A stretch of DNA of 64,000 nucleotides from an uncultured bacterium (GTDB lineage Bacteria > Bacillota_I > Bacilli_A > RFN20 > CAG-826). Shown piece after piece: positions 1 through 64,000 of this stretch. The first letter of the stretch is position 1, and the number at the start of each line of letters is the position of its first letter. Under the pieces are notes generated by a model. That model saw only the letters and a list, made by a program, of their open reading frames with translations. It did no database searches and was not told where the DNA came from. Position numbers and translations under genes: made by a program. The stretch covers positions 7,114 to 71,113 of the forward strand of contig CASFZN010000021.1 of assembly GCA_949299195.1 (NCBI GenBank). Direction: 5' to 3'.

Positions 1-2
1 TT

Positions 3-665
3 GATACCACTAGTGAAGGAATAGTTTTAGATAATGGACCTGCTCAATTAACCTATGGGGCTTTATCTAAAATTAAAAACTTTGCAATGACTCCTTTTAA
101 CGCACTTGGAACTGCAATGCTTTCTTTTTGTGGGCAAAATAAGGGTGCTAATAAAACTAAAAGAATTTATAAAGGTATTAAACAGGCGCTATTAATCATG
201 ATTATTATGTATGTAATAATCATGATAATTATGGGGCTTTTAATGATTGATGACTTCTATTTAAAAATCTTTTATTCTTCTTCTATGATTAGTGAAGAAG
301 TAAGTTATTTATCAAAGATAATGTTCTTTTGTTCCTTTCCTTTATTTTTTATATTAGGAATTCTATTTATTTTAAGAAATAGTATCCAGGGAATTGGTAA
401 ATCATTATGGCCTTTTTTAGCCGGAATCGGGGAACTTATTGCTCGAACTATAATCTGTCTATATGGCCCATATTTATTTACTTCTTCCATCGATACTTCA
501 TTGAATTTATTCGATAATCCCTTACCTTTTATAGTGGTTTCTTTTGCTGATCCTGCAGCATGGCTTTTTGCAATTATTGTTTTAATAGCAGGTTATATCT
601 TATATATTTATAAACCTTATAAAAAGTTAATCAATGAAGAAAAACAAGTTAAAGTAGAACGATAA
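3..665 (+). CDS. MATE family efflux transporter, 5'-truncated by the window edge
   Basis: The frame is open from position 3 (DTTSEGIVLDNGPAQLTYGALSKIKNFAM...). It has hydrophobic TM segments and MATE C-lobe motifs (SFCGQNKGA, RNSIQGIG, GIGELIAR). Confidence 0.8.
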   Translation, partial: DTTSEGIVLDNGPAQLTYGALSKIKNFAMTPFNALGTAMLSFCGQNKGANKTKRIYKGIKQALLIMIIMYVIIMIIMGLLMIDDFYLKIFYSSSMISEEVSYLSKIMFFCSFPLFFILGILFILRNSIQGIGKSLWPFLAGIGELIARTIICLYGPYLFTSSIDTSLNLFDNPLPFIVVSFADPAAWLFAIIVLIAGYILYIYKPYKKLINEEKQVKVER

Positions 666-668
666 ATT

Positions 669-707
669 AAAATGGCTATCAGCATATAATCGCTATAGCC
701 ATTTTTT
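669..707. terminator. Bidirectional intrinsic terminator between convergent MATE and hydA genes
   Basis: AAAATGGCTAT...ATAGCCATTTT inverted repeat with T/A tracts on both sides. Confidence 0.65.
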
Positions 708-726
708 AATTAATTTTTATTAACCA

Positions 727-2508
727 CTATTCTTCTTCAATATCTGGATATTTTTCACGTTTATTATTATAGTGAGTATGTAATAACTTATGAGCAAGAG
801 GGGAACCATATTCTGTTAAATATGATTTATAAAGTTCGATAATATCAGGATTTAAATGACTTCTTCTAACCTTTCTAGAACGATCTTCTTCATATAAAAC
901 ATTAGCTCTTTTTGCAATATAAGTATCTAAAATATCATCGTCTTCATTTTCTAAGAATAATGGATAAACGTAAGGTTGTCCACCACCATTAACGCAGCCT
1001 CCAGGACATCCCATAACTTCGATAAAGTCATATTTAGATTTACCTTCTTTAATTTGATCTAATAAGACTTTAGCGTTTTTCATACCACTGCAAATAGCGA
1101 TATTATAGGTATTTCCTAAGATAGTAACACTAGCTTCTTTAATACCTTCAAGTCCTCTACAAGGAGTAAATTCAACCGGTTCAAGTTCATGATTAGTTAA
1201 AATATAGAAAGCGGTTCTAATAGCAGCTTCCATAACGCCACCAGTAACACCAAAAATAACTCCGGCACCAGAATAATCGCCGATTAAATCGTTATCGAAT
1301 TCTTCTTCTGGAAGTTTTTTCCATTGAATACCACTTCTTCTAATAAGTTGTCCTAATTCTCTAGTTGTTAAAACGATATCAACATCTTTAATTCCATCTA
1401 CGCTATTTGCATCTCTTTCTTTTTCGTACTTTTTAGCAGTACAAGGCATAATGGAGACAACACAGATTTTACTACGATCAATTCCACGTTTTTCAGCATA
1501 ATAAGATTTAATAATTGCACCCATCATTTCATGAGGAGATTTACAGCTCGAAAGATGAGGAATAAGTTCAGGATAATAATATTCAATATAGTTAATCCAT
1601 CCAGGAGAACACGAAGTTAACATCGGACCTGGAGTTTTAGTGATAACTCTATGAATAAATTCGTTTGCTTCTTCACAAATTGTTAAATCAGCTGCGAAAT
1701 TAGTATCAAATACTCTATAGAAACCTAACCTATGTAATGCAGCAACCATTTTTCCAGTTGATGGAGTACCTATTTTTTCGCCAAATTCTTCACCAATTGC
1801 AGCTCTAACTGCTGGAGCGGTTTGAACAATAACATATTTGCCTTCAGCAAAAGCTTGGTCAAGTTTATCAATTTCATTATGTTCCATTAATGCGCCAGTA
1901 GGACAAACAAGGGTACATTGACCACATTGAATACATGGAACACTACTAAATGATCTATTTCCTGCAGGACCAACAAAGGTGTTAAATCCTCTTTTTTCAA
2001 AACCTAAGATACCAATACCTTGAGCATCTTTACAGGCTTCGATACATCTACCACATAAAATACATTTTGAAGTATCTCTAACAAGTCCTGGAGCAACATC
2101 ATCATATGTAATTGGAGTTTTTTCTCCAATATATTTTTCTGGCTCGGCACCAACTCTTTTTGAAACTTCTAATAATTCACATTTACCGTTTTTCTTACAA
2201 GTTTGACAACTTAAAGAGTGATTTGAAAGTAATAATTCAACACTGGTTCTTCTAGCGATTACTGCTTGAGGATCAGAAATAAATACTTTTAATCCATCTC
2301 TAACAGGATAAGCGCAAGAAGGAACAAGTCTTCTTTCACCTTCGACTTTAACTAAACAAACTCTACAAGAAGCAACGCTACATCTACCTTTTTTCCAAGT
2401 ACAAAGGTTTGGAATATTATATCCACAGATTTTAGCTGCTTCTAAAACAGTTAAATCATCATCAACTAAATAAGGTTTATTCTCAAAATATACTGTAATT
2501 TTTGCCAT
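727..2508 (-). CDS. hydA: [FeFe]-hydrogenase catalytic subunit (group A3-like, HydA/HndD)
   Basis: H-cluster motifs TSCSPGW, MPCTAKKYE and EVMGCPGGCVNGGGQP. N-terminal 2Fe-2S domain, His-ligated cluster (HSLSCQTC...C) and two CxxCxxCxxxC motifs. Confidence 0.95.
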   Translation of the reverse strand: MAKITVYFENKPYLVDDDLTVLEAAKICGYNIPNLCTWKKGRCSVASCRVCLVKVEGERRLVPSCAYPVRDGLKVFISDPQAVIARRTSVELLLSNHSLSCQTCKKNGKCELLEVSKRVGAEPEKYIGEKTPITYDDVAPGLVRDTSKCILCGRCIEACKDAQGIGILGFEKRGFNTFVGPAGNRSFSSVPCIQCGQCTLVCPTGALMEHNEIDKLDQAFAEGKYVIVQTAPAVRAAIGEEFGEKIGTPSTGKMVAALHRLGFYRVFDTNFAADLTICEEANEFIHRVITKTPGPMLTSCSPGWINYIEYYYPELIPHLSSCKSPHEMMGAIIKSYYAEKRGIDRSKICVVSIMPCTAKKYEKERDANSVDGIKDVDIVLTTRELGQLIRRSGIQWKKLPEEEFDNDLIGDYSGAGVIFGVTGGVMEAAIRTAFYILTNHELEPVEFTPCRGLEGIKEASVTILGNTYNIAICSGMKNAKVLLDQIKEGKSKYDFIEVMGCPGGCVNGGGQPYVYPLFLENEDDDILDTYIAKRANVLYEEDRSRKVRRSHLNPDIIELYKSYLTEYGSPLAHKLLHTHYNNKREKYPDIEEE

Positions 2509-2523
2509 ATATTTTATTCCTCA

Positions 2524-4407
2524 CTATTTCTTATAGATTGCATTAAATTTGCATGATGCAATACATGTATTACATTTAATACACTTATCTTGATCAATAA
2601 CAAATGGCTCTTTACCAACGACTCCATTAATTGCATTAACTGGACATTGTCTAGCACATAAAGAACATTTCTTACATTTTTCAGGATCAATATGGAAACT
2701 GACTAAGGATTTACAAACGCCAGCATCACATTTTTTATCATTAATATGTCTAAGATAGACCTCTTTAAATTTAGTTAAAGTAGAAATAACTGGGTTTGGA
2801 GCGGTTTGACCTAAACCACATAAACTACCTACTTGAATAGATTTAGCTAAGGTTTCTAACTTTTCAATATCTTCAATTGTTCCCTTACCTTCGGTGATTT
2901 TAGTTAAAATTTCTAATAATCTCTTAGTTCCGATACGACATTGTGAACATTTACCACATGATTCATCGCAAATAAATTCAAGATAGAATTTAGCAACATC
3001 AACCATACAGTTATCTTCATCCATAACGATTGCGCCACCACTTCCCATCATTGAACCTTTAGCGATAAGATTATCAAAATCAATTGGAGTATCTAATTCA
3101 TTTAAAGTTAAACATCCACCACTTGGACCACCTGTTTGGATAGCTTGGAATCTCTTATTATTAGGAATTCCCCCACCAATATCATAAACAAGTTCTCTTA
3201 AAGTAGTTCCCATAGGAACTTCAACTAAGCCAACGTTTTTAACCTTACCTCCGAGAGCAAAAACTTTGGTTCCACTACTCTTTTCGGTTCCAATTTTTCT
3301 AAATTCTTCGCCACCAACTCTTAATATATAAGGTATATTAGCTAAAGTTTCGACATTATTAATAATAGTTGGTTTTCCCCATAAACCCTTAACTGCTGGG
3401 AATGGAGGACGTGGACGAGGCATACCTCTTTTACCTTCGATTGAGTTAAGTAATGCAGTTTCTTCTCCACAAACGAAAGCGCCGGCTCCTAAACGAATAT
3501 GAACATCAAAATCAAATCCAGTATTTAAAATATTTTTACCTAATAATCCAACTTCCCTTAATTCTTTAATTGCAGTTTGAAGTCTATTAACAGCGATAGG
3601 ATATTCAGCTCTAACATAGAAATAACCATTTTTAGCACCAATTGCGTAACCGGCAATCATCATACCTTCGATAACGCTAACTGGGTTACCTTCTAAAATA
3701 GATCTATCCATGAAGGCACCTGGATCGCCTTCATCGCCATTACAAACAACATATTTTTCGTCGTTTTGTTGTTCATAAGCAAATTGCCATTTTCTTCCAG
3801 TTGGGAAGCCTCCACCGCCTCTTCCTCTAAGTCCTGAAGTTAAAACCTCACCAATTACTTCTTTTTGAGACATATGAAGAGCTTTAATCAAACCTTTAAA
3901 AGCGTCATAACCAAATGCTTCTTCTAATTTTTCAGGGTTGATTGTGCCACATCCATGTAAAGCGATACGAAGTTGTTTTTTATAGAAAGTAATATCATCT
4001 TGTCTTTCGACCTTTTTATTAACGATTGGATCCAAATAAAGTAAATCTTCAATGCATTTTCCTTCGATGATATCTTCATTAATAATTCTTTCACAGTCCT
4101 TTACTTTTACTGCATGATAAAGTCTATCTTCAGGATAGATTTTAACGAATGGTCCTTGAGAACAGAATCCAAAGCAACCAACAACATTAACTGTAACTTT
4201 ATCTTCTAATTTTTTAGCTTTAATTAATCTTTCAAGTTCATTAATAATCTCTTGAGAATCAGATGATAAACATCCGGTTCCTCCACATACTACAATATGC
4301 CTTTTCCCATCTTTTCCATTAAACTTTTTCTTAAGATTATCACTACATTTAGTAATAGTGGTATTTAATTCTTGCTCAGTTTTAATCTTTTTAATTCCAG
4401 TAGCCAT
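2524..4407 (-). CDS. hydB: NuoF-like NAD(H)/FMN-binding diaphorase subunit (HydB/HndC)
   Basis: SGLRGRGGGGFPTG, NGDEGDPGAFMDR, GAGAFVCGEETAL and ESCGKC motifs. N-terminal thioredoxin-like 2Fe-2S domain and C-terminal 2x[4Fe-4S]. Confidence 0.93.
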   Translation of the reverse strand: MATGIKKIKTEQELNTTITKCSDNLKKKFNGKDGKRHIVVCGGTGCLSSDSQEIINELERLIKAKKLEDKVTVNVVGCFGFCSQGPFVKIYPEDRLYHAVKVKDCERIINEDIIEGKCIEDLLYLDPIVNKKVERQDDITFYKKQLRIALHGCGTINPEKLEEAFGYDAFKGLIKALHMSQKEVIGEVLTSGLRGRGGGGFPTGRKWQFAYEQQNDEKYVVCNGDEGDPGAFMDRSILEGNPVSVIEGMMIAGYAIGAKNGYFYVRAEYPIAVNRLQTAIKELREVGLLGKNILNTGFDFDVHIRLGAGAFVCGEETALLNSIEGKRGMPRPRPPFPAVKGLWGKPTIINNVETLANIPYILRVGGEEFRKIGTEKSSGTKVFALGGKVKNVGLVEVPMGTTLRELVYDIGGGIPNNKRFQAIQTGGPSGGCLTLNELDTPIDFDNLIAKGSMMGSGGAIVMDEDNCMVDVAKFYLEFICDESCGKCSQCRIGTKRLLEILTKITEGKGTIEDIEKLETLAKSIQVGSLCGLGQTAPNPVISTLTKFKEVYLRHINDKKCDAGVCKSLVSFHIDPEKCKKCSLCARQCPVNAINGVVGKEPFVIDQDKCIKCNTCIASCKFNAIYKK

Positions 4408-4409
4408 AA

Positions 4410-4895
4410 CTATACCTCTTTATCTTTTTTACGATATTCTTCAATAATAGTAGGGACTTGTGCTAAGGTGACTTTTGGATATACCTTGCCATTAATACTA
4501 ATAGCAGGAGCAATTCCACAGGCACCAATACATCTTAAAGCATCAAGTGTAAATAACCCATCTTCTGTAGTTTGACCAGGTTTAATCTTTAAGATTTCTG
4601 AGAATTTATCGATGATATTTTGACCGCCCTTAACATAACAGGCAGTTCCTAAACAAACACCGATAACAAACCTTCCTTTAGGAGTTAAACTAAAGAAAGA
4701 ATAGAATGTAACAACCCCATAAATGTCACTTACAGGAACTCCGGTTTCTTTAGAAATAATTTCTTGAACTTCTAAAGGAATATAACCATATTCTTTTTGA
4801 GTTTCTGAAAGAATCAACATTAATGGAGATGGTTCATCCTTATACTTATTGCAGATATTAACGATAATATCTACTGCTTCTTTTCTTAAATGCAT
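4410..4895 (-). CDS. hydC: NuoE-like 2Fe-2S subunit (HydC/HndA)
   Basis: GVVTFYSFF, VCLGTAC and RCIGAC motifs. ATG at 4895 is preferred because a GGAG RBS precedes it. Confidence 0.92.
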   Translation of the reverse strand: MHLRKEAVDIIVNICNKYKDEPSPLMLILSETQKEYGYIPLEVQEIISKETGVPVSDIYGVVTFYSFFSLTPKGRFVIGVCLGTACYVKGGQNIIDKFSEILKIKPGQTTEDGLFTLDALRCIGACGIAPAISINGKVYPKVTLAQVPTIIEEYRKKDKEV

Positions 4896-4961
4896 AATTA
4901 TTTTTCTCCACAAAAAAACTTGTTTTAATTAATTAAATTATAGTTCTTTTGTTATTAATAA

Positions 4962-4990
4962 ACTATTAAAATTTGCATATTACTTGTCAA
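4962..4990 (-). promoter_or_regulatory. Putative sigma-A promoter of the hydrogenase operon
   Basis: TTGACA-17 bp-AATAGT on the minus strand upstream of hydC. Confidence 0.5.
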
Positions 4991-5071
4991 ACTTATGAAT
5001 AATTTGATAATATGATTAACTGTTAGTTTTGACTAACATAATTTATAATACGTAACATCCTTCTATTAAAA

Positions 5072-5105
5072 CCAAAAACTAGGCATAAATGCCTAGTTTT
5101 TTTGG
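5072..5105 (-). terminator. Intrinsic terminator downstream of the EF-G paralog
   Basis: AAAAACTAGGCAT-AA-ATGCCTAGTTTTT hairpin. Confidence 0.75.
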
Positions 5106-5134
5106 ATAATATTTTATCCTAAATATTTATTAAA

Positions 5135-7198
5135 TTAGTTTTGCTTATTTAAAGCATTTTCAGCAATAACTTTATCTTTTAAGTTATGAGGAACTTCTTC
5201 ATATGCTTCAAAGACTCTATTAAAGTAACCGCCACCTTGAGTAATAGATTTAAGTTTAGCACTATATTCATTAATTTCAGCTTCAGGAATTGAAGCAATA
5301 ATCTTTTGAGTATCAACTCCATCTTCTTCCATCATGATATTTTTAGCACGTCTAGTATTTAAATCACTGATAACATCGCCAATATATTTATTTTCAACAT
5401 AGATTGTAACTCTCATAATTGGTTCCAAAATGATTGGTTTACAGTTCATATATGCTTCTTTGAAAGCTAAAATTGCTGCCATTTTAAATGCCATTTCGTT
5501 ACTATCAACTGGGTGATATTTACCATCTTTTAAGGTTCCTTTAACTCCAATAACTGGGAAGCCTGCTAAAAGTCCACTATTTAAAGCTTCAAAGAAACCC
5601 TTTTCAACTGCAGGGAAGTATTGTTTTGGAACAGTTCCACCAAAGACTGTTTCTTCAAAACAAGATTCTTCGCAAGGTTCAAAACTCATAACTACTACGC
5701 CATAGAAACCACTACCACCAGATTGTTTAATATATCTTCCGGTTGCTTCAGCACTTCCTTTAATAGATTCTCTATATACTACTTTTGGAGCGCTGGTAGT
5801 ACATTCGATTTTATATGTATTTTTAAGTTTATCTAAAACATAGGTTAAATGATGATTTCCTAATCCACCAATTAATAATTGCTTAGTTTCTTGATTTCTT
5901 TTAACTCCAATGGTTGGATCTTCTAAAGTAATCTTAGCTAAAACGCCCGAAATCTTATCTTCATCTTTTTTGGATGTTAATTCGATTGCACGGTAATAAA
6001 CTGGGGTAGGATATTTTGGTTTATCATAGATTGTGACATTTTTAGGATCACAAATAGTGCCACCAGTAACTAAATCATCAATTTTTGCTAATGCAACAAT
6101 ATCACCAGCATTAACTTCATCCACATTTATTTGTTTTTTACCTTCTAAATAGAACATTGAAGAGACTTTTTGAGTCTTTCCTGTTTCTGGATTTAAGATT
6201 TCATCTCCAAGTTTTAATTTACCACTATTAATTTTAACAATATTTATTGTTCCGCTATAAAGGTCTGAAATTGTTTTGAAACAATATGCAGAGAATGGTT
6301 CATCAACAGTTGTTTTTCTTTCAACAGGTTCTTTATTTGCTCCTGTTGCATCGAAAGGTTTTAAGTCTTCTGGAGATGGTAAATAATCTAAAATCATTGA
6401 GATTAAAGTATTACATCCAATATTTTTTGGAGCACATCCAACTAATAAAGGATCAATTTCTCCATCAATAACACCTTTTCTTAAACCGTGTCTAATTTCT
6501 TCTCTAGTTAAGGTTTCTCCAGCAAAGAATTTATCTAATAATTCATCGCTAGTTGTTGCAACAGCTTCTAAAACCATGTTGTTATATTCTAAAACTGTTG
6601 CTTTTTTATCTTCATAGATTTCAGCATCGACACATTTTGTGCCATCAAAGATTCTTGCTTTCAAATCAACACAGTTGGCAAAGCCATCAAATTGATCAGC
6701 ATGACCTAATGGATAGCAGAATGGAGCGACCTTCTTACCTAATTTTTCTCTAATTTCAGTTAATAAGGCATCAAAATCAATATTTTCTTTATCCATTTTA
6801 TTAACGAATATTAAAGTAGGAATATTTTTTCTCTTTAACATTCTAAAATGTTTAAGTGTGCCTTGTTGGACGCCACTTGTTGCATCGATAACAAGAATTG
6901 CGCCTTTGATTATGCTTGTAACGCCTATAATTTCTCCAACAAAGTCATCGTTTCCAGGTAAATCGATTAAATTAATTCGATAACCATCATGTTCGAAAGG
7001 AACTATTGAAGCTTGAATAGATGATAATCTATCTTGCTCCTCTTTAAGATAGTCACTAATAGTGGTTCCTTTCTCTATCGTACCTTTGGTTGCACTATTA
7101 GTTCCCATTTGATATAAGGCTTCAACAAGTGTCGTTTTTCCTGAGCCTTGATGCCCTAAAACAACAACGTTCCTTATTTTATCGGGTGTGAAACTCAT
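5135..7198 (-). CDS. fusA2: Elongation factor G-like paralog (EF-G2 type)
   Basis: G1 GHQGSGKTT, G3 DLPGN, G4 NKMD, and domain IV/V motifs YRESI, KQSGGSG, YHPVDSNEMAFK and ILEPIM. It stands alone, not in an rpsL-rpsG operon. Confidence 0.88.
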   Translation of the reverse strand: MSFTPDKIRNVVVLGHQGSGKTTLVEALYQMGTNSATKGTIEKGTTISDYLKEEQDRLSSIQASIVPFEHDGYRINLIDLPGNDDFVGEIIGVTSIIKGAILVIDATSGVQQGTLKHFRMLKRKNIPTLIFVNKMDKENIDFDALLTEIREKLGKKVAPFCYPLGHADQFDGFANCVDLKARIFDGTKCVDAEIYEDKKATVLEYNNMVLEAVATTSDELLDKFFAGETLTREEIRHGLRKGVIDGEIDPLLVGCAPKNIGCNTLISMILDYLPSPEDLKPFDATGANKEPVERKTTVDEPFSAYCFKTISDLYSGTINIVKINSGKLKLGDEILNPETGKTQKVSSMFYLEGKKQINVDEVNAGDIVALAKIDDLVTGGTICDPKNVTIYDKPKYPTPVYYRAIELTSKKDEDKISGVLAKITLEDPTIGVKRNQETKQLLIGGLGNHHLTYVLDKLKNTYKIECTTSAPKVVYRESIKGSAEATGRYIKQSGGSGFYGVVVMSFEPCEESCFEETVFGGTVPKQYFPAVEKGFFEALNSGLLAGFPVIGVKGTLKDGKYHPVDSNEMAFKMAAILAFKEAYMNCKPIILEPIMRVTIYVENKYIGDVISDLNTRRAKNIMMEEDGVDTQKIIASIPEAEINEYSAKLKSITQGGGYFNRVFEAYEEVPHNLKDKVIAENALNKQN

Positions 7199-7679
7199 TA
7201 TCTTTCCTCCTAAATTATGTGAAGATTTTTTAAATTTCTAAAACTAATCTTATCATAGAAATTATTTTTAACATAATGTTTGTTTAAAATTTTTGAAATA
7301 TATTTTTTGAGTTAAAAATATAAAAAATAATTCTTAATATAAAATAAAGTTAGAAAAAGTATAACTACATAAAGATTTATATAGACATAGAAAAGAATAT
7401 TTTTTGTTATATTGTTTTTAATTAAATAATATAAGGATTTTTAAGTCACTTTTTTAATTAAATTTTAATTTTTTTATTAAAAAACATAATTAGTTGAGAA
7501 TTAGAAGTTTTTTATTAGTGAGTAGGTATTTAAATTGACAAAAAATAACATTTAGTTTTCAAAACGAGATTCCATAGTTTTTAAAATCTAGAAATTAAAA
7601 ACAATTGAAGTTTATGCTTGTTTTTTGTTTTTAATAATATTATCATTATAGCGTTTATTAAAAGAGATGTTAAAAAGAT

Positions 7680-9353
7680 ATGAGTAAAAAGTTTTTATTA
7701 CCATCATCGCTATTATGTTGTTCAATTTTGTGCTCATGCGGCACTCTTCAAAAGGATTCATGCGGAGATAATGGTTGTTTAAATATTGATGTTGAGAGCT
7801 TAGATCCATTAGAAGCTTATAAATTTTTTAATGGGATTTTTTCTAGTGAAGAAGGCTTTGATTTTAAAGTAGAAAGTGAAGGTAAAATAATATCTAAAAG
7901 AGGTTATTCACAATCTATTAAAGAAATAAAAGCAAAGAAAGATAATGAATATTTTTCTAAGAAAGATGTAGTAAGTGATATCTATCCTACCTCTTCTATA
8001 AAAAGATATATAAATAATGAAGATAACACTTACGCAATTAGTGAATCTAGTGATAAAAATAACGATATATTCACTAATTATTCCAATTATTCTTTCCTTA
8101 ATGAAGAAGAATATTTTAAGAATTATGGCTCTTTTATCAACGAAATTACAGATTTTATCGTAAATCCTGATGCAGTTGATAAATCTTTTTTAAGTTATGA
8201 AAAAATCGATAGTTCTTCTTCTATCATTTATAATTATGATGTTTCATTAAGTAACGTTCTTAAAGGGGATGCTGATTTAAGCGAAGAAAATTACGAAGAT
8301 AATATCGATAATTATGAATATATAAATGCAGCTTATTACGAAGAAAAAGAAATTTTAAATTTCTTCCCAATTTTTGAAGAAATTCATATTGATGAAGCTA
8401 ATTTATCAATTACCTATTTTAAAGAAAATGATAATGATAGCTTAAATAATAATATTAAATTTAATATTGAAGTAAACGAAAAATTAAGGATAAATACTAT
8501 TGAATTTGATTATTCATTAATCTCTACTTTTGATTTAATTAAAAATGAAGAATATCCTACTAATTATAAGGATTTAATCGATGAAATCTCTAAAAGTGTT
8601 GAAGTTTCTAAAGGAGTAATGAAAGATGAATTATATGCCTTATATGTAGATATAAATAATAAATATAAGACTATGAATTATTATACTTATACCGAATCTA
8701 GTGTTAATGCGCTAGGAGGTATTTATAATCAAACCGTTAAAGGCTTTAAGATTAAAAATAATAACGAATATTTCTTCCAAACAGTCACTACTTCTGCATT
8801 TGTTAAAAAAGCCGAATTAAGATATGAAAATAGTGAACTAAACTCTTATAAAATCGCTAGTGGTAATGATCCTGATACCAGCGTAAATTATGGTAAAGTT
8901 TCTTCTTGGAATAAATGGGAAAATTATTCTTATGAAGACTATATTTCAACTCTTGGTCACACCATGGAAAACGTTACTAACTATATAGTTGATGATGAAG
9001 AATATCAAAAATCCTTCCTTGATGCTTATATTAATGAAAATGATGAAGAAAAAATCATCACCTATAAGATGTCGATAAATGAAACTGAAACCCATATCGA
9101 TTCAATTAAAGACTATAAGGTAGAAATGAATCATATGTCAGGAATGGGAGAACCAAGTTTTGATTATAGCGAATTTGATTTATATTTAGATAAAGAAACT
9201 AATAATATCAACCGAATTGTTCAAAAAGAAAAATATTCTACCGGCGGATTTAGCTGCGAAGCTATTATGACTACTTATTTTGAAATTTATGATGATATCA
9301 CTACCTTACCAAAGGAAATCTATCAAACTTATAATAACGAGGTATTAAATTAA
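7680..9353 (+). CDS. Hypothetical lipoprotein with two internally homologous domains
   Basis: 557-aa ORF. Basic N-terminus and hydrophobic stretch ending in a lipobox-like ILCSC. Acidic mature region. Confidence 0.7.
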   Translation: MSKKFLLPSSLLCCSILCSCGTLQKDSCGDNGCLNIDVESLDPLEAYKFFNGIFSSEEGFDFKVESEGKIISKRGYSQSIKEIKAKKDNEYFSKKDVVSDIYPTSSIKRYINNEDNTYAISESSDKNNDIFTNYSNYSFLNEEEYFKNYGSFINEITDFIVNPDAVDKSFLSYEKIDSSSSIIYNYDVSLSNVLKGDADLSEENYEDNIDNYEYINAAYYEEKEILNFFPIFEEIHIDEANLSITYFKENDNDSLNNNIKFNIEVNEKLRINTIEFDYSLISTFDLIKNEEYPTNYKDLIDEISKSVEVSKGVMKDELYALYVDINNKYKTMNYYTYTESSVNALGGIYNQTVKGFKIKNNNEYFFQTVTTSAFVKKAELRYENSELNSYKIASGNDPDTSVNYGKVSSWNKWENYSYEDYISTLGHTMENVTNYIVDDEEYQKSFLDAYINENDEEKIITYKMSINETETHIDSIKDYKVEMNHMSGMGEPSFDYSEFDLYLDKETNNINRIVQKEKYSTGGFSCEAIMTTYFEIYDDITTLPKEIYQTYNNEVLN

Positions 9354-9355
9354 TT

Positions 9356-11548
9356 ATGGGAAAATTATTAAAGAAAATATCACTATTCCTTCTTCCTTTA
9401 ACTCTTACTTTAGGAAGTTGTAACTCATCTGGAAATGGAGAAAGCGAAGAAACTCCAATCGTTCCTCCAGATGATAGCGAAGTTGTTTATACTTATAAAA
9501 CTCCTAGAACTTATAGAGGTACTTTTACTAGCGCTATAAGTTATGATGTTGTTGGAGGAGTTGATATCGATCTTGAATTACTATCAACATATGTCACTTT
9601 AACTTATAGTGAAGCAAACGAAGAAATCCAAGAAGGAGATGAAACAAAATTTGCTAAATTCCATTTAAATTTAGATCTTTATTCATCTCAAGATACTTAT
9701 GAATCTTCAATAATTAGCGATTATTTATTACCTACTATTTTTAGTGATTTTAAATATCAAAACATCAAAGAATATGTTACTGATTTAGATTTTTATTATT
9801 TAGCTGATGGAGTTTTATATACCACTATTTCTAAGTTCAGTGGCGATAAAATGCCTGCTAGAGGCGATAGAAATGCTTTAAAGAGCATTGAACGTGAATT
9901 GGTTGGCACAACAAAACTTGATATCGGCGAATTATTAGGAGTGATGGATAGCAGTGAATCTTCTCAAGGAATGGATGTTGGAGCAATCATCGCTTCTATT
10001 TCTTCTTATCTAGCTGGATTAACTATCGATATTGGTTCAATAAGCGAATTTATCGAATCTTCATTAATTACTATTTTAGATGGTGGAATGGAAGTTACTT
10101 TTAAAGAAGAAGGATTAGATGCAATGAGCAGTTTATTCACCACTCTTTCGCAATTCTTATTCAACTATTTAAATTTAGGCATCACACTTGATGAAGATGC
10201 AAGATTAATCAATATTGATAGTGCTAAATTTTCATATAATCCTCTTCAAGTTCGTTTCTTTTTAGAAGATTCGTTAAGTTTAAAACCACTTCTTGATTTA
10301 AATTTAACTCGTAATGATGAAGAAGAAATTCCTTTAGAACCTGAAATTGATTTGGAAGAAGACTATTTAATTCAAACCCGCGCAGTTAATGCAGCTAATA
10401 CTCTTTATAACCTATTTGACGATTATAAATTTACTTCTTCTTTCCAAACAGATTTTTATAATGCTATCGGCACTATAAATTCTTTAAATGGTGAACAATT
10501 TAAAAGAATTCAAAACTTTAATGATTATTTAGGTTATGAACTCTTAAATGTCGATGAAAACGGAATTTATACCTCATTAAAAGAGGAAGACGAAATTAAT
10601 AAACTCCACGATAAAATCTATAACACAATCCAAAATAAAGTCGATTCTGACTATGATTTTATTAAAAATATCTCTAACTTTATGGAGTTAATGGATTCTA
10701 AATATTCCACAACATTTAAACATAATTTAATTAATGACATTCAAACTAATTATTCAGAAGAATATGAAGCTTTTATCACTTCTTTAAAAACTTATTTAGA
10801 TAAATTCTTAGATTCAATGTATCAAAATGTTACAAAATTATTAGATGAATATAATGCTTTAGAAACCAAAACATTAGATAAAACTCACGAATTTATCAAT
10901 AATTTATACAAAGAAATTTATAGTGAACACACCTTAATTAATTCAAACAATTTAATTTTAGAAGATTTATCTAAATTCACTGAAAGTGACAAAATCTCTA
11001 AGTTATCCTCTGATTTTATTCATGAAATTATCAATTTATTTGACTTTGAACATGAATTAATTGCAGATAGTTTAGGAAATGAAATTTTAAATATTTTATT
11101 AGCATATTATGATGACTTAGCTATTCTTTATAACCAAATGGATCGCGATGAATTAAATTTAATGAATGAATATTCTAATTATTTGGTTGTAAACGAAGAT
11201 AAAGATAATATCTACGACATTTTTATCACTCTTTCTAATAAAAATGCTCAATACTATTCCTTAATGGAATTAAGACAAACTGAAGCAATCGAATCATTAC
11301 TTAAAAAGAGCGATAAAATTGCTAATCAATTATTAGATAACGTTATTACTGAAGATGAAATTTATCATATTTTCTCAAAAACTAAATTAACATCTGTTAA
11401 AAACGAATTAAAAACAACATATAACATGTTAATTAATAGTTTTGATGGTTATATTTATGATACTTATTCCGCAAATTTAACATATATCGATAAATATAAT
11501 CGCTTAAATCAAATTATCGATATTCAATCATCTTATTTTGACAATTAA
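9356..11548 (+). CDS. Hypothetical large lipoprotein
   Basis: 730-aa ORF starting 2 nt after the previous stop. Signal peptide MGKLLKKISLFLLPLTLTLGSC carries a lipobox. Confidence 0.75.
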   Translation: MGKLLKKISLFLLPLTLTLGSCNSSGNGESEETPIVPPDDSEVVYTYKTPRTYRGTFTSAISYDVVGGVDIDLELLSTYVTLTYSEANEEIQEGDETKFAKFHLNLDLYSSQDTYESSIISDYLLPTIFSDFKYQNIKEYVTDLDFYYLADGVLYTTISKFSGDKMPARGDRNALKSIERELVGTTKLDIGELLGVMDSSESSQGMDVGAIIASISSYLAGLTIDIGSISEFIESSLITILDGGMEVTFKEEGLDAMSSLFTTLSQFLFNYLNLGITLDEDARLINIDSAKFSYNPLQVRFFLEDSLSLKPLLDLNLTRNDEEEIPLEPEIDLEEDYLIQTRAVNAANTLYNLFDDYKFTSSFQTDFYNAIGTINSLNGEQFKRIQNFNDYLGYELLNVDENGIYTSLKEEDEINKLHDKIYNTIQNKVDSDYDFIKNISNFMELMDSKYSTTFKHNLINDIQTNYSEEYEAFITSLKTYLDKFLDSMYQNVTKLLDEYNALETKTLDKTHEFINNLYKEIYSEHTLINSNNLILEDLSKFTESDKISKLSSDFIHEIINLFDFEHELIADSLGNEILNILLAYYDDLAILYNQMDRDELNLMNEYSNYLVVNEDKDNIYDIFITLSNKNAQYYSLMELRQTEAIESLLKKSDKIANQLLDNVITEDEIYHIFSKTKLTSVKNELKTTYNMLINSFDGYIYDTYSANLTYIDKYNRLNQIIDIQSSYFDN

Positions 11549-11577
11549 TATTCTTTCAATGTTCCTTCTTTGATATT

Positions 11578-11606
11578 CGCCCCTTATCTTAATAAGGGGC
11601 GTTTAT
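11578..11606 (+). terminator. Probable terminator after the lipoprotein pair
   Basis: CGCCCCTTAT-CTTA-ATAAGGGGCG stem followed by TTTAT. Confidence 0.6.
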
Positions 11607-11621
11607 CTACTTTTTATTAAC

Positions 11622-11677
11622 TTGACATTTGCTAAAAGAAGGTCAATAATCATCTTGGTCAATTTGAAATTGACCAA
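11622..11677 (+). promoter_or_regulatory. atp operon promoter with adjacent 23-bp palindromic operator candidate
   Basis: TTGACA(11622)-17 bp-AATAAT(11645), then the perfect palindrome TTGGTCAATTT-G-AAATTGACCAA at 11655-11677. Confidence 0.6.
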
Positions 11678-11719
11678 AATTAGTTTTCAAATCAAACACG
11701 ATAATTACCTTAAAAATAC

Positions 11720-11735
11720 GTTTCCACGTGGAAAC
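11720..11735. promoter_or_regulatory. parS-like palindrome, copy 1
   Basis: GTTTCCACGTGGAAAC, a perfect intergenic 16-bp palindrome with the CACGTG core of parS. Confidence 0.6.
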
Positions 11736-11757
11736 AATAATTCAAAAATAAGGCAAT

Positions 11758-11805
11758 TACTAGAAAACTACTAGAAATCTACTAGTTAATTACTAACATA
11801 CTACT
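11758..11805 (+). repeat. 11-bp-period TACTA tandem array, copy 1
   Basis: tactagaaaac|tactagaaatc|tactagttaat|tactaacatac|tact. Confidence 0.7.
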
Positions 11806-11816
11806 GTCGTTATTTT

Positions 11817-12212
11817 ATGGAAAGTAAATCTAAAATAAATAAAAAGAAATTATTATCTTATATATTAGTAAACTTAGGAGTTTTATTAACTGGGTTAATC
11901 CTAGGCGTAATCCTCAATTTCATAATAACTTCTCCTACCTTTTTATATTCCTTTTTAATTTCGTATCCATTTAATATTATTGTATTTTTAACTGTTTATT
12001 ATACTTTTACTCATTTTAGTAACGACTCAAAAGCAAAAATGAGTTTTTTAATTTGCTATATTATTCGATTCTTATCGCTCATTTTGGCTATGGGATTAAT
12101 TTATTTATATCTTCATTTAAATAATATGGGCACTTCTTTAAATGTCCTATATTTAGGAATTCCATGCGTAATATTCATGATAAGCACAATTTCAGTCGCA
12201 ATCATAAAATAA
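11817..12212 (+). CDS. atpI: ATP synthase protein I-like membrane protein
   Basis: 131 aa with about 4 TM helices. First gene of the atp operon; the call rests on position. Confidence 0.6.
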   Translation: MESKSKINKKKLLSYILVNLGVLLTGLILGVILNFIITSPTFLYSFLISYPFNIIVFLTVYYTFTHFSNDSKAKMSFLICYIIRFLSLILAMGLIYLYLHLNNMGTSLNVLYLGIPCVIFMISTISVAIIK

Positions 12213-12248
12213 AAAAGTATAATAAGACTATAGGAGAAAGGGGCTAAT

Positions 12249-13094
12249 ATGGATTTTAATAAGATCATTGAAAAACTATCTTGGAACGAATTACCTCCAG
12301 AATTATTTTCAAGCATTTTAGCATTTATAATTACCCTTATTATTGCGATAGTTATCTATATAAAATCAAAAAATTACGATCCACTTAAAAAGCCTAGTGG
12401 CTTTATAAATATAGTCGAAAGCGTCGTTTCTTTTACCGACCGTCAAGTTCGCCAAATTATGGGGCCAGCATTTGATGGATTTGGAGGCTATATCCTTTTT
12501 GTTGGCTTATATATATTATTAGGATTTATTATTGGTTGGATTGGAATTCCTAACTTTTTACAACCTGGTGGTGCTACTTATTTAGAACCGCTTCCAAATC
12601 CTTTTACAAATTTAGCCTTCCCTCTATCTTTAGCACTTTGTACATTTGGATTAACTCATTTTAATGCCATTAAATATAAAAAGGCTGAATATTTAAAAAG
12701 ATATATTGAACCAATCCCATTATTTTTACCAATTAACTTAGTTACTATGTGGAGTCCAGTTTTATCTTATACTCTACGTATTTTTGGTAATGCTTTAGCA
12801 GGATATTGTGTTATTACTCTTATTTATGTAGGCCTAGGAACTATCTTTGATGGAACGTTAAATGGATTAATGTTTACACCAATTATTTCCCCAATTGCTC
12901 ACTTATATTTCGATGTTTTTGATGGATTAATCCAACTCGCAGTCTTTACAATTCTTACAATGATTAATATTGCTAATGAATATGTTTCACCTGAAGAATA
13001 TGAAAGAAACGAAGAAGAAAAACGTCTTAAAAAAGAAATGAAATTAAAGAAAAAAGAAGCTAAAAAACTTAAAAAAGAAAGCGCATATAAATGA
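12249..13094 (+). CDS. atpB: F0F1 ATP synthase subunit a
   Basis: LSYTLRIFGN containing the essential Arg, and GLIQLAVFTILT. Confidence 0.93.
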   Translation: MDFNKIIEKLSWNELPPELFSSILAFIITLIIAIVIYIKSKNYDPLKKPSGFINIVESVVSFTDRQVRQIMGPAFDGFGGYILFVGLYILLGFIIGWIGIPNFLQPGGATYLEPLPNPFTNLAFPLSLALCTFGLTHFNAIKYKKAEYLKRYIEPIPLFLPINLVTMWSPVLSYTLRIFGNALAGYCVITLIYVGLGTIFDGTLNGLMFTPIISPIAHLYFDVFDGLIQLAVFTILTMINIANEYVSPEEYERNEEEKRLKKEMKLKKKEAKKLKKESAYK

Positions 13095-13157
13095 TTATTA
13101 TCTATTTATTTAATAGTTAATATAAAAGAAAAATTAATAAATTAAAGGAGAAAAGAT

Positions 13158-13370
13158 ATGGAATTTATCGGATTAGGTATTGCTTGTATCGGCTTAGGTC
13201 TTGCAGCTTTAGCTGAAGGATGGGCAGTTAGTAAGGGTATGGAAGGAATCGGAAGAAATCCTTCTAGTGCTAACTCAATTAGAACCACCATGATCATTGG
13301 TTTAGGTTTAATTGAATCAGTCGCTATTTACATTCTTTTAGTTGCAATTTTAATGGCATTCGTTGTTTAA
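13158..13370 (+). CDS. atpE: F0F1 ATP synthase subunit c
   Basis: Hairpin with RNP loop and catalytic Glu in IESVAIY. AAGGAG RBS. Confidence 0.95.
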   Translation: MEFIGLGIACIGLGLAALAEGWAVSKGMEGIGRNPSSANSIRTTMIIGLGLIESVAIYILLVAILMAFVV

Positions 13371-13415
13371 AAAATATTCGATTATATTTATAAAATAGTA
13401 AGGAAAGAAAATTAT

Positions 13416-14018
13416 ATGAAAAAACTAAAATTAATATCATTAATATCAATGTTTTCATTCTTCCTAACTAGTTGTGACACTGATGAAATTAAAGATAGGA
13501 TAACTCATACCGTTAATGAGATGCTTCCTAACTTATGGATTACTCTAGTGCAACTAGCACTTTTCATCATCGTTGCCATTTTATTTATTGTTTTTGCCTA
13601 TAAACCAATTAAAAAGAAATTAAATGCTCGAAGCGAATATATTGAAAATAATATTAAAGAAGCTGAAAAGAAAAATAAAGAAGCCGAAGAAAATATTAAA
13701 AAAAGTAATCAATATATCAATGAATCTCAAAAGAAAGCTGGAGAAATTATCCAAGCAGCTCAAAAAACTGCCGAAGTTAAAGCTCATAATCTTGAGATGG
13801 AAATGAGTAAAAATATTGAAGAAACAAAAACTAGAGTTCATAAAGAATTAGAACTTGAACGTAAAAAAATGATAGTAAGCGCTAATGAAGAAATCATTGA
13901 TAGCGTAATTTTAACTAGTAAAGAAATCTTAAAACGTGAAATCAAAAAAGAAGATAATGAAGAATTTATTAATGACTTCGTTAACGAATTAAATAAAAAA
14001 GGAACTTCATCTAATTAA
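13416..14018 (+). CDS. atpF: F0F1 ATP synthase subunit b with an N-terminal lipoprotein signal
   Basis: PNLW-TM helix-YKPIKKKLNARSEYI followed by coiled coil. N-terminal FFLTSC lipobox. Confidence 0.9.
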   Translation: MKKLKLISLISMFSFFLTSCDTDEIKDRITHTVNEMLPNLWITLVQLALFIIVAILFIVFAYKPIKKKLNARSEYIENNIKEAEKKNKEAEENIKKSNQYINESQKKAGEIIQAAQKTAEVKAHNLEMEMSKNIEETKTRVHKELELERKKMIVSANEEIIDSVILTSKEILKREIKKEDNEEFINDFVNELNKKGTSSN

Positions 14019-14040
14019 TTAGTAAAAGACAAAATAAAGT

Positions 14041-14616
14041 ATGAGTGATAATTCAGTAATTAACAAAATAGCCGAAGGATTATTTGATAACGCCAAAGAA
14101 AATAACTTGATTAAAGTCTTCCAACAAGATCTTAATTTTTTAGTCTACCTTCTTAAAACTAACGATAGATACTTCTCTTTTTTAACTTCTCCTTTTGTTG
14201 ATATTAAAGAAAAAGAGGAAAGTTTATATGAAGTATTTAAAGGATTATTACTTAAAGAAACCCTAAAATTCATCTCTATTTTAATTGAAAAAAACTTAAT
14301 AAAAGATATTGAAGAGATTAAAGAGGCTTATGATGATTTAGCAGATAAAGAAATCCATATCTTAAAAGGTATTATCTATTCTCCTTTTGAAATCGATGAA
14401 AAAACGATTCATAAATTAGAAGCTTCTTTTAAAAAATATCTTAAACAAAACGTAAAATTATCAGTAATTATCGATACTTCTTTAATATGCGGAATAAAGG
14501 TTTTAATTAATGGAACAATGTATGAATATTCATTAAATTCAAAACTTGAAGATTTAAAAGAAAACATTCTTAATGAACGTTTAAAATCTTTAAATCTAGC
14601 TGAAAATGAGGAATAA
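14041..14616 (+). CDS. atpH: F0F1 ATP synthase subunit delta
   Basis: Operon position, plus FLTSPFV and IDTSLICGIKV motifs. Confidence 0.88.
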   Translation: MSDNSVINKIAEGLFDNAKENNLIKVFQQDLNFLVYLLKTNDRYFSFLTSPFVDIKEKEESLYEVFKGLLLKETLKFISILIEKNLIKDIEEIKEAYDDLADKEIHILKGIIYSPFEIDEKTIHKLEASFKKYLKQNVKLSVIIDTSLICGIKVLINGTMYEYSLNSKLEDLKENILNERLKSLNLAENEE

Positions 14617-14621
14617 CTCTT

Positions 14622-16184
14622 ATGGGAATTAAAAAAGATAACTTAAATTCTTTATCAGAAATAATTAAAGACCAAATAGAAAAATATGAACATAACATTG
14701 ATACAACAAACGTTGGTCAAATTGTTTCTGTTGGAGATTCAATCGTTACCATTTATGGGCTTGATGAAGCGATGTATGGCGAATTAATTAAATTCCCAAA
14801 TAATCAATATGGGCTTGTAATGAATATTGAAGAAAACTCGATTGGTGTCGCACTTTTTTCAAATGATATAACCTTAAAAGAAGGTGATACTTGTACCCGT
14901 ACTGGAAAAGTTGTAAGCGTTCCAGTTGGTGATGCTTTACTAGGAAGAGTCGTCAATGCTTTAGGAGAACCAATCGATGGAAAAGGTGAAATAAAAACTA
15001 GCGAATATAGAGCCACTGAATCCTTAGCTCCTCAAATTATGGACCGACAAAAGGTAAATGAACCTTTAGAGACTGGAATTAAAGCTATTGATTCAATGAT
15101 TCCTATTGGTAAAGGTCAAAGAGAATTAATTATTGGAGACCGTCAAACTGGAAAAACTGCTCTTGCTATCGATACTATTATTAATCAAAAGGGTAAAGAT
15201 GTAATTTGTGTATATTGTTCAATTGGACAAAAGAACTCTTCTTTAGTTCAAATTGTTAATAGATTAAATAAATTCAATGCTCTTTCTTATACTGTAATAG
15301 TTTCAGCAGGAGCAAGTGAAGGAGCACCTTTACAATATCTTGCTCCATATAGCGCGACTTCTATTGCTGAATATTGGATGCATAAGGGTAAAAATGTTCT
15401 TATAGTTTATGATGATTTGTCAAAACACGCAGTCGCTTATAGAACCTTACTTTTATTATTAAGAAGAAGCCCAGGAAGAGAAGCTTATCCTGGTGATATT
15501 TTCTATATCCATTCACGACTTTTAGAAAGATCTTGTAGACTTAATAAGGAATTAGGCGGAGGTTCAATTACTGCTTTACCAATTGTTGAAACTCAAGCTG
15601 GAGATATTTCTAGTTATATTCCTACTAACATCATTTCAATTACAGATGGACAATTATTTTTATCAAGTGAAATGTTTAATGCTGGTCAAAGACCTGCGAT
15701 AGATTCGACACTTTCTGTTTCTCGTGTCGGCAGTAGCGCTCAATATAAAATAATGAAAGATGTTAGTAAAAATTTAAGAATTGAGCTTGCTAATTATAAT
15801 GAAATGTTAGACTTCTCACGTTTTGGAAGTGATCTAGATAAAGCTACTCAAAAAGTTTTATTACATGGAGAAATTCTACTTGAAACCTTAAAACAAAAGC
15901 AATATATGCCACTTTCTTTAGCTCAAGAAGTCGTTGATTTATATGTTGCTCAAGTTGGATTATTAGATGATATTAATGTCGAAAATATTCATAATGTTTT
16001 AAAATTACTTGATAACTCAATCATCTCTAAATCCAATAATTTATATGAAAAAATAAATAAAACTAAAGAATTTACTAATGAAGATAAAAAGCTTGTTGAA
16101 GAACTTCTTTTAACTATTAAATCAAGTTTAAAAGAAGAAATTTCTTCAAAAGATAATGAATTTGATTTCCGATTAAACGAATAA
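14622..16184 (+). CDS. atpA: F0F1 ATP synthase subunit alpha
   Basis: GDRQTGKT Walker A, PGREAYPGDIFYIHSRLLER. Confidence 0.98.
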   Translation: MGIKKDNLNSLSEIIKDQIEKYEHNIDTTNVGQIVSVGDSIVTIYGLDEAMYGELIKFPNNQYGLVMNIEENSIGVALFSNDITLKEGDTCTRTGKVVSVPVGDALLGRVVNALGEPIDGKGEIKTSEYRATESLAPQIMDRQKVNEPLETGIKAIDSMIPIGKGQRELIIGDRQTGKTALAIDTIINQKGKDVICVYCSIGQKNSSLVQIVNRLNKFNALSYTVIVSAGASEGAPLQYLAPYSATSIAEYWMHKGKNVLIVYDDLSKHAVAYRTLLLLLRRSPGREAYPGDIFYIHSRLLERSCRLNKELGGGSITALPIVETQAGDISSYIPTNIISITDGQLFLSSEMFNAGQRPAIDSTLSVSRVGSSAQYKIMKDVSKNLRIELANYNEMLDFSRFGSDLDKATQKVLLHGEILLETLKQKQYMPLSLAQEVVDLYVAQVGLLDDINVENIHNVLKLLDNSIISKSNNLYEKINKTKEFTNEDKKLVEELLLTIKSSLKEEISSKDNEFDFRLNE

Positions 16185-16212
16185 AATAGTGGTTATAAAA
16201 TTATTAATAATT

Positions 16213-17160
16213 ATGAACGACACTTTATTAACTGTTAAAAAAAGAATTAAAACTGTAACAAGTATTAGAAAAATTACTAAAGCAATGAAACTTATTGCTC
16301 AAAGTCGTTTTAATAAACTCAAAACTATTTATGACGCTAATACTTCCTACATTATATCTATGTCTAGAGCGGTTAATATTTTGCTCAAAAGTATCGATAT
16401 TTCTAATAACGATTTATATTTAGTTAACCCTAATTTATTACCAACTTGTCTAAATAAATATTCAAATAGTAACCGTAAATTATATATTTATGTTTCTTCT
16501 ACTTTAGGATTAAGTGGAAGCTATTACTATAATTTAGATAAGGTAGCAAAAAAGTTATTAACTAAAGATGCTGACTGTATTTTTATTGGTGAAAAAGGAT
16601 TTAAACACTATAAAGATAAGGTTAATAAGTATTATGACGATTTTTTATATCTTCTTTCCGATTTAGATTATGATACAGTTAATTATTTTAGACATTATTT
16701 AGATAAAATTTATCGCGAAAACGAATATTCTTCAATTGAAGTTATCTATACTCACTTTGTTAATTCAATGAGTTTTGAAATAAAAGTTACTACTCTTCTT
16801 CCTCTTGATTTAAAAGAAACTGAAGATAGAATCATCAACATTAAAGGAATTAACAAAGATTTAGTTGTTAAAGAAGAAGATATTGAAAAACTATATAAAG
16901 AACCTATTTTTGAAGGTGATGTTAAGCGCGAAGTCGACTTAATCGTCCCCCATTATCTAGACGCATTATTATTTAGAATTATGCTTTCTTCTAGTTTAAG
17001 TGAAGAAACTTCTAGAAAAAATAGTATGGAAAATGCAACTAGTAGTGCAGATAAATTAATTCATGATTTAAATTTAAAACGCAATAAATTAAGACAAACT
17101 AAAATTACAAACGAAATAACCGAGATTGTTTCTTCAAATAATGAGGATATTATCTATTAA
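16213..17160 (+). CDS. atpG: F0F1 ATP synthase subunit gamma
   Basis: KITKAMKLIA and RQTKITNEITEIVS motifs. ATG at 16213 preferred over GTG at 16189. Confidence 0.93.
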   Translation: MNDTLLTVKKRIKTVTSIRKITKAMKLIAQSRFNKLKTIYDANTSYIISMSRAVNILLKSIDISNNDLYLVNPNLLPTCLNKYSNSNRKLYIYVSSTLGLSGSYYYNLDKVAKKLLTKDADCIFIGEKGFKHYKDKVNKYYDDFLYLLSDLDYDTVNYFRHYLDKIYRENEYSSIEVIYTHFVNSMSFEIKVTTLLPLDLKETEDRIINIKGINKDLVVKEEDIEKLYKEPIFEGDVKREVDLIVPHYLDALLFRIMLSSSLSEETSRKNSMENATSSADKLIHDLNLKRNKLRQTKITNEITEIVSSNNEDIIY

Positions 17161-17189
17161 ATAGTGGTATATAAAATTTAAATTTATAA

Positions 17190-18659
<1,470 letters not shown>

Positions 18660-18664
18660 TAAAA

Positions 18665-19075
18665 ATGAACGAAAATTTAATGAAATTAAAAATAATTACT
18701 CCCTTAAAAGAGGAAGATATTGATTCAGTTAAAGCTATAAAAATTTTAACTGATAATGGAGAAGTTGAAATTCTTCCTTTTCATAATGATTATATGGCAA
18801 ACGTTGAAATTTCAGTTTTAGAATTAAAACTTGAAGATGAAAGAACCCTCTCATATGCAGTTGGAGGAGGGTTAATTCATTTTATTGAATCTTTAAATGA
18901 AGCTCATTTAATTGTTCCTAACTTTATCAGCGTTGAATCACTTGATGAAGAAATAAGAAAAAAAGCCGAGGAATTAGCACTTAATAAACTTAAAAGCGCT
19001 AAAAGTCGACTCGAACACCGTAAGGCTGAACTTAATCTTAAACGTGCTTTATCAGATATTAGAAATAAGGAATAA
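18665..19075 (+). CDS. atpC: F0F1 ATP synthase subunit epsilon
   Basis: LKIITP, GEVEILPFH, AVGGG and a C-terminal helix pair. Last gene of the operon. Confidence 0.9.
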   Translation: MNENLMKLKIITPLKEEDIDSVKAIKILTDNGEVEILPFHNDYMANVEISVLELKLEDERTLSYAVGGGLIHFIESLNEAHLIVPNFISVESLDEEIRKKAEELALNKLKSAKSRLEHRKAELNLKRALSDIRNKE

Positions 19076-19127
19076 CTCCTTTTATTTAGAATATCTTTTT
19101 GATAAAATAATTGAGCACGAAATTTGT

Positions 19128-19203
19128 GGGGCTTTAGCTCAGTTGGGAGAGCGCTTCCATGGCATGGAAGAGGTCGCCAGTTCGATCCTGGTAAGCTCCA
19201 CCA
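19128..19203 (+). tRNA. tRNA-Ala(GGC)
   Basis: 76-nt cloverleaf GGGGCTT...AAGCTCCA-CCA with anticodon GGC and the G3:U70 alanine identity pair. Confidence 0.97.
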
Positions 19204-19216
19204 AAATTATATATTT

Positions 19217-19240
19217 CCTCGATTATATCGAGGTTTTTTT
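19217..19240 (+). terminator. Intrinsic terminator after tRNA-Ala
   Basis: CCTCGAT-TAT-ATCGAGG followed by T7. Confidence 0.75.
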
Positions 19241-19730
19241 ATTTAATTACACTATTTAAACTAGAATCAATAAACCATCTTAAAGAGCTTTCAGTTTCAT
19301 AACTAGAAATTCTTTTTCCAGGGACAACATCTAAAGCGTTAGTTAATTCTTTAATATGTTTTTCACTATCTCCTAATCCGCTACTTGAAGATGTAATAAA
19401 AGGAACAATGGTTTTATTAGTAAAATCATATGATTTTAAAAATGTTCTAATAATATTTGGTTCTCTAAGCCACCAAATAGGATAACCAATAAAGAAAGTA
19501 TCGTATTCATCAAAATTTTCAATTTTATTTAAAATAGGAACATCTAAATCGATATTTTTATCTTCTAAAGAGGTTCTAGAATTTGGATTATCATAATCAA
19601 TATCTAAAGAAGAATATTTTTCTACTGGAACGATTTCAAATGTTTCGCATCCAATAATGTTAGCGATTTTATTAGCAATTGATCTTGTTGTTCCGGTTGT
19701 TGAGAAATAACATACTAATACTTTTTTCAT
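19239..19730 (-). CDS. Flavodoxin (Flavodoxin_4-like)
   Basis: YFSTTGTT FMN-binding loop, FIGYPIWW, PFITSSSSGLG. Confidence 0.9.
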   Translation of the reverse strand: MKKVLVCYFSTTGTTRSIANKIANIIGCETFEIVPVEKYSSLDIDYDNPNSRTSLEDKNIDLDVPILNKIENFDEYDTFFIGYPIWWLREPNIIRTFLKSYDFTNKTIVPFITSSSSGLGDSEKHIKELTNALDVVPGKRISSYETESSLRWFIDSSLNSVIK

Positions 19731-19897
19731 AATTTTATTTTTGCTCCTTTTTTAATTGCCACTATTTTATTTAATTAATCGCAATAATTTATTTAACACT
19801 ATTTTAACTAAATTTACGAACAATTTATTCTATCAATAATAGATTCTATATTCTAAATATATGCTTAATTATTTTTATAATTATATAAAAATAAAGA

Positions 19898-19975
19898 TGG
19901 CGTCCATGGGAGGATTTGAACCTCTGACCCCACGCTTAGGAGGCGTGTGCTCTATCCGGACTGAGCTACATGGAC
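19898..19975 (-). tRNA. tRNA-Arg(CCT)
   Basis: 78-nt cloverleaf GTCCATG...CATGGAC-G-CCA with anticodon CCT. Arg identity elements A20 and G73 are present. One A49-C65 mismatch in the T-stem. Confidence 0.93.
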
Positions 19976-19990
19976 ATTATTTTTATAAGA

Positions 19991-20024
19991 ATATAGTTGT
20001 AACGAAGTTTCGTTACAACTATAT
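19991..20024. repeat. Perfect 16-bp inverted repeat between polC and tRNA-Arg
   Basis: ATATAGTTGTAACGAA-GT-TTCGTTACAACTATAT. Confidence 0.8.
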
Positions 20025-20043
20025 ATTATAAATAAGTTTTATC

Positions 20044-23000
20044 TTACATAAAATCAGTAAAAAGGTCTAAAGTTTCAGTTTCTCTTAAATCTTTTAAAGC
20101 TCCTAAATTTTTCATAACATCAACTAAAGTTTGGGATACCTTTCCTCTTTTTTGGAAATCTTCAATTGAATAAAATGGCGATTCATTTCTAGCTTTTACA
20201 ATTTCGTTTCCTACTGATAAACCAAGTCCATCAATTACTCTAAAAGGAGGGATTAAAGATTTTTTATCATGATCTACTATAAATTTATCTGGATCGCTTC
20301 GATAAATATCTACCATTTCAAATTTATAGCCACGTTCTGCAAATTCTAAAGCTGCAATCAAAGTATCATTGATATCAATCTCTTTAGTTGAAAGCTTATC
20401 TTCTGGATTCTTAGAATCCTTTCTTTTACGATAATATTCGAGTTTTTCCCAAATAGCATCTAAACCTTTACACATAGTTTCAATATCATATTGATCGCAC
20501 CTTAAAGTAAAGAAAGTAGCGTAATATTCTAAAGGATAGTAGACCTTAAAATATGCAACTCTTAACGCCATAATAACATACGCACAAGCATGTCCTTTAG
20601 GGAAAAGATATTTAATCTTATCACAGCTTGAAATGTAATAATCAGGAACATTATGACGTTTCATTTCTGCAACTTCTTCATCCGATAAACTCTTACCTTT
20701 TCTTACTTTTTCCATGATTTTAAACGACAAGGATTTATCAATACCCATCGAAATAAGGTAAGTCATAATATCATCACGACATCCGATGACTCCTCTTAAA
20801 TTGGTAAAGCCATTTTTGACTAAATCTTGGGCGTTACCACTCCAAACGTTAGTACCATGAGAAAGACCTGAAATAATAACTAAGTCACTAAACGATTTTG
20901 GTTTAACTTCTCTAACAATTTGTTTAACGAAATTAGTACCAAATTCTGGAATTCCAGTTGTCGCAACATCATCAACCTTAATATATTTATGTTTCATTTT
21001 TAAAGCTTTATTATTTTGGAAAATTGATAAAGCTTCTCTATCTCCAACATTAATATCTTCAACCTTTACGCCAGTTAAGTCACTCATCATCTTTAAAGCT
21101 TGAGGGTCAACATGTCCTAACATATCGAGTTTAAGGACAGTTTCATGAAGTGCTTTATATGCGAAATGAGTTGTTTTCCATGAACTATCTTTTTCGTTTG
21201 CAGGATATTGAATAGGAGTAAAATCATAAACTGAATATTCAGTAGGAATAACAATAATTCCGCCTGGATGTTGACCGGTTGTTCTTTTAACACCAACACA
21301 TCCACTAGCAATTCCTTCAACTAAATTCCATGAAACTGCATTATTATCAATATTCATAAAATCGAAGTAATCACGGACATATTTTTTACAAGTTTTAAAT
21401 TCAGCATTAGCGATTGTTCCGGCTCTAAAAACATTATCATCACCCCATAATTCTTTAGTGAAATTATGAGCAACATCCTTAAAGTCTGCAGGGAAATTTA
21501 AGTCGATATCAGGCGTTTTTTCAGCACTAAACCCTAAGAACGTTTCAAAAGGAATTGTTTGTCCATCTTTAACCATCATCGTTCCACATTCTGGGCAAAC
21601 TTTATCTGGAAGGTCGTATCCTGAAGTGACTCCATCTCTTGTATCGTGCCATTCAAAATGTTTACATTTAGGACATCTATAGTGAGGTGCTAAAGCGTTA
21701 ACTTCAGTAATTCCAGCACAATATGCAACAAATGAAGAACCAACCGATCCTCTAGATCCTACGATATAGCCTCTTTCATTCGTCTTTTTAACTAAAAGGT
21801 GAGCAATATAATAAATAACTGCGAATCCGTTATCAATAATACCTTTAAGTTCTGCATTTAATCGATTAGCGATAATTTCAGGAAGAGGATTTCCATATTC
21901 TCTATAAGCTCTTTCATAGACAATATCTTTAAGCTTGCCTTCAACGTTATCAATGGTTGGAGTATAAAGTTTATCATCAATTGGAGTTATACTTTCGCAC
22001 ATATCAGCGATTAAATTCGTGTTTTTAATGACATATTCTTGAATTTTTTCTTCATCTTCAAGCCAAGCAAAAGCATCAAGCATGTCCTGAGTTGTCATAA
22101 ATTCTTGGTCTGGATTATCAAAATAACCATATTTTTTACGATAATATGGATTAAGAGGGTGACGAGTTTTACCAATTCCTTCGGTTGCGATAAAAACGTC
22201 ACGATAAAGTTTCATTGATTTATATAGATAGTGGGTATCACCAGTTGCAACAACTGGTTTATTCATTTTTTCGGCATGTTCAATGATGGTTTTTAAATAG
22301 GATTTTAAAACATCGAAATTTAAAATTTCTTCAGTGTTTATTAAATACGAATAGTTTTTAAGTGGTTGAATTTCAATATAATCATAAAAAGATATCGCTT
22401 CGTTTAATTTTTCGTCGTTTCTATTAGTTGTAGAATAGAAAACTTCACCATTAAAGCAAGCGGAACCAACAAGTAAATGTCCACGATATTTTTCAATTAA
22501 ACTTCGAGGAGTTAATGGAACTTTTCCAATATAATCGGTGTGAGATAGAGAAACGATTTTATATAAATCTTTTAACCCTTCTCTATCTTTACAAAGTACG
22601 GTTACGTGATTTCCTCTAAGATTTTTATATAATTCTTGAGGAATTTCTAATTTTTCTAAATCTTTATGAGATAATCCATTGAATTTACGAGATAAAAGTC
22701 CTTGTAAACCAATCCAACATGAAGCTAAAACATTTGCATCGTAGTCTGCTCTATGTGCTTCATCTTCGTCATAATCAACATCAAAGTTTTTACATAATGC
22801 ACCTAAAGAATGACGTGTCTTTTCAGGGAAAATGTATCTTGATAATGCAAGAGTATCAATAACTGGTACATCTAAATCTTCGCCATAGATTTTTCTATAT
22901 GGTTCGTTAATCATTTCATAGTCAAAGTCAGCATTATGAGCAATTAAAATTGAACCTTTAATAAATTCTAAAAATTTAGGTAAAACTTCATCTATTTCAG

Positions 23001-24786
23001 GTGCATTTTTTACCATTTCATTAGTAATATGGGTCTTTTCTTCAATCTTTTTAGGAATAGGAATTTTAGGATTAACAAAAGTATCAAAGGTATCAACAAC
23101 CATTCCTCCAACTACTTTAACAGCACCTATTTCAGTGATTCTATCAAGTCTTATCGATAAACCTGTGGTTTCTAAGTCGAAAGCAACAAAACTTGCATTA
23201 CTTAACTTTATATCTTTGGGATTAAAGGCAGCGTTTAAATAGTCATTGATCATATAAAGTTCCGATCCATAAAGAATCTTGACTCCATATTTTTTTCCTG
23301 CATTTTGAGCATCAGGGAAAGATTGAACAACTCCATGATCTGTAACAGCGATAGCTTTCATTCCTAAATTTTTAGCATTTTTAACATAATCTTGGATTTT
23401 ATTAATGCCATCTAAGTCAGAAAAATTAGTATGTAAATGGAGTTCTACTCTTCTTTCTTCGCCTTGATATTTTTCTTCTAATAAAGGATCTTCTCCTAAG
23501 ACTTCGACCTTATGAGCAAAAATTGTGATGTCTTTGCCGTTTCTAATCTCTTTTACCTTACCTTTTACGCGAACATATAAAAATACTTGTTCTTTACTTT
23601 CTTCGGTTTCAGTTATTTTTGAGAATTTATCATCGTTCATCTCTTCTCTTGAAGCACGATATTCAACAACTACTGCACCTTTATTATCAGTTACACCAAA
23701 ACGAATATAGAAATTTCCTTTTTCGTCAGTTCTTTTTAAAGAATAATTAAATGCTCTTCCTTCAAATTCCATTGGTAAAGAATTGGCGTTAATTTCAAAA
23801 ACATTTAACTTTGCATATTCTTTTGGTTTCTTTAAAAGTTCGTAATATTCTTCTCTTTTTTTGTCTCTTAAATAGTTATTTTTAGCTTCATATAAAACAT
23901 AGGATTCAGTTTCTTCTTTTAAAGCCAAAAACTTCTCGTCATATTCTTTTTTTATTTGATTAATGTCAACTTCTTCATTATGAATCGATTCAATATCTTC
24001 ATTTATACCTTCATAATAAGGCTCTTCTTCATAATATTCTTTCTTTTCATAATCACTATCTTGAGGAGGAATTTCTTCTTCATTTATTAACTCATTAGAA
24101 GAATCAAAAGAAATGAATTCTTCATCTTCTTTTTCCATACTATTTAAATCAAATTCTGGGGTTTTTTCTTCTTCGATTATTGTTTCTTCATTTATAGTGA
24201 CTTCTTCTTTTTGGTCTACTATTTTAATAGTATCATCGATATTTTTAGCTTCTTCTTTTTTAGTTTTAATTCTAATTAAATCTTGATAAAAAAGCATTTC
24301 TTCATCTGTTAAAGAGTGGACCTCAAAATCTTTTATTGGATAATCAAAGTTTATAAAAGAAAATAAATCTTCTAAATCTTTTTTAATTAATAAGAAAGCT
24401 TGATGTTCTTCTTCATCTTTAAAATAAAGATAAATTCCATTTTTCTTATATAAACTATAGTTATATTCATCAAAAGATTTGTTGAAAATAAATTCATCAA
24501 TAAATTCTTTTATTTCTACATCATTAAATTCTTTATCATAGGTGAAATAAATTTCGTATTCATAATTTATATTTTCTTCAATATTTCTTAAAAATAAGTC
24601 TAAGGTTCTATATTTCCAAGGGTTTTTCTTACGAATATGGTATAAAAACTTAGGTTTTTCATTTTTTTCTCTACTTGCTTTTTGAATACTTACAAACTCT
24701 AAATCACTAAAATCATTAAGGTAATCTTCTAATTTTAAAGAATGTAAAAATCTAAGCATCAATTCTTTTTTATTATCTTTATTCAC
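20044..24786 (-). CDS. polC: DNA polymerase III PolC-type alpha subunit
   Basis: PHP motif VELHLHT, exonuclease motifs FDLETTG and HRADYDA, GSRGSVGSS, KTPDIDLNF, KYLFPKGHACAY. GTG start. Confidence 0.97.
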   Translation of the reverse strand: MNKDNKKELMLRFLHSLKLEDYLNDFSDLEFVSIQKASREKNEKPKFLYHIRKKNPWKYRTLDLFLRNIEENINYEYEIYFTYDKEFNDVEIKEFIDEFIFNKSFDEYNYSLYKKNGIYLYFKDEEEHQAFLLIKKDLEDLFSFINFDYPIKDFEVHSLTDEEMLFYQDLIRIKTKKEEAKNIDDTIKIVDQKEEVTINEETIIEEEKTPEFDLNSMEKEDEEFISFDSSNELINEEEIPPQDSDYEKKEYYEEEPYYEGINEDIESIHNEEVDINQIKKEYDEKFLALKEETESYVLYEAKNNYLRDKKREEYYELLKKPKEYAKLNVFEINANSLPMEFEGRAFNYSLKRTDEKGNFYIRFGVTDNKGAVVVEYRASREEMNDDKFSKITETEESKEQVFLYVRVKGKVKEIRNGKDITIFAHKVEVLGEDPLLEEKYQGEERRVELHLHTNFSDLDGINKIQDYVKNAKNLGMKAIAVTDHGVVQSFPDAQNAGKKYGVKILYGSELYMINDYLNAAFNPKDIKLSNASFVAFDLETTGLSIRLDRITEIGAVKVVGGMVVDTFDTFVNPKIPIPKKIEEKTHITNEMVKNAPEIDEVLPKFLEFIKGSILIAHNADFDYEMINEPYRKIYGEDLDVPVIDTLALSRYIFPEKTRHSLGALCKNFDVDYDEDEAHRADYDANVLASCWIGLQGLLSRKFNGLSHKDLEKLEIPQELYKNLRGNHVTVLCKDREGLKDLYKIVSLSHTDYIGKVPLTPRSLIEKYRGHLLVGSACFNGEVFYSTTNRNDEKLNEAISFYDYIEIQPLKNYSYLINTEEILNFDVLKSYLKTIIEHAEKMNKPVVATGDTHYLYKSMKLYRDVFIATEGIGKTRHPLNPYYRKKYGYFDNPDQEFMTTQDMLDAFAWLEDEEKIQEYVIKNTNLIADMCESITPIDDKLYTPTIDNVEGKLKDIVYERAYREYGNPLPEIIANRLNAELKGIIDNGFAVIYYIAHLLVKKTNERGYIVGSRGSVGSSFVAYCAGITEVNALAPHYRCPKCKHFEWHDTRDGVTSGYDLPDKVCPECGTMMVKDGQTIPFETFLGFSAEKTPDIDLNFPADFKDVAHNFTKELWGDDNVFRAGTIANAEFKTCKKYVRDYFDFMNIDNNAVSWNLVEGIASGCVGVKRTTGQHPGGIIVIPTEYSVYDFTPIQYPANEKDSSWKTTHFAYKALHETVLKLDMLGHVDPQALKMMSDLTGVKVEDINVGDREALSIFQNNKALKMKHKYIKVDDVATTGIPEFGTNFVKQIVREVKPKSFSDLVIISGLSHGTNVWSGNAQDLVKNGFTNLRGVIGCRDDIMTYLISMGIDKSLSFKIMEKVRKGKSLSDEEVAEMKRHNVPDYYISSCDKIKYLFPKGHACAYVIMALRVAYFKVYYPLEYYATFFTLRCDQYDIETMCKGLDAIWEKLEYYRKRKDSKNPEDKLSTKEIDINDTLIAALEFAERGYKFEMVDIYRSDPDKFIVDHDKKSLIPPFRVIDGLGLSVGNEIVKARNESPFYSIEDFQKRGKVSQTLVDVMKNLGALKDLRETETLDLFTDFM

Positions 24787-24931
24787 AATTTTTACCCCCT
24801 TTAATTTAAAAATAGTTATACCTTTATATATTATTTAATAGAATTAATTAACATCAAAATATAAATAAAATTTAATAAATCTTATTAAATGTATCACCAA
24901 TAATAAAATTATAATTCTTTAATTTAAAGAA

Positions 24932-26587
24932 TTAAAATAATGAAACAATATCTTTAATGATAATTCCAAACATCAAGGCAAAAAGGAGAATTAATCCAAT
25001 AGCAGACATAATATTTTTAACTTTTGGAGGAATTTCCCATTCTTTATACTCTTCTTCTTTTAAAGAAACATCCACTACTTCTTTATTACTATTTTCTTCG
25101 ATATTATCGCTATTTTCTATAGGAGTAACTAAAGAAGAAACGCTTTCTTTAGTTTCATTATTTTCTAAAATAACTTCGTTATTTGTTTCATTAATATTAC
25201 CTTCTAAAACAGGTTCATCACCTTTTCTTCTTTTTTGCTTAGAAGCCCAAATAGCTTTTTTAACTAAGTTGACACTACCTTCAACAATTTCTACTAAAAT
25301 TTGCCATCCATCTAGTCCTGGGAAAGGAAGAAGATTAAATAAAGCAAGATTAACACTGATCATTCCCCAAGTTTCTAAATAGAAAGAGAAAGGATAGTTA
25401 TTTAAAATTTGAGTAGTTTGAGTAAAAATAGCAATTGGCCCGCCAATATTAGACCAGCTTTCTGCTTTATAAAATAATTGTCCGATTGCATCAGCAATTA
25501 AGGTAGTTGAATCAACCCATTTTTTACCAGCATAACCAAAAGCATCCCATCCAAGCCATTCAAATTTAACATACATTCCAAGACCTAAACTCGAATAATT
25601 ATTTAAAGAATCTTTATGGAAAGTAACATTAAAAAGTTGTGACTCAACATCAGTTCCGTCATTGATATATTTAGAAAAAAGAATATCTAAATTTATATCC
25701 ATCATTTGATTTTCATTAACTCCAACAAATTCATATCCATTATTTGCAGGAGCAATTAAAGGAATAACATAATTTGATTCACTTGGAACATCGATAAAGT
25801 TTTCGCCATCTAATACTTTAATATCGCTTATTTCACTAGGAATTGAATCCATGGTGAAGCCTTCATAAAATTTGAAGCATTTAGAATAATCAGTATCGTT
25901 ATATCCGTAATTTGATGTATCAAGAAGGTAGACTATATCGCTACTTTCTCCATTTACTATTGTATTTTGAGCATTACCAACATTAGATAATGTAACGGTT
26001 TGAACATGTTCATTACCGCTTACATCCTTATAAGTATAAGTATATTGATAGGTATTAAAATTAATGAATGATTGTTCAATGAATTCTTTTTCTTCTAAAG
26101 TTAAAAGATTGCCTTCGCTATTTTTAAAGTTTTCATCGAATGTTTCTTCATCTAAAATTGAAACGACATTAACGATAGGATCATTAGTTAATTGAGGACT
26201 ACTTACGGCACTAATAAAAAAGATAATGTAGGCTAAAATAAAGTTCATTATAATGCCTGCCGACATGATAATGATTCTTTTCCATCTTTTAATTCCGACT
26301 AAACTTCTTTCTCTAGGGACGTCGACGTAATCTGGACTATCCTTATCTTCATCATCACTCTCTTCGCCATACATTCTGACATATCCTCCAAGAGGAATGA
26401 TTCCGACGCAGAATTTAGTTTCGCCCTTTTTCCTTTTATATTTAATAATTTTTGGTCCAAAACCTATTGAAAATTCACTACAAAATACATTGAAACTTTT
26501 TGCTGCAATAAAATGTCCTAATTCATGAATTGTAACTAAAACCCCTAATGCAATAAAAAATAATAGTAAAGAAATAATAAAATCCAT
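24932..26587 (-). CDS. rseP: RIP metalloprotease RseP (site-2 protease, M50)
   Basis: HELGH, FSIGFGP, PLGGYVRM and NLLPFPGLDG motifs. Synteny with dxr and cdsA. Confidence 0.92.
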   Translation of the reverse strand: MDFIISLLLFFIALGVLVTIHELGHFIAAKSFNVFCSEFSIGFGPKIIKYKRKKGETKFCVGIIPLGGYVRMYGEESDDEDKDSPDYVDVPRERSLVGIKRWKRIIIMSAGIIMNFILAYIIFFISAVSSPQLTNDPIVNVVSILDEETFDENFKNSEGNLLTLEEKEFIEQSFINFNTYQYTYTYKDVSGNEHVQTVTLSNVGNAQNTIVNGESSDIVYLLDTSNYGYNDTDYSKCFKFYEGFTMDSIPSEISDIKVLDGENFIDVPSESNYVIPLIAPANNGYEFVGVNENQMMDINLDILFSKYINDGTDVESQLFNVTFHKDSLNNYSSLGLGMYVKFEWLGWDAFGYAGKKWVDSTTLIADAIGQLFYKAESWSNIGGPIAIFTQTTQILNNYPFSFYLETWGMISVNLALFNLLPFPGLDGWQILVEIVEGSVNLVKKAIWASKQKRRKGDEPVLEGNINETNNEVILENNETKESVSSLVTPIENSDNIEENSNKEVVDVSLKEEEYKEWEIPPKVKNIMSAIGLILLFALMFGIIIKDIVSLF

Positions 26588-26643
26588 AATAAATAAATAA
26601 CTTCCTTTTTATATTGTTAACTGTTAAAGTCTACTATTTTTAA

Positions 26644-27894
26644 TTAATTTAACTCATTTTCTTTCAATAATTTAATGAAATAGTTAGTTTTATCTTTAAC
26701 AAGAGTAATTAATTTTACGATATCTTCTTCTTTTAATTGGAAAGAAGACGTAATTAACGACTTATTGATATTAGTTTCCTTATAAGTCTCATCTATTTTA
26801 TCAAGTATTACTTTTATATCAATATAATTGATTTCTTTATTTAAGAAGGCTTCAACTAAAACTTCGTTAGCGCTATTAATAATTAAGCCTTCAATACCTT
26901 TAATTTTAATAATTTCATATCCTAAATTAATTAAAGGAAATTTAATTTCATCAACCCTTGTAAGGTTATATGATTTTAAATCGTTAGTATAAACTGTATC
27001 TTTAAATTCGTTGTGTTTAGTATTAAATTCATATAAATTCAAAGCATCGATTAATGGAGTTTCCATTGTTGCTTTCCCTACACTTAATTTATAGGTTCCA
27101 TCTTTTAATTTAATAAAACTATGAACAGTCGAAGTTTTATCGATTACAACCTTGATTTTATCAATATCAAATTTAAATAAATAATAAGCTTCAACGATTT
27201 CAAAAGCTTTATTCATTAAGGTAGAAGAATCAATAGTAATCTTTTTACCCATTTTAAAATTTGGATGTTTTAAAGCATCTTCAACCTTAATATTTTTAAA
27301 TTCTTCGAGATCTAAATTTAAAAAAGGACCACCAGAACAGGTAATATAAATTGCTTCAACCTCACTTCTATCAACTCTTTTAAGAAGTTTAAAAAGTGCA
27401 GAATGTTCACTATCAAGAGGATAAATGAAGGTTTCATTAGGAAATTCTTCATTTAATTTTTCAATCTTTTCATCAATAATTTCTCCTGCAACAACAAGCG
27501 ATTCTTTATTTGCTAAAAAGATTTTCTTTTTTAAATCTAAACATTTAAGGGTAGGTAAAATTCCAGCACTTCCGCTTAAAGCATTTAAAACATATTCGCT
27601 ATTTACTTCTTCAATAAAATCTAAAAGATTATAGTCATCTTTTAAATATCTAATTTCAAACTTTCTAAAACGAAATTTTTCAGCAATATATTCAGCTTTT
27701 ATCTTATTTTCACAATAAAAATATCTTAATTTTTTATAAGATTTTAAAAATTTAGTTAAAGTTTCATTTGTGACATTTTCTTTGATTGCAATTCCTTTAA
27801 CTAAATAATCTTTTCTTTTTCTTAAAATGTTTAGGGCTTGATTTCCTACACTTCCAGAAGCTCCCAAAACTAAAATTTCTTTTTTATTTTTCAT
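26644..27894 (-). CDS. dxr: 1-deoxy-D-xylulose 5-phosphate reductoisomerase
   Basis: LGASGSVG, LANKESLV, PLDSEHSA, MGKKITIDSSTLMNK. Confidence 0.95.
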   Translation of the reverse strand: MKNKKEILVLGASGSVGNQALNILRKRKDYLVKGIAIKENVTNETLTKFLKSYKKLRYFYCENKIKAEYIAEKFRFRKFEIRYLKDDYNLLDFIEEVNSEYVLNALSGSAGILPTLKCLDLKKKIFLANKESLVVAGEIIDEKIEKLNEEFPNETFIYPLDSEHSALFKLLKRVDRSEVEAIYITCSGGPFLNLDLEEFKNIKVEDALKHPNFKMGKKITIDSSTLMNKAFEIVEAYYLFKFDIDKIKVVIDKTSTVHSFIKLKDGTYKLSVGKATMETPLIDALNLYEFNTKHNEFKDTVYTNDLKSYNLTRVDEIKFPLINLGYEIIKIKGIEGLIINSANEVLVEAFLNKEINYIDIKVILDKIDETYKETNINKSLITSSFQLKEEDIVKLITLVKDKTNYFIKLLKENELN

Positions 27895-27954
27895 AGAAAT
27901 TTACTCACATTTATAGAATAAATAATTTAAACTCTACTATTTTAAAGAGTTTAT

Positions 27955-29070
27955 CTATGCTATAAATGCAGCTCCATCTTTCATTGCAATAATAATTAAA
28001 GAAACAACAATTGAACTAATTATTATTGAATCGAATCTATCTAAAATTCCGCCATGAGATTTTAAAATAGTTCCAAAATCTTTAATGTGATATCCTCTTT
28101 TAATTGATGAGAATAATAAATCACCAAATGTACCAGCAAAAGGCATAACTATCGAAAGAATTAAAATATTATACCAGTGTTTAAAATCTAAAACTGCTTC
28201 TAATAATGGAACTTTAAAATAGGATAACAACATTCCAAATCCAAAGCTGATAATAAATGATGTGATAATTCCTCCAACAAATCCTGCCCAAGTTTTTTTA
28301 GGAGAAATGTTAGGACACATCTTTCTTTTTCCAAATAAAACTCCAAAAATATAAGCTCCAACATCATTTAAAGTTGTACCAGCTAAAACATAAAATAATA
28401 GCGCAGTAGACTCTAAATATTTAAATGTCGTGCTCATATCAGCAGTACTTTCGTAGGTAGAATAAGGTAAGAACCTTAAATAAATTAAACATTGAAGTCC
28501 AAAACTACAAACAAATAACATTACTATAAAATAGAAAGCATCGAAGATTTTGAACTCTTTATCGTAGAAAACTTGAAGGAAAAATAATAAGAAACATAAA
28601 CAAACAGTGGTTATAGAAAGTTGAGGAGAAGCAAACGATTTTGCTAAATCATAAGTAAACCCTTCACCAGTCCCATTCGCAATGTTGAAATGAATATATT
28701 TTTCAACTATATCTTTTAGAAAAATATAGAAAACCAGCGTAAACATCATGATGAACGCAAAAACATATACACTAGTTTTAAACTTATTTTCAATCGATTG
28801 AGGGGCTCTACAAATCTCTAAAGTAATGATAATTGCAAGTAAAACAATATATGCAATCCAAGTCCAAAGTCCAAAGAAAACGCACGGAATAGTAACCGCT
28901 AAAATTATTATTGCCATGACGCTTCTAGCAAAAAGATTTGACTTAGCCTCTTTATTAAGTTGATTTATATGATGTTCTCGATTTTGAAGTTTAAACTCTT
29001 CATTTTTGGCTAATTCATCGCTTTTTTGTTCTTTTATTTCTTCAGTATTTTTAACTTCCCTGTTTTTCAT
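27955..29070 (-). CDS. cdsA: Phosphatidate cytidylyltransferase
   Basis: ISPKKTWAG, GDLLFSSIKR, KDFG...HGGILDRFDS. Confidence 0.95.
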   Translation of the reverse strand: MKNREVKNTEEIKEQKSDELAKNEEFKLQNREHHINQLNKEAKSNLFARSVMAIIILAVTIPCVFFGLWTWIAYIVLLAIIITLEICRAPQSIENKFKTSVYVFAFIMMFTLVFYIFLKDIVEKYIHFNIANGTGEGFTYDLAKSFASPQLSITTVCLCFLLFFLQVFYDKEFKIFDAFYFIVMLFVCSFGLQCLIYLRFLPYSTYESTADMSTTFKYLESTALLFYVLAGTTLNDVGAYIFGVLFGKRKMCPNISPKKTWAGFVGGIITSFIISFGFGMLLSYFKVPLLEAVLDFKHWYNILILSIVMPFAGTFGDLLFSSIKRGYHIKDFGTILKSHGGILDRFDSIIISSIVVSLIIIAMKDGAAFIA

Positions 29071-29123
29071 TTTTAAACTTAACCGCTTTGATATTTATTA
29101 TTAATAAAAATGAAAAAGAAGGA

Positions 29124-29669
29124 TTAAACCTTCATGATTTCATCATTCTTTTCTTTTAAAATCTTATCTACCTTTTGAGTAAATTCATCAATTAATTTTT
29201 GAACTTCTGCTTCTTCTAATTTACGGGTGTCTTCAGTATAAGAATCGTCTTTTTTAATAGCTTCGATGGCATCACGTCTGACACTTCTTAAAGCAACTTT
29301 AGCTTCTTCGCCATAATTTTTAGCTTTTTTAGTTAATTCTTTTCTCCTATCTTCAGTTAATGCAGGCATATTTAATCTAATTTGTTTGCCATCAACAATT
29401 GGGTTAATTCCGATATCAGAAGCATTGATTGCAGCAACGATTGATTTAACATCGTTAGAATCAAAAGGAACGATTAAAAGTTGGCGTGGTTCTGGTACTT
29501 TAATTGCTGCAATTTGAGTAACAGGCATCTTATCGCCATAATAATCACAAGTTAAGTTATCAAGTAAAGCAACATTAGCCCTACCAGTTCTTAAAGTATT
29601 TAAAGATGATTCAAGCGAAGCAACGCATTTTTCCATCTTTTCTCTACATTCAGTTAAAATATCAACCAT
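29124..29669 (-). CDS. frr: Ribosome recycling factor
   Basis: LRTGRAN and PALTEDRRKEL motifs. ATG at 29669, just after the pyrH stop. Confidence 0.97.
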   Translation of the reverse strand: MVDILTECREKMEKCVASLESSLNTLRTGRANVALLDNLTCDYYGDKMPVTQIAAIKVPEPRQLLIVPFDSNDVKSIVAAINASDIGINPIVDGKQIRLNMPALTEDRRKELTKKAKNYGEEAKVALRSVRRDAIEAIKKDDSYTEDTRKLEEAEVQKLIDEFTQKVDKILKEKNDEIMKV

Positions 29670-29670
29670 T

Positions 29671-30411
29671 TTAGTTTTCCTCCCTTTTAATTGTTGATCC
29701 AATATCTAATCCATTAATGACTTTTAAATAGTTTTCTTCATCATCTCCAGAGAAGATACGGGTTATAACTTCACTATTTTTTAATAATTCCAAAGCAGGT
29801 TTATCCATGACTTTAAGAGATGAATCAATTGCTTCGGTATATGTTAAATTTTTAATAAATTTAGCATTCGCATTTTTATTTGGATCGTCACTATATACTC
29901 CATCAACTCCATGTTTTCCCATGAGTATAAGTTTTGCATCCATTTCTAATGCTCTTAAAGCGGCACAGGTGTCGGTCGTATGTCTTACCTTTCCTACACC
30001 ACCTGCAAAAAGTAAAACGTATCCTTCTTCTAAATATTTTTTAGCTTCTTCTATATTATATTTAGGAGCAACATCTTCTACTTCTAAAGCACTATATAAC
30101 TTATTTTTAATATTAAATTTAGTAAGGATTGAAGAAATAGCTTTTAAATTAATAACAGTTCCTACCATTCCAAGATAATCACCATCTTCGAAAGGAATTC
30201 CGTTTTCTTCTGCTATTCTTCCTCTAAAAATATTGCCAGCTCCACAAACAATTCCAACATTAACATTATTTTCTAATAATTTTTTAGTTAACGAAGCAAT
30301 TCCTTCCAATTTTTCTTTTGATAAAATCTTATTGTTAGAAGTATCAAGTAAAGCTTCGCCGCTAAGCTTAATAATCACATTAATATTTTTTGAATCACTT
30401 TCTTTTTTCAT
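29671..30411 (-). CDS. pyrH: UMP kinase
   Basis: KLSGEAL, GAGNIFRG, TTDTCAALRA, VDGVYSDDP, LKVMD. Confidence 0.93.
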   Translation of the reverse strand: MKKESDSKNINVIIKLSGEALLDTSNNKILSKEKLEGIASLTKKLLENNVNVGIVCGAGNIFRGRIAEENGIPFEDGDYLGMVGTVINLKAISSILTKFNIKNKLYSALEVEDVAPKYNIEEAKKYLEEGYVLLFAGGVGKVRHTTDTCAALRALEMDAKLILMGKHGVDGVYSDDPNKNANAKFIKNLTYTEAIDSSLKVMDKPALELLKNSEVITRIFSGDDEENYLKVINGLDIGSTIKREEN

Positions 30412-30557
30412 TGTGTAAAATTATATCAAATATTTAAATAAATATTAATCTATAAATTATTTTTTATAAACTTTAAAAATCTCGATAATAATCGATACTA
30501 TATCAATTTTTGTGTATTTATTAAAAAATATTTATCTTTAATAAATATTTTATAGTT

Positions 30558-31175
30558 ATGGCAAAAGAGAAAAAATATCCATTTATTATAATTCGATTGC
30601 AAATTTATATGGCCTATATGAAGTATATTTTTATTGTGAGTTTAATTCTGATGTTTGGAGTAGCTAAATATCATGGTTATGGGGCAATCATGATTCATTT
30701 TTATATTATTCCCAACCTCGCTCCGATTTTATTTTTAACTATAAAAATGATTAATATAAGTAATAAATATCGGGAATTTATAGATAAAAAGTAAGCGTTT
30801 AAGATATATTTTTTACCTTTTCTTTTTTTAATTAATGGCATAATCTTTCCGCTTGTTAACAATTATTCTCCAAATGATTTATAGATACTTATAACTCTTA
30901 TTATTTCAATTATTATAGAGATTGCATTAATTCTTATATATATTCTTATGATTTTTAGATATAAAAAACGGATTAAAAATAGACTTGATATTAAATTAAA
31001 TAATAATTTAAATGAGTTTTATGAATTATTTTATAATTTAGTAAATCTTAAAAATAACGATAATCTTGGACTTTATAAATTCTTGTCATTTCATTCTAAC
31101 TTATTTTATATAATTAGAATTTTTACTTTAGTTAATTCCGCATGTGTATTAAATTTAGGATTAGTTATGGAATAG
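30558..31175 (+). pseudogene. Fragmented membrane-protein gene remnant between pyrH and tsf
   Basis: Short hydrophobic ORF pieces (30558-30794, 30948-31175) separated by stops, in very AT-rich DNA and antisense to the flanking operon. Confidence 0.35.
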
Positions 31176-31488
31176 TTTGTTATTTAATTCCTACTGCAGT
31201 TTCTATATATAAATTGATTTTAAAAACTAGAAAGAAATTAAAGTCTCTTTAATCCTTTTAAAAATTTTTCATTATGTAATACCTTACTTTTAATTTCAAT
31301 AATTCCGTTTTTCCACAATACTCACGACTTTTTTAATAAAAGATTTTTCTCTTTTAGGCGAATTTATTGCCGGACTTATAATAATCGCTTTTTATTTTCT
31401 GCCTCTATTTACTTATTTGAGGACCAATCTTTACTTTTAACAATTTAAATAAACCAGATGCTAAAAGTATAAAATTTAAAGACGATAA

Positions 31489-31529
31489 TAAAAAGTCGTA
31501 AGAATTTCGCTTCCTACGACTTTATTTTT
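31489..31529 (-). terminator. Intrinsic terminator after tsf
   Basis: AAAGTCGTA...TACGACTTT hairpin flanked by A/T tracts. Confidence 0.7.
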
Positions 31530-31549
31530 AAGAGTTTAAAGATTAACAA

Positions 31550-32419
31550 CTATTTAGCTTGAGCCATAACTTCTTCTGCGAAGTTATCAACTCTTTTTTC
31601 TAAACCTTCACCAACTTGGAATCTAACAAATTTTAATAATTTATTGTTCTTTTCCTTGATTGCTTGACCACAAGTTTTACCTGGTTCCATTAAGAATTCT
31701 TGATCTTCTAAAGTGACTTCACTAAAGACTTTTCTAACCTTGCCTTCAATAATATTTTTGAGAGCAGCTTCAGGTTTATTCTTTAATTTTTCATCATTTT
31801 TAGCAGATTCAGTTTGAATTGCTCTTTCTTTTTCTAATGTTGCTTCATCGATATCACTTGTTGAGATATAACGTGGTGAGTTAGCACAGATATGGATAGC
31901 TAAACCTTTTGCGAGTTCTGGATCTTCTTTTTCTAAGACTGTAATAACTGCAATTTTACCACCCATATGAATATAGGTTCCAACACCTTGTTCTTCTTCA
32001 GCTTCGACAACTTCGAATCTTCTTAAGGATAATTTTTCGCCTAATTTGACAGTTGCATCGGTGAAATCGCTTGATGCAGCTTCATTTGCTTCTTCTAAAG
32101 TTTTTAATCCGTTTTTAAGAATTAAATCATTAACTTTTAAGACTAATTCTTTAAAAGGATCAGCGTGAGCAACGAAATCGGTTTCACAGTTAACTTCACT
32201 AACAACAACTTTATGACATTTTTCACAAACTGTGATTAATGCTAAACCTTCAGCAGCGATTCTGTCAGCTTTTTTAGCTTGTTTTGCAATACCTTTTTCT
32301 CTTAACCAGTCACATGCTTTATCGACATCATTGTCACATGCATCAAGTGCATTTTTACAATCCATCATACCAGCACCAGTTCTATCTCTTAAAACTTTAA
32401 TTAATTCAATGTTTGCCAT
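31550..32419 (-). CDS. tsf: Elongation factor Ts
   Basis: LRDRTGAGMMDCK, EVNCETDFVA, FVRFQVGEG. Confidence 0.98.
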   Translation of the reverse strand: MANIELIKVLRDRTGAGMMDCKNALDACDNDVDKACDWLREKGIAKQAKKADRIAAEGLALITVCEKCHKVVVSEVNCETDFVAHADPFKELVLKVNDLILKNGLKTLEEANEAASSDFTDATVKLGEKLSLRRFEVVEAEEEQGVGTYIHMGGKIAVITVLEKEDPELAKGLAIHICANSPRYISTSDIDEATLEKERAIQTESAKNDEKLKNKPEAALKNIIEGKVRKVFSEVTLEDQEFLMEPGKTCGQAIKEKNNKLLKFVRFQVGEGLEKRVDNFAEEVMAQAK

Positions 32420-32481
32420 TTAAAATAAATTCTCCCTTTTAAATAAGTTTTATTTTTAATTTTGAATAATTTTGAAACTAA

Positions 32482-33633
32482 TTATTCTTCAACTTTAACT
32501 TCTTCTTCGGTTTTAACTTCTTCTTTTTTAGCAGCTTTTTTGCTAGTTTTTTTAGCTTTTGGAGCTTCTTCTTTGACTTCAGCTTCACTTGTTGCTACAA
32601 CTTCAGTTTCTACAGTTTTAGTTTCTTCTTTAGCTTCTACTGGTTTTTCACTTCTATTGAAGCGAGCTTGATATCTTGCTTTTTCTTTTTCAAGTCTTTC
32701 TCTTTGCATTTCTCTTCTTGCAGCGATTCTTAATGCATTTTCTCTATCAGCTTGACGTAAAGCATCTTTCATAGTTGCTTCTTCACCTTCATCTTTGGTG
32801 TATGCAACTTCTGGAAGTCCACCTTTAGCTTCAACAATAGCATCACATAATAATCCTAAGATTAATTTGATTGATTTATCGCTATCATCGTTTGCAGGAA
32901 TAGGATAAGCAATATTATCTGGATCACAGTTTGTATCAACGATAGCAAATACTGGAATTCCTAATTTATTAGCTTCTTTAACTGCAATTTTTTCTTCATC
33001 TGGTGCAACAACAACGATTGCATTAGGAACTTTTCTCATTTCCTTAATACCATCGAGGTTTTTAGCTAAACGATCTTTTTCTTTCTTTAATAAAGCAACT
33101 TCTTTCTTTGGTAATCTATCCCAAACACCATCTGCTTCATCTTGTTCTAATTCTTTTAATTTTTTAATTCTTAATTGAATTGTTTTGAAGTTTGTTAAGG
33201 TTCCACCGAGCCATCTATTTGTAATGAATAATGAACCACTTCTTTCAGCTTCTTCTTTAATGATATCTTTTGCGATTTGTTTGGTACCGACTAATAAGAC
33301 TTTACCGCCTTCAGTGACGATTTCTTTTAATTTTTGATAAGCATTTTCGATAGCTTCTTTACTTTTATTTAAATCAATAATGTAGATTCCATTACGAGCA
33401 CAGTAGATATATTTGCCCATTTTTGGATTCCATCTTCTGGTTTGGTGACCATAGTGAGAACCTGCTTCTAATAACTTTTTGATAGTTACGATTGGAGCAT
33501 TTGGATCAAATATAGCTTGAGCCATTTCTTGTTCATCTTGAGCTTTTGCTTCTTCTTTTAACTCTTCTTCTTCACTCTTTTTTACTTCTTCTAAAGCTTC
33601 GTCGAGTGTAACGTTTTCTAATTTTTCGGACAT
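32482..33633 (-). CDS. rpsB: 30S ribosomal protein S2 with N- and C-terminal extensions
   Basis: LLEAGSHYGHQTRRWNPKM, RWLGGTLTNF and DTNCDP motifs. AGGAGG RBS before the ATG at 33633. Confidence 0.97.
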   Translation of the reverse strand: MSEKLENVTLDEALEEVKKSEEEELKEEAKAQDEQEMAQAIFDPNAPIVTIKKLLEAGSHYGHQTRRWNPKMGKYIYCARNGIYIIDLNKSKEAIENAYQKLKEIVTEGGKVLLVGTKQIAKDIIKEEAERSGSLFITNRWLGGTLTNFKTIQLRIKKLKELEQDEADGVWDRLPKKEVALLKKEKDRLAKNLDGIKEMRKVPNAIVVVAPDEEKIAVKEANKLGIPVFAIVDTNCDPDNIAYPIPANDDSDKSIKLILGLLCDAIVEAKGGLPEVAYTKDEGEEATMKDALRQADRENALRIAARREMQRERLEKEKARYQARFNRSEKPVEAKEETKTVETEVVATSEAEVKEEAPKAKKTSKKAAKKEEVKTEEEVKVEE

Positions 33634-33654
33634 TACGTCTCCTCCTTATTTGTT

Positions 33655-33735
33655 AAGCCTCCACTACTTCGAACAGCCTTCCCTAGTTAACTATTTATAG
33701 ACTAGACTTGGACGCTGAATCCATAGTGTGTGTAT
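33655..33735 (-). ncRNA. rpsB (S2) autoregulatory leader candidate
   Basis: Minus strand reads ACACACACTATGG...GTAGTGGAGGC, a CACTA/TAGTG closing stem with an internal CTAGT hairpin. It resembles known rpsB 5' leaders. Confidence 0.55.
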
Positions 33736-33855
33736 TCTTTTTTACGCAACAAAAAATTTGTTCTCAAAAAGTGTTAATATTCTACTATAACTAATACTCA
33801 TATACAAGCATAAAATTCGAACTTTTTATGCTAAATTTAAGTGATTTTATTGATA

Positions 33856-34803
33856 CTATTTTTTATTAGTTTTTTCTTTTTTAGAAGATTTAGGGAAATA
33901 TTTATCGTATTCAGATTTTACCTTTTCTTTACTAACGTGCATGTAAATGCTTGTGGTATTAATTGATTCGTGTCCCATCAACTCTTGAATCACCCTTAAA
34001 TCCGCGCCTTGATCTAATAAATGAGTAGCAAAAGTATGTCTTAAAACGTGGGGATGTAGATCAAAGCCTAGTGATAATCCGGTCTTTTTTATAATTTCTT
34101 TTAAGATATATTCAAGACCTCTAGAGGTGAGTTTATCTCCTTTAGAGTTTAAAAAGAAATATTCATTTTTAGTCTTTTCGTTTTCTTTTAGTGTTTGTTC
34201 TCTCGAAAATTTTGCATAATTTATCATTGCTTTTTTAGCTTCTTCAGAAAAAGGGACGATTCTTTCTTTATTTCCTTTTCCTAAAATTCTCATGTATCTA
34301 GATGAAAATTCAATATCACTTATTTTTAAATTTATAACTTCGCTACATCTAAGTCCGCTTGAATACATAAGTTCTAATAGCGCTTGATCTCTAACGGCTA
34401 AATCATCGGTTCTTTTACTATTTTCATTTAATAAAGCATTAATTTGAGATTCATATAAAACTTCTGGTAGTTTATCTCTTTTTTTAGGCGAAACAATTAA
34501 TAAAAATGGATTAGTTTCGACTAGTTTTTCGTTATAAAGATATTGGTAATATTTTTTTAATGCTGAAATTCTTCTTCTTAAAGTGCGACTAGTTTCGTTT
34601 TTTCCTCTAATTGTTTTTTTAGATAGTCTTTCAGCCATAAATAAGCGAACATCATCTCTTGAAACATTTCGATAATCGATATTTTGCTCAACTAAAAAGT
34701 CTTCAAAAAGAGTAATATCTTGAGAATAAGATTTAATCGTATTTTCACTGTAATTTAAGTTATATTTTAGATAATTTAAAAATAACGCTTGTTCTTTAGT
34801 CAT
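33856..34803 (-). CDS. xerC: Tyrosine recombinase XerC/CodV
   Basis: Catalytic residues in GLRCSE, GKGNKER, HPHVLRH and GHESINTTSIY. topA-trmFO-xerC synteny. Confidence 0.9.
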   Translation of the reverse strand: MTKEQALFLNYLKYNLNYSENTIKSYSQDITLFEDFLVEQNIDYRNVSRDDVRLFMAERLSKKTIRGKNETSRTLRRRISALKKYYQYLYNEKLVETNPFLLIVSPKKRDKLPEVLYESQINALLNENSKRTDDLAVRDQALLELMYSSGLRCSEVINLKISDIEFSSRYMRILGKGNKERIVPFSEEAKKAMINYAKFSREQTLKENEKTKNEYFFLNSKGDKLTSRGLEYILKEIIKKTGLSLGFDLHPHVLRHTFATHLLDQGADLRVIQELMGHESINTTSIYMHVSKEKVKSEYDKYFPKSSKKEKTNKK

Positions 34804-34832
34804 AATTTCATTTGTTTATAAGACTAAAATAT

Positions 34833-36119
34833 TTAGGAATTAATATATTCAATAAACTTCTCAATTTCTTTTAAAGATTTTTCAATAACAATCTTTTTAT
34901 CAGTCTTATTTGCCTTATAAATTATACCAAAATTAGCGTTCATTGGCTGAAAATTGTTAATCCCGGTATGAGTGATATAACGAATTAAAGCTCCTAAAAC
35001 AGTATTATAAGAAAGTGGCTTAAATTCTTTATTTTTAAGTCTTAAATCTAAATAAATAGCAGCAAGTAAGCCACTTGCGGCACTTTCAACATAACCTTCA
35101 ACTCCTGAAAGTTGACCGGCAATATAGATATCTTTATTAGATTTTAAAGTTAAATCTTCATTTAAAATTTTTGGTGCATAAATATAAGAATTTCGATGCA
35201 TTAAGCCAAATCTAGCAAATTTTGCATCTTCCAATCCTGGGATGAGTTTAAAAACTCTTTCTTGTTCTTTAAAGGTTAAGTTGGTTTGAAATCCTACAAG
35301 ATTATAAAATTCTCCGATTAAATCATCTTGTCTAAGTTGGGCGACGGCATAATATTCATGACCGCTATTCTCTAATCCAACTGGTTTTAATGGACCAAAT
35401 CTTAAAGTATCAACACCTCTAGAAGCTAAAACTTCAACTGGTAAACAGCCTTCAAAATATTCAGTATCAAAATCATGAAGTAATGCTTTTTTTGCGTTAA
35501 TTAATTCATTATAAAAGGTTAAATATTCTTCTTTTTCAAAGCCACAATTTATATAACTTCCTTCATCTTGATCATATCGAGATTTAATAAAAACTTTATC
35601 AAAATTAATCGAATCTTTATAAATAATTGGAGCACTTGCATCAAAAAATCCATAGATTTTTTCATTAGATAATTTAGACAATTCATCCAACATATCTTTA
35701 CTTGTTAAAGGTCCAGTCGCGACAATATTTATTCCACCTTTAAATGTTTTAACATCCTCATTAATAACTGTAATATTATGATTTTCTTTAATTTTTTTAG
35801 TGATATATTTAGCAAAAACTTCTCTATCTACAGCTAAAGCATCGCCACTAGGAACTTCACTTATTTCGCTTGCTTCCATTATTAAAGATCCGAGTCTTTT
35901 GATTTCTTCTTTTAATAAACCACAAGCATTATCTAGCTTTTTACTTTTCAATGAGTTTGAACAAACAAGTTCTCCAAAAAGATCGGTATGATGAGCTTTA
36001 TCATCAACCAATGGACGATTTTCATATAAGTTTACTTTATAACCTTTATTTGCCAAATAGTTTGCAGCCTCACTTCCGGCAAGGCCTGCGCCAATAATAT
36101 TAATGGTAATATCTTTCAT
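34833..36119 (-). CDS. trmFO: Methylenetetrahydrofolate--tRNA-(uracil-5-)-methyltransferase
   Basis: IGAGLAGSEAA, ELVCSNSL, NLVGFQTNL, GVEGYVESAASG. Confidence 0.97.
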   Translation of the reverse strand: MKDITINIIGAGLAGSEAANYLANKGYKVNLYENRPLVDDKAHHTDLFGELVCSNSLKSKKLDNACGLLKEEIKRLGSLIMEASEISEVPSGDALAVDREVFAKYITKKIKENHNITVINEDVKTFKGGINIVATGPLTSKDMLDELSKLSNEKIYGFFDASAPIIYKDSINFDKVFIKSRYDQDEGSYINCGFEKEEYLTFYNELINAKKALLHDFDTEYFEGCLPVEVLASRGVDTLRFGPLKPVGLENSGHEYYAVAQLRQDDLIGEFYNLVGFQTNLTFKEQERVFKLIPGLEDAKFARFGLMHRNSYIYAPKILNEDLTLKSNKDIYIAGQLSGVEGYVESAASGLLAAIYLDLRLKNKEFKPLSYNTVLGALIRYITHTGINNFQPMNANFGIIYKANKTDKKIVIEKSLKEIEKFIEYINS

Positions 36120-36121
36120 TT

Positions 36122-38221
36122 TTAGTCTTTTTTAACAATGTTTTCTATGTGTTTACATTTTGGGAAATTACTACAACCATAGAAATATTTGTTTCCTTTT
36201 CTTTGTTTTCTTAAAACTAATTTTGCGCCACATTCTGGGCAAATTCTTTCTTCTTCAATAGGAGTTTCAACTTCATTTTTTTCATTTCCTTCAATATATC
36301 TACATTTTGGGAAATTACTGCAACCAATAAATTCTTGTCCTTTTTTATTTTTTCTTTTAACAAGTGGAGAGCCACAGTTTGGACAATTTCTACCGATTTC
36401 TTCTGGAGCTGCTTTTTCTTCCTTTTTAATATAGTGACAATTTGGATAATTACTGCAGCAAACAAATTTGCCATATCTTCCAACTCTTTCGACTAAATCA
36501 GAACCACATTCAGGGCAGATTTCTCCTGTCTTTTTTAAAGGTTCTTTATACATAACTTCTTTTACTTCTTCAAAATGTTTAATAAATGGATCATAGAATT
36601 CACGAATAACTTCAGTTCTATTTTCTTCACCACTAGAAATATCATCTAAAGAAGTTTCCATTTTAGCGGTATATTCAGTGTTAATTAAATCTGGGAAGTA
36701 TTTATATAAAACTTTAGATGTTAACATTCCTTGTTCTGTTGGAGTTAATAATCCTTTCTTGGAAGTAACATATTTCCTTTCAATTAAAGTTTGAATAGTT
36801 GAAGAATAGGTTGAAGGTCTTCCAATACCCTTATCTTCCATTAATTTAACAAGTCTTCCTTCGCTATATCTAGCTGGAGGTTTGGTTTCATCTTCCTTAA
36901 GTTCACTCTTTAATAATTTATAAGTGGAATTAATTTCAAGTTCCGGAACCTTTTTATCTTCTTCATCAAGTTTAAAGACATCATAACCTGCAAAAAGAAC
37001 ATTATTTCCGGTTAATTTGAAAGTTATATCACCACTTTTTAAATAATTTGTAACACTTAAAACTTTTTTATCACTCATTAAAGAAGATAAAGTTCTTTCA
37101 AAAATAAGTTTATAAAGACGGTATTGATCTAAAGAAAGATGTTTTTTCATACTTCCTGGTGTTCTTTCTAAAGATGTTGGTCTAATTGCTTCGTGAGCAT
37201 CTTGAGCCCCTTTAACGTTTTTCTTAATTTTACTAACGCCTTTATAATAATTTTCGCCGAATTTATCGATAATATAAGATTTTGCATTCTCAACAAAAAC
37301 ATCACTTAATCTTGTCGAATCGGTTCTAATATAGGTAATTAAACCGACTAAACCTTCACTAGTTTCAACGCCTTCATATAATTCTTGAGCTAAAAAGGTA
37401 GTTTTTTTAGTAGAAAAACCATATTTAGAGAAGGCTTGTTGTTGAAGAGTTGAAGTTCTAAAAGGTTCTTTCGCGCTTAGATATTTTTCTTTTTCTTCTT
37501 TATCGACAACAACTACATCTTCTTTTAATGAAGAATAAGCAAGTTTAGCTTCACTTTCATTTTTAAAAGAATCGAGTTTTTCATCCTTATATTTATATAA
37601 CTCTAATTCGTATTCCTTATCTTCATAAGAAATTGTGCCTGATAATTCGTAAAATTTTTCACTTTTAAAATTTAAAATTTCTTCTTCATGATCACAAATA
37701 AGTTTTAAAGCGACACTTTGAACTCTTCCAGCACTCTTACTAGAAATCTTATTTCTAAGTAATCCTGAAAGTTTAAAGCCAATGATTCTATCAATAATTC
37801 TTCTAGCTTCTTGAGAATAGACTAAATTCATATCAATAGTACGTGGTTCTTCAATAGCTTTTTTAATCGAATCTTTGGTAATTTCGTGGAATTCAAGTCT
37901 TTTTGTAGTTTCAATAGGTAAATCTAAAACGGTTAATAAAGAATAAGCGATAGCTTCGCCTTCTCTATCAGGGTCGGTTGCGATGATGATTTCTTCAGCA
38001 TTTTTTGCTTTTTTCTTTAATTCACTTACGATTTTAATCTTATCCTTATTAACTACATATTTAGGTTTAAAATCGTTATCAACATCGACTCCTAATCCAC
38101 CTTTTCCAGAGGTAGCTAAATCTTTAATGTGGCCTTTTGATGCCAAAACTTCATAATCATTTCCGAGATAATGTCCAATAGTTTTGGACTTGGTTGGGGA
38201 TTCAACAATTACTAATTTCAT
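36122..38221 (-). CDS. topA: DNA topoisomerase I
   Basis: LVIVESPTK, DPDREGE, SAGRVQS, ITYIRTDS, and three C-terminal zinc ribbons. Confidence 0.98.
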   Translation of the reverse strand: MKLVIVESPTKSKTIGHYLGNDYEVLASKGHIKDLATSGKGGLGVDVDNDFKPKYVVNKDKIKIVSELKKKAKNAEEIIIATDPDREGEAIAYSLLTVLDLPIETTKRLEFHEITKDSIKKAIEEPRTIDMNLVYSQEARRIIDRIIGFKLSGLLRNKISSKSAGRVQSVALKLICDHEEEILNFKSEKFYELSGTISYEDKEYELELYKYKDEKLDSFKNESEAKLAYSSLKEDVVVVDKEEKEKYLSAKEPFRTSTLQQQAFSKYGFSTKKTTFLAQELYEGVETSEGLVGLITYIRTDSTRLSDVFVENAKSYIIDKFGENYYKGVSKIKKNVKGAQDAHEAIRPTSLERTPGSMKKHLSLDQYRLYKLIFERTLSSLMSDKKVLSVTNYLKSGDITFKLTGNNVLFAGYDVFKLDEEDKKVPELEINSTYKLLKSELKEDETKPPARYSEGRLVKLMEDKGIGRPSTYSSTIQTLIERKYVTSKKGLLTPTEQGMLTSKVLYKYFPDLINTEYTAKMETSLDDISSGEENRTEVIREFYDPFIKHFEEVKEVMYKEPLKKTGEICPECGSDLVERVGRYGKFVCCSNYPNCHYIKKEEKAAPEEIGRNCPNCGSPLVKRKNKKGQEFIGCSNFPKCRYIEGNEKNEVETPIEEERICPECGAKLVLRKQRKGNKYFYGCSNFPKCKHIENIVKKD

Positions 38222-38351
38222 ATCTTTTCTTTTTTTACTCTACTTAGTTTTATTTTCCAAAAACTAAATATATATTTATCAAAAAATTTTGTAAAGAGCC
38301 CTTATCCTATTATATATATAAGATATATATAAAAAATTTTTAAAAATTTTC

Positions 38352-39152
38352 TTAATATAAAAATAATAAGTCTTCGCTAGATTCAACAAGATATGCGCCA
38401 TCTTTAATTAGTTTATTGCAGTTACTATTTTTTAAGGCTAAACAAGGGACACAGGCAATTTCTTTTCCGTAATTTAAAGCCATGTTACATGTTGATAAAG
38501 CTCCGCTTCTTCCATAGCTTTCTACTAATAATATCGCATCAGATAAAGCGGCAATTATCCTATTTCTTAATAAAAAATTGTCTTTATCAGGTTCGCTTCC
38601 TATAAAAACTTCCGATATAATTAATCCTCCTTGAGTAATAATATTGTCTGCTAAATCACTATTTTCATTAGGATAAATAAAATCTATTGGAGTTCCTAAA
38701 ACTGCAATTGTAGGAAGTTTAGCTTTTAAGGCGCTAATATGAGCTCTAGCATCAATTCCTTTAGCAAGGCCACTAATAATAACTGTATTTTTTGATAATT
38801 CGGATACTATTTTTTCGCACATTTGGATTCCATAATATGTAGGATTCCTACATCCTACTACTCCTAAATATTTAAAAACTCCTGCATAATATAATAATTT
38901 CGTATTACCTTTATAAAATAAAACAGGTGGGGGATTTTCAATATTTAATAGACATCTAGGATAATCGTCATCAGTTATAAGAATATAATTTAGATTTAAA
39001 TCTTTAAATTCTTCTTGTTTATAATCTTGTGGATAATTTTTAAAAAGTAGAAAGTCTGATAATTTATCCATAACTTTACTAGTATTTTTAGGATATTTTT
39101 TAACTAAATATAAAAAATATTCACGGTCACAACCATACACTTGATCTTTCAT
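38352..39152 (-). CDS. dprA: DNA-processing protein DprA (short form)
   Basis: PPPVLFYKG, ISGLAKGIDA, FLLRNRIIAALS. Confidence 0.9.
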   Translation of the reverse strand: MKDQVYGCDREYFLYLVKKYPKNTSKVMDKLSDFLLFKNYPQDYKQEEFKDLNLNYILITDDDYPRCLLNIENPPPVLFYKGNTKLLYYAGVFKYLGVVGCRNPTYYGIQMCEKIVSELSKNTVIISGLAKGIDARAHISALKAKLPTIAVLGTPIDFIYPNENSDLADNIITQGGLIISEVFIGSEPDKDNFLLRNRIIAALSDAILLVESYGRSGALSTCNMALNYGKEIACVPCLALKNSNCNKLIKDGAYLVESSEDLLFLY

Positions 39153-39328
39153 TTATTTATTTTTTTATAGCTTTTTAATAATATTTTTAAATAAGCTTTT
39201 TCCTCCTTCTATATACAAGAACGCTTTAATTTAAAAAAATATTCACTGAATTTTATGTAAATTTATGAAAATATAAAAATATACGATAAATATCATATAA
39301 ATTTAATATAAAAATTTTTAAATATTTT

Positions 39329-39961
39329 TTAAAATAATTTAATTTGTTCTACTAATAACTCTTTAACTGGTTTATATGTTTCGCGATAAAAGCCTTTGAT
39401 TATTCCTTTTTCTTTAATGATTTCTAAATGTTCTTTGGTTGGATAACCTTTATGAGATTTAAAATTATAATAAGGATATAACTTATCATATTTTTCCATG
39501 ATATCATCACGGGTTACTTTAGCTAAAATTGAAGCTGCAGCAACATTAATTGATTTTTGATCTCCCTTAGCTAAAGGTAAAACTAAAATGTCATTAAATT
39601 CTTTAAATTCATCTAACTTCATATAGTCAGTAATGATTAAATCTGGTTTAATTGATAGATTTAATAAAGCTTTTTTCATTCCTAATTTAGATGCTTGATA
39701 GATATTGATTTTATCAATAGTTGCCGGAGAAATTTCTACTATTGAATAAGATAAGGCATCTTTAATAATCTCTTTATATGCCTCTTTCCTTTCTTTATCA
39801 CTCATCATTTTAGAGTCTTTTATTTTTTTATTTTGATAGTGAAGTGGAAAAATTACGGCTGCACAAACAACTGGCCCACATAAAGGACCTCTACCAGCTT
39901 CATCACTTCCGGCTATTAATTCATATCCTTTTAAATAATATTCTTTTTCAATATCGTACAT
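39329..39961 (-). CDS. rnhB: Ribonuclease HII
   Basis: GSDEAGRGPLCGPV, DSK, AAASILAKVTRD, HKGYPT. Confidence 0.96.
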   Translation of the reverse strand: MYDIEKEYYLKGYELIAGSDEAGRGPLCGPVVCAAVIFPLHYQNKKIKDSKMMSDKERKEAYKEIIKDALSYSIVEISPATIDKINIYQASKLGMKKALLNLSIKPDLIITDYMKLDEFKEFNDILVLPLAKGDQKSINVAAASILAKVTRDDIMEKYDKLYPYYNFKSHKGYPTKEHLEIIKEKGIIKGFYRETYKPVKELLVEQIKLF

Positions 39962-39970
39962 AAAAATTAA

Positions 39971-40852
39971 TTAATCATTAACTCTTTCAATGGTAGCTTT
40001 TACTATTTTTCCATTTCTAAATTCATTTAAAATTACTTTAATTACTTTTTCACTATTTACTTCGTTATTCTTTTTATATAGTCCTCTTTTTCTTCCAATA
40101 GATTCAATGATTTCTACTATATTTATATCTTTATCATTTGATAAAGATAATTCATATCTAGCATTAAATTCCTTTAAATAGTATTTATAAATAATTTTAA
40201 TTAAGTAATCAAAAACTTCTTCTAAAGGTAAGATATCTTCTTTAATTGTTCCGATAATTGATAGATTTAAAGCTACTTTTTTATCTTCAAATTTAGGTAA
40301 TAAAATACCAGGAGTATCCATAAGTTCGAAGTTTTTATTAACCTTAATCCATCTATTTGATTTAGTAACGCCTGGTTTATTACCAGTTATAGCAATACTT
40401 TTTTTAGCTAATAGATTAATTAAAGTAGATTTTCCAACATTAGGAATTCCAATAACCATCGCTCTAATAGATACGTTTTTAATACCTTTTTTAAGATATT
40501 TTTCTTTTTTTAAATCTATAAACTTATCTATATATTTAAGGATTTCGTTAATAACTTTATTATTAGTTAAATCTACTAAAACACATTCATCTTCACTATT
40601 TTCTTTTAATTTCTTTTGCCATAATTTTGATTCTTTTTCATCACTTAAATCGCTTTTTGCTAATAAAAATAACTTCTTTTTATCTTTAACTATCTCCATT
40701 AAATATGGATTTATTGAAGATCTAGGGGCTCTAGAATCTAATAAAATAATGACAAAATCGACTAGTTTTAACTTTTCTTTAATTTCGTTACTAGCCTTTT
40801 TCATATGTCCAGGGAACCGGTGTATATTTTTTGTTTTTTGATTAGTTTCCAT
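39971..40852 (-). CDS. rbgA: Ribosome biogenesis GTPase RbgA/YlqF
   Basis: FPGHMKKA, GIPNVGKSTLIN, PGVTK and DTPGIL motifs. Codon 12 is CGG where the family has Trp. Confidence 0.96.
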   Translation of the reverse strand: METNQKTKNIHRFPGHMKKASNEIKEKLKLVDFVIILLDSRAPRSSINPYLMEIVKDKKKLFLLAKSDLSDEKESKLWQKKLKENSEDECVLVDLTNNKVINEILKYIDKFIDLKKEKYLKKGIKNVSIRAMVIGIPNVGKSTLINLLAKKSIAITGNKPGVTKSNRWIKVNKNFELMDTPGILLPKFEDKKVALNLSIIGTIKEDILPLEEVFDYLIKIIYKYYLKEFNARYELSLSNDKDINIVEIIESIGRKRGLYKKNNEVNSEKVIKVILNEFRNGKIVKATIERVND

Positions 40853-41065
40853 TTGTTTTTTCTTTCTAAAATCTACCTCTAAATAATATCATGATTCAAA
40901 ATTAATAAATAGAGGAACTTAACCTTATATTCCTTACTATTTTACGGCATCTATCGATGTTTTTTTAATTTTAATGCTAACTATGTATTAGTAAGAAATA
41001 ATATTAATTCTAATAGTTTTAATCCTAATATAGGAAATATTAAATCGAGATTTATCTAATAAAAT

Positions 41066-41081
41066 TTTTCCACGTAGAAAC
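41066..41081. promoter_or_regulatory. parS-like palindrome, degenerate copy
   Basis: TTTTCCACGTAGAAAC, 14/16 match to copy 1, intergenic. Confidence 0.4.
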
Positions 41082-41147
41082 TTTAAAACTTACTAAGATT
41101 AAATATTTTAAAGAAAAAACCAGTCACAGGGACTGGTGTAATTTTTC

Positions 41148-41498
41148 TTACTTAAGAATTTGTTTAATTCTTGCTGATTTACCACTTCTTTGTCTGAGGT
41201 AGTTGATTTTATTTCTTCTAACTTTACCTCTTCTGACAACTTCAATTTTTGCAACGTTTGGTGAATGTAAAGGGAAAATTCTTTCAACACCAATGCCAGA
41301 TGAAATTTTTCTAACGGTGAATGTTTCAGCAATTCCTCCGCCTCTTCTAGCCATAACAACGCCTTCGAAGACTTGGATTCTTGATTTACCACCTTCGGTA
41401 ATTCTAACTGAAACTCTGACAGTATCTCCTGATGAGAATTCAGGAAGATCGTTTCTTAATTGTGAAGCAGTAACTTCTTTAACTAAATTGTTATTCAT
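41148..41498 (-). CDS. rplS: 50S ribosomal protein L19
   Basis: [34 protein letters not shown]. Confidence 0.98.
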
Positions 41499-41535
41499 GT
41501 TTACTTCTCCTTTTATATAGTTGTTTCTTTCTCTT

Positions 41536-41569
41536 AGTGTTCATATAATAGTTATTAAAGCGGACCACT
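41536..41569 (-). ncRNA. L19 leader (rplS autoregulatory RNA)
   Basis: Minus strand reads AGTGGTCCGCT...TATGAACACT just upstream of the rplS RBS, matching the Firmicutes L19 leader pattern. Confidence 0.7.
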
Positions 41570-41667
41570 CGTAGCAATTTAATTAAGTTTTTAATCAAAA
41601 TGCTTAATAATTTTATATCAATTAAATATAAAAGTAAATGTGTTTTCGCTACTTTTTGCTTATTTTT

Positions 41668-42351
41668 ATGGAAGAAACAACAATTAATTTTTATTCTGAT
41701 ATAAAGAGTTATAGTAGGGGAGAAAAACTAAACAATATTATTAATTCAAAACTCCCTTCTTTAATGTTATACACTAAAGAAACTATGTCTTTAATTAAAA
41801 AATATAAAGACTTACTTAACTTAAATGAATTAAAATTAAATGAATATTATGAAGTTAACTTTATCTATATCTATATTTCTTTATATAGAATAAATACTAT
41901 TGATGAACAAATAACTTTTTTAAAGAATAATATAGATTATATTGATAACTGGGCAATTGTTGATGCTACTTATGATCTATTAAAAGAAAAAAGCATCAGA
42001 GTATCCAATATTTTCTTTAATTTTAATGAAGAGTTCTTAATTAGATACGCTTATGTTTCTTTATTAAAAGAAGCCAAAAACAAAGAATTAACTATTTCTA
42101 TGTTAAAATTAATCGAAAAAGAAACTAAAGACAATTTATACTACGTTAAAATGGGAGCTGGATGGCTTTTATCTTACTTATTTATATATAATTTTGATGA
42201 AACGTATAACTATTTAAAAGAAAATTATACTTCTTTTAATGTTCCTATCATAAAGGTTGGAATTCAAAAAAGTATCGATTCTTATCGAGTAAGCAACGAA
42301 AATAAAGAACTATTAAAAGAATTTAGAAAAATTATTAATGCTGTCAAGTAA
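41668..42351 (+). CDS. DNA alkylation repair protein (AlkD-like HEAT-repeat glycosylase)
   Basis: YIDNWAIVD, EEFLIRYAYV and YYVKMGAGWLLS motifs. Start uncertain (41638 or 41668). Confidence 0.75.
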   Translation: MEETTINFYSDIKSYSRGEKLNNIINSKLPSLMLYTKETMSLIKKYKDLLNLNELKLNEYYEVNFIYIYISLYRINTIDEQITFLKNNIDYIDNWAIVDATYDLLKEKSIRVSNIFFNFNEEFLIRYAYVSLLKEAKNKELTISMLKLIEKETKDNLYYVKMGAGWLLSYLFIYNFDETYNYLKENYTSFNVPIIKVGIQKSIDSYRVSNENKELLKEFRKIINAVK

Positions 42352-42357
42352 TTTTAC

Positions 42358-42387
42358 TTGACACCACCATATAAAACTTACTATAAT
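42358..42387 (+). promoter_or_regulatory. Sigma-A promoter of rpsP
   Basis: TTGACA-18 bp-TATAAT. Confidence 0.7.
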
Positions 42388-42452
42388 TATCAAGGTTTAT
42401 GAAAAGATAAACTTTTTACTAAGTTATTTATATTTAAAAGGAGAATTTTAAA

Positions 42453-42998
42453 ATGGCTGTAAAAATTAGATTAACAAGAATTGGTAGACATAAAGATCCA
42501 ATCTATAGAATCGTTGCTGCTGATCATAAATATGCAAGAGATGGCAGATACATCGAACAAGTTGGTTACTATGATCCATCAAAAGGTATTGAAAACGCAA
42601 CTTTAGAAGAAGAAAAAGTCTTAAAATGGTTAAGCGAAGGTGCTCAATATAGCGATACCATCAAAGCTATCTTAAGTGCAAAAGGCTTAATTAAAAAGGC
42701 TAAAGAAACTAAAGACGAAGGCGAAAAGAAAGAAAAAGTCGTCAAAACCGGAAGCGGTAAAAAAGTTTCTAAGAAAAAATTAGAAAGCAAAAAAGCAAAA
42801 GCTGAAGCTAAAAAAGTTAAAGCTGAAAACTTAAAGAAAGTTGAAGAAAGAAAAGCTTTAGCTGCTAAGAAAAAGGCTGAAGAGGAAGCTGCTTTAAAAG
42901 CTGCTGAAGAAGCTGCAGCTAAAGAAGCTGAACAAGCAACTGCTGCTAGCGAAGAAGCTACACCAGTCGCTGAAGAAACAACTACACCAAACGAATAA
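42453..42998 (+). CDS. rpsP: 30S ribosomal protein S16 with long charged C-terminal tail
   Basis: MAVKIRLTRIG, YRIVAAD, RDGRYIEQVGYYDP. Confidence 0.97.
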   Translation: MAVKIRLTRIGRHKDPIYRIVAADHKYARDGRYIEQVGYYDPSKGIENATLEEEKVLKWLSEGAQYSDTIKAILSAKGLIKKAKETKDEGEKKEKVVKTGSGKKVSKKKLESKKAKAEAKKVKAENLKKVEERKALAAKKKAEEEAALKAAEEAAAKEAEQATAASEEATPVAEETTTPNE

Positions 42999-43052
42999 TT
43001 TAATTCTAATTAATAAAATTAGTATTATATTACTATTATAAGGAGAGAACAC

Positions 43053-43307
43053 ATGGATTATATTTCCTTAATTCGTTTTATTGTCGAACCTTTTGTTGAA
43101 AATCCTGAATCATTATTAATTAGAGAATTATCAAATGAAGGTAAGGATGTAACAATTCTTATCTGCAGCGAAAATAGCGATACTGCAAAACTTATTGGTA
43201 AAAAAGGCTGTGTTGCTAACGCTATTAGAGAAATTGTTTCTATCGCAGGTAAATTAGAAAATAAAAGAGTTCATATCAAATTCGAATCATTCGAAGAAGA
43301 TAAGTAA
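43053..43307 (+). CDS. khpA: KH-domain RNA-binding protein KhpA/YlqC
   Basis: KLIGKKG GxxG loop. Directly after rpsP. Confidence 0.9.
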   Translation: MDYISLIRFIVEPFVENPESLLIRELSNEGKDVTILICSENSDTAKLIGKKGCVANAIREIVSIAGKLENKRVHIKFESFEEDK

Positions 43308-43319
43308 TAACTAGAACTA

Positions 43320-43350
43320 AAAAAGGAGAAGCCTTCTGCTTCTCCTTTTT
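43320..43350. terminator. Bidirectional terminator after khpA and the DUF362 gene
   Basis: AAAAAGGAGAAGC-CTTCT-GCTTCTCCTTTTT. Confidence 0.8.
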
Positions 43351-43365
43351 CTTTTGCCATCAAAC

Positions 43366-43404
43366 TACTAATTAACTACTAGAAAACTACTAGATATCTA
43401 CCAG
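43366..43404 (+). repeat. 11-bp-period TACTA tandem array, copy 2
   Basis: tactaattaac|tactagaaaac|tactagatatc|taccag. 26/28 identical to 11758-11785 over 43377-43404. Confidence 0.7.
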
Positions 43405-43424
43405 AGGGGTTTATAGGTACCTAC

Positions 43425-44306
43425 CTATTCTATTTCAATTAATTCGTAATCTTTATTACCAAATCCTAATAAAGCACTAGCATCAATTGTATGAGTACCA
43501 TTTAAACTGTTAACTCTTTCTAAAACGATATTTTTCCCATTATCATCGCTATTTTCGACTAAATCCATACATGCTCTATCAATAGCAACTGGATCTAAAG
43601 AAGCTAAAATTCCAATATCTTTCATACAAGGAGGTGCTGCTTCTCCATCACAATCACAATCTTTAGAGATATTAACCATACAGTTAATATACGCAATCTT
43701 TCCGTTAAAATGTTTATGAACACTACTAGCAGCATCAGCCATTGCTTCTAAAAAGCGGTCTTGTTCAGGCAAATTATCAAATAAAATGGTTTGATCAGTA
43801 GTTTTACCTGCGGTATGTATCCAAGTTTTACCCTCACTTGAAGCAAAACCTATAGACAATTGTTTTAAGGCACCGCCATATCCGCCCATAGCATGACCTT
43901 TAAAATGCGATAAAACTAAACATGAATCATATTTTAAAATGTCTCTTCCGACATAATTTTCTTTAATTATTTTTCCATTAGGAATCTCAAAAGCTATATA
44001 ACCATATTCATCCAATAAGTCTACTTTAAATGTACCAGTCCAACCGTGTTCGTCTAATAATTTAAGATGTTTGTCACTATGATTTCGAGCTCCTTCATAA
44101 GCAGTATTACATTCGACTACTACACCATTTAAATAATCAACTATTGGTTTAACAAATTCTGGTTTTAAGTAATTTTTGTTACCTTTTTCTCCAGAATGTA
44201 ACTTAACCGCGACTTTACCTTCTAGTTTAATTCCTAGTGCTTCATAAACTTTGATTAAAGATTCAGGTTCAACCTTCCTTATTATATATACTTTGCTTTT
44301 GGTCAT
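43425..44306 (-). CDS. DUF362 family Fe-S protein
   Basis: VAVKLHSGE, LSHFKGHAMGGYGGALKQLSIG, DCDC, DPVAIDRAC. Confidence 0.85.
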   Translation of the reverse strand: MTKSKVYIIRKVEPESLIKVYEALGIKLEGKVAVKLHSGEKGNKNYLKPEFVKPIVDYLNGVVVECNTAYEGARNHSDKHLKLLDEHGWTGTFKVDLLDEYGYIAFEIPNGKIIKENYVGRDILKYDSCLVLSHFKGHAMGGYGGALKQLSIGFASSEGKTWIHTAGKTTDQTILFDNLPEQDRFLEAMADAASSVHKHFNGKIAYINCMVNISKDCDCDGEAAPPCMKDIGILASLDPVAIDRACMDLVENSDDNGKNIVLERVNSLNGTHTIDASALLGFGNKDYELIEIE

Positions 44307-44375
44307 ATTATTTCCTCCAAAATTATCTTTATTAAATTCATTTTAAACTTTTTTTGAAAGATTAAAACTTACTAT

Positions 44376-45069
44376 TTAAGAGTTAAAATCGATATTTAAA
44401 CTATCAATCCATTCAATAATCAAGCTTTCGTTTGCTCTTGAAGAAAACCTATGATTTCCTATCCAATTGGCTTCTGGAGCTAATTCAATTTTACTCTCAG
44501 TAGAATATTGAGAAGCCGAACTTGTTCCAAAAGGAATTATATTTTTACCTTCAAAATCATTATTTCTTAAAAACTCATCTACAACCCGCGAAGGTTCTCT
44601 CCACCAAACAGGAAATCCTAATAATATATTTTCCTCTTCATCAAATCCCTCAAACGAAGTATTGACGAGTTCAACAACTCTATTTGGATCCTCGTGTTCT
44701 TCGAAAACTCTGCTATTTTCATTATTATAATTTAAATCTTCGCTTGTATAAGGATCTACTGGCTCTAATCCATATAAAGGAGAACCGATATAATTTCCAA
44801 TGATATTTGCCACCCTTTCTGTATTTTCTGTAGCAGGAAAAATAGACGATAATCGCATCATTTTCTCCACTTGGTTCTTCAACAGGTGGGTCTTCTTCTG
44901 GTGGTTCTTCAATAGTTGGTTCCTATTCTTCTGGAGGATTTTCCACCGGAGGCTCAATAGGAACTTCTTGCAAAGGATCGTTTTCTGGAGGAATTTCTAC
45001 TTGAGAATTAGAACAGCCAACTAAAATTAATAAAGATAATAAAGTTAATACTTTAATTGTTCTTTTCAT
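44376..45069 (-). pseudogene. Lipoprotein flavodoxin, disrupted
   Basis: ATG at 45069 reads MKRTIKVLTLLSLLILVGC (lipobox) and a Pro/Glu linker. There is an in-frame TAG at 44925-44923 and a one-base frameshift near 44835 at the IVYFS/ATENT motif. The C-terminal part reads GFPVWW...PFGTSSAS. Confidence 0.8.
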
Positions 45070-45105
45070 GTTAAAACCTCTCTATTTTTTTAATAATTAC
45101 TTATT

Positions 45106-45960
45106 TTAAGTGTTTCTTTCTTCCAATAATTGCCCAAACCATTCAATAATTGCAGGATCTTGATGAGAGAAAAATAAAGAATTATTAGTATCTAAGGCTT
45201 TAATTTTTTCCATATCCTCACCATCCAATTCAAAATCCCATATATTTTCGTTTTCAACTATTCTTTCTTCATGAACTGATTTTGCTAAAGAAACAATATC
45301 TCTTTGATAAAGCCATCTTAATATAACTTGAGCGACACTTTTATTATATTTCTTACCAATTTGAGATAAGACTTCATTATTAAACATGTCGTTTCTTCCT
45401 TCTCCAAAAGGAGCCCAAGCTCCTAAAATAACCCCGTATTTTTCGGCCCATTTTTTATCTTCTATTCTTTGATGAAATGGGTTAATTTCAATTTGATTAA
45501 CCATCGGTTTTATTTTAGAAAATTTACAGATATCTACTAATCTATCTGGATAAAAGTTAGAAACTCCAATCGCCTTAACCTTACCTTCTTCATAAAGTTT
45601 TTCTAAATCTCTCCACGCTCCATAATAATCAGCGATTGGTTGATGAAGTAAAATTAAATCAATATAATCGGTTTTTAATTTTCTTATCGATTCAATAACT
45701 GAATCATAGGTTTTACCTTCTCCATAATGTTCAATCCAGACTTTTGTAGTTAAAAAGATCTCTTCTCTTTTAACTTCACTTTCATTTAAAGCATCACCAA
45801 CTTCACTTTCATTAAAATAAGATTGAGCAGTATCAATATGGCGATATCCAGCTTTAAGTGCTGCTAAAACACTTCTTTTGCAGTCTTCTTTACTAACTTG
45901 ATAAACTCCAAATCCATTTGCAGGAATAAATATTCCATTACTTAATTTAAAGCCTTCCAT
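45106..45960 (-). CDS. Aldo/keto reductase
   Basis: GFGVYQ, GYRHIDTAQSY, DYIDLILLHQP, AIGVSNF, AQVILRW. Confidence 0.95.
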   Translation of the reverse strand: MEGFKLSNGIFIPANGFGVYQVSKEDCKRSVLAALKAGYRHIDTAQSYFNESEVGDALNESEVKREEIFLTTKVWIEHYGEGKTYDSVIESIRKLKTDYIDLILLHQPIADYYGAWRDLEKLYEEGKVKAIGVSNFYPDRLVDICKFSKIKPMVNQIEINPFHQRIEDKKWAEKYGVILGAWAPFGEGRNDMFNNEVLSQIGKKYNKSVAQVILRWLYQRDIVSLAKSVHEERIVENENIWDFELDGEDMEKIKALDTNNSLFFSHQDPAIIEWFGQLLEERNT

Positions 45961-45961
45961 A

Positions 45962-46439
45962 CTATTTATTATCTCCTTTTAAATAAGAAATATGTTCCTC
46001 TTCACTTTTATTAAATAATCCTTCAACATAAGTGATATTTGGATCTACCTTATTAAAATCATTTAATGAATTGACCATATATTGATGATCATTAGTGTAA
46101 CTATTTGCAAAAAATATTACCCTTCCTTTATATCCTTTTATTTTTGTTATAAAGGTAGCGATAACTAAAGGAAATGTATACCACCAAATAGGGAAAAATA
46201 ATAAGATTTCATCGTTATTTTCTTTAATTTTGTTATAGTCTATATCATCCTTACTTTTCAGGATATAAACACTTCTCATATTCTTCTTTTGCCTCAATAT
46301 ATGCACAAGTATTATAATCACTTGAATAGGGCACTTTTTTATCAATTCGATCGATATCATAATTAAATTCCTTATTAATAGCTTCAACTAAATGTTTAGT
46401 GTTATTAGAATATGTAAAATAAATAATTGCTCTTTTTAT
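45962..46439 (-). pseudogene. Flavodoxin, frameshifted
   Basis: An ATA start after an AGGAG RBS reads IKRAIIYFTYSNNTKHLVE...YPE. A one-base frameshift near 46257 leads into KDDIDY...FFPIWWYT. Confidence 0.75.
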
Positions 46440-46513
46440 AATTAATTTTTATTACTCCTACACCAATATTTTAAAAATAATAATAAAAATTAACTATTTC
46501 TATCTTGTTAAAA

Positions 46514-46538
46514 AGGTATTAACGCGTGGTTAATACCT
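46514..46538. promoter_or_regulatory. Operator-like palindrome between the divergent redox cluster and rimM
   Basis: AGGTATTAAC-GCGTG-GTTAATACCT. Confidence 0.5.
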
Positions 46539-46621
46539 ACTTTCATTTAATATATAATCTGACTTTAAAATAATGTAAAATAAGTACTTGAAATAAGAAT
46601 ATAAAAAAGAAAGTAAAGAGT

Positions 46622-47161
46622 ATGGAATATTTAAAAGTAGCAAAATTATTAAAAGCCCATGGATTAAAAGGCGAAGTAAGAGTTTATACTACCTCTTCTT
46701 TTAAAGATTTAAGATATAAGAAAAATAATAAGTTATACATTCAACTTAATCCTGATAATAATGAAGAACTTAAAGAAGTAACTATTAAATCCTTTAAAAA
46801 AAAGGAAGGTAATATTGATATTTTAAGTTTTAATGAGATTAATGATGTTAATGAAATTGAGAAATATTTAAATAAAGACATTTTAGTTATAAAGGATGAA
46901 AAAATCTTAGATAAGAATATGTATTTTTTTAGCGATTTAATCGGATTAAAAGCTTATTCTAATGATAATAAAGAAAAAGTGATCGGAGAAATAATAGACG
47001 TAAAAGAATTTAACTCTAATATTTCTTTAATTTTAAAATTAAGTGAAGAATATAAAAATAAAATCATTAATATCCCATTTAATGACTATTTTGTTCTTGA
47101 TATCGATTTAATAAATAAATCAATACTTATCAATGTTATCGAAGGATTATTAGATATTTAA
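46622..47161 (+). CDS. rimM: 16S rRNA processing protein RimM
   Basis: KAHGLKGEV, YFFSDLIGL and IPF...V..ID motifs. Confidence 0.93.
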   Translation: MEYLKVAKLLKAHGLKGEVRVYTTSSFKDLRYKKNNKLYIQLNPDNNEELKEVTIKSFKKKEGNIDILSFNEINDVNEIEKYLNKDILVIKDEKILDKNMYFFSDLIGLKAYSNDNKEKVIGEIIDVKEFNSNISLILKLSEEYKNKIINIPFNDYFVLDIDLINKSILINVIEGLLDI

Positions 47162-47187
47162 TTATTACTATTATTAATATTAATATT

Positions 47188-47988
47188 ATGGAAAAAACTA
47201 AAAAAATAACAATCTTAACCGCAATACCAGACTTTTTCGATTCTTTTTTAAATACTTCAATTATTAAAAGGGCAATTGCTAAAAAGTTAGTAGAAATAAA
47301 AATCATTAATATTAGAGATTATACCCTTGATAAACATCATCGAATTGATTCTCATCCAATCGGAGGAGGAGCGGGGTTAATTTTAAAATGTCAGCCAATT
47401 GTTGATGCTTTAAATGATAATTCTACTCTTAATTCCTTAAAAATAATCACTTCTCCTAGAGGTAAAACTTTTACTCAAACTGATGCGATAAATATTTCAA
47501 AAAATAATGATGAAATCGTTATTTTATGTGGTCACTATGAAGGAATTGATGAAAGAGTATTTAAATATTTTGATATTGAATATTCTATTGGAGATTATAT
47601 TTTGACTGGAGGAGAAATCCCTTCTTTAGTAATTATGGATTCAGTTATTAGACTTATTGAAGGAGTAATTAGTGAAGACTCAATAAAAGAAGAAACATTC
47701 AATTCATCATTAGTTGAATATCCTCAATATACTCTCCCATATAACTTTAATAACGATTATATTCCTGATATTTTATTTTCAGGTAATCATGAAGCGATTA
47801 AAAAATATAACTTAAAAAAATCTTTAGAATATACCCTTAAATATCGTCCTGATTTATTAAAAAATTATGAATTTAATAAAGAGGAAAAGAAATTACTTAA
47901 AGAATTAGAAAGTAGTGAAACTCCTAAATGGGAAATAGATGCTATCGAAAAAGGAAAAAAATTTATAAAATCAAAAAAAGACGAATAA
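47188..47988 (+). CDS. trmD: tRNA (guanine37-N1)-methyltransferase
   Basis: CGHYEGIDERV, SIGDYILTGGE, EYPQYT, LFSGNH. Confidence 0.97.
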   Translation: MEKTKKITILTAIPDFFDSFLNTSIIKRAIAKKLVEIKIINIRDYTLDKHHRIDSHPIGGGAGLILKCQPIVDALNDNSTLNSLKIITSPRGKTFTQTDAINISKNNDEIVILCGHYEGIDERVFKYFDIEYSIGDYILTGGEIPSLVIMDSVIRLIEGVISEDSIKEETFNSSLVEYPQYTLPYNFNNDYIPDILFSGNHEAIKKYNLKKSLEYTLKYRPDLLKNYEFNKEEKKLLKELESSETPKWEIDAIEKGKKFIKSKKDE

Positions 47989-48002
47989 TATCGTCTTTTT
48001 TT
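47974..48002. terminator. Bidirectional terminator shared by convergent trmD and ffh
   Basis: AAAAAAGACGA-ATAATA-TCGTCTTTTTT overlapping the trmD 3' end. Confidence 0.7.
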
Positions 48003-48003
48003 A

Positions 48004-49350
48004 TTATTTAAACATATTGTTAAATCCGCCACCCATAGGAGGAAATTTTCCATTTCTTCCTTTCATCTTTTTCATCATTTCTTTCATTTGTTCATATTTT
48101 TTGATGACTTTATTAACATCGGCATTAGTTTTACCACATCCTTTAGCAATTCTAACCTTTCGAGAATTTTTTAAAATCGCAGGGTTCATTCTTTCTTCAG
48201 GAGTCATCGAATTGATGATGACTTCAAACTCTTTCATTTCTTTATTTAATTTTTCTTCTTGTTCATCAGTAATCTTTGGCATTCCAGGAATAAATTTTAA
48301 TAAAGATTGAACACTCCCTAACTTTTGAACTTGTTTCATTTGATCAAGCATATCTAAAAGAGTAAAGTCATTACTCATCATCTTTTTAACTGATTTTTCT
48401 GCTTCTTTCTCATCAATTTGAGAGCTCACTTTTTCAACAAAAGTTAAAACATCTCCCATTCCTAAAATTCTTGAAGCCATTCTATCTGGATAGAAAATAT
48501 CTAAATCTTGAATCTTTTCTCCAACGCCAGAAAATTTAATTCCAAGTCCAGTAGCACTAGCAATAGATAAAGCAGCACCGCCTCTAGAATCAGAATCAAG
48601 TTTTGACATAATTACACCAGTTAAAGATATTTTTTCATTAAAAGATTTAGTAACATTTAAAGCTTCTTGACCCGATAAAGCATCTACTACAATTAATTTT
48701 TCATCGATCGGTATCGAATTATTAATATTATTTAATTCATCCATTAATTCTTCATCAATCGATAATCTACCAGCAGTATCGATAATTAAACAATCATATA
48801 ATCCTAGTTTTGCTTCTTCATAAGCTTTTTGAGCAATTTCAACAGGACTTACTTCAGTTCCAAGTGAAAAACAATCTACATTTATCGAATTTGCTAATTC
48901 TTTAAGTTGATCAATAGCAGCTAAACGATAGGTATCACAAGCTGCTAAAAGCACCTTTTTGTTAAGCTTGTTTTTCATTAAATATGCAAGTTTTGCTGCA
49001 GTTGTAGTTTTACCACTACCTTGAAGACCAACAAGCATGATAGTTGTAACTTTATTATTGTTATAAGTAATCTCGCTTTTTCCACTACCTAAAAGATTAG
49101 TTAATTCTTCTTTAACAATTTTAATAACCATTTCGCTTGGATTAAGTTCTTTATAAACATCCATTCCAATACATTTATTTTTGATGGTTTCAATAAATTC
49201 TTTAACAACTTTAAAATTAACATCCGCTTCTAAAAGAGCCATTCTTATCTCTTTTAAAATTGAATCCATATTTGATTCAGTTAATTGATGTTCACCTTTA
49301 ATTCTTTTGATAATTTTTGAAAATTTTTCGCTTAATGCTTCAAATGCCAT
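48004..49350 (-). CDS. ffh: Signal recognition particle protein
   Basis: GLQGSGKTT, DTAGRL, RGGAALS, and a Met-rich M domain. ATG at 49350. Confidence 0.97.
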   Translation of the reverse strand: MAFEALSEKFSKIIKRIKGEHQLTESNMDSILKEIRMALLEADVNFKVVKEFIETIKNKCIGMDVYKELNPSEMVIKIVKEELTNLLGSGKSEITYNNNKVTTIMLVGLQGSGKTTTAAKLAYLMKNKLNKKVLLAACDTYRLAAIDQLKELANSINVDCFSLGTEVSPVEIAQKAYEEAKLGLYDCLIIDTAGRLSIDEELMDELNNINNSIPIDEKLIVVDALSGQEALNVTKSFNEKISLTGVIMSKLDSDSRGGAALSIASATGLGIKFSGVGEKIQDLDIFYPDRMASRILGMGDVLTFVEKVSSQIDEKEAEKSVKKMMSNDFTLLDMLDQMKQVQKLGSVQSLLKFIPGMPKITDEQEEKLNKEMKEFEVIINSMTPEERMNPAILKNSRKVRIAKGCGKTNADVNKVIKKYEQMKEMMKKMKGRNGKFPPMGGGFNNMFK

Positions 49351-49356
49351 AGTCAA

Positions 49357-49680
49357 TTACTCTCTTTCTTCATCTCTTAATATCTTTAAAATGTTTTCTT
49401 TATTAAATTTTATATCTTCTAAAGTTTCAATCTTTTTAATTCTTTCTTCAAACTTTAACTTTTCTTCATATTCTTCGAGTTTTTTTACACTTTTATTAAG
49501 TGAATCTAATACTGCGCTTCTAGAAATATTTTCTAAATCACTAATTTCGGTCAAAGAAAGATTATAAAAATAATACTTCTCTAAAATATCTTTTTGCTTT
49601 GAAGTAAGAAGTTCTCCATATAAATCATAAAGGATAGTAACCTTATCTATTTTATCTAATAAAGATTCGTTCTTTTTCAT
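49357..49680 (-). CDS. ylxM: YlxM family DNA-binding/SRP-associated protein
   Basis: LYDLYGELLTSKQ...LSLTEI...ISRSAV, located between ftsY and ffh. Confidence 0.9.
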   Translation of the reverse strand: MKKNESLLDKIDKVTILYDLYGELLTSKQKDILEKYYFYNLSLTEISDLENISRSAVLDSLNKSVKKLEEYEEKLKFEERIKKIETLEDIKFNKENILKILRDEERE

Positions 49681-49691
49681 ACTATTTTAAA

Positions 49692-50705
49692 TTACTCTTG
49701 GCGATTTTCCTCTTCTTCTACTATTTCATCATCTTTAAGTAAGCCATTAATATATTCGCTTAAATCAAAAATACGTAAATCATCCATTTTTTCGCCTAAT
49801 CCAATAAATCTAACACTTAAATCTAATTCGTTTTTAATTGAAAAAATAATTCCGCCCTTACTAGTTCCATCCATTTTAGTAAGAATAATTCCAGTTAAAG
49901 GTAAAATTTCTTTAAATGCTTTTGCTTGTAAAACGCCGTTTTGACCAGTTGTAGCATCTAAAACTAATAAACATTCATCAAGTTTATAATCTTCTTTTTC
50001 AATAACTTTACTAATTTTTTTAAGTTCGTTCATCAAGTTAACTTTATTTTGTAATCTTCCAGCTGTATCAATAATAATTAAGTCAAAATCATGATTTTTT
50101 GCATATTCTAAACCTTTATAAACAACACTAGCTGGGTCTTCGTTATCATTTCCACTTATAATTTCAGCGTTTATTTTTTCTGCCCAATAAGTAAGTTGTT
50201 CTTTTGCTCCTGCTCTAAAAGTATCAGCAGCAATAAGTAAAACTTTTTTACCTTCTTTAATATAAAAATGAGCAAGTTTAGCAATTGAAGTTGTCTTTCC
50301 AACTCCGTTAACACCTGAAATTAAGATTACTTCTGGATGAGATTCAAAACTTAATCCAATGTTCTTCTTTTCTTTTGCTTCTTCATCTAAATATGAAGAG
50401 AATAAAATCTCAAAAAGAATTTCGTTAATTTTATCACTATCCTCAACCTTTTCTTTTTTAACTCTTTCTAAAAGGTCTTCCATTACTTTAAGAGTAAAAG
50501 AAACTCCACAGTCACTTGAAATTAAAATCTCTTCGATTTCTTCAAAGTATTCTTCATTAACTTTACGATATTTTTTATTTAATTTATTTAATCTATGTGT
50601 AAAAGCTTTTCGAGATTCTTTTAACCCCGAATCATAGACTTCATATGTTTTTTCATCTTTTTCTTTCTTAGAAAAAACGCTTATTAATTTATCAAAAAAT
50701 CCCAT
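49692..50705 (-). CDS. ftsY: SRP receptor FtsY
   Basis: GVNGVGKTTSIAKLA, DTFRAGA, DTAGRLQ, TKMDGTSKGG. Confidence 0.97.
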   Translation of the reverse strand: MGFFDKLISVFSKKEKDEKTYEVYDSGLKESRKAFTHRLNKLNKKYRKVNEEYFEEIEEILISSDCGVSFTLKVMEDLLERVKKEKVEDSDKINEILFEILFSSYLDEEAKEKKNIGLSFESHPEVILISGVNGVGKTTSIAKLAHFYIKEGKKVLLIAADTFRAGAKEQLTYWAEKINAEIISGNDNEDPASVVYKGLEYAKNHDFDLIIIDTAGRLQNKVNLMNELKKISKVIEKEDYKLDECLLVLDATTGQNGVLQAKAFKEILPLTGIILTKMDGTSKGGIIFSIKNELDLSVRFIGLGEKMDDLRIFDLSEYINGLLKDDEIVEEEENRQE

Positions 50706-50714
50706 ATTTATCGA

Positions 50715-51398
50715 TTAAATAGCCTTTTTATTTAAAGCATCTTTAGCTGCCATTTGTTCAGCTCTTTTTTTAGATGCTCCGACTCCTTTACCTAATAATA
50801 AATCATTAAAATAGACTTCAACATAAAAGGTTTTATTATGTGGAGGTCCTTTTTCATCAACTACTTTATAAGAAACAGATTCACGATGTTCCGCTTGCAT
50901 TGCTTCTTGAAGGATTGATTTATAATCCTTAACATCTTCTAAAGATAAATTTTTAATATCATCATGATAGATTTTTTCAATGAATTTTTTAACAAATTCA
51001 AAACCTTGATCTAGATAAATTGCTCCAATAACTGCTTCAAAAATATCTTCTAAAATTGAATCATTATTGAAAGCGTTTTCCTTATTTAAAGAGTGACCAA
51101 TTTTAATAAATTGAGTAAATCCTTCTTTTCTAGCAAGTTTCGCTAGAGTTTTTGATTGAACTAAGCTAGCTTTAGCTTTAGTTAAATCTCCTTCAAGCAT
51201 ATCTTTATGATCAATATATAAATTAGAAGCAATAACAAAGGATAAAACACTATCTCCTAAAAACTCTAATCTTTCATAATCGTAATGTGAAGTTTTAGCG
51301 TCACTATTAAAAGATGAGTGGGTAAAAGCTCTTTCATAAATCTTGCGATTATGAGGCTTTATATCGTATTTTTCAAAAAATTTCGCCAAATCTTCCAT
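50715..51398 (-). CDS. rnc: Ribonuclease III
   Basis: ERLEFLGDSVL signature and a C-terminal dsRBD. Confidence 0.97.
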   Translation of the reverse strand: MEDLAKFFEKYDIKPHNRKIYERAFTHSSFNSDAKTSHYDYERLEFLGDSVLSFVIASNLYIDHKDMLEGDLTKAKASLVQSKTLAKLARKEGFTQFIKIGHSLNKENAFNNDSILEDIFEAVIGAIYLDQGFEFVKKFIEKIYHDDIKNLSLEDVKDYKSILQEAMQAEHRESVSYKVVDEKGPPHNKTFYVEVYFNDLLLGKGVGASKKRAEQMAAKDALNKKAI

Positions 51399-51426
51399 AA
51401 AAATATAAATCTCTTTCTTTTTTTAA

Positions 51427-52437
51427 TTAATTATTTTCTTTTAATTTTTCTTTAACTTTTTCTACTAACTTCTTATTTCCTAAGTCGTTTGCAAGTTTAA
51501 TTGCTGAAAGGAATGCTTTTTCATCACTACTTCCATGAGCTTTAATAACAATTTTATTAACTCCAATTAACATTGCGCCACCAATATTTTTATAATTTAA
51601 TTTTTCTTTAAATTCACTCATTTTGGATTTAAGTAATAATCCTGCAATTTTTGTTTTGGTTGAAGAATAAATTGCATCTTTAAGTAACGAAGTAACTAAT
51701 TTTACAGTTCCTTCAGTAGTTTTTAAGAAGATATTTCCACTAAATCCATCACTAACAACAACATCAGCATTACCACTTAAAACTTCTCTTCCTTCAATAT
51801 TTCCAACAAAATTGATTCTGGAATCATTTTTTAAAAGTTGATGAGCTTCTTTATGTTCATTTCTTCCTTTTTCTTCTTCAGTACCATTATTTAATAAAAA
51901 TACCTTTGGTTTAGCTTCATTAAATGCAAGATTATAATAAATAGAACCAAGTAAACCGAATTGAGCTAATTCTTCAGCAGTATTTTCTAAATTAGCACCT
52001 AAATCAAGCATAACTGTCTTTTTATTTTCAATATATGTAGGAAGTGTGGTAATTAATCCAGGTCTTTTTACTCCTTCAATTCGTTTAATTTTAAAGATTG
52101 AAGCTGTTAATAAAGCTCCAGTTGATCCTGCAGAAATTATTGAATCGTAATCATTATCAAGTAATTCTTTAACGGCTACCATTAAAGAAGATTCCTTATC
52201 TTTTAAAGCTGACATTGGGTCAACATCCATTGCGACAACGGTTTTAGATTTAACTAACTTTATATATGGCTTATCTTTAACTTCGCTTAAACTTTCTAAC
52301 GCTTTATTATCTCCAACAAGAATAAAAGAATCGTTATTTTCGTCTATTTTTACGCTATTTAAATAAGATTTGATAGCTTTAATAGTAATTTCACTACCAG
52401 CATCTCCACCCATTAAATCAATAACAATCTTACTCAT
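51427..52437 (-). CDS. plsX: Phosphate acyltransferase PlsX
   Basis: IDLMGGD, SAGSTGA, LDLGAN, DGFSGNIFLK, KAHGSS. Confidence 0.95.
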   Translation of the reverse strand: MSKIVIDLMGGDAGSEITIKAIKSYLNSVKIDENNDSFILVGDNKALESLSEVKDKPYIKLVKSKTVVAMDVDPMSALKDKESSLMVAVKELLDNDYDSIISAGSTGALLTASIFKIKRIEGVKRPGLITTLPTYIENKKTVMLDLGANLENTAEELAQFGLLGSIYYNLAFNEAKPKVFLLNNGTEEEKGRNEHKEAHQLLKNDSRINFVGNIEGREVLSGNADVVVSDGFSGNIFLKTTEGTVKLVTSLLKDAIYSSTKTKIAGLLLKSKMSEFKEKLNYKNIGGAMLIGVNKIVIKAHGSSDEKAFLSAIKLANDLGNKKLVEKVKEKLKENN

Positions 52438-52539
52438 AAATATTTAATTTTCTCCTATTAATTCTTATTCTTTTTTTATGAATACAACCACCAAAACATT
52501 TGGTGGTTATACAAAAAGTAATTAATTATTTATTTTAAT

Positions 52540-54240
52540 TTATTCAACACCTAAAAGGAATGAATAAACTGGTTGATTTCCTTCTCTTAAATCAAGTTCT
52601 ACAAGAGGGAATTCTTTTTCAAATTTCTTTAATATTTTATCAGCTTCTTTTTTAGTAACATCATCACCCATTAAAATGGTAACTACGCTACTATCTTCAT
52701 CAATAACACTATTTAAAAGTGCAAATAAAGCATCAAGTTTATCTTTATGGGAAGAGATAATATCTTTTGTTTCTCTAATTGCCATAAATTCACCTTTTTT
52801 AATATGAACATTATTAAGGTTGGTATCTTTAATTGAATAAGTAACTGCTCCTGATTTAACACTACCAATAGCTTCAGTTAAAGTTTCTTCATTTTCCTCT
52901 TTTGATAATTCGCTATTAAAATTCATAGCACTAACAACACCTTGCATAATAGTTTTAGTAGGAACAACTACGACATCTTGTTTTTCACCTAAAATTTCTT
53001 TAGCTTGTCTTGCACTCATTAAAATATTTGAGTTATTTGGGAAAATAAAGACAGTTTCAGCATTAACTTTTTCAGCCGCATCAATAAAATCTTGAGCTGA
53101 AGGGTTATTGGTTTGACCGCCATTTACAAGTTCATCAACGCCAACGCTTTTAAATAATTCATCAACGCCTTTTCCGCTACTAGTTGCGATTAAAGCGTAT
53201 TTTTTTCTTTCTTTTTTGGTGTCTTTAACAATTAAAGGAGCGGTTTTTAAATCACTCTTATCAATTTCGCCATTTTTAGATTCATCATTAACTAAAATTT
53301 CATGGTGTTGTTCGGTCATATTTTCACATTTAATACGTTTAAATTCACCGAATTCTTGGGCATAATTTAAAATTACACCTGGGCGGAGAGTATGAACATG
53401 AACCTTAACAAAATCTTCATCATCAATAACTACTAACGAGTTACCATGACTTGATAAATAGTTAACAAACCTAGCTCTATTAAAGACTCTTTTTCCGTTA
53501 TCACTTTCTAAATGTAAGACAAATTCAGTACAATATCCGAATTCTTCTTCTTCAAACTTAGCTTGAACTGCATGTTCAACTTGTGGACGAGCTTCTTCTA
53601 AGGATGTTCCTTGAATTCTTTCAACCATGTTACCTAAAAGATATGATTCCATACCTTCAATAACTTTAACGAATCCGGCTCCACCACTATCAACGACTCC
53701 AACTTCTCTTAAAACAGGCAAAAGATTTGGAGTTCTTTCAAGAGAATCATTAGCAGCTTTAACATAGATTGAGAAAGCTTCTTCAATGCTCATTCTTGGA
53801 GTTAATGATTCTTTTAATTTTTGTGCTGATTCTCTAATGACTGTTAACATTGTACCTTCAACAGGTTGGATAACGCCTTTATAGGTACTTTTTGCAGCAC
53901 TTTCTAAAATTTCACTTAATTCTTTGACGTCAATTTCGTTTCTACCCTTTAAAGAATCGCTAATTCCTTTAAAGTAGAATGCTAAAATCGAACCACTATT
54001 ACCATAGGAAGCGTGAATTTCAGCGCTTGCTAATAATTTTGCTATATAAGAAAGGTCTTCACTCATATTGAATTGAATAGCTTTGACCCCACTAACCATG
54101 GTTAAATTCATATTAGTTCCAGTATCACCATCTGGAATTGGGAAGACGTTTAAAGCGTCAACTTCTGGATAACTATTATAAAGGTTATTAGATCCACTAA
54201 TCACCATGTTTTTAAATATTTGTCCATCGATCGTTTTCAT
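52540..54240 (-). CDS. fakA: DAK2-domain fatty acid kinase catalytic subunit (FakA/YloV)
   Basis: LNVFPIPDGDTGTNM, PVEGTMLTV, VVDSGG, GYCTEF, KVHVHT, GGQTNNPS. Confidence 0.92.
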   Translation of the reverse strand: MKTIDGQIFKNMVISGSNNLYNSYPEVDALNVFPIPDGDTGTNMNLTMVSGVKAIQFNMSEDLSYIAKLLASAEIHASYGNSGSILAFYFKGISDSLKGRNEIDVKELSEILESAAKSTYKGVIQPVEGTMLTVIRESAQKLKESLTPRMSIEEAFSIYVKAANDSLERTPNLLPVLREVGVVDSGGAGFVKVIEGMESYLLGNMVERIQGTSLEEARPQVEHAVQAKFEEEEFGYCTEFVLHLESDNGKRVFNRARFVNYLSSHGNSLVVIDDEDFVKVHVHTLRPGVILNYAQEFGEFKRIKCENMTEQHHEILVNDESKNGEIDKSDLKTAPLIVKDTKKERKKYALIATSSGKGVDELFKSVGVDELVNGGQTNNPSAQDFIDAAEKVNAETVFIFPNNSNILMSARQAKEILGEKQDVVVVPTKTIMQGVVSAMNFNSELSKEENEETLTEAIGSVKSGAVTYSIKDTNLNNVHIKKGEFMAIRETKDIISSHKDKLDALFALLNSVIDEDSSVVTILMGDDVTKKEADKILKKFEKEFPLVELDLREGNQPVYSFLLGVE

Positions 54241-54392
54241 TTCCTTTAAATACTCCTATTAATCGCTCTTTAAGTTTTGAAAATAGCCCTTGATTAATAC
54301 CTACTTTTTTATCAATAAACGACTATTTCTTATTAATATATAAGTAACTTGCTAGTAATAATTTCTTTTTAATCAATTAAAGATTTAAAAAC

Positions 54393-54809
54393 TTAAATAA
54401 TTTTTAAATCTTCAACATAAACATTGATCTTACGGTAAATCTTACCGTATTTTTGGGTTATAAAATATTCAAGTCTTTTCATGACTTCGTTCATAACTTC
54501 ATTGACTCTTAAGCCATATGCAATTTGAATATGGACATTAATATCGTACTTTTTAAGTGAAGCAATACTTTCAATATTAACGCCTTTGATATAGTTATCT
54601 TTCTTTAAAATATTATTTAAAGAAGAATTATAATCAACAAGTCCAATAACACCAAAACAAGTAGAGATAGTTTCTCCAACAAAAGTAGCTAATTCTTTTT
54701 TAAATAAGGAAGGTAATTCTTCTTTCTTTTTAACTACTTCTTTACTTTTTTTCTCTACTTTTACGGTTTTATTAACTTTAGTTTTAACTTCTTTTTTCTT
54801 TTCTGCCAT
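54393..54809 (-). CDS. Asp23/Gls24 family protein (YloU-like)
   Basis: CFGVIGLV, YGLRVNEV and INVYVE motifs. Upstream of the DAK2 gene, as in yloU-yloV. Confidence 0.8.
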   Translation of the reverse strand: MAEKKKEVKTKVNKTVKVEKKSKEVVKKKEELPSLFKKELATFVGETISTCFGVIGLVDYNSSLNNILKKDNYIKGVNIESIASLKKYDINVHIQIAYGLRVNEVMNEVMKRLEYFITQKYGKIYRKINVYVEDLKII

Positions 54810-54929
54810 AAATCTTTTTAATATTCTTTAAAATTTATATTCTTTTAACTATCGATATCAAATTCTATATTCGAATTTATATCGGTAATAATTATAACAT
54901 AAAATGATATAAGATAATATAAAAAAAGA

Positions 54930-55037
54930 GCCCAGCGACTTGCTATTCTTGCCTTGCGGCTACCTTCGCCATTGCAGTGCTTAACTTCTCTGTTCGGGAT
55001 GGGAAGAGGTGTGTCCACTGTATCATCGTCACCAGAC
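54930..55037 (-). rRNA. rrf: 5S rRNA (short form, about 107 nt)
   Basis: TCTGGTGACGAT...CCCATCCCGAACAGAGAAGTTAAG...GTCGCTGGG. Confidence 0.93.
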
Positions 55038-55160
55038 TCAATATTTATTTGAGAGACTACATTTTAATCAAAGTGTTCTCTGAAAACAAGATATTTATTT
55101 TATTTTGTTCTTTCTTAACCCTAATAATTTATTTTTTTAGATCTTTTAGTAAAATCTTAG

Positions 55161-58043
<2,883 letters not shown>

Positions 58044-58334
58044 TCATAAATTTAATTAGGCTTTTGTTAGTTTTTGTGTCTTAACAAATGTTTAACTTAA
58101 GTTCGCATTTTTTAAAACTCAATGAATTTTAATTTTTGCTTCTTAACAGAAAGAACATGTTATAAATATCTTGTTTTCAAAGAACAGTTTTGATTAAGAG
58201 AATGCTATTCTCTCAAAACTAGATAGATCTACTTTTTTGAAAGTGAACTGAATAATACCTAGATTTAATAAATAGGTTATAAAAAATTTGTACAATAATG
58301 ATTCCGTTTTTGGAATCAAAGTCTTTCTCCATTG

Positions 58335-59867
<1,533 letters not shown>

Positions 59868-60083
59868 TTTGTATTCTAGTTCAAAATTATTCTGGTTTAA
59901 AAATTTTCAAATTTAATTTAAATCATTCAACTTAAATTAATTGACGTTCACATTTGTTTTGTTGTACATCTATCTAGTTTTCAAAGATCTCTTACGCGTC
60001 TATATCTCTATAGAATTAAGAAGTTTTTTTACTTATTATATACTACGTATATAATCAGTTGTCTTCTTGACGCGTGCTTGATA

Positions 60084-60220
60084 ATGATACATCAGAATCA
60101 TTATTAATGTCAATACTTTTTTTAAACTTTTTTTAAGTTTTTTTCAAAGTAACTTTTGCTTTCATAAGCACCATAAAAGCAGAGTGTCATTATCTTATAC
60201 CAATATCGGAATTTTAGCAA
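60084..60220 (-). promoter_or_regulatory. Tandem rRNA promoters P1 and P2
   Basis: TTGCTA-17-TAAGAT (from about 60220) and TTGACA-18-TATCAT (from about 60113), each preceded by similar A-tract UP-like elements. A boxA-like TCTTTGAAAAC lies downstream near 59980. Confidence 0.65.
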
Positions 60221-60310
60221 TACCCTTTTTTAAATTTTTTTTAATATTTTTTTATTAAATAAATTTTTGTCAATTAACCCTTATATATAATAAGGATGAA
60301 GGGTCAAATT

Positions 60311-61147
60311 TTAATTACGATTAGCCATTGCTCTTGCAACATATGGCAAGATTCTTAATAAGATATAAATGAAATCGTTATATAAGGAAAAAGCAAAATA
60401 TACTGCCATTGATGTTGGCAAATTTCCATTATTTGCATTGACTGCACTTCTTATTCTAAAGAAATCTACAAGAGTAATAATTAAGGCATAAATTAATAAT
60501 GCAAATTCAGCAATAAGCATTGAAATCATCATTCCTTCATTAAATACACCTGTAATTAATAAGATCCAGTTAACTAAGAAGATAAGTCCAGCACCAATTA
60601 CTAATCCTAAAGCAACGGTAATTAATATTCTTACTACGGTATAAGATTTGATTAACATCGATAATAAACCCATAAGAATGAATAATACGCTGGTAATTAA
60701 AATTGATAATGGTAAAGCTTCAACATATCCAACATAGAAGCTTAATGAAGATAAAAGGAACGATAAACAGATAACATATAAAGTAACTAAAACAATTAAA
60801 CTGCCTAAATGGTAACTTTCATCAGTTTGAACTGATGCATTTTTAAATCCGATTCCATAATATCTCCAGATCGATTTAAACGAGATAATTATCGATAAAA
60901 CTATTAATGCAATTGCTGCAATAATCGTAATTATCATATAAGTTGTTGCGTTAGCTGGTTCACTTATAGGAAAGATATTATTAAATAAATAAGAAATTCC
61001 ATAAGTTAATAATCCAGTTGCTAATAACATAATTGCAAAGAAGATATATGTTTTAGCATAAAAGTAAGTTGTTGCCTTAATAAATGGCTTACCAGGATTT
61101 TTTAATTCCTCGTTTGTTGCGTATTGTGAATATCTATTTTCGCTCAT
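60311..61147 (-). CDS. Bax inhibitor-1/YccA family membrane protein
   Basis: About 7 TM helices. C-terminal ITLVDFFRIR...AFSLYNDFIYILLRIL motif. Confidence 0.8.
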   Translation of the reverse strand: MSENRYSQYATNEELKNPGKPFIKATTYFYAKTYIFFAIMLLATGLLTYGISYLFNNIFPISEPANATTYMIITIIAAIALIVLSIIISFKSIWRYYGIGFKNASVQTDESYHLGSLIVLVTLYVICLSFLLSSLSFYVGYVEALPLSILITSVLFILMGLLSMLIKSYTVVRILITVALGLVIGAGLIFLVNWILLITGVFNEGMMISMLIAEFALLIYALIITLVDFFRIRSAVNANNGNLPTSMAVYFAFSLYNDFIYILLRILPYVARAMANRN

Positions 61148-61327
61148 TTTTTACTCTCCTTATATAGAGTTAGAGCCTTATGTTTGGCTAATATTTAATA
61201 TAACTTTTAAAACAATTTCTGTCTATATATTTTTGTGTCAATTCAAAAAATGCGATTAAATCCACATCAATTTAATGCTTAGTAAGTTTTAAATTAAAAA
61301 TTAGTAGACCTATAATAAGCTTTAAAA

Positions 61328-61343
61328 GTTTCCACGTGGAAAT
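61328..61343. promoter_or_regulatory. parS-like palindrome, copy 2
   Basis: GTTTCCACGTGGAAAT, 15/16 match to copy 1, intergenic. Confidence 0.6.
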
Positions 61344-61424
61344 TTTTGATTCAGAAATATAAAAATCTTTTATTTAATAAACCATAAGATCCATCAAAAC
61401 AGGTATTTTGCCTTTTTTTCATAT

Positions 61425-61450
61425 AAAAACGGGGTATTTTGCCCCGTTTT
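61425..61450 (-). terminator. Terminator after tpiA
   Basis: AAAACGGGG-TATTTTG-CCCCGTTTT. Confidence 0.7.
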
Positions 61451-61489
61451 AATGAATTAAAAAATGCTTAAATTTAGTAAAATACGATA

Positions 61490-62248
61490 TTATTCGATAT
61501 TTACTAATAATTGTCTATAAGAATTAATATCGAGTGATGCTCCACCAACTAAAGCGCCATCAACATTCTTTTGAGATAAGTATTCTCTGATATTTTCAGG
61601 TTTAACACTTCCACCATAAAGAATTCTGACTTTATTAGCGGTTTTTGTATCATATAATTCTCTTAAAACTTTTCTAATGAATTTGCAGATATCTTCAGCG
61701 ATTTCTTTAGAAGCATTTTTACCAGTACCAATACTCCAGATTGGTTCATAAGCAATAACAAGTTTTTTGACATCTTCTGCAGAAATATCTTTTAAACCAG
61801 TTACAATTTGTTCTTTAACAAAAGCTTTGGTTTTTCCTTCATTGAAAGTTTCTAATGATTCACCACAACAATAGATAGGAATCATATTATTAGCGAATAA
61901 TGCTTTCATTTTAAGATTACATTTTTCGCTAGTTTCATTATCATATTCTCTTCTTTCACTATGACCTAAAAGGCAATAGCCAATATTGATTTCTTTTAAC
62001 ATTGGGATAGAAATTTCACCTGTATATGCACCTTTTTCTAAATAGTGAACATTTTGAGAAGCAACAATTAAAGAAGATTTTAAAATCTTTTTAACGCTTT
62101 CTAAGCAAAGATAAGGAACACAAACGCCCATATCAATTTTATGAGCTCTGGCTTCTTTTCCTAATTCTTTAGCTTCTTTAGCAAAAGCCTTAGCTTCGCT
62201 AATAGTTTTATTCATCTTCCAGTTGCCAAGTAATAATTTTCTTCTCAT
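61490..62248 (-). CDS. tpiA: Triosephosphate isomerase
   Basis: GNWKMN, GHSERR, AYEPIWSIGTG, YGGSVK. Confidence 0.98.
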   Translation of the reverse strand: MRRKLLLGNWKMNKTISEAKAFAKEAKELGKEARAHKIDMGVCVPYLCLESVKKILKSSLIVASQNVHYLEKGAYTGEISIPMLKEINIGYCLLGHSERREYDNETSEKCNLKMKALFANNMIPIYCCGESLETFNEGKTKAFVKEQIVTGLKDISAEDVKKLVIAYEPIWSIGTGKNASKEIAEDICKFIRKVLRELYDTKTANKVRILYGGSVKPENIREYLSQKNVDGALVGGASLDINSYRQLLVNIE

Positions 62249-62293
62249 ACTTAATATTTCTCTTTTTATATATAAATATAGATAAGAAATTAA

Positions 62294-63520
62294 TTATCCA
62301 ATGATATCAATCCCTGGAAGGTGTCCATCATTTTCAATCATTTCTAAGCTAGCACCGCCACCTGTTGAGACGTGGGAGAATTCTTTAGCATAGCCAAATT
62401 CTTTAGCAGCTGCAGCTGAATCACCACCACCAATTACAGAGAATGCATTGGTATTAGCAACGATTGATTTACAAACACTCTTAGTACCATTAGAGAATGC
62501 TTCGTTTTCGAAAACGCCAACAGGACCATTCCAGAAGATTAATTTTGCACTTCTAATGATGTCGTCAAATAAAGCACATGATTTAGGACCAATATCTAAA
62601 CCTAATAATCCAGCAGGAATACCTTCACTATGTTTATCTAAGTTTGTTTCAACAGTTTCAATCTTGGTTGGATTTTCTAAATTATCTGCACAAACAGTAT
62701 CGATTGGTAAGACAATTTTTCCTGATGCATAACATTTTCTTGCATAATCTAATTGATCGTCTTCAACAATGCTATTTCCAGTTTGAATGCCCATAGCTTT
62801 ATAGAAAGTGAAAGCCATAGCACCACCAATTAAGATCTTATCGCATTTATTTAATAAAGAATCGATAACTTTAATCTTATCACTAACTTTTAATCCAGCT
62901 AAAATTGCAACATATGGATGGTCGCTTCCTTTAACACAAGCGCCTAAGTTTTCAACTTCTTTTTCCATTAAGTAACCTAATGCAACTGGTTTTCCTTCTT
63001 CTTTTAAGACTTCAGGAACTCCATAAGTAGAAGCGTGAGCTCTATGAGCACTACCGAATGCATCCATTACGAAGCAATCGACATTTTTAGCCCAATCTTC
63101 AGCTAATTCTCTATTATTTTTGGATTCGCCTTTTTCATATCTTGTATTTTGAACAAGTAAGACTTCTCCTTCTTTTAATGCTTTAATATGTTCTGCTAAT
63201 TTTTCACCACTTGTTTCAGGAGAGAAATAAACATTAACTCCTTCTAAGTGTTTTTTTAATACTGGAAGAACATATTCCAAATTATTTTTAGCTTTTTGTT
63301 TTTCGATTTCTACATCATCAACTTTTCCCCATTTAATTTTTCCTAAGTGGGACATTAAAACGAGCGAAGCACCTTCTTTTAATAATTTTCTTAATGTTGG
63401 TAAAGCTTGAACGATTCTATTATCATCTCTAACTTCACTACCTTTAAGAGGAACGTTAAAATCAACTCTAACTAAAACTTTTTTTCCTTTTAAATCAGTT
63501 AATTTATCAATTGTATTCAT
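62294..63520 (-). CDS. pgk: Phosphoglycerate kinase
   Basis: RVDFNVPL, DAFGSAHRAHAS, WNGPVGVFE, HVSTGGGASL. Confidence 0.98.
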   Translation of the reverse strand: MNTIDKLTDLKGKKVLVRVDFNVPLKGSEVRDDNRIVQALPTLRKLLKEGASLVLMSHLGKIKWGKVDDVEIEKQKAKNNLEYVLPVLKKHLEGVNVYFSPETSGEKLAEHIKALKEGEVLLVQNTRYEKGESKNNRELAEDWAKNVDCFVMDAFGSAHRAHASTYGVPEVLKEEGKPVALGYLMEKEVENLGACVKGSDHPYVAILAGLKVSDKIKVIDSLLNKCDKILIGGAMAFTFYKAMGIQTGNSIVEDDQLDYARKCYASGKIVLPIDTVCADNLENPTKIETVETNLDKHSEGIPAGLLGLDIGPKSCALFDDIIRSAKLIFWNGPVGVFENEAFSNGTKSVCKSIVANTNAFSVIGGGDSAAAAKEFGYAKEFSHVSTGGGASLEMIENDGHLPGIDIIG

Positions 63521-63564
63521 TGTTTACTCCTTATATTTTTTACTTAAACAATACGTAAATGAAA

Positions 63565-63600
63565 CTTAAGGGCTTTAAATTCAATTTTAAAGCCCTCAAG
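63565..63600 (-). terminator. Hairpin between gap and pgk (terminator or stabiliser)
   Basis: AGGGCTTTAAA-TTCAAT-TTTAAAGCCCT. Confidence 0.55.
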
Positions 63601-63623
63601 ATATGTTAGTTAATTATGATCAA

Positions 63624-63998
63624 TTATTTTAATTCTGCGAAGTATTTAATTGTTCTAACCATTTGGCTGGTGTATGAATTTTCGTTATCATACCAAGAAA
63701 CGACTTGGACGTGATAAGTTTCATCATCTAACTTATGAACCATTGTTTGAGTTGCATCGAATAATGAGCCATAAGTCATACCAATAACATCACTAGATAC
63801 TAATGGTTCTTCAGTATAACCATAAGAAGCGCTTGTTGATGCTTTCATATGAGCATTGATAACTTCTGGAGTTAAATCTTTAGCTTTAACAACTGCAACA
63901 AGGATAGTTGTAGAACCAGTTTTGACTGGAACTCTTTGAGCACTACCAATTAATTTTCCATTTAATTCTGGGATAACTAAGCCGATAGCTTTAGCTGC
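63624..63998 (-). CDS. gap: Glyceraldehyde-3-phosphate dehydrogenase, 5'-truncated by the window edge
   Basis: [25 protein letters not shown]...SWYDNENSY. Confidence 0.97.
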
Positions 63999-64000
63999 AC

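What the first reader, a model, noticed from the sequence alone, without database searches (positions are those of the whole stretch)
40817..40819. Probable non-standard genetic code: CGG read as tryptophan
Seen: rbgA reads AAT ATA CAC CGG TTC CCT GGA CAT ATG (IH-CGG-FPGHM). Established: the RbgA/YlqF N-terminal motif is IxW[FY]PGHM with a highly conserved Trp. My manual scan of the 52 recognisable genes found in-frame CGG only here and at 44588-44586, where the flavodoxin reads WWREPS-CGG-VVDEF. As I recall, homologs often have W there (for example WWGIAAWPV), but this site is weaker because the gene is a pseudogene and some flavodoxins have Arg at it. Conserved Arg positions use other codons (CGA in atpA HSRLLER at 15516, AGG in frr RTGRAN). 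Inference: CGG is reassigned from Arg to Trp. A computational genetic-code screen (Shulgina & Eddy, Codetta) reported CGG->Trp in an uncultured Bacilli clade, so this genome may belong to that clade or be a new instance. Table-11 annotation would mistranslate it.
Basis: partly seen in the sequence, partly recalled or inferred. Interest (0 to 1): 0.9.

Follow-up and report, generated by a model that had tools for sequence, protein, structure and literature searches.

The report
CGG codon read as tryptophan
This small, AT-rich gut bacterium almost certainly reads the arginine codon CGG as tryptophan, a rare bacterial code change already published for a clade of uncultured Bacilli to which it most likely belongs, so standard annotation mistranslates several dozen of its tryptophans as arginine.

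Summary
Observation confirmed; interpretation supported; the phenomenon is already published.

- **The site.** Codon 12 of rbgA (window 40819-40817, minus strand) is CGG. It sits where 25 of 27 relatives have TGG-Trp, 2 have Tyr and none has Arg.
- **Genome-wide test.** The 1.17 Mb, about 28% GC genome has 83 in-frame CGG codons, 2.4 per 10,000. Aligned to two relatives, they behave like TGG, not like Arg codons: W at 30 of 50 and at 13 of 28 sites. Trp beats Arg by 36 and 80 log10 likelihood units.
- **The tRNA.** A tRNA(CCG) lies 2.9 kb upstream of the window. It has G73, A1:U72 and U20 in place of the arginine element A20. No tRNA(UCG) was found, and CGA still aligns to Arg.
- **Spread.** The same Trp-type tRNA(CCG) was recovered from 36 of 60 genomes of the genus. 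Sister genera carry a canonical tRNA-Arg(CCG).
- **Not a miscall.** Contigs from three other studies keep the CGG.
- **Known case.** This matches the CGG-to-Trp reassignment of an RFN20 Bacilli clade, later named Onthovivens (Shulgina & Eddy 2021).
- **Open.** Genus names are hidden here, so membership could not be checked. There is no proteomic proof.

The parts
40817..40819 (-). CGG codon 12 of rbgA, read as Trp (IH-W-FPGHM)
   Evidence: Sequence. The column is W (TGG) in 25 of 27 relatives, Y in 2, R in 0, and W in 4 of 4 PDB alignments shown. The codon is unchanged in whole-stretch contigs of three DNA runs from three studies. Its presumed decoder, tRNA(CCG), lies outside the window at G000:C21:4140-4214 (minus strand), 2.9 kb before window base 1.
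39971..40852 (-). rbgA (ribosome biogenesis GTPase A / YlqF), 293 aa
   Evidence: ORF. Pfam MMR_HSR1, E 9.6e-18. PDB 1puj B. subtilis YlqF, E 6.9e-65 over residues 10-289.
44586..44588 (-). CGG codon in a Flavodoxin_4 pseudogene (VWWREPS-CGG-VVDEF)
   Evidence: The aligned column is W in 19 of 22 homologs, R in 2 (P0001 and P0005, suspected CGG read by table 11) and K in 1. Three distant PDB flavodoxins have R, R, T. This site is weak evidence because the gene is broken.
44376..45069 (-). Broken Flavodoxin_4 lipoprotein gene: signal peptide and linker in another frame, one in-frame stop, one frameshift near VYFS|ATENTE
   Evidence: Three-frame translation. Pfam PF12682, E 3.2e-22 for residues 37-186. 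Intact 220-aa homolog P0001, 91% identical.
15516..15518 (+).
   Evidence: Genome-wide, CGA aligns to R at 146 of 307 (G028) and 248 of 414 (G008) sites, like AGA.
29580..29582 (-).
   Evidence: AGG aligns to R at 116 of 279 (G028) and 214 of 406 (G008) sites.
19898..19975 (-). tRNA-Arg(CCT), a normal arginine tRNA with A20 (D-loop ...GGATA), for contrast with the tRNA(CCG)
   Evidence: ARAGORN. Rfam tRNA, 61.5 bits.

Best explanation
In this genome CGG no longer codes for arginine. It is read as tryptophan by a dedicated tRNA with anticodon CCG.

That tRNA has lost the main arginine identity element (A20). It carries the tryptophan elements G73 and A1:U72, so the cell's single TrpRS, not ArgRS, is expected to charge it.

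CGU, CGC and CGA stay arginine through tRNA-Arg(ACG), presumably with inosine at position 34. Inosine does not pair with G, and no tRNA(UCG) was found, so CGG is free to carry its own meaning.

AT-biased mutation kept CGG very rare. It now appears at about 3% of Trp positions, exchanging freely with TGG by a T/C transition that is synonymous under the new code.

Shown here: the codon-column statistics, the tRNA features, the tRNA set and the spread across the genus. Inferred: charging by TrpRS, inosine modification, the order of evolutionary events, and membership of the published Onthovivens/RFN20 clade.
For: **1. Codon columns.** There are 83 CGG codons in 1055 selected ORFs.
- Against G028 (another family; it has tRNA-Arg(UCG)), 28 sites align: W 13, Y 4, F 3, V 2, R 2, M 1, I 1, S 1, H 1.
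- Against G008 (same genus), 50 sites align: TGG 30, CGG 6, CGA 2, CGT 1, other 11.
- TGG codons give W at 561 of 994 and 1080 of 1402 sites. AGA gives R at 3050 of 5760 and 4655 of 6992.
- log10 likelihoods: vs G028, W -24.7, Y -42.1, R -60.8; vs G008, W -38.7, Y -101.4, R -118.7.
- Both R hits in G028 lie in spurious ORFs: one is antisense to feoA, the other overlaps tRNA genes.
- With ORFs of 150 aa or more and sites beyond codon 10, 55 sites remain. G008: 41 aligned, 28 TGG, 3 CGG, 1 CGT. G028: 23 aligned, 11 W, 0 R.

**2. Deep conservation.** PDB homologs have W at the CGG column in these alignments:
- RbgA, 4 of 4 shown.
- ProRS PG-W-KF, 3 of 4, with Y in 1.
- GH13 RTPMQ-W, 5 of 5 shown, from two proteins.
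- GlgB GDFNN-W-D, 5 of 5 shown, variants of one protein.

**3. The tRNA(CCG).**
- It is a 75-nt canonical cloverleaf scoring 61.5 bits on Rfam, with a 5-bp anticodon stem.
- It has A1:U72, G73 and D-loop AAUUGGUA, which gives U20.
- The three other Arg tRNAs all have GGAUA, which gives A20.
- ARAGORN finds 42 tRNAs and no UCG anticodon.

**4. Reciprocal test.** G008's own CGG codons align to W at 19 of 36 sites in G000 and 9 of 20 in G028.

**5. Spread.**
- I recovered 37 tRNA(CCG) genes from 36 of the 60 genomes of the genus.
- All 37 have G73 and all lack A20. Position 1:72 is A:U in 27, G:U in 3 and G:C in 7.
- The 11 tRNA(CCG) genes recovered from other genera of the family are all Arg-type with A20.

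**6. Origin.**
- In an ML tree of 134 tRNAs, all 37 tRNA(CCG) group with the two tRNA-Trp(CCA).
- They sit apart from the 95 others, which include the outgroup tRNA-Arg(CCG).
- UFBoot is 78 for this split, and 90 for the split with 35 of the 37.

**7. Other checks.**
- One TrpRS gene is present.
- The rbgA CGG is kept in contigs of three DNA runs from three studies, each about 98.5% identical over 1601 bases.
Against: - No protein-level data exist for this or, in the papers I searched, for any CGG-to-Trp clade. Shulgina & Eddy themselves say only experiment can settle the translation and any ambiguity.
- The tRNA keeps C35 and G36, which are arginine identity elements as I recall, and lacks the A36 of tRNA-Trp. 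Some charging by ArgRS, or poor charging by TrpRS, cannot be excluded.
- A few sites do not look like Trp. In the PSP1-domain protein, site 111 aligns to CGT-Arg in G008 and His in G028. In the filtered set, 9 of 41 sites (G008) and 12 of 23 (G028) align to residues other than W or R. TGG codons show a similar scatter.
- Three distant PDB flavodoxins have R, R and T at the flavodoxin column.
- The ORF set is a crude longest-ORF call, not a gene prediction.
- Only two reference genomes were used, and they are kin.
Confidence: 0.93

Rival explanations
1. CGG is decoded ambiguously. The tRNA(CCG) is charged partly by ArgRS (through C35 and G36) and partly by TrpRS, so CGG sites yield a mix of Arg and Trp.
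For: - The tRNA keeps C35 and G36.
- One filtered site aligns to CGT-Arg in G008.
- Shulgina & Eddy state that ambiguity cannot be seen computationally.
Against: - A20, the main ArgRS element by the criteria quoted, is absent in all 37 tRNA(CCG) genes recovered from the genus.
- CGG sits at strictly conserved Trp positions of essential proteins, where frequent Arg would be costly.
- No filtered site aligns to Arg in the standard-code genome G028: 0 of 23.
Confidence: 0.05
2. CGG still means Arg. The CGG codons at Trp columns are real W-to-R substitutions, or TGG-to-CGG assembly errors.
For: TGG to CGG is a single transition, and any one site could be a missense change or an error.
Against: - Trp is favoured over Arg by 36 and 80 log10 likelihood units.
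- Six sites share CGG between G000 and G008.
- Three independently assembled strains keep CGG in rbgA.
- The only tRNA that can read CGG lacks A20.
Confidence: 0.01
3. CGG is reassigned to another residue (Tyr, Phe or Gln), or is unassigned as reported for Mycoplasma capricolum.
For: Y and F are the next most frequent aligned residues. CGG-to-Gln is known in Peptacetobacter, and unassigned CGG in M. capricolum.
Against: - Tyr is 17 and 63 log10 units worse than Trp, and Gln is not among the top five.
- The Y/F share equals that of ordinary TGG codons.
- A well-formed tRNA(CCG) exists, and 55 CGG codons lie in ORFs of 150 aa or more. This argues against an unassigned codon.
Confidence: 0.01

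Closest known systems
CGG-to-Trp reassignment in a clade of uncultivated Bacilli of GTDB order RFN20 (Shulgina & Eddy 2021, PMC8629427; called Onthovivens in PMC13092985 and bioRxiv 10.64898/2026.05.03.722492)
   Same: - Same codon and same new meaning.
- Low GC: 0.28 here against the 0.26-0.38 reported.
- CGG under 6 per 10,000: 2.4 here.
- AGA is the dominant Arg codon.
- tRNA(UCG) is missing.
- The tRNA(CCG) has G73 and no A20.
- The host is an uncultured Bacilli lineage from animal guts.
   Different: Nothing tested differs. I could not confirm the genus name because genome handles are anonymous, and the paper's figure supplement with the clade's genomes is not held.
- A Trp-type tRNA(CCG) was recovered from 36 of 60 species-level genomes of the genus.
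- Sister genera carry a canonical tRNA-Arg(CCG).
- The tRNA tree groups the CCG tRNAs with tRNA-Trp.
CGG-to-Trp in Anaerococcus (Clostridia), same paper
   Same: Same codon change, a Trp-like tRNA(CCG), low GC and a rare codon.
   Different: It is a different class of Bacillota. The authors found no supporting conserved positions there because CGG is extremely rare, whereas several are shown here.
Absconditabacteria code (CGA and CGG to Trp, UGA to Gly)
   Same: CGG is read as Trp.
   Different: Here CGA aligns to Arg at 146 of 307 and 248 of 414 sites, and no tRNA(UCA) or tRNA(UCG) was found.
AGG-to-Met in Enterosoma (family CAG-288, order RFN20)
   Same: A sense-codon change of an arginine codon in the same published order.
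   Different: - A different codon is affected: AGG here aligns to Arg, and tRNA(CCT) has A20.
- The Met tRNA there was inferred to derive from an Arg tRNA. The tRNA(CCG) here groups with tRNA-Trp.

Membership tests
CGG-to-Trp bacterial code (RFN20/Onthovivens and Anaerococcus type) | CGG codons align to conserved Trp columns | tested here: met
   W at 13 of 28 (G028) and 30 of 50 (G008) aligned sites. Trp is the best of 20 residues by at least 17 log10 units. PDB checks.
CGG-to-Trp bacterial code (RFN20/Onthovivens and Anaerococcus type) | tRNA(CCG) with G73 and without A20; A/G1:U72 counts as support (criteria of Shulgina & Eddy) | tested here: met
   G73, U20, A1:U72; 61.5-bit tRNA.
CGG-to-Trp bacterial code (RFN20/Onthovivens and Anaerococcus type) | No tRNA(UCG); CGA, CGU and CGC remain Arg | tested here: met
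   42 tRNAs and no UCG anticodon, in a 95%-complete assembly. CGA, CGT and CGC align mainly to R.
CGG-to-Trp bacterial code (RFN20/Onthovivens and Anaerococcus type) | Low GC and CGG under 6 per 10,000 codons | tested here: met
   Contig GC 0.23-0.30. CGG 2.4 per 10,000 in ORFs. The paper counted Pfam-aligned codons, so the figures are not strictly the same measure.
CGG-to-Trp bacterial code (RFN20/Onthovivens and Anaerococcus type) | Trp actually inserted at CGG (protein evidence) | not testable with these tools
   No proteomic data. The one RNA run laid did not cover the site.
Genus Candidatus Onthovivens (GTDB order RFN20) | Taxonomic placement of this genome in that genus | tested here: inconclusive
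- The nearest named records are 'uncultured Bacilli bacterium' MAGs.
- The stretch recurs in chicken-gut metagenome runs, and the type species is from chicken faeces by its name.
- The trait is limited to one genus of the family in the genomes sampled.
Absconditabacteria code | CGA also read as Trp | tested here: not met
   CGA aligns to R at 48% and 60% of sites, like AGA.
Peptacetobacter code (CGG to Gln) | CGG aligns to Gln columns | tested here: not met
   Q is not among the top five likelihoods and is absent from the top aligned residues.

The most novel reading that the evidence does not exclude
The 60-species genus that holds this genome is not the published Onthovivens clade but a further, independent Bacilli lineage that reassigned CGG to Trp. 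That would add another independent origin of the same sense-codon change in bacteria. A lesser variant: the very diverse acceptor stems of the tRNA(CCG) genes in the genus, and the two different copies in G015, reflect repeated recruitment of tRNA-Trp copies.
Probability: 0.1. Interest if true: 0.6.

Novelty: already known. Interest (0 to 1): 0.35.

Why it matters
Sense-codon reassignments in bacteria are very rare; only a handful of clades are reported in the papers read here.

**For this genome the consequence is practical.**
- Table-11 annotation puts Arg at about 55-80 positions that are almost certainly Trp. Among them are invariant Trp residues of RbgA, ProRS, GlgB and a GH13 glucosidase.
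- Public protein collections may already hold such mistranslations. Homologs P0001 and P0005 show R at otherwise invariant W columns, though I did not see their DNA.

- The Trp-type tRNA(CCG) runs through a 60-species genus, while neighbouring genera keep a canonical tRNA-Arg(CCG).
- The tRNA most likely descends from tRNA-Trp.

**A route to direct proof.** The organism recurs in chicken-gut metagenomes from several studies, so metaproteomics of such samples could give the protein evidence that is still missing.

Tried and rejected
- **In-situ conversion of tRNA-Arg(CCG).** I considered that the tRNA(CCG) arose from the ancestral tRNA-Arg(CCG) at its own locus.
  - For: its acceptor stem shares 5 of 7 pairs with an outgroup tRNA-Arg(CCG). 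It lies about 530 bp from tRNA-Leu(CAA), and in two outgroup loci tRNA-Arg(CCG) abuts tRNA-Leu(CAA).
  - Against: tblastx found no protein-coding synteny with any of the 30 family-search loci, only with close genus members. The tRNA tree groups all 37 CCG tRNAs with tRNA-Trp.
  - Pairwise identity alone was indecisive for G000's own tRNA, at 0.67-0.68 to several classes. Trp(CCA) was nearest for 18 of 37.
- **TrpRS comparison.** I wanted genus-specific changes in TrpRS.
- **RNA evidence.** RNA run X18 covered only 11 of 30 bins and not the CGG site.
- **Short-ORF sites.** Apparent Arg-like CGG sites in short ORFs proved spurious or non-coding: antisense to rpsU (S21) and to feoA, upstream of the likely start of a 675-aa ORF, or inside rRNA.
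- **Gilroy et al. 2021 (PMC8035907).** Searched for Onthovivens; no hit in the 300,000 characters held.
- **Material I could not see.** The figure supplement of Shulgina & Eddy that lists the RFN20 genomes, and Table S3 of PMC13092985, may bear on the genus question.
- **What I saw of each paper.** For PMC8629427, 10.64898/2026.04.02.715157, PMC13092985, 10.64898/2026.05.03.722492, PMC11676251 and PMC12281948 I saw only passages returned by 'find'.
- **Recalled only.** That NCBI now lists a table for this code, and the roles of C35, G36 and A36 in ArgRS and TrpRS recognition, are recalled and come from no call.
- **No experimental confirmation in print.** This rests on searches only.
Full report
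**The observation.** On the minus strand, window 40819-40799 reads CGG TTC CCT GGA CAT ATG. This is codon 12 onward of a 293-aa ORF at 39971-40852. The ORF is a YlqF/RbgA-type GTPase: Pfam MMR_HSR1, and best PDB match B. subtilis YlqF, E 6.9e-65 over residues 10-289.

I searched the protein in 41 genomes (G000 plus 40 relatives); all had a match, and 29 relatives' loci were fetched. In 27 of these the [FY]PGHM motif is present; the other 2 are cut by contig ends. The preceding codon is TGG in 25, TAT in 2 and never an Arg codon. All four PDB alignments shown, including human MTG1, have W there.

**Is it more than a missense change?** The window lies in a 1,174,610-base assembly of 22 contigs, 95% complete, with contig GC of 0.23-0.30. 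I called 1055 non-overlapping ORFs of 60 aa or more, covering 89% of the genome. CGG occurs 83 times in 347,498 codons, or 2.4 per 10,000. TGG occurs 1798 times and AGA 8300 times.

I then fetched two relatives and aligned every ORF to them with tblastn. G028 is a complete genome of another family in the order; it carries tRNA-Arg(UCG) and so reads CGG in the standard way. G008 is a same-genus genome of which I fetched 1.13 Mb.

| G000 codon | vs G028 | vs G008 |
|---|---|---|
| CGG | 28 aligned: W 13, Y 4, F 3, V 2, R 2, M 1, I 1, S 1, H 1 | 50 aligned: TGG 30, CGG 6, CGA 2, CGT 1, other 11 |
| TGG | W at 561 of 994 | W at 1080 of 1402 |
| AGA | R at 3050 of 5760 | R at 4655 of 6992 |
| CGA | R at 146 of 307 | R at 248 of 414 |

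I used the empirical substitution profiles of all other codons as models for the 20 amino acids. The log10 likelihoods of the CGG-aligned residues are:
- vs G028: W -24.7, Y -42.1, R -60.8.
- vs G008: W -38.7, Y -101.4, R -118.7.

This holds even with G008's own CGG codons counted as R.

The two R hits in G028 fall in spurious ORFs. One is antisense to feoA and the other overlaps tRNA genes. Other short-ORF sites are antisense to rpsU, lie inside the rRNA operon, or lie upstream of a likely start codon.

Restricting to ORFs of 150 aa or more and sites beyond codon 10 leaves 55 sites:
- G008: 41 aligned, of which 28 TGG, 3 CGG, 1 CGT and 9 other.
- G028: 23 aligned, of which 11 W and no R.

In this set CGG is 55 of 1714 presumed Trp codons, or 3.2%.

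**Named examples.** CGG sits in FeoB, GlgB (three sites), ProRS, a class-V aminotransferase, TsaD, LigA, a GH13 glucosidase, MalQ, PFK and YidC. PDB homologs have W at these CGG columns:
- ProRS TPG-W-KF in 3 of 4 alignments shown, with Y in T. thermophilus.
- GH13 RTPMQ-W in 5 of 5 shown, from two proteins.
- GlgB GDFNN-W-D in 5 of 5 shown, all variants of one protein.

**The decoder.** ARAGORN finds 42 tRNAs (39 in a first run with other settings). Four are labelled Arg: ACG, TCT, CCT and CCG. None has anticodon UCG, and there is one tRNA-Trp(CCA).

The tRNA(CCG) lies at G000:C21:4140-4214 on the minus strand, 2.9 kb before the window. It is 75 nt and scores 61.5 bits on Rfam's tRNA model, with a 5-bp anticodon stem. 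It has A1:U72, G73 and the D-loop AAUUGGUA, which gives U20. The three ordinary Arg tRNAs all have ...GGAUA, which gives A20.

Shulgina & Eddy classified a tRNA as a provisional Trp acceptor if it had G73 and not A20, with A/G1:U72 as support (passage). This tRNA meets all three. The genome has one TrpRS gene.

**How far the trait reaches.** G008's own 58 CGG codons align to W at 19 of 36 sites in G000 (R at 6, not checked at DNA level but likely G000's own CGG) and at 9 of 20 in G028.

A pattern for the anticodon-to-T-arm part of a tRNA(CCG) matched in 45 of the genus's 60 genomes, chance hits included. From the loci I held, ARAGORN recovered 37 tRNA(CCG) genes in 36 genomes. All 37 have G73 and a GGUA D-loop without A20. 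Position 1:72 is A:U in 27, G:U in 3 and G:C in 7. The other 24 genomes, many of them incomplete, gave no tRNA(CCG) with this pattern; that is not proof of absence.

I ran the pattern with a narrower spacing (13-14 instead of 13-18 bases) over 151 genomes of 48 genera of the family. The 30 loci returned held 11 tRNA(CCG) genes from other genera. All 11 have GGAUA (A20); ten are 77 nt with G73, and one is 75 nt with A73. Many further matches of that type were listed but not inspected.

In an ML tree of 134 class-I tRNAs, all 37 CCG tRNAs and the two tRNA-Trp(CCA) form one side of a split, with UFBoot 78. The split with 35 of the 37 has UFBoot 90. The 134 are these 37, the tRNAs of G000, G008 and G028 up to 80 nt, and the 11 outgroup tRNA-Arg(CCG). 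The outgroup tRNA-Arg(CCG) sit among the other tRNAs. Support is moderate and the sequences are short. Still, the result favours descent from tRNA-Trp with an A36-to-G change, as Shulgina & Eddy proposed for these cases, over remodelling of the old tRNA-Arg(CCG).

**Not an assembly artefact.** The 1601-base stretch around the site is held by runs from nine studies, many labelled chicken gut metagenome. I laid four runs on it. In the three DNA runs (X5, X10, X13, from three studies) one contig spans the whole stretch with 20-24 differences. None falls at 40817-40819; the nearest are 40722 and 40826. The RNA run did not cover the site.

**The flavodoxin site.** The 193-aa ORF at 44376-44957 is the 3' part of a Flavodoxin_4 lipoprotein gene. 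The signal peptide and linker stand in another frame from 45069, with an in-frame stop and a frameshift. Among 22 homologs with a residue at the CGG column, 19 have W. Two have R (P0001, 91% identical, and P0005), and one has K.

P0001 also has R at another nearly invariant W column. This suggests, without DNA in hand, that public protein sets hold CGG codons read by table 11. Three distant PDB flavodoxins have R, R and T at the column.

**What is known.**
- Shulgina & Eddy (PMC8629427, passages) reported CGG-to-Trp in a clade of uncultivated Bacilli of GTDB order RFN20, in Anaerococcus and, together with CGA, in Absconditabacteria.
- The features they list are GC 0.26-0.38, CGG under 6 per 10,000, dominant AGA, no tRNA(UCG) and a Trp-like tRNA(CCG).
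- Later papers name the Bacilli clade Onthovivens (PMC13092985; bioRxiv 10.64898/2026.05.03.722492).

Every feature I could test is met. I could not test the genus name. The chicken-gut occurrence fits a genus whose type species is named merdipullorum, but this is only circumstantial.

**Verdict.** CGG is read as Trp in this genome (confidence 0.93, computational evidence only). It is most likely one more species of the already published clade, so I file it as already known. The residual possibilities are partial ambiguity of decoding (about 0.05) and an independent lineage (about 0.1 for the taxonomic question).

Noticed in passing
window 44376-45069 (-): A Flavodoxin_4 lipoprotein gene is broken by an in-frame stop in the linker and a frameshift at the FMN-loop motif (VYFS|ATENTE). 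An intact 220-aa homolog that is 91% identical exists in public data (P0001).
   Followed up: partly
proteins P0001 and P0005: These public protein records show R at otherwise nearly invariant W columns (for example VWRREPSRV). They are probably CGG codons of related genomes translated with table 11. Their DNA was not seen.
   Followed up: no
window 45962-46387 (-): A second Flavodoxin_4 ORF (141 aa) matches only profile positions 64-142 of 155, so it looks truncated at the N-terminus.
   Followed up: no
window 30412-31549: A 1.1-kb spacer lies between a pyrH-like and a tsf-like ORF (names recalled from their sequences, not tested). It holds two small plus-strand ORFs (78 and 75 aa), each with a CGG codon (30771, 30969). 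Whether they are coding is unknown, and neither has a match in G008 or G028.
   Followed up: partly
window 54930-59867 (-): A complete rRNA operon (5S, 23S, 16S). Three short plus-strand ORFs inside it carry CGG and are spurious.
   Followed up: yes
G000:C21:3527-4214 (outside the window); loci L250, L252: The Trp-type tRNA(CCG) lies about 530 bp upstream of tRNA-Leu(CAA), with a small membrane-protein ORF between them. In two genomes of another genus of the family, a canonical tRNA-Arg(CCG) directly abuts tRNA-Leu(CAA). No protein-coding synteny was found, so positional homology is unproven.
   Followed up: partly
loci L211 and L212 (G015): One genus member carries two quite different tRNA(CCG) genes. 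Acceptor stems of tRNA(CCG) differ widely across the genus (AUGCCCA, GGGAGCU, AGGGGCU, GGGUUUU, AGGAAGU and others).
   Followed up: partly
G000:C18:276842-277660 (-), site 111: In a PSP1-domain protein the CGG site aligns to CGT-Arg in G008 and CAT-His in G028. It is the only site in the filtered set that aligns to a non-CGG Arg codon.
   Followed up: no
window 39900-41500: Near-identical sequence (about 98.5%) occurs in metagenome runs from nine studies, many labelled chicken gut. An RNA run held contigs over the rplS-like ORF at 41148-41498 only.
   Followed up: partly
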